Assembly (NCBI GenBank): GCA_034530875.2
Contig: JAVRCJ020000009.1
Span: forward strand, 32,001-96,000
Direction of reading: 5' to 3'
DNA: 64,000 nucleotides
Source: Nostoc sp. DedSLP01
GTDB taxonomy: Bacteria > Cyanobacteriota > Cyanobacteriia > Cyanobacteriales > Nostocaceae
The notes beneath the pieces were generated by a model. The model did no database searches and had not been told where the DNA came from. It saw only the letters and a list, made by a program, of their open reading frames with translations. Made by a program: the position numbers and the translations under genes. Of this stretch, positions 1 through 64,000 are shown in pieces. Each line of letters begins with the position of its first letter. The stretch's first letter is position 1.

Positions 1-663
1 CAGTTGATTCGAGAGGGGCAAATGGCCTTTAGGGGCGCTTAAATCCCAAGTAAATTCATGGGGATAGCGAGTCCAATTATTACCTTTTTTCCAGCCAATT
101 TTCGGCCAGAAATTCTCCCAATTTTTGCCTAAACTCAACCAAATTTCTCGCTGCACTGAAAAGCCAAATTTGCCCTCGGAGTGGACTAACCAGAGATTGT
201 TAATAGTTTGTAAGTCAACAGCCGGGGCATTTTCTACTTCAGTAAAATACAACCATTTTCGTTGTACGGCCGCTGGCCCTGATACTTCGCACATTTTTTC
301 TATAGTCATGCGATCGGCGGCTTGAAATTCTTGGGCGGCGAGTAGCTGTTGCAAAGGATTGTAATTAATCCCGCCCTCTGATTTTAGAGGTACAATTCCC
401 TCAGGAAACCACGAGAGCAGAAATTCTTTGGCTTGAGGTGCATCAGATTTGTAGAGTACTTGGTAGGCTTTGCCATCAACCCAAGTTGCTGGGTTATCGC
501 GCCGTTTCTGTAAAAATTCCATCAACACATCTAATCCCCCATCGCCCAACTCAGCTAACTGTGAGATGATTTGTTGTTGGATTTGAGGAGACCCAGCGAT
601 TAATGTTTGTCGGAGGGAGTCGATGTCACTAGCAGGGCCTGATAAAATCATTGGGTCTGTCAT
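1..663 (-). CDS. gun4: GUN4 (Ycf53) tetrapyrrole-binding Mg-chelatase activator, 3' end runs off the window
   Basis: Not in the ORF track. Manual minus-strand translation from ATG at 663: MTDPMILSGP...LKSEGGINYNPLQQLLAAQEFQAADRMT...WLYFTEVE...DLQTINNLWLVHSEGKFGFSVQREIW...WENFWPKIGW...APKGHLPLSNQL, the typical GUN4 motifs; open to position 1. Confidence 0.9.
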   Translation of the reverse strand, partial: MTDPMILSGPASDIDSLRQTLIAGSPQIQQQIISQLAELGDGGLDVLMEFLQKRRDNPATWVDGKAYQVLYKSDAPQAKEFLLSWFPEGIVPLKSEGGINYNPLQQLLAAQEFQAADRMTIEKMCEVSGPAAVQRKWLYFTEVENAPAVDLQTINNLWLVHSEGKFGFSVQREIWLSLGKNWENFWPKIGWKKGNNWTRYPHEFTWDLSAPKGHLPLSNQL

Positions 664-850
664 GCCATTACTCGTATTAGCTCTAGCGTAGAAAAAGCGG
701 TCAGCTATCGAGGATTCTTTAAGGTGAAGCAAAGATAGCGAAAAGTAGTTTACTATTTTTGATCGTACAAAATTGCGATCGCTTCACCCAATCCCACACT
801 TAAATCCCCAAATAATGTACAAGGAAAATAGGGGGAAAATCTGCGCCTCA

Positions 851-882
851 GGGAGATGGGGAGATGGGGAGATGGGGAGATG
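851..882. repeat. STRR-type tandem octamer (GGGAGATG)x4
   Basis: Four direct copies in the gun4-icd intergenic region. Confidence 0.85.
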
Positions 883-980
883 GAGAGAAATGACAATAGT
901 ATTTCCCCTCTGCCCCTTTGCTCACCTGCCTCTTCCCATGCCCTATGCCCAACAGCATATTTTTTAGGAGTGTTTGAAGT

Positions 981-2402
981 ATGTACGAGAAGATTACCCC
1001 CCCCACAACTGGATCGAAAATTACCTTCAAAAATGGCGAACCGATCGTACCTGATAACCCAATTATCCCTTTTATTCGAGGCGACGGTACAGGCATAGAT
1101 ATCTGGCCTGCTACCCAAAAGGTGCTAGATGCTGCTGTAGCTAAAGCATACAAAGGTAAACGTCAAATTAGCTGGTTCAAGGTTTACGCTGGGGATGAAG
1201 CTTGCGATTTATACGGAACTTATCAGTATTTACCTCAGGACACTCTCACAGCAATTGAAGAATATGGTGTAGCTATTAAAGGGCCTTTAACTACCCCCGT
1301 GGGTGGCGGTATTCGTTCTTTAAATGTGGCACTACGACAAATTTTTGACTTGTATGCTTGCGTGCGTCCTTGTCGCTATTATGCGGGTACGCCGTCACCC
1401 CACAAAAATCCAGAAAAGCTGGATGTAATTGTTTATCGAGAGAATACAGAAGATATTTATTTGGGTATTGAGTGGCGGCAAGGTAGCGAAATTGGCGATC
1501 GCTTAATTAAAATTCTCAACGAGGAACTTATCCCCGCTACTCCAGAACATGGGAAAAAACAAATTCCCCTCGATGCCGGTATCGGTATTAAACCCATCAG
1601 TAAAACTGGTTCCCAACGCCTAATTAGACGCGCCATCAAACACGCCTTACAATTGCCCAAACACAAGCAACAAGTGACTTTGGTGCATAAAGGCAACATC
1701 ATGAAATACACCGAAGGTGCTTTCCGCGATTGGGGTTACGAATTAGCAACGACGGAGTTTCGCCAAGAAACTGTCACCGAAAGGGAATCTTGGATTTTGA
1801 GCAATAAGGAAAAAAATCCCAATATTTCCCTAGAAGAAAATGCTCGTCAGATCGATCCAGGGTTTGATGCTCTCACCGATGAGAAAAAAGCACAAATTGT
1901 CAAGGAAGTTGAAACAGTTCTTAATTCAATTTGGGCAACCCACGGCGATGGCAAATGGAAAGATAAAGTTTTAGTGAACGACCGGATTGCTGACAGTATT
2001 TTTCAACAAATCCAAACCAGACCAGATGAGTATTCGATTTTGGCGACAATGAACTTGAACGGCGATTACTTGTCTGATGCTGCTGCGGCGATCGTTGGTG
2101 GATTGGGAATGGGCCCAGGGGCAAACATTGGCGATAACAGTGCCATATTTGAAGCCACCCACGGCACTGCGCCCAAACACGCCGGGTTAGATAAGATTAA
2201 TCCTGGTTCAGTGATTTTGTCCGGTGTGATGATGTTGGAATATCTCGGTTGGCAAGAAGCCGCAGACCTAATCAAGAAAGGTTTAGGAGATGCGATCGCC
2301 AACAGTCAAGTCACTTATGATTTAGCACGTTTGCTAGAACCAGCAGTTGAACCCTTAAAATGTTCTGAATTTGCCGAAGCCATAATTCAGCATTTTGATT
2401 AA
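981..2402 (+). CDS. icd: NADP-dependent isocitrate dehydrogenase
   Basis: 473 aa; [66 protein letters not shown] upstream. Confidence 0.97.
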
Positions 2403-2428
2403 TTGGTAATAGTGCATAGGGCATAGGG

Positions 2429-2528
2429 CAATACGGTTCAGTTAAGGAATTTATCTGTTAAGGCAGGCAGAGGGAACAGAGGAAGCAGAGGAAGCAGGGG
2501 GAGAAAAAAGCTTAACTGAACGGTATTG
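2429..2528. mobile_element. 100-bp MITE-like element with 18-bp terminal inverted repeats
   Basis: CAATACGGTTCAGTTAAG (2429-2446) and CTTAACTGAACGGTATTG (2511-2528), one mismatch; interrupts a GGGCAT(A/T) heptamer array. Confidence 0.6.
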
Positions 2529-2719
2529 GGGCATTGGGCATTGGGCAAGCAGGAGGTGTGGGGGGTGTGGGAGGATGGGGAAGAAATCTTTCCCCCCACA
2601 CTCTCCACACTCCCCTGCTCCTCTGCTCCTCTGCTCCCCATTCCCTAATTTTTTGCAACCACAATCTAAGAAAATGAGAACGACCAAGTAATTGACATAA
2701 GTTCGCTGCAAAAACTTCT

Positions 2720-3481
2720 ATGACTGTTAATCGACGCTATTTCTTGTTTTTACTCACATCAACTGCAAGTGCTTTGGCGGTAAATGCTTGTGCATCTTCA
2801 GAAAATTCTTCTGTAGGAAATACTCCAACTCCCGACACAACACCAAACACAACAGGCGCTATTCAACTACCACCTTTACCTTACGCTTATGAAGCGCTCG
2901 AACCACACATCGATGCCAAAACAATGCAGTTTCATCACGATAAGCACCACGCAACTTATGTGAAAAACCTGAATGCGGCATTAGAGAAATATCCAAAACT
3001 GAAAAGTAGAAGTGTTGAAGAACTGTTGCAAAAACTTGACACAGTGCCAAAAGATATCCGCAAAACAGTACTAAATAATGGCGGCGGTCATGTGAATCAC
3101 TCAATGTTTTGGGAAATCATGAAGCCCAAAGGTGGTGGAGAACCTACAGGAGATATAGCCTCGGCTATTAATCAAAACTTTGGTAGTTTTGCGGCTTTCA
3201 AAAAACAGTTTAACCAAGCTGGTGCTGCTCGTTTTGGTAGTGGCTGGGTGTGGCTAGTGCGTAACAAAGATGGCAAGTTAGAAGTAACCTCTACAGCTAA
3301 TCAAGATAATCCCCTCAGCAAAGGTCAATATCCCATCCTGGGCAATGATGTATGGGAACACGCATATTATCTCAACTACCAAAACCGTCGCGCCGATTAC
3401 TTAGAGGCTTGGTGGAACGTGGTTAACTGGGATGAGATAAACACGCGGTTTGCAGATGCTCAAAAATTTAAATTTGCTTAG
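2720..3481 (+). CDS. sodA: Mn superoxide dismutase with N-terminal Tat-like/lipoprotein export signal
   Basis: [22 protein letters not shown] (GGG = Mn type), [16 protein letters not shown]-terminal NRRYFL, hydrophobic stretch, then VNAC. Confidence 0.92.
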
Positions 3482-3628
3482 ATAGCAAGAATGGGGACAA
3501 AATATATAAATTTTAAATTTTATGTAGAGTGTCTTGAGGTGAATTTTTGCAAGAAAGGGGAAAGGGAAAAGGCAAGAAAAAGGGATCTTCCCCTTCCCCT
3601 TTTCTCCACTTTTGCGAGAAGCTTATTG

Positions 3629-4366
3629 TCAAAGAGGTTTTTGATTAGGTACACCAGTAGTACGGGGAAACTGAATTGGTGTCGTGGCTACCTTACGCAA
3701 ATACACACAATGGCGGACGCTTTGGCTCAACGGTGTTGTAAATTTTTCGATCGCTTCAATAACACCACCCAACTGCTTAACAGCATTTTGCAAAACAGTG
3801 GTTTCATCCTCTGTCCAATTACCACGATAAATTATTGCTAAACCTCCCTGTTTGAGCAGTGGTAATGTATATTCTGCACAGACTGAGGCTGTTCCTACAG
3901 CACGAATTAGGGCAATATCGTAAGTTTGTCGGTGTTGGAGTTGCTGACCAATTTCTTCAGCCCTGCCAACGAGAGTTTTAGCATTAGTCAGGGCAAGTTC
4001 AGTTAAGATTTTTTCAATAAAAGTAATTTTTTTGCGGGTTGAATCCATCAAAGTAATTGTGCAATTAGGTGCAGCAATTTTTACTGGAATACCCGGAAAG
4101 CCCGCACCTGTACCAATATCAATTACAGATACACCTTCTTTAAGAGAGGCTATAAATTCTCCCTGCGGTGCAATTCCTTGTAGTGAATCCCAAAGATGTT
4201 TTTCCCAAAACTCTTGCGATTCAGTGATGCGAGTCAAATTTAGTTGGCGGTTACCTTCTAGGATTAATTCATAAAGCCTTTGGAATTGCACCTGCTGTTG
4301 GACACTTGGTTGCCAATTCAGGGTTTGCTGCCAAATTTCCGCCATTTCAGGCAATGAGTTAGTCAT
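3629..4366 (-). CDS. rsmG: 16S rRNA m7G527 methyltransferase
   Basis: NLTRIT, KHLWDSL, DIGTGAGFPG, DSTRKK, GRAEE, IRAV motifs. Confidence 0.95.
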   Translation of the reverse strand: MTNSLPEMAEIWQQTLNWQPSVQQQVQFQRLYELILEGNRQLNLTRITESQEFWEKHLWDSLQGIAPQGEFIASLKEGVSVIDIGTGAGFPGIPVKIAAPNCTITLMDSTRKKITFIEKILTELALTNAKTLVGRAEEIGQQLQHRQTYDIALIRAVGTASVCAEYTLPLLKQGGLAIIYRGNWTEDETTVLQNAVKQLGGVIEAIEKFTTPLSQSVRHCVYLRKVATTPIQFPRTTGVPNQKPL

Positions 4367-4386
4367 TAGTCATTAGTCATTAGTCA
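4359..4386. repeat. STRR (TTAGTCA)x4 overlapping the rsmG start codon
   Basis: Tandem heptamer seen directly; the first unit contains CAT 4364-4366. Confidence 0.85.
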
Positions 4387-4534
4387 TTGGTTATGGGGCA
4401 TGGGGCATTAGAGATATGGGAGGTGTAGGAGGTGTGGGAACAGAGGAGGGCATAAATTCTCTTTCTCCCCACACTCCCCACACTCCCCACACTCCCCACA
4501 CTTCCCTATCTCCCCATCTCCCTATCTCCCCAAC

Positions 4535-5209
4535 TCATACCGCCGGTAAAGGTTCTTTAACTTTGCCTTCTAGTGTCTTTGGGTCAACTGATTCTAGTAC
4601 GCCGTGGTTGAGTGTCCAGCAACGATCTGCGATCGCTAATAAATCTCCAGCATCGTGTGTCACTACTAACAATGTCCAATCTTGCTTGAGTTTTGCTAAT
4701 AAATTTACCAGCTGTCGCCGCATTGACCAATCTAATCCAGCTGTAGGTTCATCCAATAACAGTACATTTGGCTGGCGAATTAATTGCACTGCTAAAGCTA
4801 AACGTCTTTGCTGACCGCCACTCAAAGCATGGGGTGCAATGGAAAGCGATAAATGATCTAATCCCACCTCACTTAGCGCGTGTCTGACTCGATCTGACCC
4901 TAATTCAGGGTGTCCTAAACGCAATTCTTCTAAAATCGAACTACCACAAAAATGTCGCTCTGGAAACTGAAATACCAACCCAGCCAATTGTTGTAGCTGT
5001 TCGGGAATCAGTTCTTGTTCGCGCCAAAATAGTGCGCCAGAAGTCGGTTCAGCTAATCCAGATAAAATTTCTAGTAACGTACTTTTACCAGAACCACTCG
5101 GGCCAATAATCAGACCTAGCTGCTGGGGTGCTAATTCTAAGTCGATCGATTTGAGAATTGCTGTTGGGCAGGCTGTGGGGTGATAAATTAGATTTCGGAG
5201 ATAGAGCAT
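4535..5209 (-). CDS. ABC transporter ATP-binding protein (EcfA/CbiO-like)
   Basis: Walker A GPSGSGKST, VFQFPE, LSGGQQRR, LLLDEPTAGLD, VTHD. Confidence 0.9.
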   Translation of the reverse strand: MLYLRNLIYHPTACPTAILKSIDLELAPQQLGLIIGPSGSGKSTLLEILSGLAEPTSGALFWREQELIPEQLQQLAGLVFQFPERHFCGSSILEELRLGHPELGSDRVRHALSEVGLDHLSLSIAPHALSGGQQRRLALAVQLIRQPNVLLLDEPTAGLDWSMRRQLVNLLAKLKQDWTLLVVTHDAGDLLAIADRCWTLNHGVLESVDPKTLEGKVKEPLPAV

Positions 5210-5624
5210 TTGTTAAGATTACCAAAAAGTCAGCAAATTACTGATTAACTACACCAAGAGCAACTGGAAAATTCTAAAAAACTGATACTACATTACTTGC
5301 GTTAACACCCTAATTTAGCAGCAAGAATTATCCACCTTTTCTCCATTGTGGCAGAATCACCCTTAAACAATAGACTTCTTGCAGAAGTACACAAAAGGCT
5401 AACCGATAAAGGCAGCCTCCGGCTGTTAAAAGGGCAAGGGATAAAGGGAAAAGTCACAATCCCTCCTATAAGCTTTCCCCTCTCTGGTCTAATGGCACTA
5501 ACATACTTGGGAACATGAAACAATTACCCAAGTCAACCTTGATAGAAAATTTTACCTATAATTATTTTTTGCATTCTAAGTAACACATACAACTATTTCA
5601 ACCGCAATTATTCTGAGGCTTAAA

Positions 5625-6557
5625 ATGACTAAAAGGTTTTCTGCTTCTCAATTAGTCGGATTTGCCAGACTCAAGTTAGTTGCTCGGGTGGTTTTTGGGA
5701 GTGCGATCGCACTTAATCTGTCGATAAATCCCTCGCTAGCTGGCGATCCCTTTCGGACTGACAAACCTCATGAAATTGGCAACGAAACTCAAGCAGCTTT
5801 TGAAGCAATTTTTCAACAAGGTAACTATCCAGCAGCAGAACGTCATCTCAAACAAGCGCTAGACAAAGAGCCAAATGAACCTCTAGCTTATGCGATGAAG
5901 GCATCTTTGGCTTATGGAAATAAAGATTGGGCTAAACTAAACACCTACAGCCAGAAAACCTTAGAAACCGCCCAAAAGCTGATTGCTACCGATCCATTAC
6001 GCGGAAATTTATACACTGCTGTTGGACATTTTTTACAGGGTTCTGTAATTCTCATCCGTGAAGGTACAGCCAGCGGTGTACCAGAAGCTTTTGGTCGCTT
6101 GCGGCAAGTTTATCAATATTTAGACAAGGCCGAAGCGATTTCTGCCAACGATCCAGAACTAAATTTAATCAAGGGTTATATGGATTTATTGTTGGCGGTT
6201 AATTTGCCTTTCGCTAGTCCAGATCAAGCAATTGGGCGCTTACAAGAAAATGCTGCTCCTAACTATCTCGTATATCGGGGCATTGCCCTTGCCTATCGGG
6301 ATTTAAAACGGTATCCTCAGGCTCTAGATTATGTTAATCGTGCCATTGAGAACGCCCGCGATAATCCAGAAATTTACTATCTCAAAGCCCAAATTCTGAG
6401 ACGACTAGGAGAAAAAGAAAAAAGTCAGCAATTTATTCAGGAAGCGATCGCTAATTTTGACAAAGCATTAACTAAAAAATCTCAACTCCCAAATACTTTA
6501 GTCAAACAAATCGAGAGCGAACGTAAAAATACTCTTAGCCTAAATAATTCAAGGTAA
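5625..6557 (+). CDS. Periplasmic TPR-repeat protein (Sll0314/Alr1548-like)
   Basis: Signal peptide ending SLA-GDPFR; helical TPR-like repeats. Confidence 0.7.
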   Translation: MTKRFSASQLVGFARLKLVARVVFGSAIALNLSINPSLAGDPFRTDKPHEIGNETQAAFEAIFQQGNYPAAERHLKQALDKEPNEPLAYAMKASLAYGNKDWAKLNTYSQKTLETAQKLIATDPLRGNLYTAVGHFLQGSVILIREGTASGVPEAFGRLRQVYQYLDKAEAISANDPELNLIKGYMDLLLAVNLPFASPDQAIGRLQENAAPNYLVYRGIALAYRDLKRYPQALDYVNRAIENARDNPEIYYLKAQILRRLGEKEKSQQFIQEAIANFDKALTKKSQLPNTLVKQIESERKNTLSLNNSR

Positions 6558-6704
6558 TGGGGTAAGCAGGAAGTGTGGGAGGTGTGGGAGGTGTGGGAAG
6601 ATGGGGAAGAAATCTTTCCCCCCTCTCCCCACACTTCTCCATCTCCCTATTCCCCACTCTGATATGCTTGTCTTCAGTAAAAATAATTGAAATATCTAAC
6701 TAAA

Positions 6705-7166
6705 ATGCAAATTCAATTCCGCGAATTTAATCCTTTTGATGTGTGGATTTGGGTAAAATTCACCACTATTCCTTCTGAGCGTGAAAAGCAGTATGTAGAA
6801 GAGGCTTTTGATTCCTGGTTTTATTTAGGAAAATTGGGCGCGTTTAATGCAGAAAATCTCCAGGTACAGGAAACTGGACTCGATATTAGCTATATGAATT
6901 ACGATTCCCAAGGGTACGACAAAAGCTTACTGGCGCTGATGCACAATATGGGTGAATTTGAATATCAAGGACAGTGGGGGCGTTGTTGGTTTGACTTAGG
7001 AACTAGTGATGCGATCGCTCTCGATGTTTTAATCAATGCTCTTACACAACTAAGTGAAGAATATGTAACTATTGAAGACTTATATATCGGCGGCGAAAAT
7101 GAAGATTGGCCTGTTGAAGATAGCGAAAGCCGTCCTCACTCTATTTACGATAATTACGATAATTAA
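6705..7166 (+). CDS. Conserved cyanobacterial protein, DUF3531-like
   Basis: MQIQFREFNPFDVWIW, WFYLGKLGAFNAENLQ, RCWFDLGTSD; ATG 6705 preferred over TTG 6687. Confidence 0.75.
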   Translation: MQIQFREFNPFDVWIWVKFTTIPSEREKQYVEEAFDSWFYLGKLGAFNAENLQVQETGLDISYMNYDSQGYDKSLLALMHNMGEFEYQGQWGRCWFDLGTSDAIALDVLINALTQLSEEYVTIEDLYIGGENEDWPVEDSESRPHSIYDNYDN

Positions 7167-7174
7167 TTACCACA

Positions 7175-7606
7175 ATGAGGAAAGCGGGCGAAATTCGGGT
7201 ATTAGCTTTAGGATTAATTCGAGACGGCGAACGCATTTTTGTTTCTGAAGGTTACGACCCTGCAAAGCAAGAAATATTTTATCGGGCTTTAGGTGGCGGT
7301 GTTGAGTTTGGTGAAACTAGCTCCGAAGCGCTAAAACGTGAGTTTCAAGAGGAAATTCAGGCAGAGTTAACGAATATTCGCTATTTGGGTTGTATCGAAA
7401 ATTTGTTTATCTTCAACGGTAGGCAAGGTCACGAAATTATTCAACTTTATCAATGTGATTTTGCCGATCCTAAGTTTTATAAATTAGAAAGTTTAGTTTT
7501 TTCTGAATCAGGAAAACATAAACATAGGGCTTTATGGATTGAAATTTCACGCTTTGTTTCTCGAGAGCTAAAATTAGTCCCAGAAGTCTTTTTTCAATAT
7601 TTATAA
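7175..7606 (+). CDS. NUDIX hydrolase
   Basis: Nudix box GGGVEFGETSSEALKREFQEEIQ. Confidence 0.9.
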   Translation: MRKAGEIRVLALGLIRDGERIFVSEGYDPAKQEIFYRALGGGVEFGETSSEALKREFQEEIQAELTNIRYLGCIENLFIFNGRQGHEIIQLYQCDFADPKFYKLESLVFSESGKHKHRALWIEISRFVSRELKLVPEVFFQYL

Positions 7607-7650
7607 ATTTACTATCTACAGATTTTCATATAAATATCCCATATTTTTCA

Positions 7651-7983
7651 CTAATCATACCTATTCTTTTTGGATTTAATTACTTCTATCGCGTCATCAT
7701 GTCTGTGACCTTCGATGATATCTTTTAAATGAATTTTCCCTTCAATATACTGGAGATGGATGCGCCATCCAGATATTTTGTCTATATCTGCACGATATAT
7801 TGCTTGTTTAATACCTTTTACTTTATGCAGTCTTGTTTTCGGAAAAGTTCTGGTTCTATGGCATTCATTATCTTCTAGTTCAGCCAAAGCTTCTAAAAAT
7901 TCAATTTTCAGGTCTTTTGGTAAAATCTTCATCGCTTCATAAATAACACCATATTCATCTAAAAGAGGCTTAATCTGTGACAT
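7651..7983 (-). CDS. Hypothetical protein, RelE/ParE-like toxin fold suspected
   Basis: 110 aa, basic; LHKVKG...IYRADIDKISGWRIHLQY...HRHDD resembles the RelE beta-sheet core; start overlaps the upstream stop (TAATG). Confidence 0.55.
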   Translation of the reverse strand: MSQIKPLLDEYGVIYEAMKILPKDLKIEFLEALAELEDNECHRTRTFPKTRLHKVKGIKQAIYRADIDKISGWRIHLQYIEGKIHLKDIIEGHRHDDAIEVIKSKKNRYD

Positions 7984-8369
7984 TAGCTTGAATGAACCCC
8001 AATTTCTTGATGTTCGATGCTAAAGTCTTCATAAAGAGAATCTGCAACTGAAATATATGCGGCTAATGCATCTTCAGCCTTTACAGTTCTAAATAAGGTT
8101 ATTACCGTTCTATCAAAAATTGGATCGTCATCAATAGTCAGTATTATTCTGATATCTTTATCAATTTTCAAAGAATAAAGAGAGGAATCATAATTAGTAT
8201 TAAGTTTAATATTGTTAAATTTTACAGCATAACGATCTAAGATTTTTTTATTTTTAGACATTAATTCAATATATTGATTTAACTTTTTAATAATATTAAA
8301 CTTTTGTTTATTATTAAAATATTCTAAATCTTGTTCAAATTCTTTTGTGGATTCAATAAGTATTTCCAT
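7983..8369 (-). CDS. Hypothetical protein, RelE-like fold suspected
   Basis: 128 aa; N-terminal IESTKEFEQDL and LYSLKIDKDIRIILTID pattern; GGAG SD upstream; AT-rich. Confidence 0.55.
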   Translation of the reverse strand: MEILIESTKEFEQDLEYFNNKQKFNIIKKLNQYIELMSKNKKILDRYAVKFNNIKLNTNYDSSLYSLKIDKDIRIILTIDDDPIFDRTVITLFRTVKAEDALAAYISVADSLYEDFSIEHQEIGVHSS

Positions 8370-8605
8370 TCACTGGCTCCTAAATCGAAAATCCAACTTA
8401 CTTCAATTTAGCTTACAGCTATAGATAATTGAAGTATCCGAAGTACGGTTATTGCGAAAAAATAAATTATAGCAATATAGTGGTAAGTCAAGTATATAAA
8501 TTGGTCGCTGGAAGGAAAGCGATCGCTATTCAGAAATCTGTTGAAAAGAACTTGTAGTAATCAGCGATCGTCTTTAACATCACAACTGATTTGAAAGTAA
8601 AATCT

Positions 8606-10042
8606 ATGCCAGCTAAATTATCGTCATCTATATTCATAGTTCTATGCGGATTAGCTATAACTCAAACCCTTGGATGCACAAACCGTAACGATAATTCAGC
8701 GATCGCTCAAACTTCACCCCAGCCAACTGCCCAAGAAATTGTTCAATCAGGCGAAGTTCGGGCTTTACCAGGCAAATTAGACACAATACCCGTCTTTAAC
8801 AGCAATAGCCCAGAATGGATTAAAACGGAGGGTATTTTACTTTCTACCTTTCCCAGCAAAGGAAAAAAATTTCCAGCAGCGCACCTCAATTTCCCTTTCC
8901 AAGGACGCTTTGACTTATTCGCTCATCACTACACCCACACTCCCAAGGACTTAAAAACGCTATACCTGGGCGTAATTGTGCATAATCCTGGTAAAAAAGC
9001 TGTAGCAGTAGATGTATTGCAAGCTGCGAGTTATTTAATGCAGGATGCGCCCTTTATCACTTTACCTCCTTACATTGACAATAACGATGGTAAGACTTAC
9101 TCAGGCCCGGGTGCCCGCACTGTTGCTGATGTACTCCGAGGCGTCCGACAAGCCGATTTTCCCGCGACACTGATAATTCCCCCAGGACAAAGCCGGATGT
9201 TGCTAAATCATCCTATCCCTGTAAGAAATCTAGAAAAACCAGTGAATGGTCGGTCTACCTTTATGCGGCTGCGTAGTAGCGATGCAGTTTATGCAGCAAG
9301 TTTGGCGATGTTTGCCAAGAAAAATCCTGATGGAAGCGAGATGCCGTCCGGCACGCTTCGCGAACGCGCACCGACTCTCACAGAATGGCAAGCTTTACTA
9401 GATAATGGTAACTTTGCTGGCCCGCGAGATAAAACACCAACTCCTCCAAACGCTACCGGTGGCGCGCTGATTTACGGACGGGTTGCTGGCGTATCTCAAG
9501 GTTCCCAATGGCAAGCCAAACTGGTCGATAATCCCCAAGCTTCAAATCTGACTATTCCCCAGCGCGGCAAAGCTATTTCTTATCCTATAGTTACACTGCG
9601 GGGTGGGCGATTGGGTACTGACCAAATCCAAACAGCCAAGATGCTGGTACGCTATCCCGATACAGCATACGAAGCACACGGCAATTACGGTATCGAATAT
9701 AAGCTGACTTTACCTTTAAGTAATAACACTGTCCAAAATCAAACCGTCGCTGTTACCTTAGAAACACCTTTAAAAGAAGATAAATTATCCCAAGGAGGTC
9801 TGCGTTTCCGCAAACCATCCCTAGCTTTTCCCTTCTTCCGTGGTACAGTGCGGCTACGTTATTTCGATGACCAAGGCGAACAAAAAATCCGCTACGTGCA
9901 TTTATGGCACAGAACTGGGCAGGTATTAGAACCATTAGTGCAACTTACACTTCTACCCTCGACTAAGCGTATAGTACACGTAGATGTGATTTATCCGCCA
10001 GATTCAACGCCACCACACGTGTTGAGCGTGAAAACTCTGTAA
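8606..10042 (+). CDS. DUF3370-like exported (lipo)protein
   Basis: Signal with TLGC; VRALPGKLDTIPVFNSNSPE, GILLSTFP, AHGNYGIEY, YPPDSTPP. Confidence 0.75.
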   Translation: MPAKLSSSIFIVLCGLAITQTLGCTNRNDNSAIAQTSPQPTAQEIVQSGEVRALPGKLDTIPVFNSNSPEWIKTEGILLSTFPSKGKKFPAAHLNFPFQGRFDLFAHHYTHTPKDLKTLYLGVIVHNPGKKAVAVDVLQAASYLMQDAPFITLPPYIDNNDGKTYSGPGARTVADVLRGVRQADFPATLIIPPGQSRMLLNHPIPVRNLEKPVNGRSTFMRLRSSDAVYAASLAMFAKKNPDGSEMPSGTLRERAPTLTEWQALLDNGNFAGPRDKTPTPPNATGGALIYGRVAGVSQGSQWQAKLVDNPQASNLTIPQRGKAISYPIVTLRGGRLGTDQIQTAKMLVRYPDTAYEAHGNYGIEYKLTLPLSNNTVQNQTVAVTLETPLKEDKLSQGGLRFRKPSLAFPFFRGTVRLRYFDDQGEQKIRYVHLWHRTGQVLEPLVQLTLLPSTKRIVHVDVIYPPDSTPPHVLSVKTL

Positions 10043-10200
10043 GTTCAAATTAATTGAAATTGATGTAGGTACAAAGTATGGTTTGCTATTTTTATAGCAA
10101 ACTTTTGTTTAAACGAGTTAGTAAAGAATATCTGTAAAATATTACAAGCGATCTCGCCTACCCTCGTTACACATTAAAATTGCGATCGCATTTTCTACAT

Positions 10201-11052
10201 TTAATTAATTCGCGCCTGCAACCAAGCCTGTAAATCAGCCACACTCGTAAAATCCAGCAATGCTTCGCCCAATGTTTCCAACATTGGTAATGGCAAACCT
10301 GCAACCGGAGAACGCACCTCTTGGGGAATTTCCCCTAACCGCTTTGTCAACTGTCGAATAATAATATTAGCCGTCGCTTCTCGTCCTTCTTCTCGTCCTT
10401 CTTCTTTAATTTCTCGATAAACTCTTGTTTCTTTTAGTGTGATGTCTAACATCAACTCCACCTCCCTTCGACTCAGTTGCTCAAACCGATACGTCATGAT
10501 GGTCGTGATGATTTCAATTATGGCATGGCTTACTGGTGAAGAAGCTTCTTGACGACTTCTCTTTAATAAATACCTAGCTTCTGCGGGGGCTTGTTCCTCT
10601 TCTATAGTAGTTAATACCATCACTGCCACCCACAAAGGTAAGGAACGAATATCTCCCAACTCATCCAAATATACCCGATGCACTTGGTTGCCGTTGAGAA
10701 GTGTTCTATGAGGATGAGTATCAGTTTGCTCAATACTACGTGATGGATAAATTATCACTGCTTGCCAATCACTAAATCTATCACGGTTGCGGTAGAAATA
10801 CAGTGAAGATTCCGCAAATACCCTTTCATATAACTTTTCGTCTTTTTGGAATTGCACCTGACAGAAATACACAATACCTGGACTTTGATTTTCTGGTGGT
10901 AAAAATACCCCATCAATTTCAAACTTAGGTTCTTTGACAGCTACCGAATCAAATTTATATTCATCTGCATTTGCTGGAGGATTTGTCAATAATTCAAATA
11001 ATAAAGTAGGAGATTGTTGGAATAGTTTATAAAAAATTGAATCTCGACGCAT
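10201..11052 (-). CDS. Rpn-family (DUF2887 + DUF4351-like C-terminus) nuclease-fold protein
   Basis: MRRDSIFYKLF, KEPKFEIDGVFLP, KETRVYREIKEEGREEGRE, LETLGEALLDFTS. Confidence 0.85.
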   Translation of the reverse strand: MRRDSIFYKLFQQSPTLLFELLTNPPANADEYKFDSVAVKEPKFEIDGVFLPPENQSPGIVYFCQVQFQKDEKLYERVFAESSLYFYRNRDRFSDWQAVIIYPSRSIEQTDTHPHRTLLNGNQVHRVYLDELGDIRSLPLWVAVMVLTTIEEEQAPAEARYLLKRSRQEASSPVSHAIIEIITTIMTYRFEQLSRREVELMLDITLKETRVYREIKEEGREEGREATANIIIRQLTKRLGEIPQEVRSPVAGLPLPMLETLGEALLDFTSVADLQAWLQARIN

Positions 11053-11110
11053 GAAGAATTGGCATGGAAATATATCTCAAATGATGCGTAGGCATTGCCT
11101 ACGCTCAAAA

Positions 11111-11416
11111 TTATTTGCCGCCGTAATAAAAGGCAATTTCTTTTTCTTTCAAAGGTGCGAAATCAGCATCTTTAAGCAATTGGTCGAGTTCAGCTTGGGG
11201 AATGTGTTTGGCACCGATGCGGACAATACGCGATCGCATAGTATTAGATACACCACTGCGCTGTCTATTGCCCTCTAGCCCCATCACTTTGCGATAAAGT
11301 TCTAATTTGGCAGGTGGAATCGGAGAACCATCAAAATCAATTCCTCGTGCGATCGCTTCATCAACAGCATCAGCACCTGTAGTCGTTGGATTACCCGGGT
11401 TAGTTTCAGTAGTCAT
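11111..11416 (-). CDS. Conserved cyanobacterial protein, DUF4090-like
   Basis: GIDFDGSPIP, RQRSGVSNTMRSRIVRIGAKH, LKEKEIAFYY. Confidence 0.75.
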   Translation of the reverse strand: MTTETNPGNPTTTGADAVDEAIARGIDFDGSPIPPAKLELYRKVMGLEGNRQRSGVSNTMRSRIVRIGAKHIPQAELDQLLKDADFAPLKEKEIAFYYGGK

Positions 11417-11497
11417 GGTGTTCGCTCTTGTTCACTACGGGTAAATTTTACCAGTCTTGCTGACACCAACGCTGCTGACGAGAAATTTATCCATTAT

Positions 11498-11752
11498 TTA
11501 ATTTTGAGTTTCCCGCGTCACCAAACCACCAACAAACGCGCCTAGAACTGTACCTGTCCATAGTCCTGTTGTGCTACCTTGCCACATTCCTCCGACTGTA
11601 GCCCCAGTGTTACATATTACCTTCAAACCCCAGTATTGGTTTTGACACTTCTGGTTATGCAACATAGTGGTAATTTGTCCAGTGGTATAAGCAGTAAAAA
11701 AACCTGACGATAGTGCTAAAAATGTGCAAATTAAAATTTTGTTTTTAGTCAT
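11498..11752 (-). CDS. Small hypothetical membrane protein
   Basis: 84 aa, two hydrophobic segments, Gly-rich C-terminal helix; start lies in a TTAGTCA array. Confidence 0.55.
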   Translation of the reverse strand: MTKNKILICTFLALSSGFFTAYTTGQITTMLHNQKCQNQYWGLKVICNTGATVGGMWQGSTTGLWTGTVLGAFVGGLVTRETQN

Positions 11753-11815
11753 TAGTCATTAGTCATTAGTCATTGGGTATGGGGCATGGGGCATGAGGCA
11801 TTGGGGATTTGAGAT

Positions 11816-11920
11816 GAATCTTTGATATTCGCCGACGAGTCTTTGATACTCGTGAATGAGTCTTTAATACTCGCCGACGAGTCTTTGATACTCGTGAATG
11901 AGTCTTTGATACTCGCCGAC
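11816..11920. repeat. Tandem 21-bp repeat x5 with A/B alternation (42-bp higher-order period)
   Basis: Units GA(A/G)TCTTT(G/A)ATA(C/T)TC followed alternately by GCCGAC or GTGAAT. Confidence 0.9.
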
Positions 11921-11988
11921 AAGTATTTTAACTCCATTGTTTTGCTCCCTCATCTCCCCATGCCCCATTCACCATTCCCCATTCCCGA

Positions 11989-14900
11989 TCAACCTGTATT
12001 TCTCATACCCGCAGCAATACCATTAATGGTTAATAATGCTCCTCGCAATAATTCACCTTTGCTATAACGGGAGTGGATGACTCCAGAAGTGGCAGTAGTA
12101 TTCAAGGACTGGCGTAAACGCTTGAGCAGGGAAACTTGGATAAATCCCAAGGGTACAATTGTGCCGTTGCGTAACTGTACAGATCTTTGCAATATCGGAT
12201 CGCCATCTAAAAGTTTATTGTGATTGGTAATTTTGAGAACCAAATCTCTTGTGAGATTAAATTCACTAGCTATTTGGTCAAAAACTTTCACAAAGCGCTC
12301 TTTATCTTCTGGTTTTGACAATTCTTGAACGTAGTGTTGTGCCATTTGCATGTCTACTTTTGCCAAGGTCATTTCTGCTTTAGAAATCACCATTTTGAAG
12401 AAAGGCCACTTAATGTAAAAATAGCGGAGTAATTTTAAGTGTTCTTCTGGTTCTTCGTTCAAGAATTCTTGCAAAGCAGTGCCGACACCGTACCAAGAAG
12501 GTAGTAAAAAGCGAGTTTGCGTCCAGCTAAATACCCAAGGAATAGCTCGCAAACTGCTTAAATCTTTTTTCCCGGAGGGACGCCGCGCTGGACGAGAACT
12601 AATTTGCAGTTGGCTGATTTCTTCAATTGGGGTGACTTGATGGAAGAAGTCGATAAAATCAGGTTGCTCGTAAATTAGAGCGCGATAATGTTGCCGCGAT
12701 CGCGCCGCTAGTTCTTCCATAATGTCATTCCAAGGTTGAATATCATCAAACCCTGTCCGCAGCAAACTAGCTTGAATCACAGCGGTGGTGATGGTTTCCA
12801 TGTGGTACAAAGCTAAGTCCAACAAGGAATATTTGGAAGCTAAAACTTCCCCTTGTTCGGTAATCTTAATTCGTCCATTGATGCTGTGACCTGGCTGAGC
12901 CAAAATCGCTTCGTAAGCCGGGCCCCCTCCCCGCCCCACAGAACCGCCGCGTCCGTGGAAAATGCGCAAATTCACGCCATACCCTTCTGCTATTTTTTGC
13001 AGCGATTTTTGGGCTTTATGAATTTCCCAGTTGCTGCTTAAAAAACCAGAGTCTTTGTTGCTGTCAGAATAGCCCAGCATCACTTCTTGCAGGTTAGGAG
13101 TGAGGGGACTGGGGACTGGGGACTGGGGACTGGGGACTGGGGACGCGGTGAATTCTTTCCCCGCGTTCCCCTGTGCCGGTGTTCCCGTGTCCTCTTCCTC
13201 CTTTTGTGCTGCGTAGCCGCCAGCTAACAAAGCGCGATACAAGGGAAGTTCAAATAATTCTCGCATGACGCTTCTGGAGCGTTGCAAGTCTTCTACTGTT
13301 TCAAATAAGGGGACGACTTGAATTGTGCCAACAGCGATCGCGGGGTCAAAAAGTCTGGCTTCTTTGGCTAAGAGCAATACTTCCAAGACGTCGCTGACTT
13401 GGCGACACATGCTGATAATGTAAGTTTGACAAATGTTGACGCCAAATTCTTGTTGCAGCGATCGCACGATGCGAAAGGTTTCGATCGCATCGTTGGTTTT
13501 TTCCGAAAACGGCAATTCTGCTGGAATTAATGGGCGGCGAGTTTGCAATTCTTGGGTTAACCAAGCGACTCTTTCTGACTCGGAAAGTTCGTTATAAGGT
13601 TGGGGTAGTATTTGCAGGTACTCTAGAATTTCATTGAGCGCATCGGAATGGCGCGATGATTCTTGGCGGATATCTAGCCGTGTCAAGTTAAAGCCAAAAA
13701 TTTCTACTTGACAAATTAGGTCTTCTAGCGCTCTACAGCTTAAACCGGTTTCTGTCAAGTTGCGCTGAATTAACCGCAGTTCTGTTAAAAACTCGGCTTC
13801 AGAACGGTATAGGGGGCTATCTTGATTTTTTGGCGTTTCTCGATTGTATAAAGCTAGATTGCGATCGCGGGTATTTTCCAGCCGTTTGAGGACATAAGCC
13901 AGTTTCAATCGATAAGGCTCTTGTCGATAACGTAGCGCTAAGGCGTCATATACCTCACTCAACTGGGATTGATCCAATTCTAGAGATTCCAGCAAGTCTG
14001 GCAAGACATCGCTCCAGTGCATCGATACGCTCAATAATTCAATCAGTTGTTTCACTGACTCGATATATCTTCCCAGCACCATTTTGCGCTGATAGCAAGC
14101 TGTTTGCCAGGTAATTTCTGGCGTGACTGATGGGTTACCATCTCTGTCCGAACCCACCCAAGAACCAAACGAGCAGAAATTTTTACTCGGTGGTTCTAGC
14201 CAAGGAAAAGTATCCGCTAGTGTATATTTGAACCGTTTATAGAGTTGGGGAATACCATCAAATAAAACTTCTTGGAAGTAGTGTAGAGCGTAATCAACTT
14301 CATCCAGTACCGTGGGTTTGAACTGGTGGAGTTCGTCTGTGCGCCACCACAAACGGATTTCTTCGAGCAATTGTTCGCGAATATCTACTGCTTCCCAAGG
14401 GTATCCCACCCCGGTGCTACCTAAGCCATTTTCCAAAGCATCGAGTTTTTGCAACAGTTGTACCACTTGTCGCTGCTTATCGCGGATGGTGTGACGCACA
14501 ATTTCTGTTGGGTGTGCTGTAAACACCAAGCGCACATCGAGCTGGGAAATTAGACGTTGAATTTGCTGTGGTGGGACATTCTGTTTAAATAAATGGGGAA
14601 ATAAAGCCGCAAAAGTTCCTTTTAGTTTGGGTTGCGTTTTTTGAACGTAACTCTTGCTCAACAAATCTGCTGCTAGTCCGCCGGTAACAGGTGCATCGTC
14701 TTCACCTTGATTGGAGGAATAATCAGCATTTGGTGGCGTTTCCGGCTCTAGTGCTTCCGTATCTGCGTCAAAGCGGCTCAATTGCTGCCGCTGTTCGTAT
14801 TCCTGCTCAATGATGTTGATTAACTGAAAATACAGAGCAAAAGCACGAGCCGCGCGAATTGCTTCGTTGATATTTAGTTGCTCGATTAACTTAACCGCTG

Positions 14901-15105
14901 AGGAAGCTTGGTCATTGGTTGTTTGTCCTTCTGGCGAACACAAATCGCGCAATTGGCGCAACAAATCTACCATGTTTTGGCCGCATTCTTGCCTCAGAAC
15001 TGACTCCCACAATTCTTCTACTACCTGTAGACGATGACGCAAAAATAATTCCGACACCGGGTATATATTCGCAGTTGGCGATGAAGAGTATAAAAGGGAA
15101 CTCAT
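11989..15105 (-). CDS. ppc: Phosphoenolpyruvate carboxylase
   Basis: [57 protein letters not shown]-terminal GMRNTG. Confidence 0.98.
13104..13144. repeat. STRR (GGGGACT)x~6 inside the ppc coding sequence
   Basis: Tandem heptamer read on the minus strand as [13 protein letters not shown]. Confidence 0.9.
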
Positions 15106-15207
15106 ATTCTCAATGATTGTAAAGGCAATTAATGTTTACACTTGTAGGCTTTGTACTTAATGCTCGTGATGTTCTTCCTGAGCAAATAATTGTTCGCTGT
15201 ATATTTT

Positions 15208-15444
15208 CTAAGTTCGTTTAGTTTCGCTATCGTTGGGAAACTCAAGGATGGGTAAGCGATCGCCTCGAAATAATTCTTCACTGGCTTCCCCTATAGCTTC
15301 TAGTGCTTTTACTGTACTTTTTCCGGTAATCAGCAGCAGTACTATAGACGCTGTACCTATTTGTAAGAGCAACGATTGGGGAATGCTAAGAAAATCCAGG
15401 TTGGATGGGGGGTTATCTGAGGATTGGTGTTTGTCTGCTGTCAT
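15208..15444 (-). CDS. Small conserved hypothetical protein
   Basis: 78 aa, hydrophobic segment then GEASEELFRGDRLPIL; upstream of ppc in the same orientation. Confidence 0.65.
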   Translation of the reverse strand: MTADKHQSSDNPPSNLDFLSIPQSLLLQIGTASIVLLLITGKSTVKALEAIGEASEELFRGDRLPILEFPNDSETKRT

Positions 15445-15945
15445 TGTTAGTTGTTGGTTGGGGAAAGATGAGTCAAAAAAAGTCAGGAGTCAGAATTCCG
15501 GAGTCAGAATTCAGAATTCAGAAGTCAGAATCAGTAAATTTACAAGTTACAAGTCACGATGACTTCACATATCAACAGAAGGAGTTTAAATTGGATAAGA
15601 TTTGGTATTTGTTTAGTTCACAAGGAGGGTTTGCTCTATCACAGGCAAGTTTGACTTAAAAGGCAAGTTATCAGCTAGTCACATAAAAATATTCTGACTC
15701 CTGAATTCTCAATTGTGACTCCTAAATTATGCATTCTGAATTCTGACCCCTTGTGAGTAAAATAAACGCAAAACTCAACATTAGCCAGACTTGCAACCGT
15801 ACAAGACTATCTTTGCTGATTTTGTAAGCTACAAAGGTAACAAAATTGTTAAAAAAAAACGTCAAAGTGTGATAAACCTATGGTTCTAGTTTACAAGTGC
15901 AGGCACTATCCCCCAACAATCGCTGACTTTCAAAGTTAATTTCCC

Positions 15946-18900
15946 ATGAAAACAGTATTACCAGATCGCCAGCAATCCTTAGTGCAATGGATCAGCCAAG
16001 CAACAGGGATTAACACTTTCGGGGTGAAAATCCGATTACGGGGAAATGACCTTCATATTCTTTGTGAAGGAACAGAATGTCCGCAGCGTTGGCGTACTTT
16101 ATCTGATTTGCTGCAAGCGCTACAGCAAACAGATTTGGATAGCCTCACAAGCAACGAACAACCCTCAATATACCAAGTATTTGTATATGGTCGAAGAAAA
16201 GGGGAACAGCGCCCTAAATGGTGCCATAAAGTTTACTTGAACCAAATCGACAAGCATATAGAGCAGGTAGAGCAAGCTTTACTGGCAGATTCGGGAAAAT
16301 CGAAACCAGTAGGTGGGGCGCTAATTGTCTCGAATGAAAGTTTGGCACGCCAAGGTAACCCAGATGCCATTGCTCGGTATTTGAGCGAAACTCTAAGTAC
16401 GTTGGGCGTATCGGTACAGGCAAAAATTAAGCTACACAAGTCTAAGAATTCTCAAGTTGAAGAAAATCGCCTGTGGATATTTTGCCATTCGAGCTATAGT
16501 CCCGATGCTTCGTTGCTCGCGGAACCAATAGCCCAGAAGTTGCGTTATCTCAAGCTTTCTGGCTACGAAGATGCAGTCATTGTTTCTCAAGTTACTGGTG
16601 AAACTGCACCTGATTGGCTGCTGCGGGTGGATTTAACGCCGCCAGAGGTGATGCTCAAGGAGTGGGCGCGTTGGGGGGATGTGCAAGCGATCGCCAGATT
16701 GCTAACTGAGGTATTGTCAGGGTTAAATGTTGCTGTCCAAGCTTCTCTCAAAGAATCAACGCTGCATATTTTTTGTACGCCAGCTTTTGACCCCTTAGGA
16801 AATGCCCCAATTCCAGATAAAACAGTGTGCTTGGAGGCAATTGTACCCCAGCTAGAAGCGATCGCCCCCCAAGGCATCCTCGGCGTCACAATATACGGAG
16901 AAAAAGCAGGCGACCACCAACCTGGTTGGATTGATTGGCTGGCTTTACCCGCTTCTGAGCATTCGGTTTTTGCGACAACGCCACTGGATTTGGCAAATAC
17001 TGGCGATGAAGAAGCGATCGTTTTTTTATTGGAGCGTTTACTCAATCCTGACTTAGATTGGCGTCTTTTAACTGGTGGAATTCGCGTACTGCTGCTAAAT
17101 AAAGGCGATTTACTGCACATCATGTGTGATGCGCCTGTTTGTCCGTCCCGAGGGCAAGTAGCCAACAAAGTTACACAGTTTATCCGCCAATTAAGAATTT
17201 CCGGTATTAAAGGAGTGCGCGTCTACGGACGGCGTGCAGGTAATAAAGAACCTTTTTGGCATCATGGTATCGATTTAGAACATCGCCAACGTTTAGTCCC
17301 AGAAGCAACCCCAGAATTTGCTGCTACTTCTAAATACGTTAACGATTTAGTAACCTCTGACACCAGCGAACCAATTTTACGCCCAGACTTAACTACAGAA
17401 GAAGTTCAAAGCTTTGTTACAGAAGCAGCGCTCGATTGGCTGGGAACGGTGAATGCAACAGTGAAAAAATTCCTGTTGGCAACTCAGCTATTTACCGAAA
17501 CTGACCAATTACAGGAGCTAAACCATGATGATGGTCAAGGAATTAAGATTGCTTTGGTTTGGGGGACGTTGGGATTATTGCTCACCCTTCAAAGTGATTG
17601 GGTATTGGGTCAGATTATCGCCCGCACTACGCCCAGTTCTCCAACAGTGGCTAATGTCTCGCCTTCATCATCTCCTGAGCCAAAAGTATCCTTAACATCT
17701 GGGAAAAATCCCAGCGAACAAACGAAATTTTTTGCCAGCGCTGGTAAAGCCAAAACTTCTGATAGTGATAGTTCCGTATTCAATGCTTCTCAATTTACCC
17801 AAACTGACGACGCCCAGAATGGAAGTTTAGCAGCCGCACCGCTGAAAGAAAAGGCAACCGCTACTGCTATTCTTTTAGCAGCGCGATCGCAAATCCCAAG
17901 TTTCAACGTTAGACAGTTAGACGAACAGCTAGCCCTGTATAAACAACGTCTTGCTAGAACTGGTACCCCACCAGATGTATTAATTATTGGCTCATCCCGC
18001 GCCCTCAGAGGAGTAGACCCAGCAGCACTTTCTAAAGCTTTGGCAACTCAGGGTTATCCGAATATTGACGTATTCAACTTTGGAATTAATGGTGCTACCG
18101 CACAAGTTGTAGACTTTGTACTGCGGCATGTTTTAGAACCATCAGAACTGCCAAAACTAATTATTTGGGCAGATGGCGCCCGTGCTTTCAACAGCGGACG
18201 CGAAGATATGACCTTTAAATCAATTGCTGCATCAGCTGGCTATAAACAAGCCTTTCAGAAATCGCCTCAAGCTGCAACTAACAGTGACTTGTCGGAAAAT
18301 CCAAAACAAGAAAAAACAAAACAAGAAAATCCAAAAGAAGAAAAGCAAGAAGTTAGCGGTTATCAAGCCGTCAATGATTGGTTAAATCAGACTCTAGCAT
18401 CTGTTTCTGTAAGCTATCAAAACCGCGATAAGATTAAAAGCTTAGTGCAAAAACAACTGCTTATTTTTGGTAACGAGCCGACAACTACATCCCAAAAACA
18501 GCTAACAGATAGTAATTCCGAAGATACTTACCAACAAGCAGTTGATTTTGATGGATTTTTAGCTTTATCTATTCGCTTTAATCCTGCTAGATACTATCAA
18601 AAACATTCTAGAGTTCCGGGAAATTATGACAACGACTATAAAACCTTTCAAGTAGGAGGAGAGCAAGATGCTGCCTTCCAAGAAGTGCTTGAGTTTACGC
18701 AGTCTCAGAAAATTCCTTTGGTCTTTGTCAATATGCCTCTGACAGCAGACTATTTAGATCCGGTGCGTAAAAAATACGAGCAAGAATTCCAGCAATATAT
18801 GTTGCGTTTAGCAGCTAATCCCAACTTTATTTACCGCGATTTGAGTCAACAGTGGCCTAAAGTAAATGATTACTTTTCCGATCCCAGCCACCTCAACCGC

Positions 18901-18966
18901 TTTGGAGCTTATGAAGTCTCGAAAAAATTGGCTTACGATCCGATGATTCCTTGGCCAGTGAAATAG
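15946..18966 (+). CDS. Large membrane-anchored protein: repeated N-terminal modules, TM helix, C-terminal SGNH/DUF1574-like domain
   Basis: DVLIIGSSRA, NFGINGA and DPSHLN SGNH blocks; TM IALVWGTLGLLLTL; upstream of an MBOAT gene. Confidence 0.7.
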   Translation: MKTVLPDRQQSLVQWISQATGINTFGVKIRLRGNDLHILCEGTECPQRWRTLSDLLQALQQTDLDSLTSNEQPSIYQVFVYGRRKGEQRPKWCHKVYLNQIDKHIEQVEQALLADSGKSKPVGGALIVSNESLARQGNPDAIARYLSETLSTLGVSVQAKIKLHKSKNSQVEENRLWIFCHSSYSPDASLLAEPIAQKLRYLKLSGYEDAVIVSQVTGETAPDWLLRVDLTPPEVMLKEWARWGDVQAIARLLTEVLSGLNVAVQASLKESTLHIFCTPAFDPLGNAPIPDKTVCLEAIVPQLEAIAPQGILGVTIYGEKAGDHQPGWIDWLALPASEHSVFATTPLDLANTGDEEAIVFLLERLLNPDLDWRLLTGGIRVLLLNKGDLLHIMCDAPVCPSRGQVANKVTQFIRQLRISGIKGVRVYGRRAGNKEPFWHHGIDLEHRQRLVPEATPEFAATSKYVNDLVTSDTSEPILRPDLTTEEVQSFVTEAALDWLGTVNATVKKFLLATQLFTETDQLQELNHDDGQGIKIALVWGTLGLLLTLQSDWVLGQIIARTTPSSPTVANVSPSSSPEPKVSLTSGKNPSEQTKFFASAGKAKTSDSDSSVFNASQFTQTDDAQNGSLAAAPLKEKATATAILLAARSQIPSFNVRQLDEQLALYKQRLARTGTPPDVLIIGSSRALRGVDPAALSKALATQGYPNIDVFNFGINGATAQVVDFVLRHVLEPSELPKLIIWADGARAFNSGREDMTFKSIAASAGYKQAFQKSPQAATNSDLSENPKQEKTKQENPKEEKQEVSGYQAVNDWLNQTLASVSVSYQNRDKIKSLVQKQLLIFGNEPTTTSQKQLTDSNSEDTYQQAVDFDGFLALSIRFNPARYYQKHSRVPGNYDNDYKTFQVGGEQDAAFQEVLEFTQSQKIPLVFVNMPLTADYLDPVRKKYEQEFQQYMLRLAANPNFIYRDLSQQWPKVNDYFSDPSHLNRFGAYEVSKKLAYDPMIPWPVK

Positions 18967-19130
18967 AAAGATGGAGAGGAGAGCAGGGGAGGCAGGGGAG
19001 AGATGGGGAGTGTGGGGACTAGGGGGGAAAGATTTCTTCCCCATCCTCCCACACCTCCTGCTTACCCAATGCCCCATGCCCTGTTTGACCAATGACTAAT
19101 GACTAATGACTAATAACTAATGACTAAAAA

Positions 19131-20630
19131 ATGAATTTTATATCAATTTTCTATGGGCTGTTCTTATTAAGCGTACTGGGAATTTACTGGTCTTTAGCAC
19201 AAGAAAAATGGCGTTTGTGGACAATGCTAATTGCCAGTTTAGTTTTTTATGCGTCTTTACATATCCAGTACGTACCATTGCTCTTAGCATTGACTTTTAT
19301 TAATTTCCGCTTGGGAGTAGAAATTGGCAAGAATACTTCACATGGAAAGCATTCTCTTGACTGGCGAATTTCTAATGAAGAATGGCAATTTGCAGAAGGA
19401 GACTGGAATTTACGCCGTTTAAAGCTTTTGTGGCTGGGTATAATTCTTAATATTTTAATTTTGTTCGGTTTTAAGTATATTACTCCTTTATATAAATTTA
19501 TTTTTCACGTGCAAACAAATTCACCAGATAACTCTTTTAAATTGATTGCACCTTTAGGAATTTCATTTTTTACCTTTGAGTGTATTGCCTATTTAATAGA
19601 TGTCTATCGCGGTGCCCCTGCTACAGATAGATTTCTTAAATTTGCTTCGTATAAATTATTTTTTGCAAAGCTGATTTCTGGGCCAATTACGCGTTACCAC
19701 AACCTAGCAAAACAATTTAATACACTACATTTACTTACTACCAATAGAGTTGTAGAAGGATTGTGGTTAATTGCTAGAGGTGCAGTCAAAAAAGGTATTT
19801 TGGCAGATCATTTGGGAATTTTCGTCGATTTATGTTTTGGTAACTTACAACGTGCGGGTAGTACAGATCTTTGGTTAGCTACCATTGCCTACGGTTTGCA
19901 GTTATATCTAGATTTCAACGGCTATGTAGACATTGCTCGTGGTAGTGCTTTACTTTTCGGCTTAGTTTTGCCTGAGAATTTTGATTTTCCTTATTTCAGC
20001 ACCAGTATTGCGGACTTTTGGCGGCGCTGGCACATGACTCTGGGTGATTGGCTGCGTAACTATGTTTATTTTCCTTTAGGTGGTTCGCGTCAGGGTTTGA
20101 CTCGCACCTGTTGGAATTTATTTCTTGTAATGCTAATTGCTGGTATTTGGCACGGAGCTGCTTTAGGTTATGTAGTTTGGGGCATACTTCACGGATTGGG
20201 ATTAGTAGTTCATCGACTGACGGATGCTGTTAGCGATCGCTTTGAAAAACTAGAACAATTCTGGCAAAATCCTTTAGGTATATTTATAGCTTGGCTGTTA
20301 ACCCAACTGATGGTTTTTACGTCTTGGATTTGGTTCCGCTTGCCTAACCTCCAAGATTCTTTTTTAGTAACTCGCCATCTTTGGGGTTATCCCGCAGACG
20401 CCCAGTTTGCTCAAAAGGTTTATGTAGAAGCTTTAAATATGAACCAAGAACAACTCGCTTGGGTACTGGCAACGTTAGCGACTCTCATGGCTATAGTCTA
20501 TGCCTTTAACCGGATGTTCAAGTTAGAGTTTAACTGGCCTATAAAGCTTGTTTTCGTCCCCTTATGCTTCTACGCAGTTTGGTTATTAGCTCCTGAAGGT
20601 AGCCTGCCCTATATATACTTTGATTTTTAA
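19131..20630 (+). CDS. MBOAT family O-acyltransferase (AlgI/DltB-like)
   Basis: PLGISFFTF, YLDFNGYVDIARG, ENFDFPY, FWRRWHMTLGDWLRNYVY, GIWHG, YIYFDF end. Confidence 0.92.
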   Translation: MNFISIFYGLFLLSVLGIYWSLAQEKWRLWTMLIASLVFYASLHIQYVPLLLALTFINFRLGVEIGKNTSHGKHSLDWRISNEEWQFAEGDWNLRRLKLLWLGIILNILILFGFKYITPLYKFIFHVQTNSPDNSFKLIAPLGISFFTFECIAYLIDVYRGAPATDRFLKFASYKLFFAKLISGPITRYHNLAKQFNTLHLLTTNRVVEGLWLIARGAVKKGILADHLGIFVDLCFGNLQRAGSTDLWLATIAYGLQLYLDFNGYVDIARGSALLFGLVLPENFDFPYFSTSIADFWRRWHMTLGDWLRNYVYFPLGGSRQGLTRTCWNLFLVMLIAGIWHGAALGYVVWGILHGLGLVVHRLTDAVSDRFEKLEQFWQNPLGIFIAWLLTQLMVFTSWIWFRLPNLQDSFLVTRHLWGYPADAQFAQKVYVEALNMNQEQLAWVLATLATLMAIVYAFNRMFKLEFNWPIKLVFVPLCFYAVWLLAPEGSLPYIYFDF

Positions 20631-20657
20631 TCTACTTTTTTGGTAAACAAGCAACTG

Positions 20658-20787
20658 CAATAGACTTCTTGCAGAAGTCGGGAAAAGGGGAAAGGTAAAG
20701 GGGGAAAGGTTTGGTATTTTCCTTTCCCCAATAAAGATGCATCCCTTTGACCACAAGAGTGCAAAAAAGACTTTTGCAAGAGACTTC
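20658..20787. mobile_element. MITE-like element with imperfect ~19-bp terminal inverted repeats
   Basis: CAATAGACTTCTTGCAGAAGTC ... GACTTTTGCAAGAGACTTC; the left end is identical over 21 bp to 5368-5388 and related to 3608-3628 in inverted orientation. Confidence 0.55.
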
Positions 20788-21018
20788 ATGAGTGGAACTC
20801 ACAAGGAACAATAAAAATATCTCTTCCCCAGTTCCCAGTCCCCAGTCCCTATTTTTAAGGTAGGTCTAATTAATACCAATTTATTAGGTAAACGGTAGGG
20901 TAGCACGGCTAGCTGGACTACCCTATTAATTCTTCGTATTCCATACAGTTAGAAGCCCTTATAAATCCTAGATTGCTGATTCTTACGTCATGTTTTTTAT
21001 TAAAGAGTTTTCAATCGT

Positions 21019-21036
21019 TTTGTAAACAAATGTAAA
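21019..21036 (-). promoter_or_regulatory. HLR1-type (RpaB-binding) direct repeat upstream of psbA
   Basis: Minus strand TTTACATT-TG-TTTACAAA fits (G/T)TTACA(T/A)(T/A)-N2-(G/T)TTACA(T/A)(T/A). Confidence 0.6.
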
Positions 21037-21297
21037 GCTAGATAACTAGGCGATCGCCTGACTGAAATTGATTTACTGTTGAAATCAGTTAAATTCAATG
21101 AAACCAAGGCTTTTGCTGCTGTCGAGCGACGCTATAAATCCGAGCCAAAACTTTACATTGCTGTGAGTTTATTCAACAAAAACATTACAGAATATTAAGC
21201 AAAACATCGTATCAAAGTAAATTCATGTAGACTTGTTTCAACAGGCAATAAAAGTTTGTCTGTCTCATATTTAACAAAAAATAGCACTCATAAAACA

Positions 21298-22380
21298 ATG
21301 ACAACTACCTTACAACGGCGTTCAAACGCTAACGTATGGGATCGGTTTTGCGAGTGGATCACCAGCACTGACAACCGCATTTATGTAGGTTGGTTCGGTG
21401 TATTGATGATCCCCACCTTGCTAGCCGCTACCGTTTGCTTCACAATCGCTTTCATCGCTGCTCCTCCAGTAGACATCGATGGTATCCGCGAGCCTGTTGC
21501 AGGTTCTTTGATCTACGGAAACAACATCATCTCAGGTGCAGTTGTTCCTTCTTCTAACGCGATCGGTTTGCACTTCTACCCAATCTGGGAAGCTGCTTCC
21601 TTAGATGAGTGGTTGTACAACGGTGGTCCTTACCAGCTGGTAATTTTCCACTTCTTGCTCGGTTGCGCTTGCTACATGGGCCGTCAGTGGGAACTTTCTT
21701 ACCGCTTAGGTATGCGTCCTTGGATCTGCGTAGCTTACAGCGCACCTCTAGCTTCCGCTACCGCAGTATTCTTGATCTACCCAATCGGTCAAGGTTCTTT
21801 CTCTGATGGTATGCCTCTGGGTATCTCCGGAACCTTCAACTTCATGATCGTGTTCCAAGCAGAGCACAACATCCTCATGCACCCCTTCCACATGTTAGGT
21901 GTGGCTGGTGTATTCGGCGGTTCCTTGTTCTCCGCAATGCACGGTTCTCTAGTAACCTCTTCCTTGGTTCGTGAAACCACCGAAACCGAATCTCAAAACT
22001 ACGGTTACAAGTTCGGTCAAGAAGAAGAAACCTACAACATCGTTGCAGCACACGGTTACTTCGGTCGCTTGATTTTCCAATACGCTTCCTTCAACAACAG
22101 CCGTTCCTTGCACTTCTTCTTAGCTGCTTGGCCTGTTGTGGGTATCTGGTTCACCGCTTTGGGTGTAAGCACAATGGCTTTCAACCTCAACGGTTTCAAC
22201 TTCAACCAGTCCATCATTGACTCTCAAGGTCGCGTCATCAGCACTTGGGCAGACGTAATCAACCGCGCTAACTTGGGTATGGAAGTAATGCACGAGCGTA
22301 ACGCTCACAACTTCCCCTTAGACTTAGCTGCTAGTGATGTTACTCCAGTAGCTTTGACTGCTCCTGCTATCAACGGTTAA
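21298..22380 (+). CDS. psbA: Photosystem II D1 protein, standard form with Gln130
   Basis: 360 aa from [56 protein letters not shown]; highly biased codon usage. Confidence 0.98.
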
Positions 22381-22395
22381 TACTCAGTAATAGCT

Positions 22396-22438
22396 AAATA
22401 AAAAAGCGCCCTCTGAAAAGAGGGCGCTTTTTTATTTA
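22396..22438 (+). terminator. Rho-independent terminator of psbA
   Basis: AAAAAAGCGCCCTC-TGAAAA-GAGGGCGCTTTTTT. Confidence 0.9.
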
Positions 22439-22519
22439 TTGGAATTGTGATATTAAAAAGAAGAACTAAGAATGGGTTTCGCCATCCATTAGTGGGGGAT
22501 TTGGAATAAAAGTCACCGT

Positions 22520-23500
22520 ATGCTAATTCTTCTTACCTTTTCTCAGAATCAGGTAGATTTATTTTCCAATAAGAATCTTGATACGGTACTCCAAAGAATT
22601 GATGGTTCTCAGAATATTTGGTTGCGCTGTGTTAATTTTCGCGATCGCACTGGAACTGCTAAAATTCTCAATCACTTTCGACTCAATTCATCTCGTGTGA
22701 ATATGGTTTTCAACCATATCCCTACAGGAATGGATGAAGACACAGAAGATTGTTTATTTGACAACTATGAAATTTTAACTCCTCAACTAAAAAATCGGGA
22801 GTTTGAAGTAGCGCGTGGCAGTATTTTGTTGGGGAAGAATTTTATTATCACCTTTGAAATTACTGAAGTCAAAATATTTAGCGTATTAACTAATAATCTT
22901 CAAAAGCGAAAAATAGACTTACAAAAATGGGGAATTGATTATCTTTTATATCTGATTTTTAAAGATGTTTTAAATAATTACCATACAGTCTTTGAATATA
23001 TTTCTAGACGACTTGATGATTTAGAAGATGAAGTTCTAGGAAATTTTGGCGATGAATCAACGTACCATAAAATTGCTAGCATGAGACAATCTACTCGTGT
23101 TGGGCGTCGTAATTTTCAAAGCTTTAAGTCTCTTTTAGCGATGATGGATTACGAAGATTTTCAATGGATTTCAGAGCCAGTAAAGACATTATTCAATCAA
23201 GAATTTGTTCATCATATCGATAATCTCTGGCAAGAGTATCAAAGCCTGAGACTCTGGATGTCAGAATTAATGGAAATTCAACGCGATAATATTGCCAGCG
23301 AAACTAGCGATCGAATTAACCGCTTAACTATTTTATCGGCGGTCTTCTTACCAATCACCTTCATTGCTGGTCTTTATGGTATGAACTTCAAGTATATGCC
23401 AGAGTTAGAGCAACCTTTGGGTTATCCTGTTGCGATCGCTGTTATGGCTTTAATCGTCATTGGTAGTATTGTCTATGCTAAAAAACAACGTTGGTTGTAG
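22520..23500 (+). CDS. corA: CorA family Mg2+/Co2+ transporter
   Basis: LTILSAVFLPITFIAGLYGMNFKYMPEL signature, two C-terminal TM helices. Confidence 0.88.
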   Translation: MLILLTFSQNQVDLFSNKNLDTVLQRIDGSQNIWLRCVNFRDRTGTAKILNHFRLNSSRVNMVFNHIPTGMDEDTEDCLFDNYEILTPQLKNREFEVARGSILLGKNFIITFEITEVKIFSVLTNNLQKRKIDLQKWGIDYLLYLIFKDVLNNYHTVFEYISRRLDDLEDEVLGNFGDESTYHKIASMRQSTRVGRRNFQSFKSLLAMMDYEDFQWISEPVKTLFNQEFVHHIDNLWQEYQSLRLWMSELMEIQRDNIASETSDRINRLTILSAVFLPITFIAGLYGMNFKYMPELEQPLGYPVAIAVMALIVIGSIVYAKKQRWL

Positions 23501-23519
23501 GATTTGGTTGAATAGCCAT

Positions 23520-25235
23520 CTAAAACAAAAAGTACCTCTGGGTCATTGGTAAAACTGTTGCAGGTTCGCAAATCAGTAAATTACCATCTGCCCTGACTTC
23601 GTAGGTTTCCGGGTCAACTTCAATTTGGGGTAGCGCATCATTCAGCTTCATATCCTGCTTACTCAATTGGCGCGTTCTGGAAACTGCGATCGCTGTTTTT
23701 CGTAAACCTAACTGTGCAGGAATTTCCCTTTCTAAAGCTGCCTGGGAAACAAAAGTAAATGATGTGGCGTTCTTAGCACCAGCAAAACTTCCAAACATCG
23801 GCCGCGCATGTACTGGTTGGGGTGTGGGAATACTGGCGTTAGCATCGCCCATTTGCGACCATGCAATCATTCCGCCTTTTATGACTATTTCTGGCTTGAC
23901 GCCAAAAAATGCCGGACGCCACAAGCACAAATCTGCTAATTTTCCCTCTTCCACTGAACCCACATGTTCAGCAATTCCGTGAGCGATCGCTGGATTAATA
24001 GTATATTTAGCAACATATCTTTTCGCCCGAAAATTATCTGCTGCTTCTTCAGTTCCTTGTGGGTTAAGAATTCCTCGTTGCACCTTCATTTTGTGAGATG
24101 TCTGCCAGGTGCGAATTATCACTTCGCCCACCCTTCCCATTGCTTGGGAATCAGAAGAAATCATGCTAAATGCGCCCAAGTCGTGCAAAATGTCTTCAGC
24201 AGCAATGGTTTCTCGGCGGATGCGGGACTCAGCAAAAGCAACATCTTCTGCAATCGCCGGATCGAGGTGATGGCATACCATCAACATATCCAGGTGTTCG
24301 TCTAAAGTGTTGAGGGTGTAAGGACGCGTGGGGTTGGTAGAAGATGGTAAAACGTTGGCTTGACCGCAAACTTTGATGATATCTGGTGCGTGTCCGCCGC
24401 CTGCGCCTTCGGTGTGGTAAGTGTGGATGACACGATTCTTAAACGCAGCGATGGTATCTTCCACAAATCCGGCTTCGTTCAGCGTATCGGTATGAATAGC
24501 CACTTGGATATCGTATTCATCGGCAACGCTGAGGCAAGTATCGATTGCTGCGGGGGTAGTTCCCCAGTCCTCATGTAACTTTAACCCCATTGCACCGGCG
24601 GCTACTTGTTCTACAAGTCCTTGGGGTTGACTGGCGTTACCTTTACCCAAAAATCCTAAGTTGACAGGAAAAGCATCAGCAGCTTGCAACATCCGATAAA
24701 TATTCCAGGGGCCTGGGGTGCAGGTAGTGGCGTTTGTGCCGGTAGCGGGGCCAGTACCCCCGCCAATCATGGTGGTGATACCAGAAGCGATCGCCACTTC
24801 AATTTGTTGGGGACAAATAAAGTGAATATGGGCATCAATACCGCCAGCAGTGAGAATCATTCCTTCCCCTGCTAAGGCTTCAGTTCCGGGGCCAATAATA
24901 ATATCTATATTATTTTGAATATAAGGATTTCCGGCTTTACCAATTTTGAAAATCTTACCATCTTTAATGCCGATATCTGCTTTGACAATACCCCACCAAT
25001 CGAGGATTAAAGCATTAGTAATTACTAAATCTACAGCGCCATCAGCATTAGAAATGGGGGATTGTCCCATGCCATCTCTGATGACTTTACCGCCGCCGAA
25101 TTTCACTTCATCACCGTAGGTAGTTAAGTCTTGTTCGACTTCGATGAACAATTCTGTGTCTGCAAGTCGGACTTTATCTCCGATGGTGGGGCCGAAAGTT
25201 TCGGCGTAGGCGCGGCGGGACATTCTGTAAGGCAT
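23520..25235 (-). CDS. ureC: Urease subunit alpha
   Basis: [40 protein letters not shown] end. Confidence 0.98.
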
Positions 25236-25264
25236 AACTTTTGGTAATGGAGGTTAAGATTGAG

Positions 25265-25308
25265 TTTAAACGCAAAGGATCGCAAAGTCAGCGCAAAGGT
25301 TCGCAGAG
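25265..25308. repeat. Left inverted-repeat arm flanking the GxxExxY gene (4x CGCA(A/G)AG)
   Basis: TTTAAACGCAAAGGATCGCAAAGTCAGCGCAAAGGTTCGCAGAG. Confidence 0.8.
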
Positions 25309-25309
25309 G

Positions 25310-25687
25310 ATGGATGAGAATAGTTTGAGTGGGGTGATAATTGGTTGTGGGATGCGAGTGCATACAGCGTTGGGGCCGGGTTTGTTAGAGTCAGCTTATG
25401 AGGAGTGTTTGTATTATGAATTGAGGAAAAAGGGGTTAAATGTTGGTAAGCAAGTTCCATTACCGCTTATTTACGAAGAGGTGAAATTAGACTGTGTTTA
25501 TCGATTAGATTTAATAGTTGAAAATCAAGTAATTATTGAAGTCAAATCTGTAGAATCCATCAACCCAATTCACTCCGTACAACTTTTAACTTATCTCAAA
25601 CTAACTAATTGCAAACTTGGTCTTATTCTCAACTTTAACGTTCTCCACCTCAAAGAAGGCATTAAACGTGTAGCAAACAAACTCTAA
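25310..25687 (+). CDS. GxxExxY family protein (PD-(D/E)xK nuclease-like)
   Basis: VHTALGPGLLESAYEECL, YRLDLIVE, IIEVKSV, QLLTYL, GLILNF; ATG 25310 (the ORF-track extension is translated repeat). Confidence 0.9.
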   Translation: MDENSLSGVIIGCGMRVHTALGPGLLESAYEECLYYELRKKGLNVGKQVPLPLIYEEVKLDCVYRLDLIVENQVIIEVKSVESINPIHSVQLLTYLKLTNCKLGLILNFNVLHLKEGIKRVANKL

Positions 25688-25732
25688 CTCCGCGTACCTC
25701 TGCGTTTACCTTTGCGTCCCTTTGCGTTAAAA
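25688..25732. repeat. Right inverted-repeat arm flanking the GxxExxY gene
   Basis: Reverse complement TTTTAACGCAAAGGGACGCAAAGGTAAACGCAGAGGTACGCGGAG aligns with the left arm; starts at the base after the stop codon. Confidence 0.8.
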
Positions 25733-25763
25733 AATAAATATACCGTACTGAAGCTCAAGGTTT

Positions 25764-26069
25764 TCAGAGGTTTCCGTTAATTTTACCGTTGAAACCGTAG
25801 ACTTGGCGGCTACCAACCAAAGGCACTAATGTGACTTCTTTTTCATCACCTGGTTCAAAGCGAACTGCCGTGCCTGCGGGGATATCGAGACGCATTCCTC
25901 GTGCTTGTTCTCTGTCAAAAATTAAAGCAGCGTTAACTTCATAAAAGTGAAAATGAGAACCAACTTGTATGGGGCGATCGCCTGTATTTGACACCTGCAA
26001 TTTAAGAGTAGGACGACCAGCATTTAATTCAATTTCACCTTCTGGCGTAATAATTTCCCCAGGAATCAT
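25764..26069 (-). CDS. ureB: Urease subunit beta
   Basis: [37 protein letters not shown]. Confidence 0.97.
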
Positions 26070-26087
26070 AATAAATTTATTTGAATA

Positions 26088-26390
26088 TTAACGAATTGGA
26101 TTATGTACTGTAACTAACTTTGTGCCATCAGGAAAAGTTGCTTCTACTTGCACTTCATGTACCATTTCTGGTATTCCTTCCATCACATCATCCCGCGTTA
26201 ATAAAGTTGTGCCATAACTCATTAATTCAGCTACAGTTTGCCCATCTCTTGCACCTTCTAAAATAGCAGCAGAAATATAGGCAACAGCTTCGGGATAATT
26301 AAGTTTCAAACCTCTTTCTTTACGTCTTTCTGCTAATAAAGCAGCAGTAAAAATCAATAGCTTATCTTTTTCCTGCGGCGTCAATTGCAT
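26088..26390 (-). CDS. ureA: Urease subunit gamma
   Basis: [31 protein letters not shown]. Confidence 0.97.
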
Positions 26391-26411
26391 TCTTCTCTCC
26401 CTCTTGGCGGT

Positions 26412-27251
26412 TCAAACCTGCCACACTCTTGGTATACAGTTACCACGATTTAAAAAAGAAACTCGTAGCAACTGCCAAATATCAATAAACCAGTTTCTCA
26501 CCTCAGATGTAGAATCACCGCGATATCGACACAATAATCCATGTTCTAATCTGGTAACACCTGTTTCACCAATACCATTTCCTAAAACTCGTATTTTTTC
26601 TACGATTTCTGGTGAAACTGCATCACCAAGCCAAACTAGACTACCTGTGATTGGCTTTCCAGCCAACCCGTGAAAACTGTGAAAAACTTCTTCACTAGCT
26701 GGTAAATATTGCCGATCTATCCACAAGGGAACGCCTTGTTGCCAAATTTCAGTATGCGATCGCCATTCTCCTTTATCGAATTTCTCTCCTCTAGCACTGC
26801 GGCCAAAGCGGGTAATTTCCCAGCCTAAAAAGCTAGCCCCGGTTGCTAATTCTACCCGTAAATCTTGCTGATAAATCGCACTTTTAAATAAAATTGTTTC
26901 TTGCGGTAACCATTCTAAACAAGCACCTGCGTCAACTTGTATCTGGATGTTTTGCCTAGCTTGTAAACCATTACTGCGATATATCTTACTAGCTGCTGCT
27001 GTAGTGATTAATGCGTGTGTATGGGGTTGGAGGTGGATATGAGAGGATAAGCGATCGCCCCCCACAACTCCGCCAGCCGTGTGTAAAATTACGCTATGAC
27101 AAACTTTTTGCCCTTCTGGATAAAATGGGCGTTGCACCTTCAAGGGTGCTTGTTGGTGAGTGTAAATTAATTGCGTTGTGTTGTGGCGATCGGCGTAAAC
27201 TAAATTCAGTTTGCCATGCCAACCCTCTGTAATTTGTGAGTTGGAAGTCAT
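26412..27251 (-). CDS. ureD: Urease accessory protein
   Basis: PLKVQRPFYPEG, HTAGGVVGGD, WLPQETI, PRVW end; adjacent to ureA. Confidence 0.93.
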   Translation of the reverse strand: MTSNSQITEGWHGKLNLVYADRHNTTQLIYTHQQAPLKVQRPFYPEGQKVCHSVILHTAGGVVGGDRLSSHIHLQPHTHALITTAAASKIYRSNGLQARQNIQIQVDAGACLEWLPQETILFKSAIYQQDLRVELATGASFLGWEITRFGRSARGEKFDKGEWRSHTEIWQQGVPLWIDRQYLPASEEVFHSFHGLAGKPITGSLVWLGDAVSPEIVEKIRVLGNGIGETGVTRLEHGLLCRYRGDSTSEVRNWFIDIWQLLRVSFLNRGNCIPRVWQV

Positions 27252-28034
27252 TTAATTAATTGCTTCGCCAAGGTGTACGCTAGTTCGATAGACCAGATAC
27301 ACAAAACCATTTTCATCACGAAAACACTGATAAATTTCTTGAAAACTATCAATAAGTTTGTTATCTGCCAAACTTTCATTAGGTAGATAAGAAACACTTT
27401 TTGCTCGTCCAATAAGTCCAGTTAAATCTAACTGTTGTCTATAAGTAAAAGTATATTCGCGGATGTTGATAAAATGAGGAGTTGCTAACAGTGGCTCTAC
27501 TGATTGCATCCTTGATTCTGCTGGATGATTGTTAGATGCTTCGCGGACTATTCGGCTATATTCTGCGGTGAAAGCATCTTCTTTATCGCGGTTATTCCAC
27601 ACTACCGCTAAGCGTCCTGAAGGTTTTAAAATCCGATGAAATTCTGATAATGCTGGTTCTGGATTGAACCAATGAAAAGCTTGAAAACAAGTAACTAAAT
27701 CAACAGATTCATCCGCGAGTTTGGTCAATTCTGCTGTTCCATCACGAAACTCTACTAAAGTATGCGGTTCGGCGGCTTCTCTCATCGCCGCATTTGGTTC
27801 TATGGCTATGACATTAACTCCACGTTCAGCTAATAGTCTTGAACTAATTCCTGTACCCGCACCAATATCTGCTACTAGAATTTGTGAATTTTTATCTAAT
27901 CCTTCCAAAATAATATCAATTGCATCTGCGGGGTAGCTTGGTCGGTATTTTACATAATCTTCTGCTCTATCAGAAAATCGGTTGAGTGGATTTAGGTTAT
28001 GTAGGGGAGTTGTTTCAGAATGACTTTGGCTCAT
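27252..28034 (-). CDS. Class I SAM-dependent methyltransferase
   Basis: YRPSYP, ADIGAGTG, IEPN, QAFHWF, RILKPSG. Confidence 0.88.
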   Translation of the reverse strand: MSQSHSETTPLHNLNPLNRFSDRAEDYVKYRPSYPADAIDIILEGLDKNSQILVADIGAGTGISSRLLAERGVNVIAIEPNAAMREAAEPHTLVEFRDGTAELTKLADESVDLVTCFQAFHWFNPEPALSEFHRILKPSGRLAVVWNNRDKEDAFTAEYSRIVREASNNHPAESRMQSVEPLLATPHFINIREYTFTYRQQLDLTGLIGRAKSVSYLPNESLADNKLIDSFQEIYQCFRDENGFVYLVYRTSVHLGEAIN

Positions 28035-28133
28035 AGATTTTTAGGCAAAAGAAAAAATTAACCTGTTACTTAGGCATATTTCCAGGGAAACATAGAACTG
28101 TAGCCCATGAAATGTGTGAGTCTACCAGAAATT

Positions 28134-28994
28134 ATGACAGCTAAAGTGATAAGTATTTGCAACCTCAAGGGTGGAGTTGGCAAAACTACCATCGTCATGG
28201 CATTAGCGGAATATTTAGCAGGGGATACCATGTATGGTAAACATGTACTGGTTATTGACCTCGATCCTCAAAGTAATTTGACCAGTGCCTTAATGTCAGA
28301 AGAGGTTTGGGAAAAGGAATTTAACAATAGAGGATTGACATTACCTTTGTTATTTAAAGATCCTGAATATTTTTTAGAAAATGCTAAAAATGAGAATTTT
28401 ATAGCTAAAAAAAATATTTCAAATGTGAGAAATAAAAATTCTTTTTCTCGCTTACATCTTATACCCAGTAGCCCTAAATTATTTGAAATTCAGGAAGAAT
28501 TGCCACCAGGTTATTATTTTTCAAACTTAAAACCTGTTCACCTTCTTCGTACTCTTATAAAACCATTGTTGAACAATTATGACTACATTTTAATAGACTG
28601 TCCTCCAAATATTAACACAGTGATTAAAAGCGCATTTCTAGCTAGTCATGCTTTTGTAATACCCTGCGTACCAAACCGAATGTCAATTCACGGTTTAGGA
28701 ATACTAATAGACTATATTGAAAAGTTTAACAAAGATTTGGAACACAACCTAAAACCAGTAGGAACCCTAATTTCTCGTTATAACGGAACTCTAGCCCAAA
28801 TGGAGAATCTAAATTTTATTATCGGGAATCCTTTCTTTCCTAGCATTTTTCAAACAAAAATTCCAGAAAGAGCAAAAATTGCCGAAAGCTTAGATTTGAG
28901 TATTCAATTAACATATAAACAAAAATATGGTGGCGATGCTCACGAATCGATGGTGAAGTTAGCTCAAGAATTTATTCAAAGAGTAGGTAGATAA
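28134..28994 (+). CDS. ParA/Soj family ATPase
   Basis: Deviant Walker A KGGVGKTT, IDLDPQSNLT, YILIDCPP; AT-rich. Confidence 0.88.
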   Translation: MTAKVISICNLKGGVGKTTIVMALAEYLAGDTMYGKHVLVIDLDPQSNLTSALMSEEVWEKEFNNRGLTLPLLFKDPEYFLENAKNENFIAKKNISNVRNKNSFSRLHLIPSSPKLFEIQEELPPGYYFSNLKPVHLLRTLIKPLLNNYDYILIDCPPNINTVIKSAFLASHAFVIPCVPNRMSIHGLGILIDYIEKFNKDLEHNLKPVGTLISRYNGTLAQMENLNFIIGNPFFPSIFQTKIPERAKIAESLDLSIQLTYKQKYGGDAHESMVKLAQEFIQRVGR

Positions 28995-29413
28995 TGGAAG
29001 GATCAGAAATTGCAAACTTATTAAGGGCGATCGCAGAAGTTATAGAATCAGATCCTAAACTTGCCAAGGCTATAGAAAAATGTCTAACTCACAGTTTAAA
29101 TGCTCAAAGAAGTAAAGATTCATCCGAGGCAACGCCAAAGCAGTCAGACGCTAGTAAAACTCTAGAAAATGGAGATATTATCCTAACTGAATGTCGGCAA
29201 GTTTTACGCGAACAGGGTGAAGAAGAGTTGAGGCTTTACTTAACTAAGCTAGGAGAACAGGTTAGAGAATTATTGAAACATGGTCAACTTGACCCAAAAC
29301 GCTCTATACGTCGCAGGAAAGATTTGAATAGTATTATTGAGCATATTATTCAAAAATTGCAAGCTCAAGATAAAAGCGGAAAACTACTTGCAGCCTCAAT
29401 CTCGAAAACATGA
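28994..29413 (+). CDS. Hypothetical protein translationally coupled to ParA
   Basis: 139 aa, predicted helical; TAATG stop/start overlap. Confidence 0.65.
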   Translation: MEGSEIANLLRAIAEVIESDPKLAKAIEKCLTHSLNAQRSKDSSEATPKQSDASKTLENGDIILTECRQVLREQGEEELRLYLTKLGEQVRELLKHGQLDPKRSIRRRKDLNSIIEHIIQKLQAQDKSGKLLAASISKT

Positions 29414-29440
29414 TGTATCTTGAAAAGTAAATCGTTTTTA

Positions 29441-30253
29441 TTAATTCTTCTCTTGCTGCTCTACCCAAGCTACCAAATCAGCAATTTCGGAAAAATCAAG
29501 CAGTTCTTCTCCCAAATTCTCTAATTGTTCAGCAGATAAATTACGAATCTGCTCAACTAATGATGCATCAATATCACCAAAGCGCCGTTTAAGCTGACGA
29601 CTAATCAATTTAAAGGCTTCCTTTTGAACGATATCTTGATAAATTACAGATTCTTTCATAATATCCTCCCGTAAAAATTGACGAACTAAATCCTTGTCAA
29701 ATCGCAAACCGGCCAAAATTTCTACACAACCTGCAATATTTTGCCGTTGCTCTCTATCTGGAATTGTAGCGACTTGTTCAGCTACTTGTGCCAGTAAAGC
29801 TTGTGGCGAGTTTGTTCGTGTCAAACTTGCTAGAGGTAACAGTGCAGGATTTTCCAAAAATAGCTGTGAATCTTGTTCCCACAAGCGAATCACCAGTATC
29901 GGGTGATTCGTTGTTTCGTCTCGATATTCTTCTGTGAAAGCCACCTCGTTATTAGTTTCCTGCAAAAAGATTAATACTTGATTTACAGGACATCGGTATT
30001 GACGTTTCAACCTCACCGAATAATCAAGCATTCGGAAATTCAGCGGTGGGTTAGATTTCGCTAAAGTTTGAAATTCAATATGCAAAATTTCGTTAGCTGC
30101 TTGCAGAAATGTCACAGAATCTGCACGAATTGGTTCAAGTGTCAGTTCAGTTTTTAATACTTCAATTTTTTGCACTTCCACCCCCAACAACCAACGTACA
30201 AACTCACCTGGATATTGTTCAGCTAAATATTTACAAGCATTGTCGAAACTCAC
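29441..30253 (-). CDS. Rpn-family nuclease-fold protein with DUF4351-like C-terminus
   Basis: GTG start 30253 (SFDNACKYLAE), EPIRADS, ILHIEFQ, RMLDY, MKESVIYQ, LENLGEELLDF. Confidence 0.85.
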   Translation of the reverse strand: MSFDNACKYLAEQYPGEFVRWLLGVEVQKIEVLKTELTLEPIRADSVTFLQAANEILHIEFQTLAKSNPPLNFRMLDYSVRLKRQYRCPVNQVLIFLQETNNEVAFTEEYRDETTNHPILVIRLWEQDSQLFLENPALLPLASLTRTNSPQALLAQVAEQVATIPDREQRQNIAGCVEILAGLRFDKDLVRQFLREDIMKESVIYQDIVQKEAFKLISRQLKRRFGDIDASLVEQIRNLSAEQLENLGEELLDFSEIADLVAWVEQQEKN

Positions 30254-30342
30254 CCTCTTCCTCCTCTCTGCACCTCTGCGCGACGCCAGTTGCTTCAAGT
30301 CGGGCATTGCCCGCCCAACGCACTAGCTCCTCTGCGTGACAC

Positions 30343-30381
30343 AAAAAAACAGCCGCCTCCACAACGGAAGCAGCTGTTTTT
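30343..30381 (-). terminator. Rho-independent terminator of groES-groL
   Basis: Minus strand AAAAACAGCTGCTTCC-GTTGT-GGAGGCGGCTGTTTTTTT. Confidence 0.8.
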
Positions 30382-30403
30382 ATAAATAACCGACTACAGA
30401 GTA

Positions 30404-32050
<1,647 letters not shown>

Positions 32051-32156
32051 TCAAGGAGTAAGTCAATTTTTTTTTGAATTGGGCATTGGGCAAACAGGGC
32101 ATTGGGCATCGGGAAGACTCTTTCCTATTCCCCATCCCCTATTCCCTACTCCCCAG

Positions 32157-32468
32157 TTAGACAACGACTGCTAAAATATCTTTTTCAGAAAGCAGTACAT
32201 ATTCTTCAGTACCGAGTTTGATGTCAGTACCGGCGTACTTAGAGTACAGAACCTTATCACCGACTTTAATTTCTAATTCTTGACGGCTACCGTCGTCGTT
32301 ACGCTTGCCAGGGCCAAGGGCGACTACTTCGCCTACTTGGGGCTTTTCTTTGGCGGTATCGGGCAAATACAGACCACCTGCGGTCTTTTCCTCAGAGGCG
32401 CTCACTTTTACGAAAACGCGATCGCCCAAAGGTTTTACTGTAGAAACTGTTAAAGATATTGCTGCCAT
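32157..32468 (-). CDS. groES: Co-chaperonin GroES
   Basis: [31 protein letters not shown]. Confidence 0.98.
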
Positions 32469-32486
32469 ATCATTTTCTCCGAAGAG

Positions 32487-32513
32487 TTAGCACTCTCAAC
32501 TCCTGAGTGCTAA
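32487..32513. promoter_or_regulatory. CIRCE element (HrcA operator)
   Basis: Perfect TTAGCACTC-N9-GAGTGCTAA just upstream of groES. Confidence 0.97.
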
Positions 32514-32552
32514 TCTACCCAAAAGCAGAGTCCAATGGCAAGAATTTCTTAA

Positions 32553-32568
32553 GTACGGGTTCCCGAAC
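32553..32568 (-). promoter_or_regulatory. K-box heat/light induction element
   Basis: Minus strand GTTCGG-GAAC-CCGTAC matches GTTCGG-NNAN-CCNNAC, upstream of CIRCE. Confidence 0.8.
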
Positions 32569-32794
32569 TAGAATCTCTGGAGTGTACTTAAGTACAAATG
32601 CTTAATTATTTTTACCTTGCGGGTTTTGTTCCGGAAGCTACGAATACTTCTATAGGGACTGGGGAGTAGGGAGTAGGGAGTGGGGAATATTAAGAGAATT
32701 CTTTCTCTATTCCCCATTTCCCAGTACCCATCTCAGTAAACTTTATTTGCAAAGCTTGGAAATTGTTATAGAACTGTAAGCAGGGAGTCGCTCT

Positions 32795-33268
32795 ATGAGT
32801 AACAATAAAGTGATCCAGAAAAGCCATCAAATCCCTAAAACCACCAAGTCTCTTGAAAATAAAGCCCTGAGTAATTGTGTAGAAAGTTTAGGAGTACGAA
32901 AAATCCAGCAACATATTTTTATTTGTGCTGACCAAACAACTCCTAGCTCCTGCTCAAAAAGAGCTAGTCTGGAATCTTGGGAGTACTTAAAAAAGCGACT
33001 TAAAGAGTTCAGACTCAACAAGTCGCTAGTAGGTGATCTCATTTGCTTTTTTAGAACTAAAACCAATTGCTTGCAGGTTTATTGTTCTGGACTCATAATG
33101 GTGGTCTACCTTGATGGGGTCTGGTATCGCCAAGCAAACCCGGAGGTTGATTAAGCGATCGTTTAAGAACACTTAATAGGCATAATGGCGGTTGAAAAAT
33201 ATGCGTTTTTAACCCATCCATTGCCAAAAACTTTCCTGGTTTCTTGCGAACATCTCATAGAGGCTTAA
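32795..33268 (+). pseudogene. Degenerate thioredoxin-like [2Fe-2S] ferredoxin
   Basis: HIFICADQT, RTKTNCLQV, VVYLDGVWY; in-frame TAA at 33152 and 33164, then family-like EHLIG...EKYAFLTHPLP in the same frame; Cys ligands appear degenerate. Confidence 0.7.
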
Positions 33269-33596
33269 CAACCAAAAGGTATGTTATAGCAGTAAGCTTT
33301 AAGAAAGTGCGGGTTGGTTTTGAGGTAGGGTCATCTTTAAGCCAATACTTAACTAGTTAGTCAGAAGGATTATTATTTAATCAGTGTTTTTTACCCCGCC
33401 CCTTTCAAAGCGATATATAATAGCGCATTATAGATACTACTGCTATACGTATCCTTGCTGGACTTTTGCTATCGAGCTAGTAGTCTCTTGAAAGTGCTCG
33501 GCATTTTTGAGACTTGAGACAGCAAAGGCAAGTTAAGTAGAAAAAAGGACAACATCTCACACAACCCACCATAGAGGATAAATATTCAAGACCTTG

Positions 33597-34274
33597 ATGG
33601 ACCGAAGCGCGACAAGTGCCACTGCTATGAAAGAGCCCAGCATGAAAGATCACAAACGACTTCTATTGATTGATGATGACCCTAACCTCATCTTGCTGGT
33701 GAAGGATTACTTAGAATTCCGGGGATATGAAGTCATCACCGCTGAAAATGGACGTGAAGCTCTGGAAATTTTAGAGCAAGATGTTCCAGACATGATCATC
33801 TGCGATGTGATGATGCCGGAAATGGACGGATATACTTTTGTGGAACAAGTCCGGCAAAACGAACGCACCAGTTGGATTCCAGTTCTTTTCCTTTCAGCCA
33901 AAGGACAAAGTGCAGACCGAGTTAAAGGTCTAAACAAAGGTGCTGATGTTTATATGGTCAAGCCCTTTGAACCAGAAGAACTCGTAGCCCAAGTTGAGTC
34001 CTCACTGAAACAAACTATCCGTTGGAAAGAACACCAAGCAAAAGGGGGCGAAAACGGTTCCCGCATCCAAGTTCCTTTCGATGTCCAGTTAACCCCGACC
34101 GAACTGAAAGTAGTCCAGTTTGTAGCTAGGGGTTTAGCTAACCGGGAAATTGCTGAAGAACTCAACGTTAGTCAGCGTACAGTTGAAAGCCATGTGTCCA
34201 ACATGTTGGGCAAAACCAATCTCCACAACCGCACTGAACTAGCGCGGTGGGCGATTGAAAATCAAATGGCATAA
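33597..34274 (+). CDS. NarL/LuxR family two-component response regulator
   Basis: Receiver LLIDDD, DVMMPEMDG, KPF; HTH LTPTELKVV...GLANREIAEELNVSQRTVESHVSNML; exact start uncertain. Confidence 0.92.
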   Translation: MDRSATSATAMKEPSMKDHKRLLLIDDDPNLILLVKDYLEFRGYEVITAENGREALEILEQDVPDMIICDVMMPEMDGYTFVEQVRQNERTSWIPVLFLSAKGQSADRVKGLNKGADVYMVKPFEPEELVAQVESSLKQTIRWKEHQAKGGENGSRIQVPFDVQLTPTELKVVQFVARGLANREIAEELNVSQRTVESHVSNMLGKTNLHNRTELARWAIENQMA

Positions 34275-34821
34275 ATCCAGTTAGGAGTTAAAAGTTAAGA
34301 GTTATAAATTTTTTAACTCCTAACTTCTAACTTCTAACTAAAATTTACCAACCATCTTCTTCTGGATTGGATTAATGCAAAACTTATAAATCCAATTCAT
34401 CTAGGTAATTTAAGGCGCTTTTATTCTGGGAAGTTGTTCCTCGTAGTTCCAAATCGAAACAGCTATATTCTGTCATATTTGCCCTTACCTGAGTATCAGT
34501 AATAATGACTGTAAAACCATAGTAAAAAATCAGTCATGAAGCTACTGCATATTTATGCAAATCTTTGAGAATGCGAACCGAAATATGAGTTTGGGTGCAT
34601 CTATTATCTAAAATATTCAGTAATGAGATTTCACCTGTTTATTTAGAATTGCTATCGGAGCTTCCTCTTCGACTTCTAGGATGAAGTTTTTGCTTTGTAC
34701 AATTTTTTCAACGCTCAATGAAAATCAGAAATCTAGATCTGAAAAAGTTGAAGAATTGCTGATAATTTGGTAGCAATGAGGTTAATCGTCATTTTACATT
34801 GGTTTTAAATAAATTAAATAT

Positions 34822-34869
34822 TAAAAATCCGTAGGGGCTTAATCACCGTTGAACTCCTACGGATTTTTA
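34822..34869. repeat. REP-like long palindrome
   Basis: TAAAAATCCGTAGG ... CCTACGGATTTTTA, 14-bp perfect arms with an imperfect inner extension. Confidence 0.7.
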
Positions 34870-35163
34870 TATAGATTTGAAAACTAATAAATTCTCTTTC
34901 CAAACTTTAATTAATACATCGAATGCAAGCTGTGTGGGCTGTCGTTCGTCAATTTAGATTGGATTAAACAACGGTACAATCCAGCAATCCTACAAAAGCT
35001 CAAACAGCAATCTTGTCTTGTAGGAATTATAAATTTCTTTCAGCTAGCTATTTTAAATAGTATATGTTAATTTTTCACAATTTTTGGGAATTCTATTACT
35101 AGAACCTTAGAGATTTAATCCTCTGTTTAAATGTAAATAAAAATTAATTTTTATTTTTGTGTA

Positions 35164-36135
35164 ATGAGTTATTGTATCAACCCTTATTGTTTAAAACCTA
35201 TTGACCCAGCGAACGCAAAAAACAGGATTTGCTGTAACTGTGGATCGGATTTAGTGCTTAAAGGTCGCTATCGAGTACTCAAGGAACTAGGCAGTGGTGG
35301 CTTTAGTAAAACTTTTGAGGTTGATGATTGTGGCACAACTAAAGTTTTAAAAGTGCTGACTGAGAATAACTCAAAAGCCATTGAATTGTTTCAGCAGGAA
35401 GCAAAGGTTTTGAGTCAGCTGAACAGTGCGGGTATTCCCAAAGTATAACCAGATGGTTATTTTACTGTTTTACCTAAAAATAGCTGTGTACCATTGCACT
35501 GTTTAGCAATGGAGAAAATTGAGGGAGTAAATTTAGAGCAGTGGATGGAATTTCATAATTATCAATGTATTTCTGAAGCTCAAGCTCTCAATTGGCTCAA
35601 GCAACTTGTAGAAATTCTTGCTCTAGTACACGCTCATCAATATTTTCACCGTGATATTAAACCTCAAAATATCATGCTGCGACCAAGTGGGCAGCTTGTC
35701 TTAATTGATTTTGGTGCAGTTCGACAAGTCACGACAACCATTGTGGCAGGAAATTCTCATACCAGAATTATTTCACAAGGCTATTCACCACCAGAGCAAC
35801 AAAACGGTTATTCGGTACAGCAGTCTGACTTTTTTGCATTGGGACGGACTTTTATTTTTCTGCTCACAGGTAAGGAACCCCAGGATAAATCTATTTACGA
35901 TCCTCTTACGAACGAGTTGCACTGGTGAAAATCTGCACTCAATCTTTCTTTCCTTTTAGCAGATTTAATTGACCATTTAATGGCTCCTACTGCAAATCAG
36001 CGTCCTGAAAATACGCAAGTGATTTTGCAGAAATTGAACGAAATAGAAAAAGAGTTGCAAACGCCTAAAATACTAGGTCAAAAAACGACAATTCAATTAA
36101 CAAATAGGTCTAAATCCGAAACTTCAATTGGTTAA
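35164..36135 (+). pseudogene. Ser/Thr protein kinase (Pkn2-type, N-terminal 4-Cys motif) with two in-frame stops
   Basis: YCINPYC..CCNCG, LGSGGFSKTF, HRDIKPQN, DFG, GYSPPEQ; TAA 35446-35448 (likely GAA) and TGA 35926-35928 (likely CGA); same frame continues ADLIDHLMAPTANQRP to TAA 36135. Confidence 0.85.
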
Positions 36136-36139
36136 GTAA

Positions 36140-36452
36140 TGACCAAAGCACTTGAAGCAATTAGCGAGATCGCCAGCTACAAAGAAATATAGCTGCTGCC
36201 AGTGGCATCTTAGCAGGTCTGGTATTAAATAAAAATGTAATTAACAAGATTTTAAGGAGTGAGATGATGCGCGAATCAGTCATTTATCAACAAATCCTAG
36301 AAGAAGGCGAAGCCAAAGGTAAAGCAGAAACAATAAGAAAGTTGGCTTTAAATTTGTTGCGAATTGGGATGAGTTTAGAGCAAATTGCTGAAGTTACCGA
36401 ATTATCTATTGAGCAGATTCAAGTTTTACAACAAGAAATTCAACAATCTTAA
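36140..36452 (+). pseudogene. 5'-truncated Rpn-family gene; C-terminal ORF 36264-36452 intact
   Basis: RQLQRNIAAASGILAGLVLNKNVINKILRSEMMRESVIYQQILEEG parallels the 29441-30253 protein; nuclease domain absent; AGGAG precedes ATG 36264. Confidence 0.7.
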
Positions 36453-36589
36453 TTTTTACTAATTGCTTGATAAAATACCCCCTATACAAATGAAACCCGC
36501 GAATGCGGGTTTCAAAGTTTTTATTAGTCCATCAGAACAGACTTGGTTTGTGTAGACGTGATTTCTAATCGCCTGATTTTCAACTCAAA

Positions 36590-37981
36590 CTAAAACTCAG
36601 CACTTTGAGGTGTACGTGGGAAAGGAATTACATCGCGAATATTTGGCATTCCGGTGATGAATTGCACGAGTCGTTCAAAACCCAAACCAAAACCAGCGTG
36701 AGGAACAGTACCATAACGGCGCAAATCTAGATACCACCATAAATCTTCTGGCTTCATTCCTTGCGCTATTACTCGACGTTCTAAAACGTCTAAGCGTTCT
36801 TCCCGCTGAGAACCACCAATAATTTCGCCAATTTTCGGCGCGAGAATATCCATTGCGCGAACGGTTTTTTCATCGTCGTTCAAGCGCATATAAAAAGCTT
36901 TAATTTTTGCTGGATAATCTGTAACGATTACTGGCTTTTTAAATAATTGTTCGGCTAGGTAACGTTCGTGTTCTGATTGTAAATCTAAGCCCCAGCTGAC
37001 AGGATATTCAAATTTGACATCGGCTTTTTCTAAAAGTGCGATCGCTTCTGTATAAGTTAAGCGTTCAAATTGATTGTTGATAATATTCTCGGCTGTTGCC
37101 AACACCGAATTATCAATGCGCTGATTGAAAAATTCCATATCTTCCGCACAAGTTTCCAACACATATTTAAAAATATGTTTGAGAAACTCCTCGGCTAAAT
37201 CCATATCGCCTTCTAAATCGCAAAAAGCCATTTCTGGCTCAACCATCCAAAATTCTGCTAAGTGACGCGAAGTATTGGAATTTTCTGCACGGAAGGTAGG
37301 GCCAAATGTGTAGACGTTGCTAAAGGCCATCGCCATGATTTCCGCTTCCAACTGACCGCTAACTGTTAAATATGTCGGTTTAGCAAAAAAATCTTTGCTG
37401 TAATCTACTGCTTGATTATCTGTGCGGGGAATATTTTTTAAATCCAAACTAGTAACGCTAAAAAGTTCGCCTGCGCCTTCACAGTCGCTAGCAGTGATGA
37501 TGGGTGTGTGTACCCACAAAAAACCTCTTTGTTGGAAGAATTGGTGAATTGCTGTGGAACAAGCATTTCTGACACGGAAAACTGCACCAAAAGAATTAGT
37601 ACGCGATCGCAAATGTCCAATGGTTCGCAGAAACTCAAAGGAATGACGCTTCTTTTGCAGCGGATACGTATCGGGATCGGCTTCTCCATAAACTTTTACG
37701 GATTCTGCTTTCAGCTCGATTCGCTGTCCTTTTCCCAAAGAAGCCACCAACACGCCAGCTACCTCAACAGCAGCACCCGTATTCAGCTTTTTCAAAATAG
37801 CTTCATAATCTGGCAAATCTTGATTGATGACGACTTGCAAATTAGCTAGCGATGAGCCGTCATTAACTTCGATAAAAGCAAATCCTTTGGACTCGCGTTT
37901 TGTCCTCACCCAGCCTTGAACTAGTAGAGACTCGTCAGGTTGACCACTTCGCAATATTTCTGCAATCCGTCGATTTACCAT
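36590..37981 (-). CDS. asnS: Asparagine--tRNA ligase
   Basis: [52 protein letters not shown] 37981 avoids overlap with the upstream gene. Confidence 0.96.
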
Positions 37982-37983
37982 AA

Positions 37984-38346
37984 TTACCCAGCATAAGACT
38001 TCAATATCCAGCCTATGATAACGCCCATTCCACCAAAGCGGACGACCTGCCAGAAAGGTTTTTTGAGACTGCGCCAAGAAAACAACTGGCTTTCTAAGTT
38101 AAGTTCTAGCATTTCCAATTGTTGTTTGATTTGCTGTAACTCTGCTTTGATTTCTGATGTCTGAGATTTATGGCGTTTTAATCGATCCTGATGCTGTTGT
38201 AATTGAGCCTTGTGCTGGCGATCGCGCTTTACTTGCTCGTAACGTTCTCTCAAAGATAAGAGCGATCGCTCTACTTCCTCGATTTCTTGTTCCAAATCTG
38301 GTTCCGGATTTTCCCCTGGCGGTTGTGATTGTTGAGACGGCTTCAT
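37984..38346 (-). CDS. Hypothetical coiled-coil protein with C-terminal TM helix
   Basis: Heptad-rich body; [18 protein letters not shown] end; abuts asnS. Confidence 0.7.
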
Positions 38347-38635
38347 TTACAGGTAGTAAACTAAGATTAAAAGTTAATTGTCATTTGTCATTAGTCATTT
38401 GTCATTAGTCATTGGTCATTGGACTTTGGACAAATGACAAAGCCCAAAGTTTCTTACCAGGTTTCCTGCGATAGAGTAGTGATTTGCCGTGTTTGCGAAC
38501 GTCTAACTCCGCCACCCCATACCCCTACGAGTAAGTAAGCTAACAACAGCGCCTCCGTCAGGGGAAGAGTACAGAACTTTGTAACGGAGGACTAATGACA
38601 AATGACTAATGACAAATAACTAAGGACTTCAAATT

Positions 38636-38932
38636 ATGTCTCAATCTACGCAGCTGCCGAAAACCACTCAACTGGATGAATTTAGTACTTTAGAACTAGC
38701 TCAAGCTCTAATGCAAAGGCTGAGCATATCTCCACAAGATTGGCATCGCCTCAAGTCTAACCGCAATTCCCGCGCCAACGAACAAGTAGCAGCAGCTCTT
38801 GTGTATCTTCTCAATAATCAGCCACAGGAAGCTCAAGCCAGACTAGAACAAGCCATTGGTTGGCTAGATCGCTCTATTTCTGCTCCTCCCTGTCCAACTC
38901 ATGGAAATAAGGGAGTAGGGAGTGGGGAGTAG
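38636..38932 (+). CDS. Conserved cyanobacterial protein (DUF6439-like)
   Basis: DWHRLKSNR, PPCPTHG. Confidence 0.65.
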   Translation: MSQSTQLPKTTQLDEFSTLELAQALMQRLSISPQDWHRLKSNRNSRANEQVAAALVYLLNNQPQEAQARLEQAIGWLDRSISAPPCPTHGNKGVGSGE

Positions 38933-38969
38933 GGAATCGTTTCCCCACTCCCTATTCCCCATTCCCGTC

Positions 38970-39422
38970 TTAACGCCGCAGAGATAGTCCGCGGCGATTT
39001 TCCATTTGTTTGCAAAGCCTCAATTCTGTGCCCTTGCGATTCCACTCTACCTGGTCGAAGATTTGATGAAGAAGGCATAGACCGCGACCACTTTCTGCTT
39101 CATCTGGTGGCAGATAGTCTGTGGGTTCTTCTTCATCATTAATATATGAGGGGGTAAAGCCACTACCCTGGTCTGAAATTATCCACCAATATTGATTATC
39201 TATTAGGGAAAAACGAACTATTACTCTTTTACTCGGATCGAGATTATTACCATGTTTAGCTGCGTTTACCAGGGCTTCTTGAAGCCCTAAACGTAGTTCT
39301 GATTGTAATTTGGCTGGAATTTCTGCCAGCAATAAATCTAATATGGGACAAAGATAGAGGGTTGAGGCAAAACTAATGGTGCCCCAATAACGTCCAACTG
39401 GACGGAGCGAAATAGTAATCAC
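38970..39422 (-). CDS. pmgA: Anti-sigma-factor-like HATPase protein (PmgA-like)
   Basis: SFASTLYLCPILDLLL, LQEALVNAAKHGN, DQGSGF, ESGRGL; downstream of rlmD. Confidence 0.75.
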   Translation of the reverse strand: MITISLRPVGRYWGTISFASTLYLCPILDLLLAEIPAKLQSELRLGLQEALVNAAKHGNNLDPSKRVIVRFSLIDNQYWWIISDQGSGFTPSYINDEEEPTDYLPPDEAESGRGLCLLHQIFDQVEWNRKGTELRLCKQMENRRGLSLRR

Positions 39423-39804
39423 AAGAGAAACCCCATAGCTTTCAGTTAGCTAGACATCAGTTTGGTGTCACAGGCACCCTGATAATAATTGAGGTGGTCA
39501 TGCTGCCTTCAAACTTGCGTCTTTAAAACTAAATTTTGAAAATGCTGGGGAGCATTGACTTTAATAAATGAGTTGCAATTGTTGGAATCTATAACGACCG
39601 AAATAAATTTAATAATGGAACAAGCAATTTTTTAAGTTGCTATTGATTTTGTAGAGTATTGGCATACTCTAGTCGATCGGCGATTTGTAATTTACACAAT
39701 GCTGCTCATACTTTTAAGAGCCTATGCAACTTTAATTTCTTTAAACAAAAATGAATTTCTATTTTTAGCTTAATTCGATTTTAGCATTGTTAGTATGCAC
39801 TAGA

Positions 39805-41220
39805 CTACAAATTTGAAATTTCAGTTTTTTTAAAGGAGTTAGCATCCTTATCCAAATGTGATAGCACAAGAAAGGCAGCAGCTTCCACATGACTAGTTTG
39901 GGGAAAAAAATCAGCAGGTTGTACCCGTGTAATGTTATATTGCCCATCTTGACAGAGTAATTTGAGGTCGCGGGCGAGGGTGGCTACTTTACAGCTGACG
40001 TAAACAATCCGAGATGGTTTCAGGTGCCGTAAAGTGTCTATAACATTGCGATCGCACCCCTTGCGTGGTGGATCGAGGATGACAACTTCTGGTATTGTGC
40101 CCATTTTTGGCAGCAATTTCTCAACTGCGCCGACTTGAAATGTCACATTTTTGATTTCATTGCGTTGGGCATTCAAAATAGCTTGTTCCACGGCTGCTGG
40201 TTGCACTTCTAAACCTACAGCTTGACGTACTTGTTTGGCGAGGGGCAAAGTTAAAGTGCCGATACCGCAGTACGCATCAACTAAGAATTCATGCCCTTGA
40301 AGATTGAGTTCTGACTGAATTACCTGCAATAATGCCTCTGCCGTTTCTGTATAAACTTGGAAAAACGTATCCGGGCGTACTTGAAATTCTAATCCAGCAA
40401 ATTTTTCGCGTAGGTGGGGAACTCCAGCGATGCAACGGGTTTCTAATCCAAAGATAGCATTTGTGCGATCGCCATTGCGATTGAGGGAGACTCCCATTAA
40501 CTGGGGATAGCGCTTTAACCATTCCTGGGCTTGGGTTTCAATTTCTGGTAATTTCCAGTCTTTCACCACCAAAGTCAGCAACATTTCTCCAGTGTGGCGA
40601 CCGATGCGTAAACTCAGATGGCGAATTTGCCCAGCATGGCGCTGTTCGTCGTAAATTTGCCAACCCCGTTGTTGGATATCCTGCTTAACTTCCGCAAGCA
40701 TGGGATTTAAACGCGAGTCTTGGACTGGACATTGATTTAAGTTAATTAATTGGTGACTACTTTTTTGGTAGTAACCAGCTTGTACCTGTCCTGTTGCCGA
40801 TATACCCAGAGGATATGTAGATTTGTTGCGGTAGCCTAGACTAGAAGCAGCAGCCAACACTGGATCTACTGGTGGTTGGACAAAACCACCAATACGTTCC
40901 AAAGCTTGAATAACTTGATTTTGTTTCGCTACTAGTTGGTAATCGTAATTAATGTGCTGCCACTGGCAACCACCGCACTTGTCCGCCACAATACAAGCAG
41001 ATCGGATACGATGGGGCGATGGTTGCAATAGCTCCTGTAGCTTAGCGTGTGCATATTTGGGTTTAACGTGTACTAAGCGCACAATAGCGCGATCCCCTGG
41101 TACAGTATCCGGGACAAAAACTACACGTTCGTTAGCGCGTCCCACACCATCGCCAGTATCGCTCAAGTCAGCGATCGCCACTTCAATTAATTCACCCTGT
41201 TGCCAAATTGTTTTAGTCAT
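39805..41220 (-). CDS. rlmD: 23S rRNA m5U1939 methyltransferase
   Basis: TRAM domain, CGGCQWQH, FFQV, DAYCGIG, LDPPRKG, YVSC, DFFPQTSHVE. Confidence 0.92.
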   Translation of the reverse strand: MTKTIWQQGELIEVAIADLSDTGDGVGRANERVVFVPDTVPGDRAIVRLVHVKPKYAHAKLQELLQPSPHRIRSACIVADKCGGCQWQHINYDYQLVAKQNQVIQALERIGGFVQPPVDPVLAAASSLGYRNKSTYPLGISATGQVQAGYYQKSSHQLINLNQCPVQDSRLNPMLAEVKQDIQQRGWQIYDEQRHAGQIRHLSLRIGRHTGEMLLTLVVKDWKLPEIETQAQEWLKRYPQLMGVSLNRNGDRTNAIFGLETRCIAGVPHLREKFAGLEFQVRPDTFFQVYTETAEALLQVIQSELNLQGHEFLVDAYCGIGTLTLPLAKQVRQAVGLEVQPAAVEQAILNAQRNEIKNVTFQVGAVEKLLPKMGTIPEVVILDPPRKGCDRNVIDTLRHLKPSRIVYVSCKVATLARDLKLLCQDGQYNITRVQPADFFPQTSHVEAAAFLVLSHLDKDANSFKKTEISNL

Positions 41221-41411
41221 TAGTCATTGGTCATTGGTCATTAGTTATTAATTATCGTCCTCTGCCCCCTCTGCCTCCTCTGCCCCTTCTGCCCCTCTGC
41301 CCCTTTAATCCTCTGCCCCTCTTCCCATCTCCCTCATCCCCACTCCCCCTTCACTTGTGTACCTCAGACTCGCTAAACTAACAGATAATATTTAAGGTGA
41401 TTTCAATCATC

Positions 41412-41897
41412 ATGACTGTAATTAGCCAAGTTATTCTCAAAGCCGACGACGAACTGCGTTATCCCAGCAGTGGCGAACTTAAAAATATCAAAGACTTTTT
41501 GCAAACCGGCGTGCAACGGACGCGCATTGCTGCGACCTTAGCTGAAAATGAAAAAAAGATCGTTCAGGAAGCAACCAAACAACTTTGGCAAAAGCGCCCT
41601 GACTTTATCTCTCCCGGTGGTAATGCTTACGGCGAACGTCAACGTTCTCTATGCATCCGTGATTTTGGCTGGTACTTACGTCTAATTACTTATGGTGTAC
41701 TTGCCGGTGACAAAGAGCCAATTGAAAAAATCGGTTTGATTGGTGTACGGGAAATGTACAATTCATTGGGCGTTCCTGTTCCTGGAATGGTAGAAGCTAT
41801 CAGTTCTCTCAAAACAGCTGCTCTTGGCTTACTGAGTGCAGAAGATGCTGCTGAAGCTGGGCCATACTTTGATTACATCATTCAAGCGATGTCTTAA
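41412..41897 (+). CDS. apcD: Allophycocyanin-B alpha subunit
   Basis: [55 protein letters not shown]. Confidence 0.93.
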
Positions 41898-42152
41898 TAC
41901 AAAGTCTGTGTTAGTTCTAGGAGTATATATTTACTCTACTAGAGTGAGTGTAAAGTTTTAGCACTCAACAAACATAAGATTACCAATTTGATTGTAACTT
42001 CCCCACATTTGGTAGTAGCTGTGGCTAAATCTCTGTCAAGTTACCAACCAGTTGTGGGGAAATTTTATTTGGGTATGGGGCAGGGAGCAGGGGAGGCAGA
42101 GGAGGATAATTAATGACCAATGACCAATGACTAATGACTAATGACTAATAAC

Positions 42153-42186
42153 AAAAAACCGACAGTCTTCGATGAAGGCTGTCGGT
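42153..42186 (-). terminator. Rho-independent terminator (minus strand)
   Basis: ACCGACAGCCTTC-ATC-GAAGACTGTCGGT-TTTTT. Confidence 0.8.
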
Positions 42187-42267
42187 AACTAGTGTGTTCC
42201 CTATTAATGACTCGGCTAGAGTTCAGTTGTCTTTAATTATGTCTATTCAGCGATCGTAATGAGACGA
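42153..42267 (-). ncRNA. Candidate ~115-nt sRNA (possibly PsrR1/SyR1-like)
   Basis: Minus-strand -10 TATGAT at 42278-42273, no ORF, ends in a strong terminator; 5' end inferred. Confidence 0.4.
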
Positions 42268-42468
42268 TCCTAATCATACATAAGTGTGATTGTCGTCACT
42301 TGATTGTTACAGGCAAACTGCATTTGCCCAAGTAATTACTGAATTGCACTCAATTTATGCAAGTTTTGACTAAGAGTATATACGTCGGTAGATTCTTTTT
42401 CAGTTTCACTGCAAACAACAGCAGTTAAAAAATTAGCTGCTAAAGCAGGAGATAGACTAATACCAAGC

Positions 42469-44787
42469 TCATGCGCCGTTGGTCAAAGTGGCGTAAGACA
42501 AAGAGCTATCTGCAAAGAGAAATTTCTCAAAGCCAGTATTAGACAAGCTAATGGATGTTCCATTGTTGTTGAAACTGATGTTAGCTGTTTGAAATGTATT
42601 GCCAGAAACCACACCAGATACAACCACTTGAGAGCGATTAAAAGCTTTCAAATCCAGGGTGTCAAAACCGTCGCCGCCGTCAATACTTGCAGCACCGAAG
42701 CCTTTGAAGTAGTCATCGCCTGCACCCAGAGCAATTTTGAGACCACCACCGATAGTAACTTTCTGTTGAACTCCATTGAGGATACTAGTAGCAATTACTT
42801 TGTCATTGCCATAGCCAGTGTTAATGGTTCCTTTTCCGTAAATGCCGTAGGCAGTACCACCAATACTGACTGTCGCCTGTCCAGTGAGTAGATCGGAATC
42901 GCTACCAGTATCGATACTGCCATCGTTGAGGATGCCATAGGCAGTGGAGTTGTTGCCAAAACTGTTGCCATAACCTGCAAGCTTGTCGTTGCCTAAACCT
43001 GTGGTGATGATGCCATCTTTAGTGTTTTGGATACCTGTTCCGGCATCGACGTCGCCGATGCCCTTAATAGTAATGCCACCTTGACCGCTAGTACCTGTGC
43101 CAATGATAGTGTCATCTCCTTCTGCGGTATCCAATTTATAACTGTTGCTGATACCAGTGCCAATTCCACCTTTACCACCGATGGCATCAGTCTTGCTAAT
43201 GCCGCCGTTACCACCTGTACCAGTGCCAGCGATCGCGTCATTTCCACTGGCTGTATTGAGAGTGCCACTGTTGTTGATACCGATTCCAGAACCACCTAAG
43301 AGATTGCCACTACCGACATCATTAATGCCGCCGTTACCACCAATACCAGTACCAGCGATCGCGTCTTTTCCGTTTCCTAGATTGAGAGTGCCATTATTAC
43401 TGACGCCTGTACCAGTTCCACCGCTGAAGTTGCTATAGGTATAGCCGTTACGAATGCCGCCAGTACCAGTAGCAGTAATTGTATCATCTCCATCGCCTGC
43501 ATTCAGGCTGCTGCTGTTAACAATGCCTGTGCCATTTCCACCGCTACCATCGCCACCAGTAGCAGTACAAAGAATCGCGTCTTTTCCTTGCCCTGTATTC
43601 AAACTGCCACTGTTGTTGATGCCTATTCCATTACCGTCGTAAGTACCTATGAAGCCACTGCTAGACTTGCCGCCAGTACCAATACCAGAGATAGTGTCAT
43701 CTTCTTCCGCAGTATTAATACTGCCACTTTTGGCGATGTCAATACCTGTCCCATTTCCAACTTTGCCGATAGCGCCACCGCCAGCTTCGCCACCATTACC
43801 AGTACCAGCAATTGTATCTTTACCGTTCCCAGTATTAATACTGCCACTGTTAACTATACCGATTCCATTACCGCCTTCAGCACTGTCGCCGCTACTAGCG
43901 CTACCGCCGTTGCCACCAGTACCTATGCCAGTAATTGCGTCGTCTCCGTCTTCTGTGTACAGTTTGCCATTGTTGTTGATACCGATCCCAGTTCCGCCAG
44001 GGCCGCCGCTGTCATGCCCTAAGCCACCGTCACCGCCAATACCAGTGCCAGCGATGGTGTCATCTTTGCCCCCTGCATTCAAACTGCCATTATTAGTGAT
44101 GCCTGTTCCAGTTCCACCATCACCGCCGCGCTCGAAAATGTTGCCGCCTTTGCCTCCAGTACCAGTGCCAGTAATCGTGTCTTTTCCATTTCCTGCATTC
44201 AAACTGCCATTATTAGTGATGCCTGTCCCAGCTGTACCGCGGCCATCGCCGTAAAGACCTCCGCTGCCGTTACCACCAGTACCAGTGCCAGCGATTGTGT
44301 TATTTCCGTACCCTGCATCTAGAATCCCAGTGTTAAAGATGCCAGTTCCAACTCCACCTTTGCCAGACATTTCATCATTTGGGCTGCCGTTGCCGCCAGT
44401 ACCAGTGCCAGTAATTGTGTCATTTCCGTAGCCTGCATATAGACTGCCAATATTGGTAATGGCAATACCATCTCCACCGTTACCAGCGTTAGTGCTGTTA
44501 ACCTTAGTACCATTACCGCCAGTGCCAGTGCCAGTAATCTTGTCGTTTCCATTTCCTGCATCCACACGACCACGGTTGACAATACCAGTTCCATTCCCGC
44601 CTTGACCATTAGCGCCAATGCTGGCAGTAGCTCTACCTTTGATAATGTCATTACCTGAGCGCGTAGAAATTAAACCTCCAGTTAAAATATCGATACCGAT
44701 TCCAACAGAGGCATTTAACTGTTCGCCAGTTAAAGTGTCAATAGCAGCGGTGCCAATCAAGTTGGGTGGAACTGTAAGTCTAGGCAT
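42469..44787 (-). CDS. Glycine-rich repeat protein, RTX/beta-roll-like, probably secreted
   Basis: ~40-45 aa repeats GxGIxNxGxLxxGxGxDxIxGTGTGG; C-terminal GAGDD and GGDGFDTL; no Sec signal; GAGGA SD. Confidence 0.75.
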   Translation of the reverse strand: MPRLTVPPNLIGTAAIDTLTGEQLNASVGIGIDILTGGLISTRSGNDIIKGRATASIGANGQGGNGTGIVNRGRVDAGNGNDKITGTGTGGNGTKVNSTNAGNGGDGIAITNIGSLYAGYGNDTITGTGTGGNGSPNDEMSGKGGVGTGIFNTGILDAGYGNNTIAGTGTGGNGSGGLYGDGRGTAGTGITNNGSLNAGNGKDTITGTGTGGKGGNIFERGGDGGTGTGITNNGSLNAGGKDDTIAGTGIGGDGGLGHDSGGPGGTGIGINNNGKLYTEDGDDAITGIGTGGNGGSASSGDSAEGGNGIGIVNSGSINTGNGKDTIAGTGNGGEAGGGAIGKVGNGTGIDIAKSGSINTAEEDDTISGIGTGGKSSSGFIGTYDGNGIGINNSGSLNTGQGKDAILCTATGGDGSGGNGTGIVNSSSLNAGDGDDTITATGTGGIRNGYTYSNFSGGTGTGVSNNGTLNLGNGKDAIAGTGIGGNGGINDVGSGNLLGGSGIGINNSGTLNTASGNDAIAGTGTGGNGGISKTDAIGGKGGIGTGISNSYKLDTAEGDDTIIGTGTSGQGGITIKGIGDVDAGTGIQNTKDGIITTGLGNDKLAGYGNSFGNNSTAYGILNDGSIDTGSDSDLLTGQATVSIGGTAYGIYGKGTINTGYGNDKVIATSILNGVQQKVTIGGGLKIALGAGDDYFKGFGAASIDGGDGFDTLDLKAFNRSQVVVSGVVSGNTFQTANISFNNNGTSISLSNTGFEKFLFADSSLSYATLTNGA

Positions 44788-45360
44788 AATCTAAATCCTC
44801 GAAATTTTGGTTAGTAAGGTCAGTTTGCTCATCAAAATGAGCAATCTCTCAACAAATCCCCCTAATCCTTTCTTCAAAAGCTATTTAGCGATCGAGTCTG
44901 CTGTTGTAACAGCCAGTTAAGCTCAATCAAGTGCCAACAAGTTCATCAGATTCCAGGGGATTAAACCTGTTTTCAGCAGGTGGGTAGGCTAGCAAAAACC
45001 GCAGGCATCGCGTAATCTGAACTTTCTGTGCCTTTAACTAATGAGTCATCTCACAGACTAATAGCCATTTCCGTAGTCTGGAAATCACTTGATATTTATT
45101 TAGAAGGCAAGAAGATTTTATTATTACGTAAGTAACAGTATATTTACTAGTATTTCACAAATTAAGGCAATCTCTATAAAAGGCGTATTAGAATATATAT
45201 CCTTTACAATAAATAATAAAGATGACAGTTGCTTCAATTTGAGAGTGTAAGTTAGTTTAAGTACTTAAAAACTTATGTAAAGATGAAGGCTTCTACAACT
45301 GCACCTAGAGGGCAAGTAAATCGATAGAATAATGCTCTGTACAATTGGTGCATTATTTCC

Positions 45361-47724
45361 ATGACCGCCACATCTCCTGCTCCCTTTTCCCCTGAAGAAA
45401 TCGCTGCTGAAGGTATTAAGCCAGAAGAATACGCAGAAATTGTCCGCCGTTTAGGGCGTCATCCCAACAAAGCCGAGTTGGGAATGTTTGGGGTAATGTG
45501 GTCAGAGCATTGCTGTTACAAAAATTCTCGACCTTTACTTAAACAGTTTCCTACTGAAGGCCCCCGCATACTGGTAGGGCCTGGTGAAAATGCTGGTGTT
45601 GTAGACTTAGGTGACGGACTGCAATTAGCCTTTAAAATTGAATCCCACAACCATCCCTCGGCAGTCGAACCCTTTCAAGGAGCTGCAACGGGAGTAGGAG
45701 GCATTCTCAGAGATATCTTTACAATGGGTGCGCGTCCCATTGCCATTTTAAACTCGCTGCGCTTTGGTTCCTTAGAAGATGCCAAAACCCAAAGGTTGTT
45801 TGCTGGTGTAGTATCGGGAATCTCTCATTATGGTAACTGTGTCGGAGTACCTACTGTTGGGGGTGAAGTTTACTTCGACCCTGCTTACTCTGGTAATCCT
45901 TTGGTGAATGTGATGGCGTTGGGATTAATGGAAACGCCAGAAATTGTCAAATCAGGAGCATCTGGTTTAGGTAACCCTGTGTTGTATGTTGGTTCGACTA
46001 CCGGGCGCGACGGTATGGGAGGGGCGAGTTTTGCCAGTGCTGAATTAACCGAACAGTCAATGGATGACCGTCCTGCCGTGCAAGTGGGCGACCCCTTTTT
46101 GGAAAAGTCGTTAATTGAAGCTTGTTTGGAGGCATTTAAAACGGGTGCTGTTGTTGCCGCCCAGGATATGGGAGCAGCGGGAATTACCTGTTCTACATCC
46201 GAGATGGCGGCAAAAGGTGGGGTGGGAATTGAACTGGATTTAGATAAAATTCCTGTACGGGAGCTAGGGATGGTTCCTTATGAATATCTGCTTTCCGAAT
46301 CTCAAGAACGGATGCTGTTTGTTGCCCATAAAGGTCGCGAACAGGAGTTAATCGATATTTTTCACCGCTGGGGACTTCATGCGGTTGTTGCCGGTACAGT
46401 GATTGCTCAACCCATTGTCCGGATTCTCTACCAAGGTCGAGTAGCAGCAGAAATTCCCGCTGAGGCTTTGGCGGAAAATACCCCGCTTTATCATCGAGAT
46501 TTGTTGGCAGAACCACCAGAATATGCACGTCAAGCTTGGCAATGGACTGCTGATTCTTTGCCTAGTTGTACAATTGCTGGGATTGAAGTTCGAGGACAGT
46601 TGCAAAGCTGGAATGATATTCTCTTGACCTTGCTTGATACACCAGCGATCGCTTCTAAAAACTGGGTATACCGTCAGTACGACCATCAAGTACAAAATAA
46701 TACGGTAATTTTACCAGGCGGTGCAGATGCAGCCGTTATCCGCTTGCGTCCCCTGGAAGGGGGTAAGGGGACAAGGGAAAATGCCCAAAGTGGGGTTGCG
46801 GCTACCGTAGACTGCAATTCTCGTTATGTTTATCTCGATCCATACCAAGGAGCTAAGGCAGTGGTGGCTGAAGCGGCACGCAATCTTAGCTGTGTGGGTG
46901 CCCAGCCTCTGGCAGTAACGGATAATCTGAATTTTGGCTCTCCAGAAAAACCAATTGGTTACTGGCAATTAGCAGAAGCTTGTCGCGGTTTGGCAGAAGG
47001 TTGTCGAGAATTGGCAACACCAGTTACAGGTGGAAATGTCTCTTTATATAATGAAACCCTTGATTCCCAAGGCACTCCCCAACCGATTTATCCTACCCCT
47101 GTTGTGGGTATGGTGGGTTTGATTCCCGATCTCAGTAAAATTTGCGGTCAAGGCTGGCAAACAGCAGGGGATATTATTTATCTTCTGGGATTGCCCTTAG
47201 CATCTCAACTCAGTTTGGGAGCATCGGAGTATTTAGCTACCATCCACAGTACTGTTGCCGGAAAACCGCCACGAGTAGATTTTGACTTGGAACGTCGCGT
47301 ACAGCAAGTTTGTCGTGATGGCATTCGTAATGGTTGGGTACGTTCTGCCCATGATTGTGCTGAAGGTGGAATCGCGATCGCTCTGGCAGAATGCTGCATT
47401 GCTGGCAAACTCGGCGCCGAAATCAATTTAGAAATAGCATCAAATCACTCACAACGCTTTGATGAGGTACTGTTTGCTGAAGGTGGTGCCAGGATTTTAG
47501 TTTCTGTAGCACCAGAACAACAAGCAATTTGGGAATCCTACTTAGAGGAACATCTAGACAAACACTGGCAAAAACTAGGTAGAGTTGGGAATTCCAACAC
47601 AGATTTGGGGGTTTTAACCACTGACAACCAGACCTTAATCAAAGTTAATATTGAAGATATAAACGATCGCTATTTTCAGGCGATCGTCAGGCGTCTCGCC
47701 ATCCACACCACTACTCCTAGTTGA
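45361..47724 (+). CDS. purL: Phosphoribosylformylglycinamidine synthase subunit PurL
   Basis: [41 protein letters not shown]. Confidence 0.97.
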
Positions 47725-48155
47725 AAAGAAAATGGAGTTGAGAGTCAGGAGCTGAGAATAAAAATCATAACTCCTAAGTTTTTACTCCTAGTGGCTAAAT
47801 TATGAACATTTGTGAACATAATTACGCTACTGTTTTAATGGATGGTTAAAGACTGATTAAGAATTTTGCCACTATCTAGCGACATAATTCCAGTGACTCG
47901 ACCACCAAATTTCAGATTTTGGATTGAGAGTACTTTTTCTGGTTCGTGTATCATCCGTCTCTAGCAGGTTAAACAAATCTCAAATTATCAAAATGCATTC
48001 CTTTTAGGATGCTGTCAATGCAAAAAACCCTCGTTACTCTCTACGAGGCGCCCCACATACCTTGCTTCCCCGCAGAGGTAAGCTACGGCTACGGCTACGA
48101 AGACAGCGAATCTAAAATTCCAAATTGATTGACCCCCATCAGGAGCAAAGCTAGC

Positions 48156-49655
48156 ATGATTTCCATTCATTCTGTCACTTCGGATGAATACCCCAGCCAG
48201 ATCGACAACCCAATGGATAGTTATGAAAATCATCCCGACAAGCCAGAAGAAGCTTGCGGTGTTTTTGGCATTTACGCACCAGGAGAAAACGTTGCTAAAC
48301 TAACCTACTTTGGATTGTATGCCCTCCAGCACCGGGGTCAAGAATCAGCTGGTATTGCTACTTTTGATGGTACTAAAGTCCACCTCCATAAAGATATGGG
48401 CTTAGTATCTCAAGTCTTCAACGAATCGATATTGGAACAGTTGCCTGGTAGCCATGCTGTTGGTCACACTCGTTATTCCACTACAGGTTCTAGCCGCAAA
48501 GTTAACGCTCAACCCGCTGTCGTCGAAACTCGCTTAGGTTCGTTAGCTCTAGCACATAATGGCAATTTAGTCAATACAGTGCAATTGCGTCAAGAGTTGC
48601 TAGAGGACAAATGCAACTTAATCACGACAACAGACTCAGAAATGATTGCTTTTGCGATCGCCCAAGGTATTGATGCAGGTGCAGATTGGCTAGAAGGTGC
48701 AATTAAGGCGTTTCACCGCTGCCAAGGAGCTTTTAGTTTAGTAATTGGCACTCCCAATGGTTTAATGGGCGTCCGCGATCCTAATGGTATTCGCCCCTTA
48801 GTCATCGGTACTTTACCAGGTAATCCCATTAGTTACGTTTTGGCTTCTGAGACTTGTGCTTTAGACATCATTGGAGCCGAATACCTGCGGGATGTAGAAC
48901 CTGGAGAATTAGTTTGGATTACCGAAGCAGGTTTGGCTTCCTATCACTGGAGCCAACAGCCCCAGCGGAAAATGTGTATTTTTGAGATGATATACTTTGC
49001 CCGCCCTGATAGCGTGGTACACAACGAGACTTTGTACAGCTATCGGATGCGTTTAGGGCGGCAACTAGCAAAAGAATCTCCTGTAGATGCCGATATTGTT
49101 TTTGGCGTTCCTGATTCTGGTATTCCTGCTGCCATTGGATTTTCCCAAGCTTCTGGCGTCGTCTACATGGAAGGACTGATTAAAAACCGCTACGTTGGGC
49201 GAACCTTTATTCAACCAACTCAAAGTATGCGGGAATCGGGTATTCGGATGAAACTCAACCCCCTTAAAGACGTGTTGGCTGGAAAAAGAGCGATTATCGT
49301 AGACGACTCGATTGTGCGGGGTACTACCAGTAGGAAACTGGTTAAAACCTTGCGTGATGCAGGTGCAGCAGAAGTACACATGCGAATTTCTTCTCCGCCA
49401 GTGACTCACCCTTGTTTTTATGGCATTGATACTGATTCTCAAGATCAGCTAATTGCTGCCACCAAATCAGTAGAAGAAATTGCCAAGCAACTCGAAGTAG
49501 ATAGCCTTGCTTATCTGAGTTGGGAGGGAATGCTAATAGCGACAGGAGAAGATACTAATAGTTTTTGTTCTGCCTGCTTTACTGGAAATTATCCAGTGGC
49601 CATTCCCGAGCAAGTGAAGCGTTCTAAGTTGATCTTGGAAAAGGTAGTGGTGTAG
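48156..49655 (+). CDS. purF: Amidophosphoribosyltransferase
   Basis: Propeptide then EEACGVFG, LQHRGQES, GHTRYST, VDDSIVRGTT; AGGAG SD before ATG 48156. Confidence 0.96.
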   Translation: MISIHSVTSDEYPSQIDNPMDSYENHPDKPEEACGVFGIYAPGENVAKLTYFGLYALQHRGQESAGIATFDGTKVHLHKDMGLVSQVFNESILEQLPGSHAVGHTRYSTTGSSRKVNAQPAVVETRLGSLALAHNGNLVNTVQLRQELLEDKCNLITTTDSEMIAFAIAQGIDAGADWLEGAIKAFHRCQGAFSLVIGTPNGLMGVRDPNGIRPLVIGTLPGNPISYVLASETCALDIIGAEYLRDVEPGELVWITEAGLASYHWSQQPQRKMCIFEMIYFARPDSVVHNETLYSYRMRLGRQLAKESPVDADIVFGVPDSGIPAAIGFSQASGVVYMEGLIKNRYVGRTFIQPTQSMRESGIRMKLNPLKDVLAGKRAIIVDDSIVRGTTSRKLVKTLRDAGAAEVHMRISSPPVTHPCFYGIDTDSQDQLIAATKSVEEIAKQLEVDSLAYLSWEGMLIATGEDTNSFCSACFTGNYPVAIPEQVKRSKLILEKVVV

Positions 49656-49898
49656 CGGCTGGGGACTGGGAACTGGTGACTGGGGACTGGGAGTATGAGG
49701 GAGTAGAGGGGCACAGGAAGAATAACTCTGAACTCCTCACCAGTACTCAGCACTCTTAACTATGAACTCCTGATTCAAAAGCCAGCATTCCCAATGCCTA
49801 CTCTGGCTAATTTTACTTGTGCGATCGCGTCTTTATTTAGTTAATACATTTCTTTTTTATTTTTGAAATAAACGAACTGAATCTGTCAGCAAAACTAT

Positions 49899-50180
49899 TC
49901 AACTATGTTCTAAAAACTCAACTTTGGGCAATAGCGGGTCAGTGACAACGCCTACGCCACTAAAGCCCCAACGTTTGAGCAAACTTCCCAACTGTGTACC
50001 AGGAATCGATTCTATAGCAAAGCGATTTGCTAATTCTCCTGCGTGGGTGTTGAGATAACTAAGAGCATCAAAGTTTTCCCGAAATAATAATAGATAACCC
50101 AGCCCATCAGTATTGGGACGGGCTGTTAGGTAACGGCCATCACTTTTCGAGCGCACTAGGTAATAGACTTCGGACAACAT
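49899..50180 (-). CDS. Conserved hypothetical protein
   Basis: 93 aa, YYLVRSKSDGRYL...LKRWGF, plausible cyanobacterial small protein downstream of the permease. Confidence 0.65.
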   Translation of the reverse strand: MLSEVYYLVRSKSDGRYLTARPNTDGLGYLLLFRENFDALSYLNTHAGELANRFAIESIPGTQLGSLLKRWGFSGVGVVTDPLLPKVEFLEHS

Positions 50181-50257
50181 GGAAGGAGTATGGAACGCAG
50201 GGACAGAGGGAATAACAAATGACTAATGACTAATGATTAATGACCTATGACTAATGA

Positions 50258-51310
50258 CTAATTCAGATTCTCTAGACGAATACGTGGGTCGGCAACTTTG
50301 AGCATTAAGTCAGCGATTAAATTACCAACAATTAGTAAAACTGCACTCATCACCAAACTAGCCATGACTAAATATAAATCTTGAGCCATTACAGCTTGTA
50401 AAGTCAATCGTCCCAAACCTGGCCAGTTGAAGAATTGTTCGGCGATAAATGCACCACTCAATAAACTAGCTAACTCGAAACCCAATAGAGTAATTAGAGG
50501 GTTTACAGCGTTGCGGAGAGCGTGAACGTATATTACTCGGTTTTCTGGCAGCCCTTTAGCACGAGCAGTTTGGATGTAATCTTGACGCAGAACATCTAAC
50601 AATTCGCCACGAGTGATGCGTTGTAAACCGGCAAAACTAGTAATTGAGAGGGCGATGGTGGGTAAAATCATGTGCCAACCAATATCGAGGATTTTACCAA
50701 ACCAATTGAGTTCCGAGTGATTGATACTTGTCATACCACCTACAGGAAACAACGGCGAGGTGATTTGAGCAAAGAAAAGTAGCAATAAAACGGTGATAAA
50801 ACTGGGAAATCCTTGTCCAGCGTAACTAATGACTTGTAAAATGCGGTCAGCCCAACGATTTTGTTTGATGGCAGCGACGATGCCCAAGGGAATGGCGATC
50901 GCCCAGGTTACAATCAAAGAAGCGATCGCTAGCAACAAAGTTGCTGGAACTCTTTCCCACAACAGCGATACTACTGAGCGTTTATAAGAAAAACTCGGCC
51001 CAAAATCGCCTTTCGATACAATATTCCACAACCACAGCCAAAATTGTTCCACCCAGGATTTATTCAAGCCCCAAAATTCCCGTAAGGCTTTAATTTGGTC
51101 TCTAGATTTTTTCGGGTCTGCTTCTAATTGGGTGACGAAATCTCCAGGAGCGAGCTGCATAACTAAAAATGAGAGTGCCGACGCTAAAAACAAAGTCAGC
51201 AATGCTTGCAACAGCCGCTTCATTATATATATAAAAGTTTCACTCGTAACTAGCCTAATCAGCCAATCCCAACCCGATGCTAAAGAAGTTTTCGTTGTAG
51301 TAGATGTCAT
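50258..51310 (-). CDS. Peptide/nickel ABC transporter permease (OppB/DppB-like)
   Basis: LAPGD, QDYIQTARAKGL EAA loop, HALRNA, FNWPGLG, DPRIR. Confidence 0.92.
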   Translation of the reverse strand: MTSTTTKTSLASGWDWLIRLVTSETFIYIMKRLLQALLTLFLASALSFLVMQLAPGDFVTQLEADPKKSRDQIKALREFWGLNKSWVEQFWLWLWNIVSKGDFGPSFSYKRSVVSLLWERVPATLLLAIASLIVTWAIAIPLGIVAAIKQNRWADRILQVISYAGQGFPSFITVLLLLFFAQITSPLFPVGGMTSINHSELNWFGKILDIGWHMILPTIALSITSFAGLQRITRGELLDVLRQDYIQTARAKGLPENRVIYVHALRNAVNPLITLLGFELASLLSGAFIAEQFFNWPGLGRLTLQAVMAQDLYLVMASLVMSAVLLIVGNLIADLMLKVADPRIRLENLN

Positions 51311-51487
51311 AACATGTTGTTTAGTTATTGGTTATCAATTGCGTTACCTTTCATGGCCAATCACTGAAGAAGTAGCAAGAGATGAAGCAGGCAAAAAGGC
51401 AAAGGGACACAGGAGGAAAGGAGAATAATTAATTATCGATACTCAATGCCCAATGCCCAATCACAAATGACTAATGACTAATCATAA

Positions 51488-52006
51488 TTAATATTCAACT
51501 AAAGTAATAATCGGCACATTTGGCAAATATTTGCGTCCTTCTAAATCTCGTAGCTCGATAATAAACCCAAATCCTACTAGTTCGCAGCCAATTTTCTGTA
51601 CCAAGTTTGCTGTTGCACTTGCAGTTCCGCCAGTGGCAATCAAATCGTCCACAATCAAAACTCGGCTACCTTCGTGTAAAGCATCTTGATGTACTTCTAG
51701 GCAGTCTGTACCATACTCTAGTTGATACTCAACTGAGTGTACTGCTGATGGTAACTTACCTCTTTTGCGAACGGGAATAAAACCAGCTCCTAGTTTATAA
51801 GCCAGAGGTGAGCCAAAAATGAATCCCCTTGACTCCATACCAATGACATAATCTACTGCCATTTCAGCTTCTATGCATTTTTGTGTTAAAAAGTCAATAG
51901 TATAGCGCAATCCTTCTGGATCGCGTAGTAGGGTAGTAATATCCCTAAATAAAATTCCAGGTTTAGGGAAATCTGGGATGTCACGAATCAGAGACTTCAA
52001 ATCCAT
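51488..52006 (-). CDS. apt: Adenine phosphoribosyltransferase
   Basis: [35 protein letters not shown]. Confidence 0.96.
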
Positions 52007-52487
52007 AAAATGGGGTTAAGGGAATGGGGACTGGGAACTGGTGACTGGTGACTGGTGACTGGGGCAAATAGGGAGTGTGGAAAAGGTGGCAAGGGATAGA
52101 GAAAGCTTTTTATAATCTCCCCACATTCCCTTATCTCTCCCAATCCCCAGTCCCTAGTCCCCAGTCACCAGTCCCCAATTCCAAATACCTGAAAAATCGT
52201 ACACTATAATGTCATACGCTGGGGTGGAAGCTAAAGCTTGACCCTTGATTGACGAGAATTAGAATCTAAATCAAGCTAGAAAAGGTATAGGACTCATAAA
52301 TGAGGTGAATTTAAGTTATGTTTTAGAATTTTCAATTCAATATAGGGAATCCTTTGAGTAGTAACAAGTTAAGTAATGTATATATCAGGTAGTGATAACT
52401 ACTGCCACAAGTCTAATGTTCAAGTCTTAGCACTTATCTTAAATTTGTTTTACCTAGCCTGTTAAAAGCGTACAAGGTATTTATAGA

Positions 52488-53114
52488 ATGAACGTTTCTG
52501 CAAGTTTAACGCCGTTGAAAAGTCCAACTGAAGATTCACTGCCGATGATTCTGGACACATTACCAGATCCTGCGATCGCCGGGCAAACATGTCCTCGAAG
52601 AACGCGGTTGCAAATTGACCTTATTTTACTAGCTATAGAGGCTTTAGAACTTGGTGGTTCTGAAGCAATCTTGGCTTTTGCTCAAGAGTTAGATCTTAAA
52701 GGAATTGTCAAAGATAGGGTAAATTTATGGCGGATGCGTAGCTCTAACCCGCTACGCAGAGCGCACATTCGCCGCCCCTTAACTATTATGGAAGCTAAAG
52801 CTTTGGTAGTCATTGCTTGTTATATAGCGCGGCGTTTAACTGTCGTCATTCGGCAGTTATTAATGATATGCCAACAAATGGAAGAAAAGCAGATTCCCCT
52901 AGAACAGAATTTGCGGATATCTAATTATCTAGAGAGGTTTAGAGCGCATTTTAAGAGCCGGATGAATGCTCGACGTTCTGGTGTTCTGGCGTTAACTTCC
53001 GATCGAAAGTTAGATGAGCTAGCTATAAATTTGTTAGGACAATTGCTATTTTGTACAGGTACGGCTGGAATGCAGCGGTTCTGGATTAGTCTTTTTGACG
53101 GTGAGGTGGAATGA
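52488..53114 (+). CDS. DUF3038-like conserved cyanobacterial protein
   Basis: DLILLAIEAL, LWRMRSSNPLRR, LLFCTGTAGMQRFWISLFDG. Confidence 0.75.
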   Translation: MNVSASLTPLKSPTEDSLPMILDTLPDPAIAGQTCPRRTRLQIDLILLAIEALELGGSEAILAFAQELDLKGIVKDRVNLWRMRSSNPLRRAHIRRPLTIMEAKALVVIACYIARRLTVVIRQLLMICQQMEEKQIPLEQNLRISNYLERFRAHFKSRMNARRSGVLALTSDRKLDELAINLLGQLLFCTGTAGMQRFWISLFDGEVE

Positions 53115-54556
53115 ATATTCAACGTAAGTACAGTTTGCCTAATTGTACGCTGCTTTTAGAAGGATTAAGTGATGTTACAAGAGCTGCACAATTCCAAGAA
53201 CTGCGGCCGGAATTATCAATATTGGTAAATGCAGAATGCTATATATCTGGATATAAGCAGCCTTTAACGGGAGGGCGTGAGTTTTTTGAAAGTTTAGTCA
53301 GGGCGGTTAGCGGCTATGCCCAAGAATTTTTAAGTAACGTACCTAACCCGCAAGCCCACAACCACGAATCAGAACTAGTAGAGTTTCAGAAAGTTGACAG
53401 CAACCGACACAGATTAATCGTGCATTCAGAAAGCGCACCAGAGGGTTTCGAGTCTCAGCCGAGTCATGCTAAACGTCCGCCGATTGAAATAGATTTGAGT
53501 ACGGTGCAGCTATTTGATTTGGTGGAAGCAGTAGATCAGTTTTTTGCTGATAGCCAAACTTTACCAGAACTTTCTCTAGAACTGCAACCAGTTACCAGAC
53601 GCTACGGTGGTGCTAGTCAAGCCTTCATCAACCAGGCTGTTCCTGCGGCTGTAGGAGTATCGAGTTTAGCAGTAGCAGCGATCGCTTTTAACTTGATTCC
53701 ACCTCCGCAATTGCGTACACCACAACCCACGCCAGAAACTAACTCCACAACCGAAAATTCAACTCCTTCCGCATCAGCAACTCCAACTCCCACAGCGCTT
53801 GCAACGCCAATAGCTGCTGCAAGTCCAACTGCAACACCCATAACTAATACCAAGCCAGAAGTTAAAGATTTAGAAACTCTTTTAAATACAGTTTCGGAAA
53901 TTACCGATCCATCACAACTGCGTGCATTAAATCGCCAAGTCTACAATCAACTCCATCCTTCTTGGACTAATCGTTCGGGATTGCAACAAGATTTGATTTA
54001 TCGTCTAGGTGTAGCTGCGGATGGAGCAATTGTTGGTTATAAAGCGGTGAATAAAGAAGCGAATGAAGGAGTAGACAAAACTCCTCTACCAAACTTACTT
54101 TACAATCCAGCTAATCGCGGCCCCATTGCCAACGAACCGATCGCTCAATTTCGAGTAGTATTTACTACATCTGGCGTACTACAAGTTAGCCCTTGGCGTG
54201 GATATGCTAGAACGCCAGAGGTAGTAGGTGCAAAAATTACTGACTCTAATACAGTTAAAGGTTTAAATCAAAAACTTTATAATACAGTTCGTCAAGCTTG
54301 GAGTGGCAAACCTACATTTACACGAGATTTGAAATATCGGGTAGCAGTCAACAAAGATGGTGTAATTGCTGACTATGAACCGCTAAATCAAGTTGCCTTT
54401 GACTATTTTCGAGAAACACCACTTCCGCAGATGTTTAATGCCATCTACGGTTCCAATACAGCAGCTCCAGATAACAAAGAACCTCTTGCCCACTTTCAAG
54501 TGATATTCCAACCTAGTGGCAAATTGGAAATTACTCCTTGGCGGGGATATCAGTAA
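53111..54556 (+). CDS. DUF4335-like membrane protein
   Basis: RKYSLPNCTL, LSTVQLFDLVEAVDQF, TM helix, Pro/Thr linker, duplicated C-terminal domain ending PWRGY; ATGA overlap with the upstream gene. Confidence 0.75.
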   Translation: MNIQRKYSLPNCTLLLEGLSDVTRAAQFQELRPELSILVNAECYISGYKQPLTGGREFFESLVRAVSGYAQEFLSNVPNPQAHNHESELVEFQKVDSNRHRLIVHSESAPEGFESQPSHAKRPPIEIDLSTVQLFDLVEAVDQFFADSQTLPELSLELQPVTRRYGGASQAFINQAVPAAVGVSSLAVAAIAFNLIPPPQLRTPQPTPETNSTTENSTPSASATPTPTALATPIAAASPTATPITNTKPEVKDLETLLNTVSEITDPSQLRALNRQVYNQLHPSWTNRSGLQQDLIYRLGVAADGAIVGYKAVNKEANEGVDKTPLPNLLYNPANRGPIANEPIAQFRVVFTTSGVLQVSPWRGYARTPEVVGAKITDSNTVKGLNQKLYNTVRQAWSGKPTFTRDLKYRVAVNKDGVIADYEPLNQVAFDYFRETPLPQMFNAIYGSNTAAPDNKEPLAHFQVIFQPSGKLEITPWRGYQ

Positions 54557-54716
54557 TTGGGCATGGGACATGGGGCATAGAGCATGGAGATGAGGGAGAT
54601 GGGGAGATGGGGGAGTGGGGGAAGAGAGGGGAATGTGGGGGAGAAAGATTTCTTCCCCATCCTCCCACTCCTCCCACACCTCCCCAATGCCCAATGCCCA
54701 ATGCCCAATGCCCAAT

Positions 54717-56987
54717 TCACCTTGTAATCCGCCGCATATAGTTTCCCCACAGCTGAGCTGCTTGAGCGCTGCTACCAGATGTAGGGGAATTGTTGTCGTT
54801 TCCCAGCCAAACGCCAGTTACAAGTCGGCGACTGGGAATAAAACCTATAAACCATAAGTCAACGTTTTTATCAGTGGTGCCTGTTTTTCCAGCTTCCCCC
54901 AGTCCAATGGAAGCACTACGACCGGTACCTCTGCTGACTACACCACGCATTAAAGTAGTCATTTCATCGGCAACGTCATTTGACAAAACTTTTTTGTTGG
55001 CGTCTGGATCTTGGTCGAAGGAATAGATAACGCGGCAAGTTTTAAGATCGTTGCGATCGCGGCAATCCCCACTATCTAAAATACGACTAATTGCATGGGG
55101 AGGATTCCACACCCCACGATTGCCAATGGCGCCAAAAGCACCAGTCATTTCTAAAACATTAACTACACTTTGACCCAGCACCAACCCAGGAACCGGATCG
55201 AGGGAAGACTTTATGCCCAAACGCTCGGCCATAGCCACCACTTTATCCAGCCCAACTTCTCTAGCAACTCGCAAAGCGATGGGATTTTCCGAAAAAGCCA
55301 GCCCAGTGGCAATATCTAAACTAGTGTCTGCACCAGCACGACAGGGTTTGTAAGTGAAGCCTTGCCAAGTTAAAGGAGCGCAAGAATAAGTATTAGATGG
55401 TGAAATTCCCTTTTCAATAGCGGCGGTATAAGCAAAGATTTTGAAAGTGGAACCTGGTTGTCTTTTAGCTTGAGTTGCACGATTGAACTGACTTTTTTTG
55501 TAATCAGTTCCCCCTACCATTGCCATGATGCTACCAGTACTCGAATCAAGGGTCACCATTGCTCCTTGAGAAAAGTTAAAAGTTGCACCAGCGTTATTTA
55601 CTGAATTACGCAATGCGGCTTCTGCTTGTCTTTGGATGCCTATATCGAGCTTGGTTTCAATAATATAGTTTCCTTCTCTTGCTGCTCCCTCGCCTAAGAT
55701 TGATTCCAACTCGGAGAAAACATAATTGTAAAAATAAGGGGCGATGGTTTTGGCTTGCTGTTCGCAAACTTTCGGACTAACTTGAACGGTGGAGCGCCTA
55801 GCGCGGTTGGCATCTTCGGGTTTGATTTTGCCCATCTCTAGCAACCGCTTAATCACCCGATTGCGGTATTCAGCAGTTTCGAGTTTATTTGGCCCGTCGC
55901 CGCAATAATCAAAACCGTTGGGAGCTGGTAAAATTCCCACCAATGTTGCAGCTTCTGCTAAAGTCAAATCTTTAGCTGATTTTTCAAAGTAATACTTAGC
56001 TGCATCTTCAAACCCAGAGGTATCCCCGCCCAAGAAAACCCGATTTAAATACATCAGCAAAATTTCATCTTTGCTGTAAAACGTTTCTAACTTTAAGGCG
56101 ACAATTGCTTCCCGCAATTTACGCCCCAAAGTATCCTGTCTGCCTACATAATCCCGGAACAAACTGCGGGCTACTTGCTGGGTGACAGTACTGGCTCCTT
56201 GCTGCACATCTCCACTGCGGCTATTAATCAATACGGCTCGCAAGATTCCTAAAGGATCGACTCCAAAGTGCCAATAATAACGACTATCTTCGGAAGCAAC
56301 TACAGCAGCAGGTAAATAAGGGCCAAAATCCTCTAATCGCTTCATGTCTACGTGAGAGGTAGTCCGAGGCTCTCTAAGAGGAGTAGCTCCATCGCGGGCA
56401 TAAACAACAACTGGGGCGCGCGTTGCTGTCGGTAAGGGTCTAACTCTAAATTTCAGCCATTCGACGCCGATTACTAATGCTAATAGGGCGCTGACACCAC
56501 CGATGCCATAACCCGTCCAAGTCGCAGCTTTGATATACCAAGGTGGCGGATCGACGTATTGCAATCGTACAGAAGCGGCGAGTTCTGGCGGTCCCAAAGT
56601 GAGAATATCGCCGTGACGTAGTTCCAAAGAATTGACGCGACGCTTGCCGCGATAGATACCATTGGTGGAGTTTTCATCTTTGATAATGAAAACAGGCGTG
56701 CGCTGAGTAGAATTGCGCGATAGCGACAGGTGAATTTGGCTGACTACAGGGTTACGGATGACGATATCGCAGGATTTGGAGCTACGACCGAGAATATAGC
56801 GATCGCCCAACAGTGGATACACCTCTGCTTTATCCGCCCCCGCATCCTGCACCCAGAGTTCCGGTACTTTAGCATTAGGCTTGAGCGCCAATTTAGAAAA
56901 ATCAACCCTAGCTTGAATTGTATGTACTGCTTGAGTCAGCTGACCTAGTAACGTTTGTTGCTTGTGAGGGGGTTGGGGAGAACTCAT
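54717..56987 (-). CDS. Class A penicillin-binding protein with N-terminal FHA domain
   Basis: FHA GRS..VSQIH..STNG; transglycosylase EDSRY, GASTVTQQVAR, RKLRE; transpeptidase STFK, SEN, KTG. Confidence 0.9.
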   Translation of the reverse strand: MSSPQPPHKQQTLLGQLTQAVHTIQARVDFSKLALKPNAKVPELWVQDAGADKAEVYPLLGDRYILGRSSKSCDIVIRNPVVSQIHLSLSRNSTQRTPVFIIKDENSTNGIYRGKRRVNSLELRHGDILTLGPPELAASVRLQYVDPPPWYIKAATWTGYGIGGVSALLALVIGVEWLKFRVRPLPTATRAPVVVYARDGATPLREPRTTSHVDMKRLEDFGPYLPAAVVASEDSRYYWHFGVDPLGILRAVLINSRSGDVQQGASTVTQQVARSLFRDYVGRQDTLGRKLREAIVALKLETFYSKDEILLMYLNRVFLGGDTSGFEDAAKYYFEKSAKDLTLAEAATLVGILPAPNGFDYCGDGPNKLETAEYRNRVIKRLLEMGKIKPEDANRARRSTVQVSPKVCEQQAKTIAPYFYNYVFSELESILGEGAAREGNYIIETKLDIGIQRQAEAALRNSVNNAGATFNFSQGAMVTLDSSTGSIMAMVGGTDYKKSQFNRATQAKRQPGSTFKIFAYTAAIEKGISPSNTYSCAPLTWQGFTYKPCRAGADTSLDIATGLAFSENPIALRVAREVGLDKVVAMAERLGIKSSLDPVPGLVLGQSVVNVLEMTGAFGAIGNRGVWNPPHAISRILDSGDCRDRNDLKTCRVIYSFDQDPDANKKVLSNDVADEMTTLMRGVVSRGTGRSASIGLGEAGKTGTTDKNVDLWFIGFIPSRRLVTGVWLGNDNNSPTSGSSAQAAQLWGNYMRRITR

Positions 56988-57427
56988 TGGCTATTCACAT
57001 CACACTTTTTAGTGAAGAATCGGGCGAACTACAACTTAGATGCTAATCTTCCATCATTTTACTCATAAGCCAAAGAATAAATTGGCTATATGGTTTATGG
57101 GAATTATTTTTTACCTTTGTATAAGTAAAAATTTTTCAACAAAGTATTATTTTTTTTACTCTCTTGCAAATTATTTTTAGTTAATCATTTGAAAACGCTT
57201 GATTTGTCTAGTTTTTTTAATTAAAGTTTTATCAGTAATAGCTATATTAACGTATTTTTAAATACAGACTACTACTAAATAACAAGTTTAATTTATACCA
57301 ATTTTACATATCCACATATTTTGAAATAAATTTTGAAACAAAGCTAAAAATCTTCATTTAGGAAGATTTTCTAAATCTTATTGTCTGCTTTAATGGGGCG
57401 AGTGTTCCGTTGAGGTTAAATTTTAGA

Positions 57428-58162
57428 ATGATGGGAAAATCTCTGACCCTAATTGGTACAGCTCTATGTTTGGCATTCACCACTAGTATTGCTGTAGCTC
57501 AATCCAGTAAATCCCCCATAGCTCAATCCAGTAGCGACTCCTCCACTAGTTCACCAACGGAAATCAAGATGTCGCCAGAAGGTATGAAAATTCTGTGCCA
57601 GAATTTCCCGCTGAATTCTCGCTGCGAAGGTGGTACACCACTGACACCTACTAGTACTCCTAGCAGCACTACAGTTCCAGCAGAAACCACACCATCCCAA
57701 ACCACAACTCCAGATAGCACAACCGCACCAGGAAGTGTCACTCCACCTGCATCTGGAACTTCTGACGATACCACCACCACTCCAGCTCCAGGAAGCGTTA
57801 CTCCCAGTGATTCTGGCGCTCCTAGCAATATAACTCCAGCCCCAGGAGCTCCTACTCCCGGTGATTCTAGCGCTCCTAGCAATATAACTCCAACACCAGG
57901 AACTGGTACTCCAAGTGATTCTGGCGTTCCTAGCAATGTAACTCCAACACCAGGAACTGGTACTCCTAGCGATGTAGCTCCAACACCAGGAAGCGGTACT
58001 CCAAGTGATTCTGGTACTCCTCGCAATGTAACTCCAGCAGCACCAGGAAACGATTCTTCAACTGATTCTGGTAGTCAAAATAGCACTACCGAACCAGCTC
58101 CTAGTTCTCCAAGTTCAGCTCCAGACTCTAGTTCCCCAAAAACTCCTACCACAGGTAATTAA
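57428..58162 (+). CDS. Secreted Pro/Thr/Ser-rich repeat protein
   Basis: Signal peptide ending AVA-Q; CQNFPLNSRC motif; ~16-aa TPSDSGxPSNxTPxPG repeats. Confidence 0.7.
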   Translation: MMGKSLTLIGTALCLAFTTSIAVAQSSKSPIAQSSSDSSTSSPTEIKMSPEGMKILCQNFPLNSRCEGGTPLTPTSTPSSTTVPAETTPSQTTTPDSTTAPGSVTPPASGTSDDTTTTPAPGSVTPSDSGAPSNITPAPGAPTPGDSSAPSNITPTPGTGTPSDSGVPSNVTPTPGTGTPSDVAPTPGSGTPSDSGTPRNVTPAAPGNDSSTDSGSQNSTTEPAPSSPSSAPDSSSPKTPTTGN

Positions 58163-58226
58163 ATTAACAGCTTTAGCATAATCTCAATACCAATTTGCTA
58201 TTAGCGTTCGCTGTGGAACTTGACAT

Positions 58227-58255
58227 CTAACACCAGTTACCATAACTGGTGTTAG
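58227..58255. terminator. Perfect 13-bp hairpin between convergent genes
   Basis: CTAACACCAGTTA-CCA-TAACTGGTGTTAG; a second palindrome at 58332-58354. Confidence 0.55.
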
Positions 58256-58362
58256 CAAAAAATCTAAATGACTCAAACCCATAGATAGGGTCGTCGCGTA
58301 TATGACCGAAAAAGGGCTTGAGCAACTAAGGGCCTGGGATGATTCATCCCAGGCTAAATATT

Positions 58363-58839
58363 TTAATTAGACCTGCCAGTGGAAGTTGGGGTTTTTTGGA
58401 ACGAGGCAATTAACAAGCAAACAATACCGATACTAATAAATGAATCTGCAACATTAAATACAGCAAAGTTAATCAAGCGGAAATCTAGAAAATCAACTAC
58501 ATATCCTAAAGCAAAGCGATCGATACCATTGCCCATCGCTCCACCTAAAATCAAGCCATAGCCTAGCTGATCCCATAAATTTAACGTTGGGCCAAACAAT
58601 GCCAGTGCTATCAATACTAAACTCACTCCTAAAGATAACCAGCGCAACCATTCTACTTTGCCACTTAATAGGCTAAAAGCCGCACCAGTGTTAGTAACAT
58701 AAGTCAAGTGAAAGATTCCAGGTAAGAGTGGTACTGTTTGCTCCAAACTGAAGGTTTGCACCACCCAATATTTTGTTATTTGGTCTAGGAAAAAAGCTAC
58801 GAAGGCAGCAATCCAGAAAAAGCGATTTTTTAAACGCAT
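58363..58839 (-). CDS. lspA: Lipoprotein signal peptidase II
   Basis: DQITK, NTGAAFS, GGAMGNGIDR, VVDF, FNVADS. Confidence 0.95.
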   Translation of the reverse strand: MRLKNRFFWIAAFVAFFLDQITKYWVVQTFSLEQTVPLLPGIFHLTYVTNTGAAFSLLSGKVEWLRWLSLGVSLVLIALALFGPTLNLWDQLGYGLILGGAMGNGIDRFALGYVVDFLDFRLINFAVFNVADSFISIGIVCLLIASFQKTPTSTGRSN

Positions 58840-58845
58840 GGTAAA

Positions 58846-58901
58846 TTAGTCATTAGTCATTGGTCATTAGTCATTAGTCATTGGTCATTAGTAATTGGTC
58901 A
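58846..58901. repeat. STRR (TT(A/G)GT(C/A)A)x8
   Basis: Tandem heptamers immediately upstream of lspA. Confidence 0.85.
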
Positions 58902-59058
58902 TTTGCAATCAGAAGCTACTTGCTACGCTTTGGAAATGCTCGCTGTAGTATGCCTGAAGGGCTATAGAGCGAACAAGTCGCCAGACACATCCAACGCTAG
59001 TAACTCAAGTTTGTAAGACAGGACAAATGACCAATGACTAATGAATAACAACTAATGA

Positions 59059-59646
59059 CTAATAAAACATTAAGTGACGCAATATATATGCTATTACAGT
59101 GACGGCACAGACTACAGTTAGTTGTCCTGGCAGTGCAAACCAAGAATATCTCAGAATTGCTTGCATTAAAGGTAGATTTTCTGTGCCTTTCCATTGAAGA
59201 AGATAGCTAATAATCAAATAAGTAATACCGCATAAGTGGAGAGTTAACAAGCCACAAATGCAACTAAAGGCCAGGGTCTCTAGTCTAGGCCTAGCTTTAA
59301 AGGCAAATAAACCACAAATCCAAGCTGCTGGTATGAAGCCTAACAAATAGCCAAATTGAGATAACTTGACATAACCTATACCACCGCCATCGGCAAACAC
59401 TGGGAGTAAAGTTAAACCCATGACCAAGTAAGCAATTTGAGAGAGCGCACCAGCATTTTTGCCTCCCAAACAACCTACTAGGAGTACTGCGCCAATTTGA
59501 AAAGTTACACCTAAAGAAAAAGTCTGAATTCCATGCTGACTCCAGCTCCAAGGTGAAGTAATGCCATAAGCTTCTAGGAAGGTGCCACCCATTGTCAGGA
59601 GTAACCCAATCATAGACCATAGTAGTTGGTTGGAAGCAGCAAACAT
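59059..59646 (-). CDS. bioY: Biotin transporter BioY
   Basis: TFQIGAVLL, AYLVMGL..LPVFADGGG, FGYLLGF; polytopic membrane protein. Confidence 0.88.
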   Translation of the reverse strand: MFAASNQLLWSMIGLLLTMGGTFLEAYGITSPWSWSQHGIQTFSLGVTFQIGAVLLVGCLGGKNAGALSQIAYLVMGLTLLPVFADGGGIGYVKLSQFGYLLGFIPAAWICGLFAFKARPRLETLAFSCICGLLTLHLCGITYLIISYLLQWKGTENLPLMQAILRYSWFALPGQLTVVCAVTVIAYILRHLMFY

Positions 59647-60453
59647 TTATTAGGCAACCAGGGAAAGGCAAAAGGGAAAAGCAATAGCAACCAGTATAAA
59701 CATTAATATTGAAATGAAATCTGTGCTGACATCTTAAACAAGTAGCATATTTTCTTTTCACTTTTTGGTATGTAAGTAGCTCGTTGTGAAAACTTATCGT
59801 CAGGATAAGGCAAGAGTTAGGAGGCAAAAGGCAGTATGAAAGAGCGTTTGAGCTAGGTTAACCTTTCTTAACATAGTTTGATTTTTTGACACTGACTTAT
59901 TTAATTTTTCAGTTCTGCAAATTGCAGCTTAAGCATCTATTATTTAATTAGCTTGACTAAGGTGCGATCCGATCGTGACTAGCGTTTGCTCTTAAGCATG
60001 GTAAAATTACTATCAATCTTTTTAGTGTTTATACTGCTTTTTCACTTATTGTTTATAGTTGTTGATTTTGGCAATAGGTTTTTTAGCGATCGCCTGCTCT
60101 ATTCTTCATACATAGCCAATCTTTTTTTCTCGAACTCTGCTTTCCTTAAAAAAATTTTCCAATCTCAATACTTTCTTCAAGCTTCTTCAGGTCTGCTAAA
60201 GCTCGAAAGCAAATAGAGTCCTACATAAGAAGTTAAGTCTACAACTCTACCACACTGTATTACTTAATTTAAATATCTTTTCCTAACTTCACCAGGAAAA
60301 ATAGACAATCAATTGAGTTTTGCAAGGCATGTAACGAAGACACAAACTGAGTTTTTGTGAAGACAATAGTCAAAAATAAGTATAAAATTTATCCAATGTA
60401 ACTTATAAAAAGGATTTGCTCTTTGTTTAAAAAAACATAAGATTTTTCAGTTT

Positions 60454-60484
60454 GTTAACCTATTGTTTACCTAGACCTCGACCT
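60454..60484 (+). promoter_or_regulatory. Pho box (SphR/PhoB site) upstream of pstS
   Basis: GTTAACCT-ATT-GTTTACCT then a weaker third unit; 11-bp spaced CTTAACCT-like repeats. Confidence 0.6.
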
Positions 60485-60537
60485 TTTAGGGGTATCTTAT
60501 AAACGCTAACCTGGAAAGTTACCAAAAATCGATAACG

Positions 60538-61719
60538 ATGCTCTCACGTATTAGTGTAAAAAAAAGTCAAAAAATTACAGGTTTGATTTCAGTATTAGCA
60601 CTGGCTCTCAGCCTAGCTGCCTGTGGCGGTCAGCAAACCTCAGAGAATACAACTACCAAAGATAGTCCTTCTGGTACTGCTAAAGATGCCACCGCTTCTA
60701 GCCCAGCTAAACTAGACCTTGGTGGAAACGTAAAGTTAACAGGGGCTGGTGCGTCTTTTCCAGCACCACTATATGACGCCTGGTTTACAGATTTGAACAA
60801 AAAATATTCCAATCTGCAAGTTGACTATGCATCAGTTGGTAGCGGTGCTGGAGTTGAGCAATTTATCAAAGGCACAGTAGACTTTGGTGCTAGCGACGTT
60901 GCGATGAAGGATGAAGAAATCCAGAAGGTGCCACAGGATAAGGGTGTTGTTTTACTGCCCATGACTGCTGGCAGCATAGTCTTAGCCTATAACTTGCCAG
61001 ATGTTGCTGAATTAAAGCTACCACGGGCTGTTTACGCTGATATTTTATTAGGCAAAATCAAATCTTGGGACGATCCGCAAATTGTCAAGGCTAACCCAGA
61101 TGCCAAGCTTCCTAAACAGCCAATCACTGTTGTTTATCGTTCTGATGGTAGCGGCACTACTGGTGTATTTACAAAACATCTCAGTGCTATTAGCCCAGAA
61201 TGGAAGAGCAAAGTAGGCGAAGGTAAAACTGTTAACTGGCCTACCGGAGTTGGTGCAAAGGGAAATGAGGGTATTACTGCCCAAGTTCAACAAACTCAAG
61301 GTTCTATTGGTTATGTCGAGTACGGCTATGCCAAACAAAATGGTCTCAAGTTTGCTGCTTTGGAAAACAAAAGCGGTAAATTTGTTGCACCTAGTGACGA
61401 GTCAGCTGCCAAAACCCTAGAATCAGTAACTCTACCACCAGACCTCCGCGCCTTTATTTCTGACCCACAAGGAGCTGATTCCTATCCCATCGTCACCTAC
61501 ACCTGGCTATTGGTTTACAAGAAATATGCTGATGCAGCCAAAGCTAAAGCTGTGGAAGCTACCGTCGAATATGCTTTAACTGATGGGCAAAAGCAAGCTA
61601 CTGCACTAGGCTATGTTCCTCTACCTCAAAGCGTAATCGCAAAGGTTGCTGCTGCTGCCGACCAAATCAGCCCAGAATATAAAATTGCAGTTGGCAATGG
61701 TACTAGTGCTAGCAAGTAG
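60538..61719 (+). CDS. pstS: Phosphate ABC transporter substrate-binding lipoprotein
   Basis: Lipobox LAAC; GAGASFP, GSGAG, DFGASD, RSDGSGTT, YPIVTYTW. Confidence 0.96.
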   Translation: MLSRISVKKSQKITGLISVLALALSLAACGGQQTSENTTTKDSPSGTAKDATASSPAKLDLGGNVKLTGAGASFPAPLYDAWFTDLNKKYSNLQVDYASVGSGAGVEQFIKGTVDFGASDVAMKDEEIQKVPQDKGVVLLPMTAGSIVLAYNLPDVAELKLPRAVYADILLGKIKSWDDPQIVKANPDAKLPKQPITVVYRSDGSGTTGVFTKHLSAISPEWKSKVGEGKTVNWPTGVGAKGNEGITAQVQQTQGSIGYVEYGYAKQNGLKFAALENKSGKFVAPSDESAAKTLESVTLPPDLRAFISDPQGADSYPIVTYTWLLVYKKYADAAKAKAVEATVEYALTDGQKQATALGYVPLPQSVIAKVAAAADQISPEYKIAVGNGTSASK

Positions 61720-62067
61720 CTACACACATATCATCCCAATCTGCATAGCTTAACTGTAACTTTCACTTTAGGAAAGTAGGCAGTGCGTAGAGACGCGGTT
61801 AATCGCGTCTGTACGAAGCAGAAATTTTTCAATTACGAAAATAAAGCTTAATCAGCTAAGCATGAGACATGCCCGATTGAAAATTATCCCTAATCAATAA
61901 TTCAATAGTATTGATAGAATGCTAGCTAGACTTTTGGCTTTACAGCATTCTTAAGTCTGAACTTGAAGTTAACAATGTTTTAGTTTTAAGAAATTATGAG
62001 GCGACAATTTTCCCAACTTAGTTGCCTCCCAGATTTTTCTTTGATTTAATTGTAATATTGGGTATTC

Positions 62068-63018
62068 ATGGCTACAAATTCTCCCAGTCTGTCATCAGCG
62101 GTGAAAAATCGCTCTGATGTAGAAAAGTCTCTAGATCGGAGTTTTATTTGGATAACTCGTATTTTTGCATTTGGGGTTGCTGCCACTTTATTATGGATTG
62201 GCTTACAGGTTGCTATTAGTGCTTGGCCTGCTATTCAAAAATTCGGTGCTACCTTTTTGGCTACCACCACTTGGAACCCAGTTAATGATAGCTACGGAGT
62301 ACTACCTCAAATTTATGGAACTCTTTTGAGTTCTTTTATTGGTCTATTAATAGCTGTACCTATTGGGGTTGGCACAGCTATTGTATTGAGCGAGGATTTT
62401 CTACCTGGAAAAGTTAAGTTAGTACTGGTTTTCGCTGTAGAACTACTCGCAGCCATTCCTAGTGTTGTCTATGGCGTGTGGGGTATTTTTGTTTTGGTAC
62501 CCATTTTAACCAACTTGGGAAAATGGCTGAATAGCTATTTTGGCTGGTTGCCATTATTTAGTACGTCTCCCACAGGGCCGGGAATGTTACCGGCAGGAGT
62601 CATATTAGCAATTATGACTTTGCCAATTATCACAGCTTTATCGCGCGATGCCTTAATTTCTATACCCCCCAGTTTGCGCCAAGCTGCTGTAGGACTAGGA
62701 GCAACGCGTTGGGAAACAATTTTGCAAGTTCTCATCCCAGCAGCTTTCTCAGGCATAGTTAGTGCTGTCATGTTAGCACTAGGTCGGGCAATGGGAGAAA
62801 CAATGGCCGTAACAATGTTGATTGGGAACTCTAATAACATTAGTGCCTCTCTGTTAGCACCAGCGAATACTATTTCTTCTTTGCTAGCAAATCAATTTTC
62901 TGAAGCTAGTGGCTTGCAAGTTGCTGCATTGATGTATGCTGCTTTAGTTTTATTCTTTTTAACTTTGGCTGTCAATATCCTGGCAGAGTTAATTCTTGTG
63001 AGAGTCAAACGACTTTAG
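62068..63018 (+). CDS. pstC: Phosphate ABC transporter permease
   Basis: ELLAAIPSVVYG, LGATRWET, LGRAMGETMAV. Confidence 0.96.
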   Translation: MATNSPSLSSAVKNRSDVEKSLDRSFIWITRIFAFGVAATLLWIGLQVAISAWPAIQKFGATFLATTTWNPVNDSYGVLPQIYGTLLSSFIGLLIAVPIGVGTAIVLSEDFLPGKVKLVLVFAVELLAAIPSVVYGVWGIFVLVPILTNLGKWLNSYFGWLPLFSTSPTGPGMLPAGVILAIMTLPIITALSRDALISIPPSLRQAAVGLGATRWETILQVLIPAAFSGIVSAVMLALGRAMGETMAVTMLIGNSNNISASLLAPANTISSLLANQFSEASGLQVAALMYAALVLFFLTLAVNILAELILVRVKRL

Positions 63019-63037
63019 GGTGGTTTTGGGTTGAATT

Positions 63038-63919
63038 ATGACTTATAGTTTTCCAGAGCGCAGTTTAACTCGCTCTCCCATGTCTCAAAGAACTCTGTTT
63101 AATACTGTAATGACTGTAATCGCATTTGTTTGCGGAGCATTGGCACTTGTGCCTCTGTTAGCAGTGCTTTCTTACGTCATTATTCAAGGTTTTAGCAGTT
63201 TGAATCCTAGCATTTTTGTGGAACTGCCACCCAAAGCTTTACAAAAAGGAGGGGGCTTTGGAAATGCAATTTTGGGCACACTATTAATGGTGGGAATTGC
63301 TGCCGTTATTAGTATCCCATTTGGCGTTTTAGCGGCGATTTACATTACAGAATTTAGTTCTGCTCATGTAGCGAGATGGGTACGTTTTGCTGCTAACGTC
63401 CTCAGTGGAGTTCCCTCAATTATTGCTGGGGTATTTGCCTATGGAATCGTAGTTTTAACACTAGTAAAGCTGAACTTAGGCTCATATTCAGCTCTTGGTG
63501 GAGGAGTAGCTCTGGCGATTTTAATGTTGCCAATTATTGTACGAACCACTGATGAAGCTTTACAGTTAGTATCGCAAGATTTGCGACAAGCATCTGTAGG
63601 GTTAGGAGCAACTAACTTTCAAACAGTAACACAAGTAGTTTTACCAGCAGCTTTACCAGCAATTGTAACTGGAGCGACGCTAGCGATCGCCAGAGCAGCT
63701 GGAGAAACCGCACCCTTGCTGTTTACTGCTTTGTTTTCCAACTTTTGGCCTGATAGCTTATTCCAACCGACAGCTTCCCTAGCTGTTTTAGTTTACAAGT
63801 ATGCCATTTCTCCGTTTAAAAATTGGCAATCACTAGCTTGGGCAGCATCATTGATTTTAGTATTGATGGTTTTGATTACAAGTATCATTGCTCGCTGGGC
63901 AACTCGCAAAAAAGCTTAG
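63038..63919 (+). CDS. pstA: Phosphate ABC transporter permease
   Basis: LSGVPSIIAG, ARAAGETAPL. Confidence 0.96.
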   Translation: MTYSFPERSLTRSPMSQRTLFNTVMTVIAFVCGALALVPLLAVLSYVIIQGFSSLNPSIFVELPPKALQKGGGFGNAILGTLLMVGIAAVISIPFGVLAAIYITEFSSAHVARWVRFAANVLSGVPSIIAGVFAYGIVVLTLVKLNLGSYSALGGGVALAILMLPIIVRTTDEALQLVSQDLRQASVGLGATNFQTVTQVVLPAALPAIVTGATLAIARAAGETAPLLFTALFSNFWPDSLFQPTASLAVLVYKYAISPFKNWQSLAWAASLILVLMVLITSIIARWATRKKA

Positions 63920-63976
63920 TGCATATTATCTACACAGCAGAATTATCATCGGTAAAACAAATACCACACTGAATTT

Positions 63977-64000
63977 ATGTCTAGTAACATTAGCACAGCT
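63977..64000 (+). CDS. 5' fragment of the next gene, probably pstB (by operon position only)
   Basis: ATG 63977 open to the window end (MSSNISTA); identity inferred from pstSCAB order. Confidence 0.35.

Follow-up and report, generated by a model that had tools for sequence, protein, structure and literature searches.

A predicted GxxExxY nuclease gene between inverted heptamer arms at the ureB-ureC junction of Nostoc, with covariation between its first helix and the arm word

Within a 64,000-nucleotide stretch of DNA from Nostoc sp. DedSLP01 (the window), a gene of the GxxExxY family is bracketed by two inverted arms of tandem heptamers. Across its homologues this arm-gene-arm layout is the rule, and residues 7 and 8 of the N-terminal helix covary with base 5 of the repeated word. 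The covariation makes it likely that the protein recognizes its own repeats, and likely too that it helps the unit to spread. Our best reading is a unit comparable to REP/RAYT or Ssn systems, in which a small nuclease is coupled to its cognate repeat, here with a predicted PD-(D/E)xK enzyme.

The features of the locus are collected in Table 1. The original prediction of a 125-aa gene lying antisense between ureB and ureC with two inward-facing four-unit arms was confirmed, and the open reading frame is intact. The left arm stops 1 bp before the ATG and the right arm begins at the base after the stop codon, and the units, expected about 10-12 bp apart, are spaced 10/11/10 on the left (starts at 25271, 25281, 25292 and 25302) and 10/12/10 on the right. 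The reading frame stays open through the left arm (25241-25309), which makes a start giving 146-148 aa possible; the homologues mostly begin at the ATG at 25310. A match to Rfam 5_ureB_sRNA above the gathering score (24900-25082, plus strand) lies antisense to the 5' coding region of ureC and is probably coding homology. A transcript of the GxxExxY gene would need to begin within or near this interval; a promoter scan gave 1 match against 2.7 expected.

Table 1. Positions in the window of the GxxExxY cassette, its parts and its host genes
Feature	Position	Strand	Remark
ureC, host gene adjoining the cassette	23520-25235	-	name from reading of the translation
Outer flank of left arm	25236-25264	+	common to ureC-site cassettes of several genera
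Left (upstream) arm	25265-25308	+	TTTAAA leader, four CGCA(A/G)AG units
GxxExxY / PDDEXK_3 gene	25310-25687	+	125 aa, intact, TIGR04256 and PF13366 scores
Ser7-Gly8 codons, N-terminal helix region	25328-25333	+	positions covarying with base 5 of the arm word
Predicted active-site residues E27, D67, E77, K79	25388-25546	+	conservation in homologues
Right (downstream) arm, inverted	25688-25732	-	four units, spacing 10/12/10
ureB, host gene across the cassette from ureC	25764-26069	-	name from reading of the translation

The protein belongs to the family with 150.5 bits against TIGR04256 (cut-off 35) and 147 bits against PF13366, PDDEXK_3 (cut-off 22), and the profile search returned no other domain apart from a sub-threshold match to Cas4. 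Among 93 diverse homologues E27, D67 and K79 are invariant and E77 is kept in at least 90%, with Q91 and Y95 also conserved, so that the D...E-x-K motif (D67, E77, K79) bears out the PD-(D/E)xK-like signature proposed for this protein. From what is known of such motifs we take E27, D67, E77 and K79 to be catalytic, and the protein is a predicted PD-(D/E)xK nuclease. A profile search of the PDB returned a single chance-level match (E 0.54) and no sequence relative, and a search of the Atlas gave no usable match. The family is large (12,017 clusters at 50% identity, E<=1e-10), and the window gene is its sole member in the genome.

The arms belong to a dispersed population of arrays. Arrays of at least three units occur 89 times in the genome and 0 times in each of 3 shuffles, and they are therefore not a product of chance. 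Stricter typing of the genome arrays gave 33 of type A (the design of this locus) and 73 of type B (8/8-spaced). Among these 33, just one inward-facing type-A pair lies within 3 kb, and it encloses the genome's sole GxxExxY gene. Most type-A arms are solo; 5 of the 33 have a two-unit inner partner, against a background of 0.16%. The arms are tandem, non-palindromic arrays, each pairing only with the opposite arm, and an Rfam search returned no match on them.

Several further observations concern the surroundings of such arrays. Seven type-A arms of the source genome, G000 (C5:34732, C5:173409, C5:327229, C14:105762, C15:181193, C45:16012 and C50:14801), have longer flanks in common that contain an inverted repeat of their own; the arm is thus also carried along as part of a larger composite repeat. 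Another family of composite repeats surrounds arms at C4:89309, C11:45106, C22:128225 and C51:16658, and a second small palindromic repeat is often inserted between type-A units (L074, L125, L141, L166, L170 and others). At C19:153244-153336 a GTAG-type palindrome stands beside an arm stub, and the type-B GxxExxY cassette of relatives occupies the same site. Several other families (L181, L247, L249, L251) have a type-A GxxExxY cassette at the junction of a flavodiiron-like gene pair, where G000 has gene-less inverted heptamer arrays (C8:229553-229659 and C4:344663-344822); as the contents of the junction differ between genomes, such sites swap between repeat systems. In G000, five of the six four-helix-bundle (TIGR02436) genes are flanked by inward heptamer arrays, with a distinct heptamer for each gene (L241, L242, L244, L245 and L246, at C1:86678, C28:63753, C16:47825, C5:193830 and C23:1106). 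This is the arm-gene-arm design with another protein family, and its heptamers, in our estimation, resemble STRR repeats.

The layout is general among homologues, which were gathered as 80 named loci and supplemented from the genus, the order and the Bacteroidota. Inward arms of at least two units stand on both sides of the gene in 96 of 116 distinct loci (at >=60% identity) and on at least one side in 114, whereas outward arrays on both sides, the control, occur at 1 locus. Inverted arrays at both gene ends, which the original prediction proposed to look for, are thus the normal design of the family. The 116 loci fall into 19 flank clusters, an upper bound because singletons are included, and five clusters have several members (50, 24, 13, 12 and 3 loci) across cyanobacteria and Bacteroidota. 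The ureC site forms one cluster. Judging by the translations of neighbouring genes, we take the other sites to be a second Nostocales site, the flavodiiron gene pair, and operons of Flavobacterium and Melioribacter. Arm class is identical on both sides in 128 of 167 family loci and discordant in 4. On a 129-row tree, built by a quick method with identical proteins and the near-duplicate genus copies L002-L080 left out, arm class changes 13 times against 60.4 when shuffled, a result that reflects clustering only because kin share labels. Unit spacing is 8/8 or 8/9 in other clades, against about 10-12 in the type-A clade; the suggested helical phasing of the units therefore holds in this clade and not elsewhere.

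Arm class tracks the protein tree and the arm word tracks residues of helix 1; arms and protein are thus matched, a point in favour of the earlier interpretation. The six units at the valS site (three per arm) all change word together, and the helix-1 codons change with them, the gene body being nearly unchanged. The hypothesis was fixed before new loci were scored, namely that Gly8 goes with ..GAG and any other residue with ..AAG, position 7 perhaps being better in one clade, and scoring used the downstream arm alone. For Gly8 alone the counts were 9/9 against 5/20 in the first new set (29 of 42 loci with a scorable arm) and 5/5 against 6/18 in the Bacteroidota (23 scorable of 69 fetched). 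A combined rule (Gly8 or Thr7 with ..GAG, otherwise ..AAG) held at 26/27 in the first new set, a figure that is not independent because the rule was fixed after that set had been seen, and at 22/23 in the held-out Bacteroidota loci, which are independent of the rule setting. Over thinned loci, 93 of 105 agree with the majority rule and 12 break it. The exceptions are mostly Nostocales type-A arms with mixed words, the window locus included, where G is found in two of the four units. Within the type-A clade the share of G climbs from about 0.4 in the outer unit to 0.85-0.94 in the gene-proximal one.

The contrasts used a tree made with helix 1 left out. With every branch counted, the residue-base rule is favoured in 17.5 of 18 independent contrasts and opposed in 0.1, and among 289 residue states the three that rank highest are all at positions 7 and 8. 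Strongly supported branches give 6 contrasts, 5.2 for and 0.2 against, too few for the sign test to reach significance (median p 0.0625). Judged from sequence comparison, helix 1 may touch base 5 of the arm word. GC bias was rejected as the source of the link (raw rho 0.23, which is weak; contrasts 3.7 against 4.0, no signal). Hitchhiking could tie helix 1 to a particular arm, but it should not produce a fixed direction across independent contrasts. A search for residues covarying with base 2 of the word (CGC versus CAC) found clade-marking columns only.

At the ureB-ureC junction, a survey of 25 genomes of the genus (G000 and 24 others) found 3 intact cassettes, 1 remnant, 10 solo arms only, 2 solo arms with other genes, and 9 cases of other genes with no arm. 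The assumption that ureB and ureC are normally adjacent did not survive this comparison, for just 10 of the 25 genomes have no intervening gene, and all 10 of these have a solo arm. This site is a hot spot of turnover. G015 and G018 have the cassette next to a solo arm that was already there. Comparison of the ure junction, four solo arms and three further cassette sites showed neither a target duplication nor a clean pre-insertion allele, and the sites look replaced rather than inserted into. The four solo arms, each compared in up to five relatives, are variable, absent, or have given way to a different heptamer array in that position.

Across the Nostocales, the synteny that would have spoken against a mobile element was found in part, in that 24 loci share the ureC junction; because the cassette recurs there, it is site-faithful and not freely jumping. 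Compared with four loci (three from Tolypothrichaceae, one unclassified), the window gene has a dS of 0.23-0.28 and the adjacent 5' part of ureC a dS of 0.77-1.05. This mismatch indicates that cassette and neighbour differ in their history although the junction has stayed the same, and we take it as a sign that the cassette has passed from genus to genus at the ureC site. In comparison with three other Nostocales loci the GxxExxY gene is more diverged than ureC. The suggested mobility of the cassette is supported in part, by patchy presence and by lateral transfer as judged from dS, but not by a clean empty site or a target duplication. Two deletion remnants, at a second site in G000 (C3) and at the ure site in G014, have lost the middle of the gene and kept both arms with the gene's first and last bases; the cassette decays through internal deletion into gene-less hairpins. 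Several genus copies of the gene contain in-frame stops.

Array abundance follows gene presence, as had been anticipated. Among 201 genomes of the order, counted by hand and including kin that are not independent, strict type-A arrays are present in 10 of the 12 carriers, defined by a full-length gene at >=64% identity, as against 14 of the 189 remaining genomes. Each of the 7 genomes with at least 20 such arrays carries this gene clade. The two carriers lacking a strict match have variant arms, and some genomes without this gene clade (G026, G145, G147) hold 8-16 arrays.

We consider the chances about even that the predicted nuclease binds the arm word through helix 1, cuts nearby, and makes it more likely that the cassette, through flanking homology, replaces junctions that bear an arm. 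The binding, cutting and self-mobility that we infer would proceed as follows. The N-terminal helix would read the 7-base word of the cassette's own two inverted arms; the protein, probably a dimer because two-domain tandem homologues exist (P0121-P0128, 270-295 aa), would then cut DNA at or near the arms. A cut at an arm-bearing junction would allow the cassette to replace that junction via flanking homology, in a homing-like manner and probably by transformation, which would account for both the site fidelity and the absence of target duplication. Solo arms and hairpins would be relics or in-trans products, the hairpins arising when the cassette is lost through internal deletion.

Long persistence at a few sites and a single copy of each clade in a genome suit a domesticated gene just as well. 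The protein would in that case still recognize its arms but serve an Ssn-like host function, cutting incoming or exposed repeat-bearing ssDNA and tuning transformation while ordinary recombination moves the cassette passively, an account that we find unlikely. Consistent with it are purifying selection (median dN/dS 0.10 over 24 pairs, each against the window gene), a chromosomal, low-copy state (the family is rare on plasmids, 8/72,556, and on viral contigs, 1), the long residence, and a layout that matches NTS-ssnA-NTS, a modulator of transformation according to PMC11893778. Frequent loss and decay, with the cassette intact in 3 of 25 genus genomes at this junction, two deletion remnants and in-frame stops, and cassette-only transfer across genera argue against it, and a selfish nuclease would also be expected under purifying selection.

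Alternatively, the element could act at the RNA level, the arms forming a stem in the host's transcript that the protein or RNase III recognizes or processes, thereby hiding or removing the insert; this appears quite improbable to us. Folding gives a long stem between the arms in the ure-sense RNA (z -2.86, 0/100 shuffles) and a less clear one in ssDNA (z -1.63, 7/100 shuffles), and own-pair complementarity of the arms exceeds that of permuted pairs at the valS site and a second site. The ureC group, however, has no arm-to-arm matching beyond clade level (p 0.43), and pairing by itself predicts no residue-base code. RNA-library contigs X5 and X7 of a cassette-bearing relative are colinear across the cassette with no skipping joint, evidence that consists of contigs in which DNA may be present and a minor spliced form would escape detection. 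The RNA runs come from other strains with small word shares, and X1 and X3 are without the cassette. Of the earlier suggestion that arm pairing loops the insert out of the ure mRNA, the computed pairing stands and the skipping finds no support in these contigs. That the gene is captured cargo between small dispersed repeats moved by another enzyme is very improbable: although arms also occur inside larger composite repeats, junctions exchange unrelated repeat types and genes, and arrays are present without the gene, no further gene of the genome lies between paired type-A arms within 3 kb of each other, four-helix-bundle genes carry different arms, and arm class and word track the GxxExxY protein, a code that cargo leaves unexplained.

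GxxExxY may, though we advance this hesitantly and as somewhat doubtful, be a very large family of sequence-specific nucleases of about 125 aa with a simple helix-1 code, driving self-spreading arm-gene-arm elements of a distinct class and producing dispersed repeats in cyanobacteria and Bacteroidota without a transposase. The cassette offers a candidate driver for dispersed cyanobacterial repeats, and, were the code true, the family would be a source of very small nucleases with differing specificity, like Ssn for GIY-YIG. PF13366, listed as of unknown function in PMC3424549, gains a named candidate substrate and a two-residue prediction.

Among known systems, free-standing homing endonuclease cassettes combine site fidelity, patchy presence, one-locus transfer between lineages and decay, and have no inverted arms. 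The GxxExxY cassette resembles them in site fidelity, patchiness, decay and lateral transfer at a fixed site, as seen in the dS values at the ureC junction; it differs in its inverted arms, in the occurrence of one clade at several unrelated sites, and in an empty allele that often bears an arm. STRR heptamers are short dispersed intergenic repeats of Nostocales, and the small dispersed repeats of cyanobacteria are reportedly, following Elhai et al. in 2008, likewise short and intergenic in this order. The arms are similarly short, dispersed and intergenic and possibly overlap with the Elhai catalogue. We know of no driver for either kind of repeat, and our literature search found no link between them and GxxExxY. 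In the literature covered on GxxExxY, PF13366/TIGR04256 and arm-gene-arm architecture (subscription papers and bioRxiv supplements being outside its scope), the unit is not described, and in one paper that names GxxExxY it is a gene annotation only. IS elements and MITEs, such as Nezha of Anabaena and Nostoc (PMC3184786), have in common with the cassette terminal inverted arms and gene-less internal-deletion derivatives, here the G000 and G014 remnants; the cassette differs in having no transposase family match, no target duplication and no multicopy recent insertions.

The closest parallels are with two systems. As originally proposed, the layout parallels REP/REPIN-RAYT units, described in PMC3116915 and PMC3337134 as a low-copy enzyme gene in inverted repeats, with gene-less doublets and singlets and clade-specific repeats, and the enzyme class differs, PF13366 standing in place of an HUH tyrosine transposase. 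The protein has no HUH (Y1) transposase match, and the arms are mostly solo and are not short palindromic doublets like REPs. Ssn proteins, as described by Chenal et al. 2025 (PMC11893778), are small nucleases whose gene is flanked on both sides by a dispersed cognate repeat, mobility not being shown there. Ssn/SRM and GxxExxY units are alike in a single-domain small nuclease gene, a cognate repeat on both sides and dispersed (both arms at 96 of 116 loci, 33 arms genome-wide), many protein-repeat pairs and a chromosomal location. In contrast, Ssn is GIY-YIG (cd10448), to which the 125-aa protein does not belong, with one short hairpin repeat, whereas GxxExxY is PF13366 with tandem-array arms. 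By analogy, the GxxExxY unit would work like Ssn/SRM and REP/RAYT, while differing from both in enzyme family and repeat form.
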